From IMG/VR virus record IMGVR_UViG_3300032290_000189, positions 1 through 24,502 of that record: a DNA stretch of 24,502 nucleotides. The stretch is one strand, 5' to 3'. The stretch's first letter is position 1; each line of letters starts with the position of its first letter. Source of the stretch: a virus. Taxonomy: Duplodnaviria; Caudoviricetes. Shown here one piece after another: positions 1-24,502 of the stretch. The notes below the pieces were generated by a model. It was not told the DNA's origin. It saw only the letters and a list, made by a program, of their open reading frames with translations, and searched no databases. The position numbers and the translations under genes are program-made.

Positions 1-88
1 CACCCACGAAGGTTGTTCCGTAGACGATCTGCCCAAGCCGCCACTTCTCCTTGGCCGCTTCGTCAAACTGCATGTCGATAAATGCCAT
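1..88 (-). CDS. 5' part of a hypothetical protein running off the window (MAFIDMQFDEAAKEKWRLGQIVYGTTFVG...); loosely like small MazG-like helical phage proteins
   Basis: ATG at 88 preceded by AGAGGA SD-like sequence, 25 nt downstream of previous stop; open to window edge; function is a weak guess from a GQxxYG motif. Confidence 0.55.
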   Translation of the reverse strand, partial: MAFIDMQFDEAAKEKWRLGQIVYGTTFVG

Positions 89-113
89 GTAATCCTCTAT
101 CACGAAGGTTAAA

Positions 114-1574
114 TTAACGCAATGGCACGGCACGCCCACCCTGCGAGAGCAGGTAGCGCAGCAGGTTCGATAGCGGGGCTGAAGCCTGTGACGGGTAGTT
201 CAGGCCACGAGCGATAGCGGCTTGCCCAGTGGGTGATCCAACTACGGCAGGGATAGCCGCCCCAGCAACCATTCCGGGGATGCCTCCCTGCGTGTAGCCC
301 ATAGATGCCCCAGTCATAGCCGTAGCCCTTTGAATCATCTTCTGCATCATTGGCGCTTCGCGGGTCATCATGTCTGACCCGCGACGAACGGGAATGAGGC
401 TGGAGATGATTTGGTTATTCTTCGCAACTTCCGGCGATACCGTATCTACCGATTCGTCAAGGAGGTGATACGCACGCTTTGCCACCTGCTGCGCTTTGTC
501 GGATGCGGTTCTTCCGGGATTCCATGCAATGAACGCATTAGAGAAGTCCTGCTTCAACTTGAGAGCATCCTGCCCATCCTGAATACCCCCGAGAGCTTTG
601 TTCCCCATCTGGACTACAGTGCTCATCCTGGATTGGGGGACGGGGACCTTTAGGAAGTCTGCCATCGCCTTTAGCTCATTAGCGAGTACAGTATCCTGCC
701 GCTCCGCTGCCCTATTTGCGGCTTGCTCCACGTAGTTCTGCGCCTTCGATATGTCAACCGGGACGCCGCGGGCTAGGGCTTCATTTCGCTTAGACAGAGA
801 TGCGATCTTCTCGTCAGCGCTCTGTGTGATAGCCGATGGAGTGATGCCCCTGGTGTACTGCAACCCAGCCGCTTCTGGAGTCTTCCCATAGGCGCGATCC
901 TTCGGGTTGATCTTCGTAGCGAACGCAAATACAGGCTTGGCTGCTGCCTGTAGAGCAGCAGATACCACAGGCATAGCTCCACCCGTAGCCCCGCCAACCA
1001 TAGCTCCATTACCAGCGGCACGTAGCAGGTCTGGAGTATTGTCAGCGTTAGAGTTTCCCGCCGCCCCCAGTGCTCCGTATCCAGCCCCCACCGCCGCACC
1101 TTCAGCGGCTCGGGCAGCAAGAGATAGCGCCTGTTTGCCCGTAAGCGCCTTCAGGAAGCCCGTAGCCGTTCCTCCCGTAAGTGCTGCCGGGATCATACCG
1201 CCAGCTAGATCGAGAAATGCATTCGCCTCCGGATTCTGCTGCTGGAACGCCTGCATCTTATTGCGGATTTCTGTAAGATTGCGGTCGTATGCTTGGCCGT
1301 AGGATTCATTGGGCTTCTTGCCCCCGAGTACTGGGAGTGCCCAGATTGCAGCTTCTAGGTTGTCTCCGAATCCAAAAGTCATGCCATTGACCAACGCTCT
1401 GGATGCGTTTTCTGCCGTAGCCCCCATCGAGGATGCTTGCGGCGCAGTGGCCTTCTGCTGCGAATACAATACTTTCGCTTGACGGATGACTTCATCTTGC
1501 GAGGCCCCCGCTGGGCCTGTTACTTCGAGTACGGTTCCGTCTGGAGCAGTGACTCCGTATGTCTGCTGAGGCAT
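114..1574 (-). CDS. Putative DNA ejection / internal virion protein (486 aa)
   Basis: SD AAAGGAGA upstream; N-terminal YxVTAPDGTVLEVTGPAGAS motif and GMTFGFGD plus Gly/Ala-rich hydrophobic segments typical of podovirus ejection proteins; last of three genes after the nozzle. Confidence 0.7.
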   Translation of the reverse strand: MPQQTYGVTAPDGTVLEVTGPAGASQDEVIRQAKVLYSQQKATAPQASSMGATAENASRALVNGMTFGFGDNLEAAIWALPVLGGKKPNESYGQAYDRNLTEIRNKMQAFQQQNPEANAFLDLAGGMIPAALTGGTATGFLKALTGKQALSLAARAAEGAAVGAGYGALGAAGNSNADNTPDLLRAAGNGAMVGGATGGAMPVVSAALQAAAKPVFAFATKINPKDRAYGKTPEAAGLQYTRGITPSAITQSADEKIASLSKRNEALARGVPVDISKAQNYVEQAANRAAERQDTVLANELKAMADFLKVPVPQSRMSTVVQMGNKALGGIQDGQDALKLKQDFSNAFIAWNPGRTASDKAQQVAKRAYHLLDESVDTVSPEVAKNNQIISSLIPVRRGSDMMTREAPMMQKMIQRATAMTGASMGYTQGGIPGMVAGAAIPAVVGSPTGQAAIARGLNYPSQASAPLSNLLRYLLSQGGRAVPLR

Positions 1575-1583
1575 GAGTCTCCT

Positions 1584-2987
1584 TTACTTAATAATGCGAA
1601 CTGACCAGCCGGGGGCAGGGGCAGGAGGAGCCTGTGGATTTAGGCTGAACGGCTTACCGGGTTGCGCCGGGGGAGCACCGGGGGTAAGACCCTCATAAGG
1701 GTTCGGCAAGATCCACCCGGCGCGATTTAGCCCTTCTAGGACGCTGGATGCGTCCCACTGCTTAACCTGATCTGGGTTATACGCCTTCATGTTCCCGTTG
1801 AACTTCCGCTGCCACGCTCCAGCGACAAGCGAAACCTGACGCTTTAGTACGTTCTGCGCCAGATCCGGCACCATTGCTCCAGTGACGATAGTGGACTCGA
1901 AGGCATCCTTCTCCTGCTTTGTCAGAGCAGACCCAAATAGACCGTGACGCACCTCGTTGATGAAGTTGTCATAAGCAGACCACCACTCAGCCTGTCCAGG
2001 AGTGCCTCCACCCACGTACTTCTGCATAGCGTTCTCCGCTGCGTTCGCTGGGTTGCCTACATAGTTGGAGTTCCATCCGGAAGCGATTGCTCCCATCTGT
2101 GTTAGCAACTGCGTCCCGGACTCCAGTTCCTTCTGTACCGGGCTAGGCATGTTCTGTGCAGGCTTTGCTGCTGGTGCTGGCGCGGCAGCAGACGCCTTCT
2201 GCGTGTGCTTCCACTGCTCGAAGGTCCCCTTATACCCTTGGCCCAAAGCATACTTGTACTCTGTAATGTCGCTAGTCTCCGGTGGCTTTGATGGGGGTCC
2301 TTTCGTCTCTCCGGTAGCCTGATTGAAAGACGTGCCGCCTCCTCCGTTAACCCAAGACGGAACTTGGATGCCCGTCTCCTTCCGGGTCCCATCGTCCATG
2401 AAGGCGTATACCACCATAGATTTACCATCCGAGGAGATTCCTTCCTTGTACTCCTTGACCCCAACTGGCTTGGGTAGCTGAGACAGCCAAGCATCCACGT
2501 TCGCTTTATTCGCTGTAGCGTTGGCCTGTGCCGCTTGCGCTAACGTATGCTGCGGATCGACCATCTTCCCGATAGTCTCAGAGAACTCAGGGAACGCCCT
2601 AGACAGAGCCGCTACGGAAGCAGGATCGCGAGGGTCAACCTGCTGGGCGGCTTGCTGGAACTGCGCCATACGCTGCTTGGCTGCTTCCTGCTGCTTCATC
2701 TGCTGAAGCATCTGCACCTTCGCCAACATCTCCTTCTGCATGTCCTGACGAGCACCAACATAGTCGCCAGTCTGCATACCTTGGCCGATAGAGGCTAGCC
2801 AGTTACGCCCCGCTCCACGCATAGCCTGTGGAGTCAACTGGTCCTGCGGGATGCCGGCGGACAGCGCCGAGTCCATGCCCATCGCGTTGATGTACTTGTT
2901 GATGCCACCACCAGCCGCCGCGAGTCCTTGACCCACGCCGCGCACTCCGCTAAGTAATCCACCACCGATGCTATTTAAGATGTTCAT
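1584..2987 (-). CDS. Putative DNA ejection / internal virion protein (467 aa; start revised to ATG 2987, MNILNSIGGG)
   Basis: Strong SD AAGGAGA 7 nt before ATG 2987, whereas ORF-track start 3041 overlaps the upstream gene; Gly/Gln/Ala-rich N-terminus, helical body, Pro-rich tail; synteny. Confidence 0.7.
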   Translation of the reverse strand: MNILNSIGGGLLSGVRGVGQGLAAAGGGINKYINAMGMDSALSAGIPQDQLTPQAMRGAGRNWLASIGQGMQTGDYVGARQDMQKEMLAKVQMLQQMKQQEAAKQRMAQFQQAAQQVDPRDPASVAALSRAFPEFSETIGKMVDPQHTLAQAAQANATANKANVDAWLSQLPKPVGVKEYKEGISSDGKSMVVYAFMDDGTRKETGIQVPSWVNGGGGTSFNQATGETKGPPSKPPETSDITEYKYALGQGYKGTFEQWKHTQKASAAAPAPAAKPAQNMPSPVQKELESGTQLLTQMGAIASGWNSNYVGNPANAAENAMQKYVGGGTPGQAEWWSAYDNFINEVRHGLFGSALTKQEKDAFESTIVTGAMVPDLAQNVLKRQVSLVAGAWQRKFNGNMKAYNPDQVKQWDASSVLEGLNRAGWILPNPYEGLTPGAPPAQPGKPFSLNPQAPPAPAPGWSVRIIK

Positions 2988-2998
2988 GTGTGTTCTCC

Positions 2999-4564
2999 TT
3001 AGAAATACGAAGTGCGGGGAGGCGCTGGAGCGCCAGCCCACGGCTGAATCCCGAGCGGCAAGCTAGCCATACTGGAGCCGATAGCAGGGGAGCTCATGCC
3101 GAGTAAGCCACCGAAAGACCCTCCAGGGATGAAGTTGCTAGCGAGACTCAACCCCTGCCCAATGGTGCTCATCAGACTAGGCCGCGTCTGCTGCACGGTT
3201 GTTCCGCTACTGGTCTGCGTCTGACCATAGGGCATACTATTGAACGCTCCCAGCAACATCGACTGCTCCTGTAGCGGAAGGTTCGCCAAGTACTGAGCGT
3301 TCTGATAGTCTATAGCCTGATTCCCGGAAGCCATGCCGTACTGCTGATCTCCGACAGCCCCGAGCAATCCAGCCTTCGCTACGTTTTGGTTGAACAGGTT
3401 GTTGCCGACATTCATCAACCCGCCAGCAGCATTGCCCCAGATGTTTGCCGCATTAAGGCCAGCACTCTGATTCGCTAACCCAGCTTGCATAGCCTGATTC
3501 GCATTGAAGATATTGCGATCCTGGAACAGTCCTGCATTGTACTGTGAGTTGTTATTGAAGGCATTAGCTCCAAACATCCCAGCAGCGTTCTTTGCGGCTG
3601 CGTTCGCCGAAGCAGAGTTCCAGTCCATGCCCTGATTCGCCGCTTGCGCTTGCATGCTGTTGTTCGCCGATGCAATGGACGCCTGTAGTGCGTTCTGCGC
3701 CCCAGCAATGCCAGCTTGCGTAGCGTTCTGCGCGTCCGCTGCCCCCAGCGATGCGTTGGTGCTCTGGTTCGCCATCGCAGCGCGGAGAGCCGCATCAGAG
3801 TTGAACATGCCAGTCTGCTGCTGGCGGCCAAGATCCGCTTGCAAGTTCTGGAGTGCAGCGTTGTATCCGGCCAAGCGAAGGTCGGCGGAGGTACGGGCAA
3901 AGGTGTCACCGTAGGCACGATTCGTCTCTGCGTCCGCTACGCCATGCCGAGATCCACCGAAGGCTCCAGCGGCAGCAGCAGCAGCGGCCCCCTGATTCTG
4001 CGTCTGCATACGCTGACGCTCAATATCGGAACGGGTCTGATCGAGCACCGCATTCTGATACGTGGGGTCCATCATCCCCACGTACTGCCGAAGCTGGTCG
4101 CCAGTCATCTGAGCAGCGGCGGCGTTCTGCGCTGCCACGTCCTTGATGTTGCTGCGATCAATCAGCGTAGCGGCTACGCCACCACCGCTCACGGGAGCAC
4201 CAGTGATGTTGCGGATACCGGAGCGTGCAATCTCCGCTGGCGTGTATCCCATCGCGGAAGCCTGAGCAGAGTCAATCGGGGACGCCCCAACCATCATCGG
4301 GTTGTAGTTGGCTAGGTTTTGGTAAGCGTTCCCAGCAGCCGAGATGTACGGATCGTTCCCGCTATTCCCCATTGCCATCAGGTTATTCTGTGCCTGAATC
4401 TGCGTGGGGTTGAATGGCAACTGCTGAGGGGCCAGCACCGGATTGTAGTTGTTGACGGCGTTTTGCAGTCCACCGAACAACTCCCAGTTCTTGTTGTCGT
4501 AGCGAGGGTCAATCGCCTGAGTATTCGTAGAGTTGGATGTGGTAGTAGTCTTGCTGCCGCCCAT
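2999..4564 (-). CDS. Putative DNA pilot / ejection protein (521 aa, P22 gp7- or T7 gp14-like position)
   Basis: SD AAGGAG; MGGSKTTTTS N-terminus, AGAFGGSR motif, Ala/Gln/Asn-rich repeats and Gly-rich amphipathic C-terminus (TIGQGLSLASNF) characteristic of first ejection protein. Confidence 0.75.
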   Translation of the reverse strand: MGGSKTTTTSNSTNTQAIDPRYDNKNWELFGGLQNAVNNYNPVLAPQQLPFNPTQIQAQNNLMAMGNSGNDPYISAAGNAYQNLANYNPMMVGASPIDSAQASAMGYTPAEIARSGIRNITGAPVSGGGVAATLIDRSNIKDVAAQNAAAAQMTGDQLRQYVGMMDPTYQNAVLDQTRSDIERQRMQTQNQGAAAAAAAGAFGGSRHGVADAETNRAYGDTFARTSADLRLAGYNAALQNLQADLGRQQQTGMFNSDAALRAAMANQSTNASLGAADAQNATQAGIAGAQNALQASIASANNSMQAQAANQGMDWNSASANAAAKNAAGMFGANAFNNNSQYNAGLFQDRNIFNANQAMQAGLANQSAGLNAANIWGNAAGGLMNVGNNLFNQNVAKAGLLGAVGDQQYGMASGNQAIDYQNAQYLANLPLQEQSMLLGAFNSMPYGQTQTSSGTTVQQTRPSLMSTIGQGLSLASNFIPGGSFGGLLGMSSPAIGSSMASLPLGIQPWAGAPAPPRTSYF

Positions 4565-4565
4565 G

Positions 4566-4934
4566 TTATAGCTCCTTTGTCATCGTCACGTTACGCTGCT
4601 GGTATCCGGCTTTCGACAGGAATGAACGGGTCCATCCAGCACGCCCTGAGAACTCAGCCCGATCGCATCCAATGGAACGCGCCCAAGCCTCCATCGCCGG
4701 GATCATCTGCTCGATCTCTTGCAGGGAACCGCCAGCGAGAAAAACAAATGCGATACGCTTTCGCGGGAACTGTACGATCTCAAATAGCACCGCAGAGTGA
4801 TGCCCCGGCCACAGGATGTATTGACCACCAGCCAAGCCAGCCGCGATATCCTCAATCGTGTGCGTGCCGTAGGCGTACTTAAGCGCCTTCTCCAGCCACG
4901 GCCTGCATCGCTCAAACTGTTCCCAAAGGTTCAT
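4566..4934 (-). CDS. GNAT-fold-like phage tail-assembly protein (122 aa; start revised to ATG 4934, MNLWEQF)
   Basis: ATGA overlap with upstream stop; motif EAWARSIGCDRAEFSGRAGW typical of the GNAT-like gene lying between nozzle and ejection genes in podoviruses. Confidence 0.7.
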   Translation of the reverse strand: MNLWEQFERCRPWLEKALKYAYGTHTIEDIAAGLAGGQYILWPGHHSAVLFEIVQFPRKRIAFVFLAGGSLQEIEQMIPAMEAWARSIGCDRAEFSGRAGWTRSFLSKAGYQQRNVTMTKEL

Positions 4935-5155
4935 AGTGCCGTCGCTGAAATTGCCCCCGCATTGTCCACTTCGATAGACCACCGATTCCCGTCAGGGCTA
5001 CGCAGCACTAACCGCTGACTACGTGCCGTAGGGCCACCGCTGATCTCCACATCCTGATCGCGGCGATACACCGCATCGAGGCTGGCATTGATCTGCCGAT
5101 TGCGTTCTTCCTCTACGCCCTGGTCGTAGCGTGCTGGAACCAGAGGGAGACTCAT
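4931..5155 (-). CDS. Small phage tail-associated protein (74 aa)
   Basis: ATGA overlaps on both sides; SD GGAGG upstream; C-terminal LVLRSPDGNRWSIEVDNAGAIS beta-hairpin motif common in phage tail proteins. Confidence 0.65.
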   Translation of the reverse strand: MSLPLVPARYDQGVEEERNRQINASLDAVYRRDQDVEISGGPTARSQRLVLRSPDGNRWSIEVDNAGAISATAL

Positions 5156-6636
5156 CGCTGACCTCCAGTAGTGCCTTCCATGCGGATCGTGCCAACGCGC
5201 CAGTCTTCGTCAGCTACTCCCTCGATATTCATGGAGATTTGCCGCCCACTCAGCCGAACGTCCGTATACGGCGAGAGCGTATATGGGCCGTAGGTGTACT
5301 CATCGCCTTCTGGCGTGAACTTCGTCGTGAAGCTCAACTGCACCTGACCAGCAGACCGTTCATCGGGGATGATCTGCCGAGCGTACAGAATGGCGTTCCC
5401 TCCAGCCATCTCTACAGGTCCAGAGGTCAGGAAGCGATCTGCCCCGATTTCAGTACCAGCCGCCGTCCAGCCATTCTCGTGCTCGTAAATGTAGCCGTCA
5501 GCACCTACAGCTATAGGACGCGGGAACACGCCAGCGTCAGACCAGCAAGTGCGCGACAGTTCCCCAATCGTCCAATGGCCCTCGATGTAGTTGTATGCAA
5601 CGTACCGATCCACCTCTGAAGAGTTGGCCGAGCAATAGAAGAACCAGACCTCGCGGTAGAGGCTGTTATGCCCCGCGTACACCTTCGTGAACTCCGTCTC
5701 GTTGATGTCGCTGAACACGTAGTCGCTAACATCTGACGGCAGAGGGCGAACGCTACCATCGAACGTGAAGAACCCGTTTCTACCCATCCAGATCGCGCCA
5801 GAATCAATCACCGCGATAGCGTTCAGCCCAACACCCCCGCAGCCAGTACCGACGCGCTCAATGCCGTAGATGAATGGCAAGCCTTTGTACGTCATCAGGT
5901 GAGCATCCTGATCGGTGACGATGAGCGTCTGCCCACGCACCTTCTTAGCCGCCACGATGCGGCCCTGCGATTGCAGGATCAAATCGCCAGCCGTGTTGGT
6001 CGAGGTAGCCGTCCAGTCGTTGAGGTCTTCCTGCGAGGACCACTTAATCAAGCGAGGATCGGAGTCTGTACCCATCGCAACCAGGTGGCGTTCCGGCGTA
6101 ACCAGAATCAGCCGCGTGTCAGTGGGAGCACCGGACACCACGACAGCGTTCGGGATGGAATCATCCCAAGCGTAAATCTTCCCGTCAGTCGTGCTGCACG
6201 CTACCAGATAGTCTCCCCAGTTGTCGAGGGACCATGCCGTAGCGTCGAGCGAAGTCGTAGCCACCGGAGGATCGTTGTAGTTCCCCGTGTTGTACAGGCC
6301 CAACCCATAACCCTGTCCGGCGTACGAATCTTCCCGTCCAACGGTAAATCCGGCAGGAGTGATATCCCGAACCTCTCCACCGTCGTATGATGCGTAGAGA
6401 TTCGAGTGCGTGCCAATAGCGAAGTATCTGCTAATCAGTCCACGCCAGGAATGAATACCACGAGCCATCCCCTCTAAGGCGGTCTGCGACTGGTCGTATC
6501 GCAGCCACCCGCCAACAGGACGAATCGTACCCTCGAAGAAGCGAACCAGTGAGCCGTCGTAATAGCGACCAGCAGACTCGTAGTTCGTCCCGTTTCGGTA
6601 GATTCCGGGAGGGATCTTCAATGGTACTAGCGACAT
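5152..6636 (-). CDS. Tail nozzle / DNA stabilisation protein (P22 gp10- or T7 gp12-like beta-propeller, 494 aa)
   Basis: Beta-rich repeats (WSLDNWGDYLVAC, IKWSSQED, EVWFFY, YVAYNYIEGHWTIG), size and position before the GNAT and ejection genes. Confidence 0.75.
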   Translation of the reverse strand: MSLVPLKIPPGIYRNGTNYESAGRYYDGSLVRFFEGTIRPVGGWLRYDQSQTALEGMARGIHSWRGLISRYFAIGTHSNLYASYDGGEVRDITPAGFTVGREDSYAGQGYGLGLYNTGNYNDPPVATTSLDATAWSLDNWGDYLVACSTTDGKIYAWDDSIPNAVVVSGAPTDTRLILVTPERHLVAMGTDSDPRLIKWSSQEDLNDWTATSTNTAGDLILQSQGRIVAAKKVRGQTLIVTDQDAHLMTYKGLPFIYGIERVGTGCGGVGLNAIAVIDSGAIWMGRNGFFTFDGSVRPLPSDVSDYVFSDINETEFTKVYAGHNSLYREVWFFYCSANSSEVDRYVAYNYIEGHWTIGELSRTCWSDAGVFPRPIAVGADGYIYEHENGWTAAGTEIGADRFLTSGPVEMAGGNAILYARQIIPDERSAGQVQLSFTTKFTPEGDEYTYGPYTLSPYTDVRLSGRQISMNIEGVADEDWRVGTIRMEGTTGGQR

Positions 6637-7044
6637 TTATGCAGCCTCGTAGTATTGGGTCCAGGAGCCGGAAGCGTTGTAACACCACTTCGCTGGCATC
6701 GTCTTGCGAACATCCAAGTGGATGAAGTTGTTGTTGTCATCGCGCCCCATCCCCTTGATACTGGGAACCGTGGCGGCTACCTTCTCCAGCCACGCAGCGG
6801 ACTTCCCTTCTACGCGAACATCGGCAGCGCGTCCAAGAACGTGCTGACTGCTGTACGCGCCACCGACCTTCTTGTTGTGCTTGGAGCAGCGATACCCACT
6901 GGTGACGATGATCGGCGTATCCACGCCAGCCTCTTTCGAGACGGCAGCGCGGAACTCCTCCAGCATTTCGTATAACTGCGGTTCGCACTCGTTCTCTCCG
7001 CATCCACACTTGCACTTCAGTTCGTCAACGCTGAAATGCGCCAT
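6637..7044 (-). CDS. Endolysin, peptidase M15A family Zn-peptidase (135 aa)
   Basis: HF..ELxCKCGCG, VTSGYRC, SQHxxGxAAD (H, D ligands) and FIHLDVR (third ligand) motifs; follows two small membrane genes. Confidence 0.9.
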   Translation of the reverse strand: MAHFSVDELKCKCGCGENECEPQLYEMLEEFRAAVSKEAGVDTPIIVTSGYRCSKHNKKVGGAYSSQHVLGRAADVRVEGKSAAWLEKVAATVPSIKGMGRDDNNNFIHLDVRKTMPAKWCYNASGSWTQYYEAA

Positions 7045-7045
7045 G

Positions 7046-7318
7046 TTACTTGGAAGCCGCCTGTGGGTTCATGCGGAAGATGACGGTGAGTAGCGTCAGC
7101 GCAGCATCTACGATGGGCAACGCTCCAGGAGGGATGATTGCCTGAACCTGCGGAAGTAGGTGGACAGCACCACCGATCAATGCGGTCCAAACGGTGCGCG
7201 ACTTCAGTGCATCTAGGAATGAAAGTTTCATACTAGCGATCTCCTTTACGATCTGTTCTGCTTCGTTGATTGGCTGCTTGTACTTGCTCCACAGCCGAAA
7301 AGCCTTCAGGATGTTCAT
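7046..7318 (-). CDS. Putative holin (90 aa)
   Basis: KSRTVW motif followed by two hydrophobic segments; immediately upstream of endolysin; ATGA overlap with previous gene. Confidence 0.6.
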   Translation of the reverse strand: MNILKAFRLWSKYKQPINEAEQIVKEIASMKLSFLDALKSRTVWTALIGGAVHLLPQVQAIIPPGALPIVDAALTLLTVIFRMNPQAASK

Positions 7319-7524
7319 AGATCCTGCTCCAACTTCTCCACCCGTGATCTGAGTCCATTCAACTCAACTCGCAGAATGGCTAGGTCGGCTAGAGCAGGGA
7401 GAGTGTTCTTGATCTCGTCGAGCGTTCTTTCAATTGCGCTGATGCGGTTGTACGTATTCCCCGCCCAGAACACGGTAGCCAGGATGAACCCCAGTCCTAC
7501 AACGCTGATCCACTCCATCGTCAC
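7315..7524 (-). CDS. Small membrane protein with N-terminal TM helix and coiled coil (holin/antiholin/XhlA-like; start GTG 7524 or ATG 7518)
   Basis: WISVVGLGFILATVFWAG TM segment then heptad-like LRVELNGLRSRVEKLE; first gene of lysis cassette. Confidence 0.6.
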   Translation of the reverse strand: MTMEWISVVGLGFILATVFWAGNTYNRISAIERTLDEIKNTLPALADLAILRVELNGLRSRVEKLEQDL

Positions 7525-8507
7525 GCTCTTTCCAGTGCTTCTACCCGAGCAGCCAACTCCTTGACCGCAGCAATCAGCAGCGGAGTGAGCTTGGCATACA
7601 GCACGGTTAGATAGTCCTGTCCACTAGCAGATGTCCCGTCTGGTGCTCTGTCCATCGGAGCTAGGGCCACCGCTTCCGGCAGAACAGCCTGAACCTCTTG
7701 AGCGAACACGCCAACCTGTGGAGCGGGACTGGCTCCGGTAGCCACAGCAAATTCCACGAACCGGAAGGTGAACGCACGAAGCGACTTGATCTTCTCTAGC
7801 GCATCTACTATGTCGGAGATGTCCGTCTTCAACCGCTGATCAGACAACCCATCCGTGACGGTTCCGTTGAAGTTACCGTTCCCGGCGCAGTTCAGAGTGT
7901 TATCCCACGAAGGGTAGTCCGCTGGAGCCATGCCGATTCCGATGCTGCCGCAGCGTAACGACTGGGTAGTGCCTAGATCCAAGGCATAGCTTGGGGTAAC
8001 ATTCACGCCGAGCTTCTTCCCGTTAGCGGCTTGCCCCTGTCCATACGCCGTGGAAGTGGGCGTGAAGTACAGCGTGGAAGCACCGAACGATCCGGCATTA
8101 TTAAAGGCGATGTAGCCCGTAGACCCAGGAGCAGAGACGGATACAGCGTTCACTTCCCAGGATGAGTTGCTTCCATCCGTCATCAGCACTTTACCGCTAT
8201 TGGAGGTCTGCGAAGGCAAGATAGCGTTCAGAATCGCGTTGCTCGTCGTCTGCCCCGTGCCGCCGTTTGCAATCGGTAGCGGAGTGCCAGATGCAAGCAC
8301 CGTAGAGCCGCCGATCTTCAGCGATCCACCGAGAGCCAGCGTCTTGCCGCTGCCCACATTCAGGCCGACAGACGTACCGCTTCCGTCGCCCGTGAACACT
8401 GCGTCAATCAGGTTCAGATCGCTATTGAGCTTCGTCCCCCAAGTATTATTGGAGCCGCCAAGATCGGGCTTGACTAGATTCAGGTTGCTAGTAGTTGTGT
8501 CTGCCAT
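7521..8507 (-). CDS. Tail fibre with C-terminal intramolecular chaperone (peptidase S74) (328 aa; start revised to ATG 8507, MADTTTS)
   Basis: SDQRLKTDI autocleavage motif, GVFAQEVQAVLPEAV, YAKLTPLLIAAVKELAARVEALE; N-terminal anchor TTSNLNLVKPDLGG..TWGTKLN; PIANGGTG fibre motif; SD GAAGGGA. Confidence 0.9.
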   Translation of the reverse strand: MADTTTSNLNLVKPDLGGSNNTWGTKLNSDLNLIDAVFTGDGSGTSVGLNVGSGKTLALGGSLKIGGSTVLASGTPLPIANGGTGQTTSNAILNAILPSQTSNSGKVLMTDGSNSSWEVNAVSVSAPGSTGYIAFNNAGSFGASTLYFTPTSTAYGQGQAANGKKLGVNVTPSYALDLGTTQSLRCGSIGIGMAPADYPSWDNTLNCAGNGNFNGTVTDGLSDQRLKTDISDIVDALEKIKSLRAFTFRFVEFAVATGASPAPQVGVFAQEVQAVLPEAVALAPMDRAPDGTSASGQDYLTVLYAKLTPLLIAAVKELAARVEALERA

Positions 8508-8515
8508 AATTCCCT

Positions 8516-8659
8516 TCAACGGACCATCGTGATCTGGACTTCTCCTGCCGCCACTTCGTTAAGTACTGTTTTCAGGTGCTCAATGGCGTCGGCGGGGATC
8601 GCTCGCAGGTCGTCGGCGGCTTGCGCCTCAACTTTGCCGAGATCGGGGAAGATGCTCAC
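8516..8659 (-). CDS. Small hypothetical protein missed by ORF track (47 aa: MSIFPDLGKVEAQAADDLRAIPADAIEHLKTVLNEVAAGEVQITMVR)
   Basis: GTG start overlaps TGA of the 958-aa gene (GTGA); exactly fills the gap, stop lies 8 nt before next ATG. Confidence 0.65.
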   Translation of the reverse strand: MSIFPDLGKVEAQAADDLRAIPADAIEHLKTVLNEVAAGEVQITMVR

Positions 8660-11532
8660 CGGATCACCACCGGGCCTTTGGCCGCTGTATTGCCTTTGCG
8701 GGAACTTCCGAGCGTGGATGGAGTAGCGAGAGAAAGCCGATCCGACAAATACCTGTCTGCGTCAGCCCACCCACCAGCCTCGGGGAAGTTTTTGGTCGCG
8801 TTATATGCAAACGCATTGCCGCCTACCGTACACGGCGCGGCGTAGGAAGCGCAGTCGCGTAACGCCGCGGCGGTATCCGTTACGGTCCCGTCGCACGCTG
8901 GTCCAGCACACGCATTGGTATAGCCTGGACCGCTGGCAGGGCCTCCGAAGGTCGCGGAAAACAGTTCGTCCCCGCGAGTCTTCCAGGTAGAGTCCCCAGT
9001 CTTGCGGTATAACCAGCCATAATTCCCCGGCAGTAGCCGCACAAGCGAAAGCATCCCGTTTGGTGGAGGCCCATCCCCGGCGCTGTTGTCGTTTTCGCAG
9101 TTCGGCGCAGACCCAGCCCCGCATGTGGTTAAGGCGACGATAGTGGTGTTGAAGTTGACTCCGGTGAACGCTGTTCCGGTCCATGCGGAGGCTAACGTCA
9201 AGTGCGTTCCGTCCGCACAGGAAGAAATGCGGCGGATATCGGTTCCCGAGCGCGGGTCGGACGCCCACGGCGCGAAATAATGCGCCCCGTCACAGATCCC
9301 AGCCCCCGTGAAGTTCGTCCCACTGCCCGTGATGTGGGTTGAGTCCGTCAGAGTGACGGTTCCGGCTTGCTGGACATTGCCAGAGTTCAGCGTCTGCGTC
9401 CCCATGCCAGTGTTGTAGTAGATGCCACGATTGACGCTAGATCGACCCTGTGAGTAAGCCCACTCAAGATTATTGGTGATAGACGTAAGAAGAGAAGCGG
9501 GGCGTGAGGTGGTGTCATTGCATACGGCAGAGTCTACGAGAGATTCATAAGAATACTGGAGCGCCCGATTAGTGACCATCTGCCGCCACGGGGAACCGCC
9601 AATTGTGAGGTTGGGGTAACTGGGATTGGCGGCATACAAGTCTTCTTTGTAGAACCCAGAAGCATCCTGCACGGTGATCCAAGAGTCCACCATCGACTGC
9701 AGGTTGGTGCAATAGGATGCGCGGTTGCCGGAATCGAATCGAGCGGCGAGGGCAACAAACCCCGTAGCGTAACCCATCTCGCGCTTGTCGCTGGAGGCGT
9801 CCGCGATGGTGTTGTAGAGGTTGTTCTGCGCGGCTTCCGCAACTATCAGCGAGTGCAGGTCCGTGACACGAGACGTTAGCCCGTCTCCATCCACTGCCCT
9901 CGCTATAGCCCCGCCAAGCGCCGAAACCCGGTTCGCCGGGGTGTTCCCAGCCCCGCTGTCGAGAGCATAGCGCCACCAAACGTCAGCCATGTCCTTTGCG
10001 TATTGCGTGTATGTATCAATCCCCGTCCGTACCCCGAGGCGATACAGGAACAGCACTAAGTCGTAATAATTCCAATTCGTGTTTCCGGCTCCTTGGGAGT
10101 ATCCCCATAGAGCGTAGTTGAAGCATGGCGAGTAGATCCCCGCACAAGTGAAATCGGGGGTCTTGGGGTTGTAGACGCTGACCGTCGATGGGCATGTTAA
10201 CAGCCCACGAAGGCACGGGCCATAATAGTAGCTCTCCAGCGTCACTTGCGTTGCCGAATCCACTGAGGTGATAGCCTGAACCGTGCGCCCAGTTCCAACT
10301 CCATCTGCTGTGGTCCACGCGACCACCAGAAGATCGCCCGCTGTTCGCCCAGAGGTCCATCCAGACGGACCTGTAAGAGTCGTTGGGTTGCTGGTGATAG
10401 TAAACGCCCCGGAGGTGGAAATCAGACTACCCACTCCCGCCACATCTGAAGCGCCTAGAGCGTTGCTTGGGGCTTGGTCGGCGTAGGCAAGGCTCAACCA
10501 GTCCCAGTAGGTCCACGGGCTGCAAGTCGAGTCTGCGAAAATCACCACCGGGCCGATGACCGCTTCTAGGTTTGAGTTTGATTGCGTAACCGTGCATCCA
10601 TCTGAGCTAACTGCAACGATGCCTACCTTGTGGCTTGTCGTGGTGTTTGCGGTCCCGTCGCCGACTTGAAGCTGAATGGTTTTAGTCCCCGCTGTAGAAT
10701 TGCTAAACGTAGTGGAGCTAGAGGAAGCCGCGCTGAACGATGCGCTTCCGGTCCCCGCCGTCATAGACCACGTAATTGAGGACGGCACACCCGTCGCCGC
10801 GCGAGAGCAGAACGAAGAACTCGTCAGGGCCAGCGATCCCGTGGTCTTTGCGGTCACAGGGGAAAGCCAATCCAGGAACGAGGCAGAACAGCTGTAAACC
10901 GGGGTGTTAGCGTAGGCCGGAGTTCCGCTGCTATAGGTCAGCGTCCACGCATGACTGGACCGATCCGTAAGGTTGTCCTGAAAACAGAAGTCGGCGTTGT
11001 TTACGGCTGACGTTGGGCAATCCGCTGGAGGCGTGGACCCAGTTGCCACAATCGCCGAGGACCAGCGCCAGAACGCATAATCAATCGCCGCGCTCATCGT
11101 GACGGTTTGCGATGTTGTCCCAGTGTATCCGATGGTCACCGGCTTGACTGATGACGTATAGTTAGCCCCAGCCCCGTCCCAAACCTCCAAAGTGTAGGTG
11201 AGGGCCGTGGTGTCGCGCTGCCATCGGAATCGAGCCTCCGAGTAGCCACTGAGATTTACCTGTGCGATCCCGCTTCCCGCGCCATCATACGAGCTATAAC
11301 ACCCAAGGTTAAGCGTAGATGCAGCGATGTAACACTTAATTATTCCGTCGTCATTGATTACCCTGTCGCTTCCAGTCGCCGAGCCAATGGCGTGCAGTTC
11401 GCCTTCGTACCGAACGTCAGCAAGCGTGAGTGACGTGTACGGGAACGACAAGTTTTGACCCGAGGCGATTACGACGGAGCGTTGCTGTGCTGCCAGCGGA
11501 AGGCAAATGGCAAGAGTTATCAGCCAGCGCAT
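8656..11532 (-). CDS. Large signal-peptide-bearing, Cys-rich multidomain protein (958 aa): beta-sandwich/PKD-like N-terminal part plus helical (alpha/alpha)-barrel-like region with inserted fibre-type beta modules
   Basis: MRWLITLAICLPLAA|QQ signal peptide; 22 Cys in mature part; ITWS...GTKTIQLQVGDG PKD-like pattern; helices YYDLVLFLYRLGVRTG and YGWLYRKTGDSTWKTRGDELF like six-hairpin glycosidase folds; TAATG overlap with upstream gene. Confidence 0.75.
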   Translation of the reverse strand: MRWLITLAICLPLAAQQRSVVIASGQNLSFPYTSLTLADVRYEGELHAIGSATGSDRVINDDGIIKCYIAASTLNLGCYSSYDGAGSGIAQVNLSGYSEARFRWQRDTTALTYTLEVWDGAGANYTSSVKPVTIGYTGTTSQTVTMSAAIDYAFWRWSSAIVATGSTPPADCPTSAVNNADFCFQDNLTDRSSHAWTLTYSSGTPAYANTPVYSCSASFLDWLSPVTAKTTGSLALTSSSFCSRAATGVPSSITWSMTAGTGSASFSAASSSSTTFSNSTAGTKTIQLQVGDGTANTTTSHKVGIVAVSSDGCTVTQSNSNLEAVIGPVVIFADSTCSPWTYWDWLSLAYADQAPSNALGASDVAGVGSLISTSGAFTITSNPTTLTGPSGWTSGRTAGDLLVVAWTTADGVGTGRTVQAITSVDSATQVTLESYYYGPCLRGLLTCPSTVSVYNPKTPDFTCAGIYSPCFNYALWGYSQGAGNTNWNYYDLVLFLYRLGVRTGIDTYTQYAKDMADVWWRYALDSGAGNTPANRVSALGGAIARAVDGDGLTSRVTDLHSLIVAEAAQNNLYNTIADASSDKREMGYATGFVALAARFDSGNRASYCTNLQSMVDSWITVQDASGFYKEDLYAANPSYPNLTIGGSPWRQMVTNRALQYSYESLVDSAVCNDTTSRPASLLTSITNNLEWAYSQGRSSVNRGIYYNTGMGTQTLNSGNVQQAGTVTLTDSTHITGSGTNFTGAGICDGAHYFAPWASDPRSGTDIRRISSCADGTHLTLASAWTGTAFTGVNFNTTIVALTTCGAGSAPNCENDNSAGDGPPPNGMLSLVRLLPGNYGWLYRKTGDSTWKTRGDELFSATFGGPASGPGYTNACAGPACDGTVTDTAAALRDCASYAAPCTVGGNAFAYNATKNFPEAGGWADADRYLSDRLSLATPSTLGSSRKGNTAAKGPVVIR

Positions 11533-12986
11533 TAGTTAGTCCCCAGGACGTAGAGGTTGTCGGTGGTTGAAAACCCTGACCGGGTGTAATAGCCAGTTGA
11601 GGCGGGGGTCAGGAACGTGGATGACCAGACAGGAATCCAAACCACTCCGTCAAACGAAGCGCGGCAGGTCGTAGTCGTTCCGTTCGTCGATGCGAGTTCC
11701 ACATAGATCAATCCTTGCCCTGTGAAATAGGCGTTCGAGGAGTTGTAGGCGATGGCATATTGCGCCCCGCCAGCCGTCCAGTCTGCATTGATCGTCTCAG
11801 CCGCAGAGGTAGTGGAGGTGTCGGTATATCTGTCTCCTCGCCAGATGAATCGATTAGATCCAGACGAAAGCCGTAACCCGCACACAACAGACTGCGTGCC
11901 GCTGTCCTTCACCAGCACCCCAGCTTCAGCGTTGTCGCCAATCATCGTGCCGATGCGTAGGGCGTATTTAACATTGAAAGTGCTGCTGCCCGTGGACTTC
12001 ACTCTTGCGCGAACATAATCCGAGCCTTCTTGCTGCGCCCAGATACCGCAGTTAGAACCGGCAGTGTTGGGCAGAGCCGTAATCGTCATTTGCGTGCCGT
12101 AGTTGTAGTCGCTCCATCCGGTGCTGTTGTCTAGGCAGGTGTATTGCGGGAAATAGGACGAAGCCCCTCCGCACGATGACCCACTTGCAAGGCATACCGC
12201 GCCCGTGCCGCTCACTGCCGTGATCGCCGTACCGTTGATCTTTAGACTGTTCCCCGTTCCAGCCGTGTCGAACGTCTTATTCGTGAGTGTAGCCGTGCTG
12301 GTGGCCGTGGGTACTTGTACCTCTCCGCCGTTGTTCAAGTTGGCGTACAAGAGGTGATCGGTCTTGCTGTACAATAAGGCCGCAGACGCTTCGCCCGTCC
12401 CAGCGGTGCCTTCTTTGAGGCAGATCAGTCCGGCAGTGCCAGCCGTGCAAGTGGGCGCAGATGATCCCGTAGACACACTTGATACGACCAAGTTACCACT
12501 GGAGTCCAAGGTGGCTGTGGATGATGGAGTTTGAAGTGTAGTAGTTCCTCCGCCCGTGACTAATGCCGTAGAAGTGAGTGCCCCAGAGCTAACTACGCTC
12601 ACGGTCCCTGATCCACCTCCGCTAATCGCAGTCCAAGTATTGCTGGCTGTGCAGAGATTCAGGTTGCTGCCAGCCGTAGCATCCGTATCGAACCACAGTT
12701 CCCCGGTAGCGCATGTCGCTGGAGCAGCCGTCTGTGTATAGCCGAAGAATGGCCCCCAAGCGTAGGTGCTAGATCCAGTCTGCTTGCAGACGTATACCTG
12801 CGTCGGAACACTCGCCTGATTGCCAGTGCGAACGTAGAACGATCCAACCTCCGAGGAGGCATCGCACGTACCGGATGAAGGTGCAGCCGTTCCTGTTACG
12901 TTGCGGAACTTCGCAGAGCTTCCGTTGATGAGAGCCGTCTGCCCGAAGGCCAGTGCAGATGCAAGGATGAACAGTAGTGTCTTCAT
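11532..12986 (-). CDS. Signal-peptide-bearing tail-fibre-like protein (484 aa)
   Basis: MKTLLFILASALAFG|Q signal peptide; two TAAP..C..G(S/E)(F/L)(Y/W) repeats, TATLTNKT fibre motif, Thr/Ser/Gly-rich shaft, beta-sandwich-like C-terminus; 12 Cys. Confidence 0.75.
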   Translation of the reverse strand: MKTLLFILASALAFGQTALINGSSAKFRNVTGTAAPSSGTCDASSEVGSFYVRTGNQASVPTQVYVCKQTGSSTYAWGPFFGYTQTAAPATCATGELWFDTDATAGSNLNLCTASNTWTAISGGGSGTVSVVSSGALTSTALVTGGGTTTLQTPSSTATLDSSGNLVVSSVSTGSSAPTCTAGTAGLICLKEGTAGTGEASAALLYSKTDHLLYANLNNGGEVQVPTATSTATLTNKTFDTAGTGNSLKINGTAITAVSGTGAVCLASGSSCGGASSYFPQYTCLDNSTGWSDYNYGTQMTITALPNTAGSNCGIWAQQEGSDYVRARVKSTGSSTFNVKYALRIGTMIGDNAEAGVLVKDSGTQSVVCGLRLSSGSNRFIWRGDRYTDTSTTSAAETINADWTAGGAQYAIAYNSSNAYFTGQGLIYVELASTNGTTTTCRASFDGVVWIPVWSSTFLTPASTGYYTRSGFSTTDNLYVLGTN

Positions 12987-13769
12987 TTATCGCTGACTCC
13001 CGAGGCTGATCGCCTCTAGGTTGGTTCCATCGAAACAGTGGAACTGCTGGCAGTTGATCGCAGCAGCAGTGTCGTCAATCGTCATGCCGCCCAGTACGTT
13101 CGTAGGCCACACAAAGGAGCGGCCACCCGTACCGTCCTGCACGATCTTAAAGGTGACCGTCTGACCAGCCACGATGTTATTCAAAGTGCTGGATGTGACG
13201 TTCCCGGTGAGGGTGATCGTAAATGACGATCCAGATGCCGCGTTGAATGTAGGGGTAGCCGAGTAGCTTACCGCTACTACCGTATGGCAAGAGCGGCGAT
13301 AGCGGATATCGCGGAATGTCCCAGGGGTCCCGTTGTTGATCTCTAGGATTCCGGCAGCGTTGCGGGATAAGGCAACGTCTTTCGTGTCAAATGCGTAGGT
13401 AGTGGAGGACCAAGCGATTACCTTGTCTGAAGCTAGAGACATCGCGGGGGAACTCGTATTGCCACTAATCGCAACTACCGCGTTAGACGAACCATCCTGA
13501 CCAATGAATCCGGCGTTAGTGGCTACCAAATCACCAGCTACGGAAACCTTAACCTCCGAGGTCCACGAGGCATCCGTACCGTCAGTCGTGAGCAGCGAGT
13601 TGTCATTGCCAGTCTGCGATGGGAGTCCACCATTGTCGGAGTCCAGCACCCCACCGGGGAACAGAGCGTCTAGGGTGTCCCAGTTCTCATTGGTCTTCGT
13701 AGCCCAAGTAGTGCTAACCCCAACCTGCGGTTTCGTAAGTGCGAGATTTGTAGTTTGAGAGTCAGCCAT
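12987..13769 (-). CDS. Short tail fibre / fibre-anchor protein (260 aa)
   Basis: N-terminal anchor TTNLALTKPQVG..TWATKTNENWDTLD, LPSQTGN..LTTDGTDASW motif, C-terminal ITLTGN...QDGTGGRSFVWP domain common in phage fibres. Confidence 0.75.
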   Translation of the reverse strand: MADSQTTNLALTKPQVGVSTTWATKTNENWDTLDALFPGGVLDSDNGGLPSQTGNDNSLLTTDGTDASWTSEVKVSVAGDLVATNAGFIGQDGSSNAVVAISGNTSSPAMSLASDKVIAWSSTTYAFDTKDVALSRNAAGILEINNGTPGTFRDIRYRRSCHTVVAVSYSATPTFNAASGSSFTITLTGNVTSSTLNNIVAGQTVTFKIVQDGTGGRSFVWPTNVLGGMTIDDTAAAINCQQFHCFDGTNLEAISLGSQR

Positions 13770-15638
13770 TTAGTTCACCCATGACGGTCGTTTCTTGCTC
13801 CAGTCGCCTGTAGCGTCAGTGCCATACCATGCAGGTACAGTCTTGGGTGCAGCACACTCCCAAGCCGTGAGTTTCCCGTACTGCGTGGCTCCATACGGGT
13901 AGTCACCATAAAGGACGGTGGAATCGAGTACGTTACAAGTCCAGGACTCAGCAGCAACCGTAGCCGCTTCCCACGCGACCACATTCCCGTAGAGCGTGGA
14001 CCCGTATACCGTTCCTCCGTAGAAGACGGTCGAGTTGACCGTGTTGCAATCCCAGATGACCTGCGCGTCGGCTACTCCCTCAACGGTGGCCGAGCTAGCA
14101 GCGGAGCCAGCAGATGCAGCCGTGGATGTAGCCGATGCAGCGGCTAATCCGTTAGTAGACGATGCGCCAACTGCGAAGAAATACCCTAGGCCAGCACCGG
14201 ACACCCCAGCAGTAGCAGACGCAGCGCCAGCAGATCGCTTCTCTGCTGCGCCAGGAGCAGCAGCGGTAGCCGTAGAGCTAGAGGCCCCGACGCTGAGAGC
14301 GGAGGCTACGCCAGCAGCGGAAGCAGTGCCACTAGCCGACGCTGCACCAGCGGATCGAGCGGTAGCCACTCCAGTTCCGGTTGCCGACGAGGTAGCCGCG
14401 CCAGCACCAGCAGCAGTGGAAGTGGATGCGCCAACACCGGAAACTGTGGATGTGGCCGCGGAAGCTGCTGCCGCTTGCTTCTGTGCCTCGCCAATACCAG
14501 TGACGGTAGACGTTCCAGCAGCCGATCCAGGACTACGGGCAGACGATGTAGCTACAGCAGTAGCCGTCCCGGTAGCCGCAGCAGCACCAGCAGACCGAGC
14601 GGTAGACGTGGACGTTCCAGCCACCGTGGATGTGGCAGCAGCCGCACCATCAGCAGTAGCGGTAGATCGGCCAACACCAGTAACCGTGGAATTTCCAGCA
14701 GCACTCGCTGGTGATTGGGCAAGGGCCGCGCCAACACCAGTAACAGTAGACGTGCCAGCAGCAGAGCCATCGCTACCAGTGGACAGAGCCACTCCGCTAA
14801 CCGTAGAGGTGGCCGAAGCAGAGCCAGACGCGCGGTACTCAGCAATGCCCGTTGCCGCTACCGTAGAAGTTCCATTGGAAGAAGCCGCCGCTCTGAATGT
14901 GGCTGCGCCTGTCGCCGCTACCGTGGATGTCCCGGCAGCAGAGCCGGAAGATGAAGCACTAGCCGCGCCAACACCAGTAGCCGAGCCAACTCCAGCAGCC
15001 GTTCCTGGAGATAGCACATCGAACGATATAGTGTTTGAAAACTCAATCCACGGTACATTGTCCGTGGTCGTGGTTTCATTTTCTGCTAGGTCAGTAGATC
15101 CCGTATCGCCATAACGGAGGCTTACGTTGCGGCTAGTGGTCGTTGCCGAGCGAAATCCAATCTCAATAACTAGGTAATCCCCAGAAGTAGCAGACTGCGA
15201 AGTGAGCGATATAGCCGCACTCTCCGCAGAGTTCATGAACTTGCGATTGGTAAGCGTGGCGGCAAGTTCTGGTGGGGTAGTAGTCGCATCGGCAGCAGTC
15301 TGCGCTAACAGTACTGCGCGATCCGCACCCCCCGGCTGGATGATCTTAATTGCTAGCCCAAGGGTGGCGTTGGCACCGGTGTTATTTTCCGAGCCTAGCA
15401 TCTGACCCTTGACTGTCCCGCTAATTGTCTGGGCAGATAGAGGCCCAATGACGTAGCGCAACATAGCCCTAGCTGTAGGGCTAGTTGTGCCGGTAGCCTC
15501 CGTTTTGGTAGTCAGCGCGGACGAGGTTTTCGTCCTACTGCCAGCGAAGGTCAGCGGGTTAATCTGCGCCCCAAAGTTCCAAGTGGACGGAGTTACCGCC
15601 GCACTTCCACTTGAGGGGAGATATACGCGAGTAGCCAT
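13770..15638 (-). CDS. Ala/Ser/Thr/Gly repeat virion protein (622 aa)
   Basis: ~205-aa globular N-terminus, ~310 aa of ~20-residue repeats (SAGAAAGTSTVTGVG-like), C-terminal duplicated YG motif; in structural operon, coupled to neighbours. Confidence 0.8.
   Translation of the reverse strand: MATRVYLPSSGSAAVTPSTWNFGAQINPLTFAGSRTKTSSALTTKTEATGTTSPTARAMLRYVIGPLSAQTISGTVKGQMLGSENNTGANATLGLAIKIIQPGGADRAVLLAQTAADATTTPPELAATLTNRKFMNSAESAAISLTSQSATSGDYLVIEIGFRSATTTSRNVSLRYGDTGSTDLAENETTTTDNVPWIEFSNTISFDVLSPGTAAGVGSATGVGAASASSSGSAAGTSTVAATGAATFRAAASSNGTSTVAATGIAEYRASGSASATSTVSGVALSTGSDGSAAGTSTVTGVGAALAQSPASAAGNSTVTGVGRSTATADGAAAATSTVAGTSTSTARSAGAAAATGTATAVATSSARSPGSAAGTSTVTGIGEAQKQAAAASAATSTVSGVGASTSTAAGAGAATSSATGTGVATARSAGAASASGTASAAGVASALSVGASSSTATAAAPGAAEKRSAGAASATAGVSGAGLGYFFAVGASSTNGLAAASATSTAASAGSAASSATVEGVADAQVIWDCNTVNSTVFYGGTVYGSTLYGNVVAWEAATVAAESWTCNVLDSTVLYGDYPYGATQYGKLTAWECAAPKTVPAWYGTDATGDWSKKRPSWVN
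14070..15010 (-). repeat. Degenerate ~60-nt coding tandem repeat (approximate bounds)
   Basis: Recurrent + strand motifs such as gcgccaacaccagta and ccgtggatgt; protein repeat (S/A)xG(S/A)AAxTSTVxGxG. Confidence 0.75.
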
Positions 15639-15641
15639 TAA

Positions 15642-16274
15642 TTAGTCGATAGTGATAGCGGTAGCCGTGGTCAGCACCGGAGTGATGCCGTTACCTGTGA
15701 CAATGTTCGGCGTAACCGTTCCACTGAAAAAAATCTTCGTAGTGCCACCACCCGTAGGGCCAACCGAGAAGTGAGTAGCCGTGCCACTGCCACCCGTGCC
15801 AGCAGGGAAGCTGATCGACGCCACGGGGCTAACACTGTTCGCCGTTACCGTCCAGCCACCAGAGGTACGAGCCACCGAGACACGCGCATAGCTGGTGTAG
15901 GTGATCTCCGACGTGGACTGCGTGCCAGTATCGCCTGGATCGGCAGTATGCAATGCCACCGAAAGATTGGTAAGAGGAGACGTACCCGCGTTGTCTGCCA
16001 CGTTCGCAATCGCCGTCGCCTGGAAGATCAACTTCATCAGGTCGTTCTCGAACGTATCGCCAATCGACGCTCCAGCGAGGAACGGAACCCCAAGGAACTT
16101 CGAGCGCAACGAGAGAGCGCCAAACATCGCACGCTGCCGCCATTCGAGCGGGATCATGTTGCGATGCAGCAACCATACAAAGCCGCGCATCGCAGCGCGA
16201 ACGATACCCTTCTTGATCGAAACAGGTCCAGGGCGATAGCCCAATCCGACAGCTTCTACGATGCGTTGTTCCAT
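15642..16274 (-). CDS. Conserved phage virion protein (ALHTADP family) with N-terminal extension (210 aa; start revised to ATG 16274)
   Basis: SD AAAGGGAG before ATG 16274, 10 nt after adaptor stop; core LSVALHTADPG..SEITYTSYARVSVAR..ISFP..THFSVG motif of a widespread minor virion protein family. Confidence 0.75.
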   Translation of the reverse strand: MEQRIVEAVGLGYRPGPVSIKKGIVRAAMRGFVWLLHRNMIPLEWRQRAMFGALSLRSKFLGVPFLAGASIGDTFENDLMKLIFQATAIANVADNAGTSPLTNLSVALHTADPGDTGTQSTSEITYTSYARVSVARTSGGWTVTANSVSPVASISFPAGTGGSGTATHFSVGPTGGGTTKIFFSGTVTPNIVTGNGITPVLTTATAITID

Positions 16275-16284
16275 GATTCTCCCT

Positions 16285-16905
16285 TTAACCGATTGCTTTT
16301 GAACGTACCCGTGGAGTAGACCCGGCATAGTCAGACCGATCGCTCTCCGCTTGGATATCCGAGAAAATGGACTTATACAGCCCACTCCACAGCCCGATTC
16401 GCTCATCTTCTTTGAGGTACGGCGCAGACTGAAGCAAAGCCCCGAACAAGTACAGGTCTGGAGCCTTCTCCAGAAGCCAGTTCGTTGTGTCGTCGTCCGA
16501 CAGAGGAGTGATCTTCTCGTAGTACGTCATCTCCGTGTCGTACTCTCCGTCAGGGGCAGGTACAAACTCTAGGGCATCTGCGTTCAGTGCGTAGCTTTCC
16601 GGCGCTCCAGTAGTGCCGTAGTTCAGGCGAACATCATCTACCTGCTTATCCCCGAGGATCGTCAACGGTCGCCACAAGCCATTCACCGAGATACGGAATT
16701 TCTTCATCTCCAGGAAGTCCACAGGCAACGCAGCGTACTGGTCGGAGATCGTGGCCGTCGATCGGCACAGCATATCCCGAACACGCAGCGTGCGCTGAAT
16801 CTCCTTCTCTGCCAGAGAAATGAACGTCGGGATGACCGTCGTCAAGTCTTGGCGGTTCAGGTAGTCAGCGACAGCAGACTTCAGCGTGGAGTAGGAAGTA
16901 ATCAA
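16285..16905 (-). CDS. Head-tail adaptor (tail tubular protein A-like, 206 aa)
   Basis: ITSYSTLKSAVADYLNRQDL..IPTFISLAE, LPVDFLEM, NWLLEKAPDLYLFGALL motifs of podovirus adaptors; TTG start overlapping upstream TGA. Confidence 0.8.
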   Translation of the reverse strand: MITSYSTLKSAVADYLNRQDLTTVIPTFISLAEKEIQRTLRVRDMLCRSTATISDQYAALPVDFLEMKKFRISVNGLWRPLTILGDKQVDDVRLNYGTTGAPESYALNADALEFVPAPDGEYDTEMTYYEKITPLSDDDTTNWLLEKAPDLYLFGALLQSAPYLKEDERIGLWSGLYKSIFSDIQAESDRSDYAGSTPRVRSKAIG

Positions 16906-17585
16906 ACCACCACCTCAATCAACTTCTCTTTCTTCTTGGCTTCCTTGATGTCGGCCACAGCCCAAACGTGGTTGTGGCGGTACTCGAAGTTCCCGATATG
17001 ACCGATCTCTTTTGAAACATCGTGGTCAATGAACACCGGGATGCCTGCATCCTTCAGCAACTTGCAGAAGTACACGTCCTCCCCTTGGTAGCTGTTCGCC
17101 TCTGCAACCCACGGGGTAGCGAAGTAAGGCTTGGGGATCTGGTCAAACACACTCATCCGGCACAACATCACCCCCGTTCCAACCATATCCACCTGCTCCA
17201 GCCCGGTAGATTCTGGTCTAGTGAAAACGTCCACTTTCCGGCGCGTTTCCACATCGAAGTTCCCCGCCGTAGGTCCAATCGGCATACGCCGCTTCGGGCA
17301 GTTCGCTGCCACCACATCCATGTCACGGTCAAGAAGTCTGCTGAACAGGTCAGCGGGGAAGCGCATGTCGGAGTCCAGCCACAGAATGTGCGTAGCTCCC
17401 TCCTTCTGCGCCATATCTACCAACTCATGCCGCTGGGAAACGAGCAACGTCCCCATCGAAACGAGCGGAATAAGTGTGTCTTCTGGGAACTGTGTGCAGT
17501 GCCAGCCAACAGCAGTAGCGAAGTCGAAGGCCGTCATGACCTCCATCGCGTCCCGTGCTGGCATAGCAATCGCTAGCTTTCTCAT
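16902..17585 (-). CDS. Glycosyltransferase, GT-A fold (GT2-like, 227 aa)
   Basis: THILWLDSDM (DxD), VGTGVML, GEDVYFC, and DxxxxxGH motifs; SD GGGGAG; ATGA overlap. Confidence 0.85.
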   Translation of the reverse strand: MRKLAIAMPARDAMEVMTAFDFATAVGWHCTQFPEDTLIPLVSMGTLLVSQRHELVDMAQKEGATHILWLDSDMRFPADLFSRLLDRDMDVVAANCPKRRMPIGPTAGNFDVETRRKVDVFTRPESTGLEQVDMVGTGVMLCRMSVFDQIPKPYFATPWVAEANSYQGEDVYFCKLLKDAGIPVFIDHDVSKEIGHIGNFEYRHNHVWAVADIKEAKKKEKLIEVVV

Positions 17586-17899
17586 ACTCTCCCCGGTCTG
17601 GTTCTAAAGAACCGATTGTCTGGATCGTTCAACCACGCCTTCATCGCACGCTTGTCCCGATCAATACCCTTACGGCGCAGGTCGGACCAAACACTGAGCG
17701 GGATGGATGCAACCTTCGTCATCCCATCCTGGTAACGAGCACGCTCGTCAAAATGCTTAAACTCTGACTTGTTCGCCTCAACCAAACCGGAAACGTCCTG
17801 CAAGGATTCCAGCGTTACGATTCCCGTTTCGTCGTCGAAATGCCAGAGTTCGGTAATCCCGGTACTGGCGTCATGGTCAAATGTTCTTGTGCGAATCAT
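17582..17899 (-). CDS. Conserved hypothetical phage protein following capsid (105 aa)
   Basis: QDV..VEANK, KVASIP, WLNDPDNRFFRT pattern usually seen right after DUF5309 capsids; ATGA overlap with downstream gene. Confidence 0.7.
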   Translation of the reverse strand: MIRTRTFDHDASTGITELWHFDDETGIVTLESLQDVSGLVEANKSEFKHFDERARYQDGMTKVASIPLSVWSDLRRKGIDRDKRAMKAWLNDPDNRFFRTRPGRV

Positions 17900-17910
17900 G
17901 TAGTGGTTAC

Positions 17911-17964
17911 GGGGGCAGAGGGAGGCGATAACCTCCCTCTTTACCCACCCCGCCTTGCGGCCCC
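17911..17964 (-). terminator. GC-rich stem-loops after capsid gene (partial terminator or mRNA stabiliser; no U-tract)
   Basis: Perfect 9-bp inverted repeat AGAGGGAGG (17917-17925) / CCTCCCTCT (17932-17940); on - strand also GCC-GCAA-GGC directly after the stop. Confidence 0.55.
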
Positions 17965-18927
17965 TTAGCTAGTGATGAGGTCAGCCGCCAAGCCCTGCGC
18001 TGCTTCGTTTTTCACGCGAAGCCCGTACTCGACCGTGATCATGCGCTTCTGGGCATCGCCCGTCTTCGCAAGCTCAACCTGCTCGAACGGACGCAGATAA
18101 TCGACCGAGATCATATCCGGCTGAAGAACGAAGCCATCCTGCTCACGCTGGAAGCGGTTCGGGACGATGGAGACTTCACCGAAGTCGCCAACGTACACGT
18201 CCGCAGCACCAACGATTGCAGCCTGACCGCTCTTGACTTCCTTGTACTTCGTGGCAACGCCAGAGAAGCCGGAAGCCCGTTGCTTGTTCACCGGACCAAC
18301 CATGACCATCGTGGGGTCGCCGCCCGAGGTCCACACCTTCTGGAGAACGCTCTTGAGGATCGTTTCCGTAAAGGTACGCACCGTGCCATCAGTACGAGCC
18401 ACACCGGGGACACCCGAGGTGTAGGTGGGGTTCGTGCCGCCAGCGTCCTTATCGACGTTGGTCTTCAGGAAGGCCAGCAACGCAGCGGTCTGACGAGCAG
18501 CCGACGTGCTACCAGTGACAGCGCCCTGGTTCTGAAGCAGCGAGTATTCCATGTCCCGCTTCAGTTCCTTCATGCCCTTCGCCATGAGGTACGCCATCTC
18601 GTCAGCACGGCCAGCCTTATTGACAGCTTCGAGCGTGCCAGTCGTGATGATGACCTTCGACTGGATCTGGGTGCGGTTGCCTAGACGAACGGTAGCCGTC
18701 TGCGCCTGAGAGGTAGAAGCCCAGTCGTTGCCTTCGATCTGCGCCGTAGCGGAGGGCGAAGCCAGCGTGTCGGTCTGCCATTCAAACAGGGTGTTGGTCA
18801 CTTTGCCACGGCCAACGTTGTTGATGAACGGGGTTTCGGTGGGCGAGATGTTGTAGATCACATTCGCCAAGTCTTCACGGACGCCGATTGCATCGAATCG
18901 GGTAAAGCTATTGGTCTGGATAGCCAC
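17965..18927 (-). CDS. Major capsid protein (DUF5309 / SU10-type HK97 fold, 320 aa)
   Basis: GVREDLANVIYNISPTETPF, EWQTDTL, GNRTQI, ELKRDME, LAKTGDA..EYGL motifs; SD AAGGAG, GTG start; follows scaffold. Confidence 0.92.
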   Translation of the reverse strand: MAIQTNSFTRFDAIGVREDLANVIYNISPTETPFINNVGRGKVTNTLFEWQTDTLASPSATAQIEGNDWASTSQAQTATVRLGNRTQIQSKVIITTGTLEAVNKAGRADEMAYLMAKGMKELKRDMEYSLLQNQGAVTGSTSAARQTAALLAFLKTNVDKDAGGTNPTYTSGVPGVARTDGTVRTFTETILKSVLQKVWTSGGDPTMVMVGPVNKQRASGFSGVATKYKEVKSGQAAIVGAADVYVGDFGEVSIVPNRFQREQDGFVLQPDMISVDYLRPFEQVELAKTGDAQKRMITVEYGLRVKNEAAQGLAADLITS

Positions 18928-19866
18928 TTACTTTTCTCCTTTGAGGATTGTGTTGCGGATGAACGCAGCAGCGTCTTCGACGCGACCGCTCTTTGCCAGA
19001 CGTTGCTTCATTTGCGTAACTTCATCAGCGACCCTCGTGGGCTTCGCGCCGGGTTTCATCACAGCAACCTTGGGTTCTGCGGCTTTCACTGCCGCTACCC
19101 GCTTCTGCTGATCGAGTCCCTTCGCAGCAGCACGCAGCACGAGCACCTGACGGTGATCGTTGAAGCCGTTGAGTTCTGCATCGGACCAACCAAAGGTCTT
19201 TGCCACCTCAACGAGCTTCGCCATCTCAGCCTTGGCGGTATCCGCGTTTTTCCACTCAGGGATCGCGGCGACCAGCTTTCCATATTCCTCGTCCAGCCGC
19301 GCCTTGTACTGCTGTGCGGTTTCCTGCTCACGTACAGCCTGGATGCGTTGCGCTTCCTGCTGTGCAACGAGAGCGGCTTCCCGCTTGCGCTGGAACTCGT
19401 ACTGCTTCTTTACGGCTTCGATGGGGTTATCTGCGAACTCCTTGTCCCAATCTGGTTCTGCTGCTTGTAGCTGCTGCTGCAATGCGGGGAGTAACTGCGA
19501 ATACAGGTCCCGCTCCTGTCGGAGAGCGGCTGCTTCGGACTCCAGCGCCTTACGGTGGTCAGCTAATTCCTGGGTCTTGCGCGTGTAGTCTGCCTGACGC
19601 AGCATCCCGCGCTTGACTTCCTCTAGGGGGATCTTCTGCCCGTCAATCTCAATTGCTTGAGGTTCTGGAGCAGGTTCCTCCTGCGTGTCTTCCGTTTCCG
19701 CTTCTGCTTCGGCTTCGTCTGGGGCAGCCTCTACTTCCGCTTCCTCCGTCTCCGTGGCGTCTGCTTCGGGAGCAGCGTCTTCGGCCTGGGTCTCCTCAGT
19801 CTGAGGATTCAGGATTCCCGAAATCTGCTCTGCGGCTTGGTCAAGAGTCAAAGACGTATCGCTCAT
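18928..19866 (-). CDS. Capsid scaffolding protein (312 aa)
   Basis: Acidic Glu/Ala N-terminus, IDGQKIPLEEV..RQADYTRKTQELA motif, coiled coil, C-terminal SGRVEDAAAFI; between portal and capsid. Confidence 0.88.
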   Translation of the reverse strand: MSDTSLTLDQAAEQISGILNPQTEETQAEDAAPEADATETEEAEVEAAPDEAEAEAETEDTQEEPAPEPQAIEIDGQKIPLEEVKRGMLRQADYTRKTQELADHRKALESEAAALRQERDLYSQLLPALQQQLQAAEPDWDKEFADNPIEAVKKQYEFQRKREAALVAQQEAQRIQAVREQETAQQYKARLDEEYGKLVAAIPEWKNADTAKAEMAKLVEVAKTFGWSDAELNGFNDHRQVLVLRAAAKGLDQQKRVAAVKAAEPKVAVMKPGAKPTRVADEVTQMKQRLAKSGRVEDAAAFIRNTILKGEK

Positions 19867-20114
19867 TTATTCCCATCCTTGCCAATACGCTTCTCCACCA
19901 TCAGGGCGTTGTCGCGTACTGCGCGTAGTTCCTTCATCACGGCATCGAGAGCCTGGACTTTCATCCAGCACATCTCGCGCTCCGCGATACTTTGGGCGAA
20001 CTTCCAGTCGGCTACCGCCTGAATCTCAACGTCCTGCACCATCTCTTGAAAGAGGGCGTCATTGAGGATCATTTCGGCCTTCATGCCGCGCTGGATCTGC
20101 TCGTCGAGGGTCAC
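19863..20114 (-). CDS. Small helical head-morphogenesis protein (83 aa)
   Basis: RGxxAxxIL...W...ERE pattern; overlaps portal stop (GTGA) and scaffold start (ATGA); SD GAGG. Confidence 0.7.
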   Translation of the reverse strand: MTLDEQIQRGMKAEMILNDALFQEMVQDVEIQAVADWKFAQSIAEREMCWMKVQALDAVMKELRAVRDNALMVEKRIGKDGNK

Positions 20115-22183
20115 TGCTGCACCTCACGAGGGGCCATCTGTTCTGCCTGGATCTTCATGTCCGTCTGCTGAAGCTGCGTCTGGTACTTCAACTGCAACTC
20201 AGTGAGGGCGATTTCACGATCCTGCGCCATCTGGTCACGCGCACGGTCGTCATCTCGCAGCATCTTCTCCCGCTGTAGCTGGAGTTCCGCTGCTTTCTTC
20301 TGAATGTCTGCCTGAATGGACTGCGCCTGTACCTGCGCCAGCATTTCCTCTGGGCTAGGCTTGGCTCCCTTGGGGTCCTGATAGTTGGCCGGTACGGAGT
20401 TAAAGAACATCGAGGCGTCCGCGAATCCAGCCATCTCAACCATCTTCCGAAGCGTGTTCGAGTACTGAGCGACCGACACAACCGGGTTGTCCGCACCGAT
20501 GGTCTGGAGAATCAACTCCTGCTTTGCGGCAATCGCTTCGAGCTTCTGTCCGCGTTCGGTCGTCGTACCGCCTCCAAGGGCAATATTGATGGAAACATCC
20601 ATCTCTGCGTCCCATGAACGAGGGTCAATCTCTACCCACTGGTTACGAAGGCGCACCACGCGGGGACGATCCTGGTGCTTGATGATGAGTCGCAGCAGCC
20701 CACTAAACAGCCGCTTCATCCCGGTTTCCGCGAAGATACGCGCAATCAACTCCAGAGACTCCTGCGCTGCGGTTACGGTGGCGTTTACAGCCGCCTGAGT
20801 CGAGGACTGGAGGGTTTCAGCGGCAAGTCCCTGCGAAGCCTTGGAGCGCCCCGTACGCTGCTCCTTCACGTCATCCATGTACTGAAGCACCGGGAACGCC
20901 GCTTGTCCCACGAACGGAGTCTCGTAGGGTTGCACCATGCCGGGAGCACGCATACGGATGATTCCGCCATTCTCATTGTTGAGAACGTCTTCCATGTTGA
21001 CCTGCCCCTCAACCACCCCGGTACGGGGGTTGATCGACTGCGACAGGCTATTCAGCATCTCGCGCATCACAACCGACTTGATACGCTGCACATCCATCGT
21101 TACGTCGGAGATGGAGTTCCCGTAGAACTGGTGAGGACGGGGATCGGGACAGAACGCCGCGAACGGAACCTCGTCACAGGGGACGTTGTGGATGATGTCG
21201 GAGTCTGCGCCTAGCGCACAGATGCGGCGAAGCTCCGCTATGCCGTCTCCATCAAAGTCGATACGCGCATAACACTCGTCATAGCGCACCCGGCGCAGCG
21301 CATCATTCGCAGCGGAATCGTACTGCCCGTATTCCTTGGTGCGTGTAACGACTTCAATATCAACAGGTTGGTCACCCGCGGCTTCCTCGATCTCGTCCTT
21401 GTCGTAGCCCATTGCCACGAGTTCGCTGACGGTCGGATAACTGCGGTGGACAACGATAGATGCGTCATCGAAGGAAGTAGCGCGAGAGTCAATGAGCAAT
21501 TCTTCAGGGGGGATCGCTTTGACTCTCGCACGCTTCGTCTCAGTCTTCCGCTTGATGGTTCCGGCGAAAGTCTGGAGAGCTTGATAATTCGGGTCCTGAC
21601 CCATCGACGGGTCGTGCGGCATCTCTTCTACCTGGATATCGGCTACCTCGATACCCTCTTGGCCCATCAGGGCTTCGAGCGATAGCTGGTCGATACCAGA
21701 AAACGGAGTTGCCTCTACTTTGGTGTCTGTATCCCACCACCACTTAATGATTCCGGTCTTGAGGACCAGCGCATCCTTGAAGGCCGAATAGAACTCCTGG
21801 AAGCCAGGGTTGTCCTTCTGGATGATGTGGTTAATGTATTCGGTAGCCTGTTCCGCTACGGGAACATCTTCAGGCTTGTTCGGAGCGTACTCTACAACCT
21901 TCTCCGAGCCAAAGAAGATTCGCATCAGGCTAGGGAGGATCGCGGCTACGGAATCGCGTACATCTCGGGAGATGACCTTGCTGCGGCCCTCTACCTCGTC
22001 TCCGTAGGGATCTCCGTCGTAGCGCCGTTGGGATTCCTCGCGCTGCGGCTTGACCTCAGCCATGACGAATGACTCAGCATCCGTCACCATCGCGGCAACG
22101 ATAGCTTGCAGTTCATCTTCCGACATGCCTTCCGGCTGTTGGTCGATGGATTCGTCTTCGTTAGCCGAGGTTTGGTATTCCAT
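20111..22183 (-). CDS. Portal protein (P22-like, 690 aa)
   Basis: GRSKVISRDVRD..LPSLMRIF, FKDAL..KTGIIK, DVQRIKS..R, ELIARIFAETG motifs; Gln-rich coiled-coil C-terminal barrel; first gene of head module. Confidence 0.92.
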   Translation of the reverse strand: MEYQTSANEDESIDQQPEGMSEDELQAIVAAMVTDAESFVMAEVKPQREESQRRYDGDPYGDEVEGRSKVISRDVRDSVAAILPSLMRIFFGSEKVVEYAPNKPEDVPVAEQATEYINHIIQKDNPGFQEFYSAFKDALVLKTGIIKWWWDTDTKVEATPFSGIDQLSLEALMGQEGIEVADIQVEEMPHDPSMGQDPNYQALQTFAGTIKRKTETKRARVKAIPPEELLIDSRATSFDDASIVVHRSYPTVSELVAMGYDKDEIEEAAGDQPVDIEVVTRTKEYGQYDSAANDALRRVRYDECYARIDFDGDGIAELRRICALGADSDIIHNVPCDEVPFAAFCPDPRPHQFYGNSISDVTMDVQRIKSVVMREMLNSLSQSINPRTGVVEGQVNMEDVLNNENGGIIRMRAPGMVQPYETPFVGQAAFPVLQYMDDVKEQRTGRSKASQGLAAETLQSSTQAAVNATVTAAQESLELIARIFAETGMKRLFSGLLRLIIKHQDRPRVVRLRNQWVEIDPRSWDAEMDVSINIALGGGTTTERGQKLEAIAAKQELILQTIGADNPVVSVAQYSNTLRKMVEMAGFADASMFFNSVPANYQDPKGAKPSPEEMLAQVQAQSIQADIQKKAAELQLQREKMLRDDDRARDQMAQDREIALTELQLKYQTQLQQTDMKIQAEQMAPREVQQ

Positions 22184-22241
22184 CTTAACTATGGTTAAGT
22201 ACTAGCATGGAACTAAAGTTAACGCAAGGGGGCCTCTCCCG
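22184..22241. promoter_or_regulatory. 58-bp divergent control region between portal and terminase
   Basis: AT-rich; palindrome CTTAAC-TATG-GTTAAG at 22184-22199; on - strand TTGCGT (22227-22222), 17 nt, TAGTAC (22204-22199) promoter-like; SD-like AAGGGGG for terL. Confidence 0.55.
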
Positions 22242-23639
22242 ATGAGCAATTCTGTCTTCTCCGAATGGCTTGAGCGATATCACGCAAACCCCGTCCTGTT
22301 TGTTCAGGAAGTGATTGGGGTCGATCCAGACGCATGGCAAGCAGAGTTCATGAACGCAGTCGCCACCGGGAAGCGCCGTATCTCGATTCGCTCCGGCCAC
22401 GGTGTCGGCAAGTCTACGGCGGTGTCCTGGTTGATGCTCTGGTTCCTGCTCACAAGGAACCCATGCAAGGTCGTTGTGACCGCTCCGACCGCCCCACAGT
22501 TGTTCGACGCCCTGTTCGCTGAACTGAAGCGATGGATCAAGGCATTGCCGCAGCCGATCCTCGATTTGCTGGAGGTCAAGGCCGAGCGCATCGAGTACAA
22601 GGCTAGTCCAGAAAGTGCCTTTATTTCGGCTAGAACGAGCCGTGCGGAGTCGCCGGAAGCTCTGGCTGGTATCCACTCAGAGAACGTCCTGCTGATCGCT
22701 GACGAAGCCTCTGGCGTGCCAGAGCAGGTCTTCGAGGCTGCGTCTGGTTCTATGTCCGGCCACTCTGCCTGTACCATCCTGATCGGCAACCCGGTGCGTG
22801 GTAGCGGCTACTTCTTCGACACCCATCACAAGTTGGCATCGGAATGGTTCACGATGCGGGTTTCCTGCGATGACTCGCCGCGAGTGTCCAAGGAGTTCAT
22901 CCGAGAGATCGCCATGCGCTATGGCGAGGAGTCGAACGTCTACCGGGTCCGCGTGCTGGGTGAGTTCCCGAAGTCGGACGACGATACGGTGATTCCTTAC
23001 GAGTTGATCGAGGCGGCGACCACCCGTGACGTGGTGGCGAACCCTGAAGCGCCTATCGTATGGGGTCTGGACGTGGCCCGGTTCGGCACGGATAGCTCGT
23101 GTCTGGTGAAGCGCCAGCGCAACATCATCCTCGAACCTCCTAGAAAGTGGCGCAACCTCGACCTCATGAGTCTAGTGGGGGCAGTGGTAGCCGAATACAA
23201 CAGCACAGACAAGAAACCTGTGGAGATTCTTGTAGATAGCATCGGCCTCGGTGCGGGGGTAGTGGATCGTCTGCGGGAACTGAAACTCCCGACGAGGGGA
23301 ATTAACGTCAGCGAGTCCCCGGCACTGGGGGCTACCTACGCCAACCTGAGAGCGGAGCTTTGGTACAAGGCAAAAGCGTGGCTGGAGAAGCGAGACTGCA
23401 AGATTCCTGGAGATGAGCGGCTGGTAGGGGAACTCTCCGCGATCCGGTACGGGTTCACTTCTGGCGGGAAAATCAAGATCGAAGCCAAGGAGGACATGCG
23501 CCGCAGGGGTCTACCCAGCCCTGACGTGGCAGACGCCTTCGTTCTCACTTTTGCTAGCGATGCTGGGGTGGCCCTGTACGGGACCAGCTACTTGAGCGAC
23601 TGGGCAAAGCCGATCAAGCGGAATCTGGCGATTGCGTGA
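22242..23639 (+). CDS. terL: Terminase large subunit (465 aa)
   Basis: Adenine-binding WQ, Walker A SGHGVGKS, Walker B LLIADEASG, coupling motif IGNP, nuclease GLDVARFGTD and SPDVADA. Confidence 0.96.
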   Translation: MSNSVFSEWLERYHANPVLFVQEVIGVDPDAWQAEFMNAVATGKRRISIRSGHGVGKSTAVSWLMLWFLLTRNPCKVVVTAPTAPQLFDALFAELKRWIKALPQPILDLLEVKAERIEYKASPESAFISARTSRAESPEALAGIHSENVLLIADEASGVPEQVFEAASGSMSGHSACTILIGNPVRGSGYFFDTHHKLASEWFTMRVSCDDSPRVSKEFIREIAMRYGEESNVYRVRVLGEFPKSDDDTVIPYELIEAATTRDVVANPEAPIVWGLDVARFGTDSSCLVKRQRNIILEPPRKWRNLDLMSLVGAVVAEYNSTDKKPVEILVDSIGLGAGVVDRLRELKLPTRGINVSESPALGATYANLRAELWYKAKAWLEKRDCKIPGDERLVGELSAIRYGFTSGGKIKIEAKEDMRRRGLPSPDVADAFVLTFASDAGVALYGTSYLSDWAKPIKRNLAIA

Positions 23640-23998
23640 CCGATATGGAAAGGCGCAGCCGTCCGCTGGGAATACGCTACCTCCGTAAAGTGTGCCGGGA
23701 ATATCAAATCAAACTGCGGCTGATGGAATGGGACATACGGGTGGGGTGGGGGAGGGAGGTCGATGATCCCGACTACTGGGCAGGAGAAATGGACCGCGAC
23801 TGCGAAGGCAACGCTTGGTGGTCGGTGGAGGAGAGGAGGGCGATTATTCTCCTCGCTAAGGGTTCTAGCGCGCCGCTAGAGACGCTGAAGCATGAACTCC
23901 TGCATCTCCGACTGGAAGGACATCATGACGCATCTAAGAAGCGTTACGACGAGCATTACGAGTGGGGACTGAACGCCATCGCCGACTGCATAAAGTGA
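23636..23998 (+). CDS. Small zincin-like protein with HExxH motif (120 aa)
   Basis: TLKHELLHL motif with downstream E (EHYE); GTGA overlap with terL stop. Confidence 0.65.
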   Translation: MTDMERRSRPLGIRYLRKVCREYQIKLRLMEWDIRVGWGREVDDPDYWAGEMDRDCEGNAWWSVEERRAIILLAKGSSAPLETLKHELLHLRLEGHHDASKKRYDEHYEWGLNAIADCIK

Positions 23999-24014
23999 TG
24001 CATAAATGCATAAA
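23987..24014 (+). repeat. Three copies of TGCATAAA
   Basis: Exact copies at 23987-23994, 23999-24006, 24007-24014. Confidence 0.8.
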
Positions 24015-24021
24015 CGGTCCC

Positions 24022-24050
24022 TTTACAAAAAGAGTTAACTATGCTTAACT
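24022..24050 (+). promoter_or_regulatory. Sigma70-like promoter candidate overlapping TTAAC repeat motif
   Basis: TTTACA (24022-24027), 17 nt, TTAACT (24045-24050) with TG just upstream; -10 is non-consensus. Confidence 0.4.
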
Positions 24051-24055
24051 GTAAC

Positions 24056-24290
24056 CGCAAGTGAACCACTGCCTGAGTCACTCGTGACGGGGGTGTAGTA
24101 ACTAGTCGTGGTGAGGTTCCCTCGAAACGCGGGGAGTTGGGCCACGTTAATTCTGTTTCGTCCGCAAGACCTGGACGCCAGGGAGCGGGGAACGAAGCCC
24201 TGTAGCGAAAGCAGGGGAGCAACCACAAAGCGGTTGCCGGACGCCAACGGAAGCGTGGTCGAGACAAACTTCTAGCGAAGCGTCTTTTTA
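24056..24290 (+). ncRNA. Candidate structured non-coding RNA (or ssDNA hairpin element), family not recognised
   Basis: No credible ORF; multiple stems seen by eye (24077-24088, 24107-24146, 24170-24182, 24198-24216, 24219-24237), upstream promoter-like sequence, T5 tract at 24285-24289. Confidence 0.45.
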
Positions 24291-24383
24291 GGAACCTACG
24301 GAGGTTCTGCTTACTTCTTCCTCCTGCTACTCCAATACCTCAGTCGTACTCTCCATCCCAACACCAGATCACAGTCAGTTTGC

Positions 24384-24502
24384 AAAAAAAAAATTAGACA
24401 GGGTTGCGCTCTAGGGGACAACCTAAACCAGTGGACAAAGAGTTGCGCTCTCAGGGGGAGCATATACAACTCGCCCCCGGCCCTGGCAGGGTAGGGGGGG
24501 GG
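24384..24502. repeat. A10 tract, two GTTGCGCTCT(C)AGGGG direct repeats and terminal C/G runs; possible packaging/terminus-associated region
   Basis: A10 at 24384-24393; repeats at 24403-24417 and 24442-24457; CCCCC then G9 at window end. Confidence 0.5.

Follow-up and report, generated by a model that had tools for sequence, protein, structure and literature searches.

A predicted structured RNA of about 252 nt is encoded on the + strand downstream of the large terminase gene (terL) of a podophage, and the element very probably functions as an RNA. To judge from the sequences compared, it very probably represents a real family of phage structured RNA, one apparently undescribed so far. Phage-encoded structured RNAs of about 250 nt are few, and most are without a known function. 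The window, which is the whole stretch of DNA analysed here (24,502 nucleotides; IMGVR_UViG_3300032290_000189), is a 24.5-kb podophage fragment with an estimated completeness of 66%. An initial annotation, made from this DNA alone, had proposed a novel phage structured RNA on the + strand and had linked it to DNA packaging by way of a missing terS gene. Covariation, conservation exceeding that of synonymous sites and the absence of Rfam matches uphold the first part; the packaging argument is not supported.

The minus strand of the window carries portal, scaffold, capsid, tail and lysis genes, and the C-terminal stretch of terL matches solved large terminases (Table 1). The portal gene is visible in 61 of the 80 terL loci compared, all taken from viral contigs, and in 59 of the 61 it lies downstream of and collinear with terL. 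In the remaining two, L001 and L015, the portal gene is upstream of and divergent from terL, and the same arrangement is found in the window. In these three sequences, then, terL and the cassette downstream of it run opposite to the portal gene, giving a divergent portal-terL junction. After terL in the window comes a 120-aa open reading frame (ORF), followed by the RNA element and then, at the contig end, a motif made up of a C-run, a G-run and TATAT. The small protein encoded by the ORF, with its HELLH motif, has five database matches only; an annotated putative peptidase occupies the same place after terL in Sinorhizobium phage phiM5.

Other elements were seen in related loci. A resolvase-like ORF, recognised by eye, lies within a kilobase upstream of terL in L002 and L020, and a resolvase is annotated near terS in MW202879. 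A different, long-hairpin element (CAACACGCATG ... CAGCCGTGTTG), sometimes repeated, is found no more than about 350 nt after terL in the collinear relatives L049, L052 and L066, with a related hairpin in L071; it gave no Rfam match at cut-off and no ARAGORN gene.

Table 1. Coordinates of the features of the window.
Feature	Position	Strand	Remarks
SU10-type portal	20111..22183	-	PF23899, E 8e-207; first gene of the minus-strand head/tail cluster
14-bp palindrome, second copy	22185..22198	.	between the divergent portal and terL starts
Large terminase (terL)	22242..23639	+	phrog_2, E 9e-48; inverted relative to portal and head genes
120-aa ORF with invariant HELLH motif	23636..23998	+	only a 26-codon remnant in L015
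103-codon ORF	23956..24267	-	open in the same frame in L015
Promoter-like TTTACA, 17-nt spacer, TTAACT	24022..24050	+	predicted +1 at G24057
14-bp near-palindrome TTAACTATGCTTAA	24035..24048	.	overlaps the predicted -10; operator- or late-promoter-like
Predicted structured ncRNA, about 252 nt	24057..24308	+	84% identity to L015 over 251 aligned columns
5' domain: P1 (24057-62 with 24101-06) closing hairpin P2 (24067-24095)	24057..24106	+	compensatory changes
P3 with inner arm P3a	24107..24146	+	outer stem invariant, pair probability >= 0.94
Central domain: P5 (24170-82), P6 with GNRA loop (24199-24215), P7 (24219-37)	24151..24252	+	
P8 hairpin	24253..24283	+	2 compensatory changes (beside a gap, alignment-dependent), 1 one-sided change
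P9, 3'-terminal hairpin	24291..24308	+	one of 7 pairs broken in L015, the other 6 invariant
C-run/G-run/TATAT motif	24461..24502	-	resembles the end of the left direct terminal repeat in phiM5

Conservation and fold of the element

Only two distinct members of the element were found. One is shared by the window and L001, two almost identical phages whose elements are a single base apart; the other is that of L015, whose terL and portal are 86% and 72% identical to those of the window. L015 matches the window over positions 24019-24308, and its version of the element, at about 272 nt, has an extra hairpin after P2. Identity at fourfold sites is 41% in terL (213 sites) and 42% in portal (226 sites), compared with 84% for the element. 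This conservation stops directly 3' of P9; the spacer beyond is 47% identical to L015, against 45% for shuffles. In L015 the HELLH-motif ORF upstream has been mostly lost and the RNA element has been kept. The span first drawn for the element (24056 to 24307) is altered slightly, to start at about 24057, and the promoter-like region at 24022-24050 lies outside it.

The stems of the initial annotation, all of which are found with their loops where it had placed them, were drawn from the window alone, so that scoring them on L015 amounts to a blind test. Covariation, which had been named as a check on the RNA, was found: five of the 48 pairs show compensatory changes, 40 are the same, one has a one-sided change and is still paired, and two are broken. 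When the 40 substitutions are placed at random, the mean is 0.71 compensatory pairs (P 2.4e-4, 100,000 permutations) and 8.2 broken pairs (P 0.002). A separate control on these stems gave 1/500. In a refined fold of 76 pairs, which was partly fitted to the window and L015, nine pairs are compensatory (two of them, in P8, being alignment-dependent), five have one-sided changes and remain paired, and two are unpaired in one phage; the other 15 substitutions fall at unpaired positions. None of 500 shuffles reached nine compensatory pairs, and slid controls gave 0-1. With just two distinct sequences, significance of R-scape grade is out of reach, and the covariation case for the predicted fold, strong for two independent sequences, stays below that grade.

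For the single sequences, the folding-energy z-score is -1.39 in the window, with 20/200 shuffles folding as well, and +0.10 in L015. A z-score relative to shuffles had also been proposed as a check, with folding no better than shuffles counting against the RNA; taken strictly, this is what the single-sequence folds of the window and L015 gave. Weak z-scores of this kind are common for natural multi-domain RNAs when folded as single sequences. The two-sequence consensus fold has a z-score of -3.3 and was equalled by 0/300 column shuffles, although its covariation-energy term alone (5.5 observed; best of 300 shuffles 5.75) was matched by at least one shuffle.

The claim that the RNA is read from the + strand is favoured by three observations. 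The energy of the consensus fold is -82.75 on the + strand versus -70.0 on the minus strand; all five one-sided changes in the refined fold retain a G-U or canonical pair on the + strand; and the P6 loop changes from GAAA in the window to GGAA in L015, which is GNRA in both. These observations bear on the suggestion that the element acts as DNA rather than RNA, through hairpins or cruciforms related to an origin or to packaging. DNA hairpins would produce compensatory changes as well, and the element is near the genome terminus; however, every one-sided change of the G-U type is consistent with the + strand, the P6 loop remains GNRA, the helices are imperfect and of limited length, the 5' boundary coincides with the start predicted from the promoter, and collinear relatives carry the terminus motif without the element. 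A DNA-level role is thus highly improbable.

The initial annotation had seen no credible ORF here. An open minus-strand frame does exist in both phages, and the 18-nt insertion in L015 leaves it intact, but it carries no coding signature. Its codon differences are five synonymous versus 13 non-synonymous and are flat over codon positions (7, 8, 9), its fourfold sites are 24/27 identical versus 41% in real genes, its start and stop differ between the phages, and it has no Pfam or PHROG match. A minus-strand protein gene at 23956-24267, collinear with the structural genes, is barely credible and appears largely refuted by these comparisons. Nor do the differences within the element follow a codon-position pattern in any of the six frames. 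The constraint thus acts on nucleotides and not on protein.

In the 5' domain, P1 has one compensatory and two one-sided changes and a mismatch in the window, and P2 has two compensatory changes. The hexamer 24101-24106 is self-complementary in both phages (ACUAGU and GCUAGC; P 0.03, post hoc), which could permit dimer pairing, but P1 accounts for both of these changes. P3 with P3a differs by a single U-G to U-A change. Compensatory pairs of the central domain number one in P5, one in P6 and two in P7.

The central domain can be closed in either of two mutually exclusive ways: by a local helix (24155-65 with 24185-98), which has a probability of about 0.5, or by a 13-bp long-range helix (24151-64 with 24238-52), which is present in the consensus minimum-energy fold. 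Constrained energies for the two folds are -90.9 and -95.0 in the window and -102.1 and -102.1 in L015, so that their predicted stability is near-equal, and comparison of the window with L015 reveals no covariation that separates the two helices. The local fold contains an invariant AA-GA/GA internal loop (24162-88), a putative motif which we take to resemble a kink-turn with a 2-nt bulge. A candidate 5-bp pseudoknot, pairing GUUGG at 24136-40 with CCAAC at 24244-48, is invariant and without covariation.

Towards the 3' end, a GACGC/GCGTC stem had been proposed. It is indeed invariant, but its probability in the consensus ensemble is 0.11, compared with about 0.86 for P8, a local hairpin into which its 3' strand pairs instead. 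The TTTTT that follows (24285-24289) is not conserved in L015, and is thus not a conserved terminator tail.

Invariant runs of 40, 19, 14, 13 and 13 nt, unpaired bases included, are shared by the window and L015, the longest being only modestly unusual (P 0.02). Such runs are as would be expected of tertiary or protein contacts, but the competing central helices could explain the longest one without any protein.

Homologue searches and the probable genome terminus

No family of Rfam 15 matches the element at the gathering cut-off in either the window or L015, in agreement with its proposed novelty. Scans of both by E-value gave sub-threshold matches only, and no ribozyme or intron family was among them. 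The best Rfam score for the window is that of Polynucleobacter-1 RNA (RF01718; 13.8 bits versus a cut-off of 37, E 1.5, 24134-24236). This candidate was rejected: it has no counterpart in the L015 record, and its model also gives sub-threshold matches in 7/14 control genomes. The accessible part of PMC2864571 lists this RNA from Burkholderiales and from fresh water or estuary. ARAGORN predicted no tRNA or tmRNA gene in the window, L001 or L015, and Rfam gave no match to either; together with the lack of any hit to the pistol ribozyme model, this agrees with the initial annotation, which had recognised no tRNA, tmRNA or ribozyme core.

Scans of viral and genome contigs with DNA patterns, checked with nhmmer or the RNA model, found no member beyond L001 and L015; two of the viral scans covered 38/64 and 61/64 parts, and full flanks were obtained for 80 loci in three scans. 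Four genome matches to a P4/P5 pattern were discarded, being isolated, about 30 nt long and overlapping long ORFs. Scans based on terL (viral, metagenome and genome contigs) and on the HELLH ORF (120 aa) found no further close relative. Searching with the RNA model retrieved 3/97 sources (the three used to build it), 0/75 in a second set and 2/5 whole records, while blastn against cultured phages and plasmids returned 22-24-nt chance matches or none. None of the collinear relatives that were searched, most of them fragments, carries the RNA, which so appears dispensable for the wider phage group. Literature searches turned up no description of the element; the partly accessible PMC10690425 reports thousands of short viral RNA candidates, 29-151 nt long, and its candidate alignments, which are only partly searchable, may include a sub-hairpin.

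The C-run/G-run/TATAT motif lies some 155 nt beyond the RNA on its 3' side, and the contig ends in the G-run of this motif. The closest cultured relative, phiM5 (terL 56% and portal 43% identical), carries the same motif, directly after which its left terminal repeat, annotated as 357 bp (1-357), comes to an end. The motif aligns across the window, L001, L015, phiM5 and four collinear relatives, lying directly before terL in the collinear relatives, and likely marks a genome terminus or packaging site. phiM5 differs in that its terL is collinear and directly follows the repeat; the RNA model gave no full-length match in the first 8 kb of phiM5, and one 25-nt match (E 0.15). Just inside the motif, at 24400-24467 of the window and 4114-4193 of L001, imperfect repeats occur at a spacing of 39-40 nt (GTTGCGCTCT...GGGG). 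They are possible terminase binding sites, in a region that differs between the near-identical window phage and L001.

The initial packaging argument relied on the apparent absence of terS. A terS profile, built from five relatives of which two are PHROGs-confirmed as terS, matches 50/80 related terL loci (one weakly) and has no match in the window, L001 or L015. In relatives, terS lies upstream of the terminus motif or kilobases from terL; the distance is about 5 kb in MW202879, which is complete, and terS is also present in G003, another complete record. Completeness of the three RNA-bearing records is 66%, 25% and 12%, and they extend only 0-0.7 kb beyond the terminus motif, so that absence of terS cannot be claimed for them. 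Instead, with a fragment that ends at a terminus-like motif and relatives that keep terS farther off, the "missing terS" is most likely an effect of truncation. There is no terS in the 0.65 kb of L015 beyond the motif; in the RNA-bearing clade, therefore, terS is not in the adjacent position.

Predicted transcription and possible roles

Upstream of the element is a promoter-like sequence whose counterpart in L015 is TTGACT, 17 nt, TTAATT, with a G at the same +7 position. The predicted +1, G24057, is the first base of P1, the closing helix, in both phages. A strict sigma-70 consensus scan called no promoter at 24022-24050, as the second hexamer has no A at position 2 and is a non-canonical -10. 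Six sets of RNA reads gave no coverage of the element, a result that speaks neither for nor against its transcription.

The 14-bp near-palindrome overlapping this -10 recurs between the portal and terL genes. Using the window-derived pattern and allowing up to two mismatches, the 7,698 bases of L015 contain just three sites, one at the RNA and the other two where portal and terL meet; 78 other terL loci, totalling 611,164 bases, contain one. The RNA, terL and portal may therefore be served by a common regulator or late promoter, as far as the motif's distribution can indicate. A CtrA box was considered and rejected: its canonical form, TTAA-N7-TTAA in the available part of PMC9437464, has a 7-nt spacer, against 6 nt at the two window sites and the RNA site of L015. 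More TTAAC/GTTAA half-sites are found at 7454-7476 of L015; immediately downstream of them, past the terminus motif, are a promoter-like sequence and a gene, both divergent.

The best reading, held tentatively at somewhat under an even chance, is that the element is transcribed on its own as an RNA of about 250 nt, under regulation shared with the packaging genes, and acts in trans by binding a protein. It draws on the compensatory pairs, the conservation above that of fourfold sites, the promoter-like signal at P1 and the presence of the 14-bp motif in both phages. Transcription would start from the element's own promoter, placing the 5' end at G24057, and the common 14-bp motif would switch on the RNA together with the terminase and portal genes. 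The transcript would fold into a compact multi-helix shape that could bind a host or phage protein in trans, acting as a decoy or as a scaffold during virion assembly. An anti-defence decoy, raised initially, is one form of this trans-acting reading and is speculation; if true, it would be a new RNA-based means for phages to handle host proteins. A 5' leader is argued against by the lack of a credible sense ORF 3' of the element, the first plausible + gene in L015 being some 700 nt later.

It has also to be considered whether the element is a cis-acting 3' element or switch of the terL transcript, which might stabilise or end the + message and shield the terminus from read-through, toggling between the two central folds. 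It does come last in the terL unit, ahead of the terminus-like motif, was found only where terL is inverted, and has exclusive central helices of near-equal stability in both phages, although covariation does not separate them. P9 is listed by an intrinsic terminator scan in the window, but the U-runs are not kept in L015: that after P8 is unconserved, the P9 tail is weak, and terminator-like sites overall number 3 versus 2.1 expected. Moreover, the RNA has a conserved promoter-like signal of its own, and 250 conserved nt presumably exceed what a terminator needs. A cis-acting role is on balance unlikely.

Returning to the trans-acting reading, the predicted 5' end, the fold supported by covariation, the competing helices and the motif shared with packaging genes make the element ready for in vitro probing.

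Comparison with known RNAs

P3 and its 3' linker resemble the first stem and linker of pistol ribozymes, and the GUUGG/CCAAC pseudoknot is invariant, which together raise the idea of a self-cleaving or other ribozyme, for instance a pistol-like core with large insertions. The pseudoknot is without covariation, however, and the helix order, catalytic trinucleotide and cleavage-site dinucleotide of pistol ribozymes are not in place by eye. The pistol model (RF02679) has no match at E values up to 10, and neither homologue matches a ribozyme or intron family. A ribozyme is accordingly a very improbable explanation.

The phi29 pRNA is, like the element, a phage ncRNA with a multi-way junction, and the element is encoded next to a packaging ATPase gene. 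As a packaging RNA the element would bind to the prohead, the portal or the terminase; alternatively, its being transcribed towards the terminus would license cutting there. Its location between terL and the terminus-like motif, the upstream motif common to terL and portal, and its tracking of the inverted-terL arrangement fit such a role. However, the need for pRNA is known only in phi29-like phages, according to the part of PMC5066667 available, and the phage studied here, unlike phi29, has a full, canonical large terminase (phrog_2) with an SU10-type portal and capsid. Its relatives have terS (50/80 loci) and no RNA, and the absence of terS here is uninformative. The pRNA oligomerises via two interlocking loops, as described in the accessible parts of PMC5066667 and PMC7617512, whereas three alternative folds of the element contain no conserved loop-loop run of at least four Watson-Crick pairs between hairpins, the only pairings found being bulge-to-linker and palindromes in linkers; nor is there an Rfam match to pRNA. 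Complementarity between the RNA and the terminus is at chance level (125/300 and 30/300 shuffles as good), and its registers differ. A packaging RNA of any kind is quite unlikely. The fuller proposal, in which a packaging cofactor of a canonical large-terminase, terminal-repeat podophage would be co-regulated by promoter with terL and portal and would recruit or license terminase at the genome end, is improbable on the sequence evidence. If true, a packaging role would overturn the view that RNA use there is confined to phi29-like phages, and with such a cofactor a packaging RNA would be known for the first time beyond the phi29 group.

Like the element, cabRNA, the CBASS-activating phage RNA, is a structured phage RNA from the terminase region (PMC10686824, in the part available). 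Ornate RNAs encoded by phages are also known whose function is unknown, and one of these, GOLLD, rises during lysis; in the accessible text of PMC12286853, GOLLD and ROOL resemble the element in being phage-encoded, intergenic, multi-helix and supported by covariation, with function unknown. These two RNAs are the closest in kind to the element but far larger: the same text gives sizes of 659 nt for ROOL (env-120) and often over 800 nt for GOLLD, compared with about 250 nt for the element. They often lie by tRNA islands, and the element also differs in having no tRNA genes nearby and no match to their Rfam models. As an intergenic, multi-helix, covarying and non-coding RNA, judged from two distinct sequences, the element falls in the class of orphan phage ornate ncRNAs.
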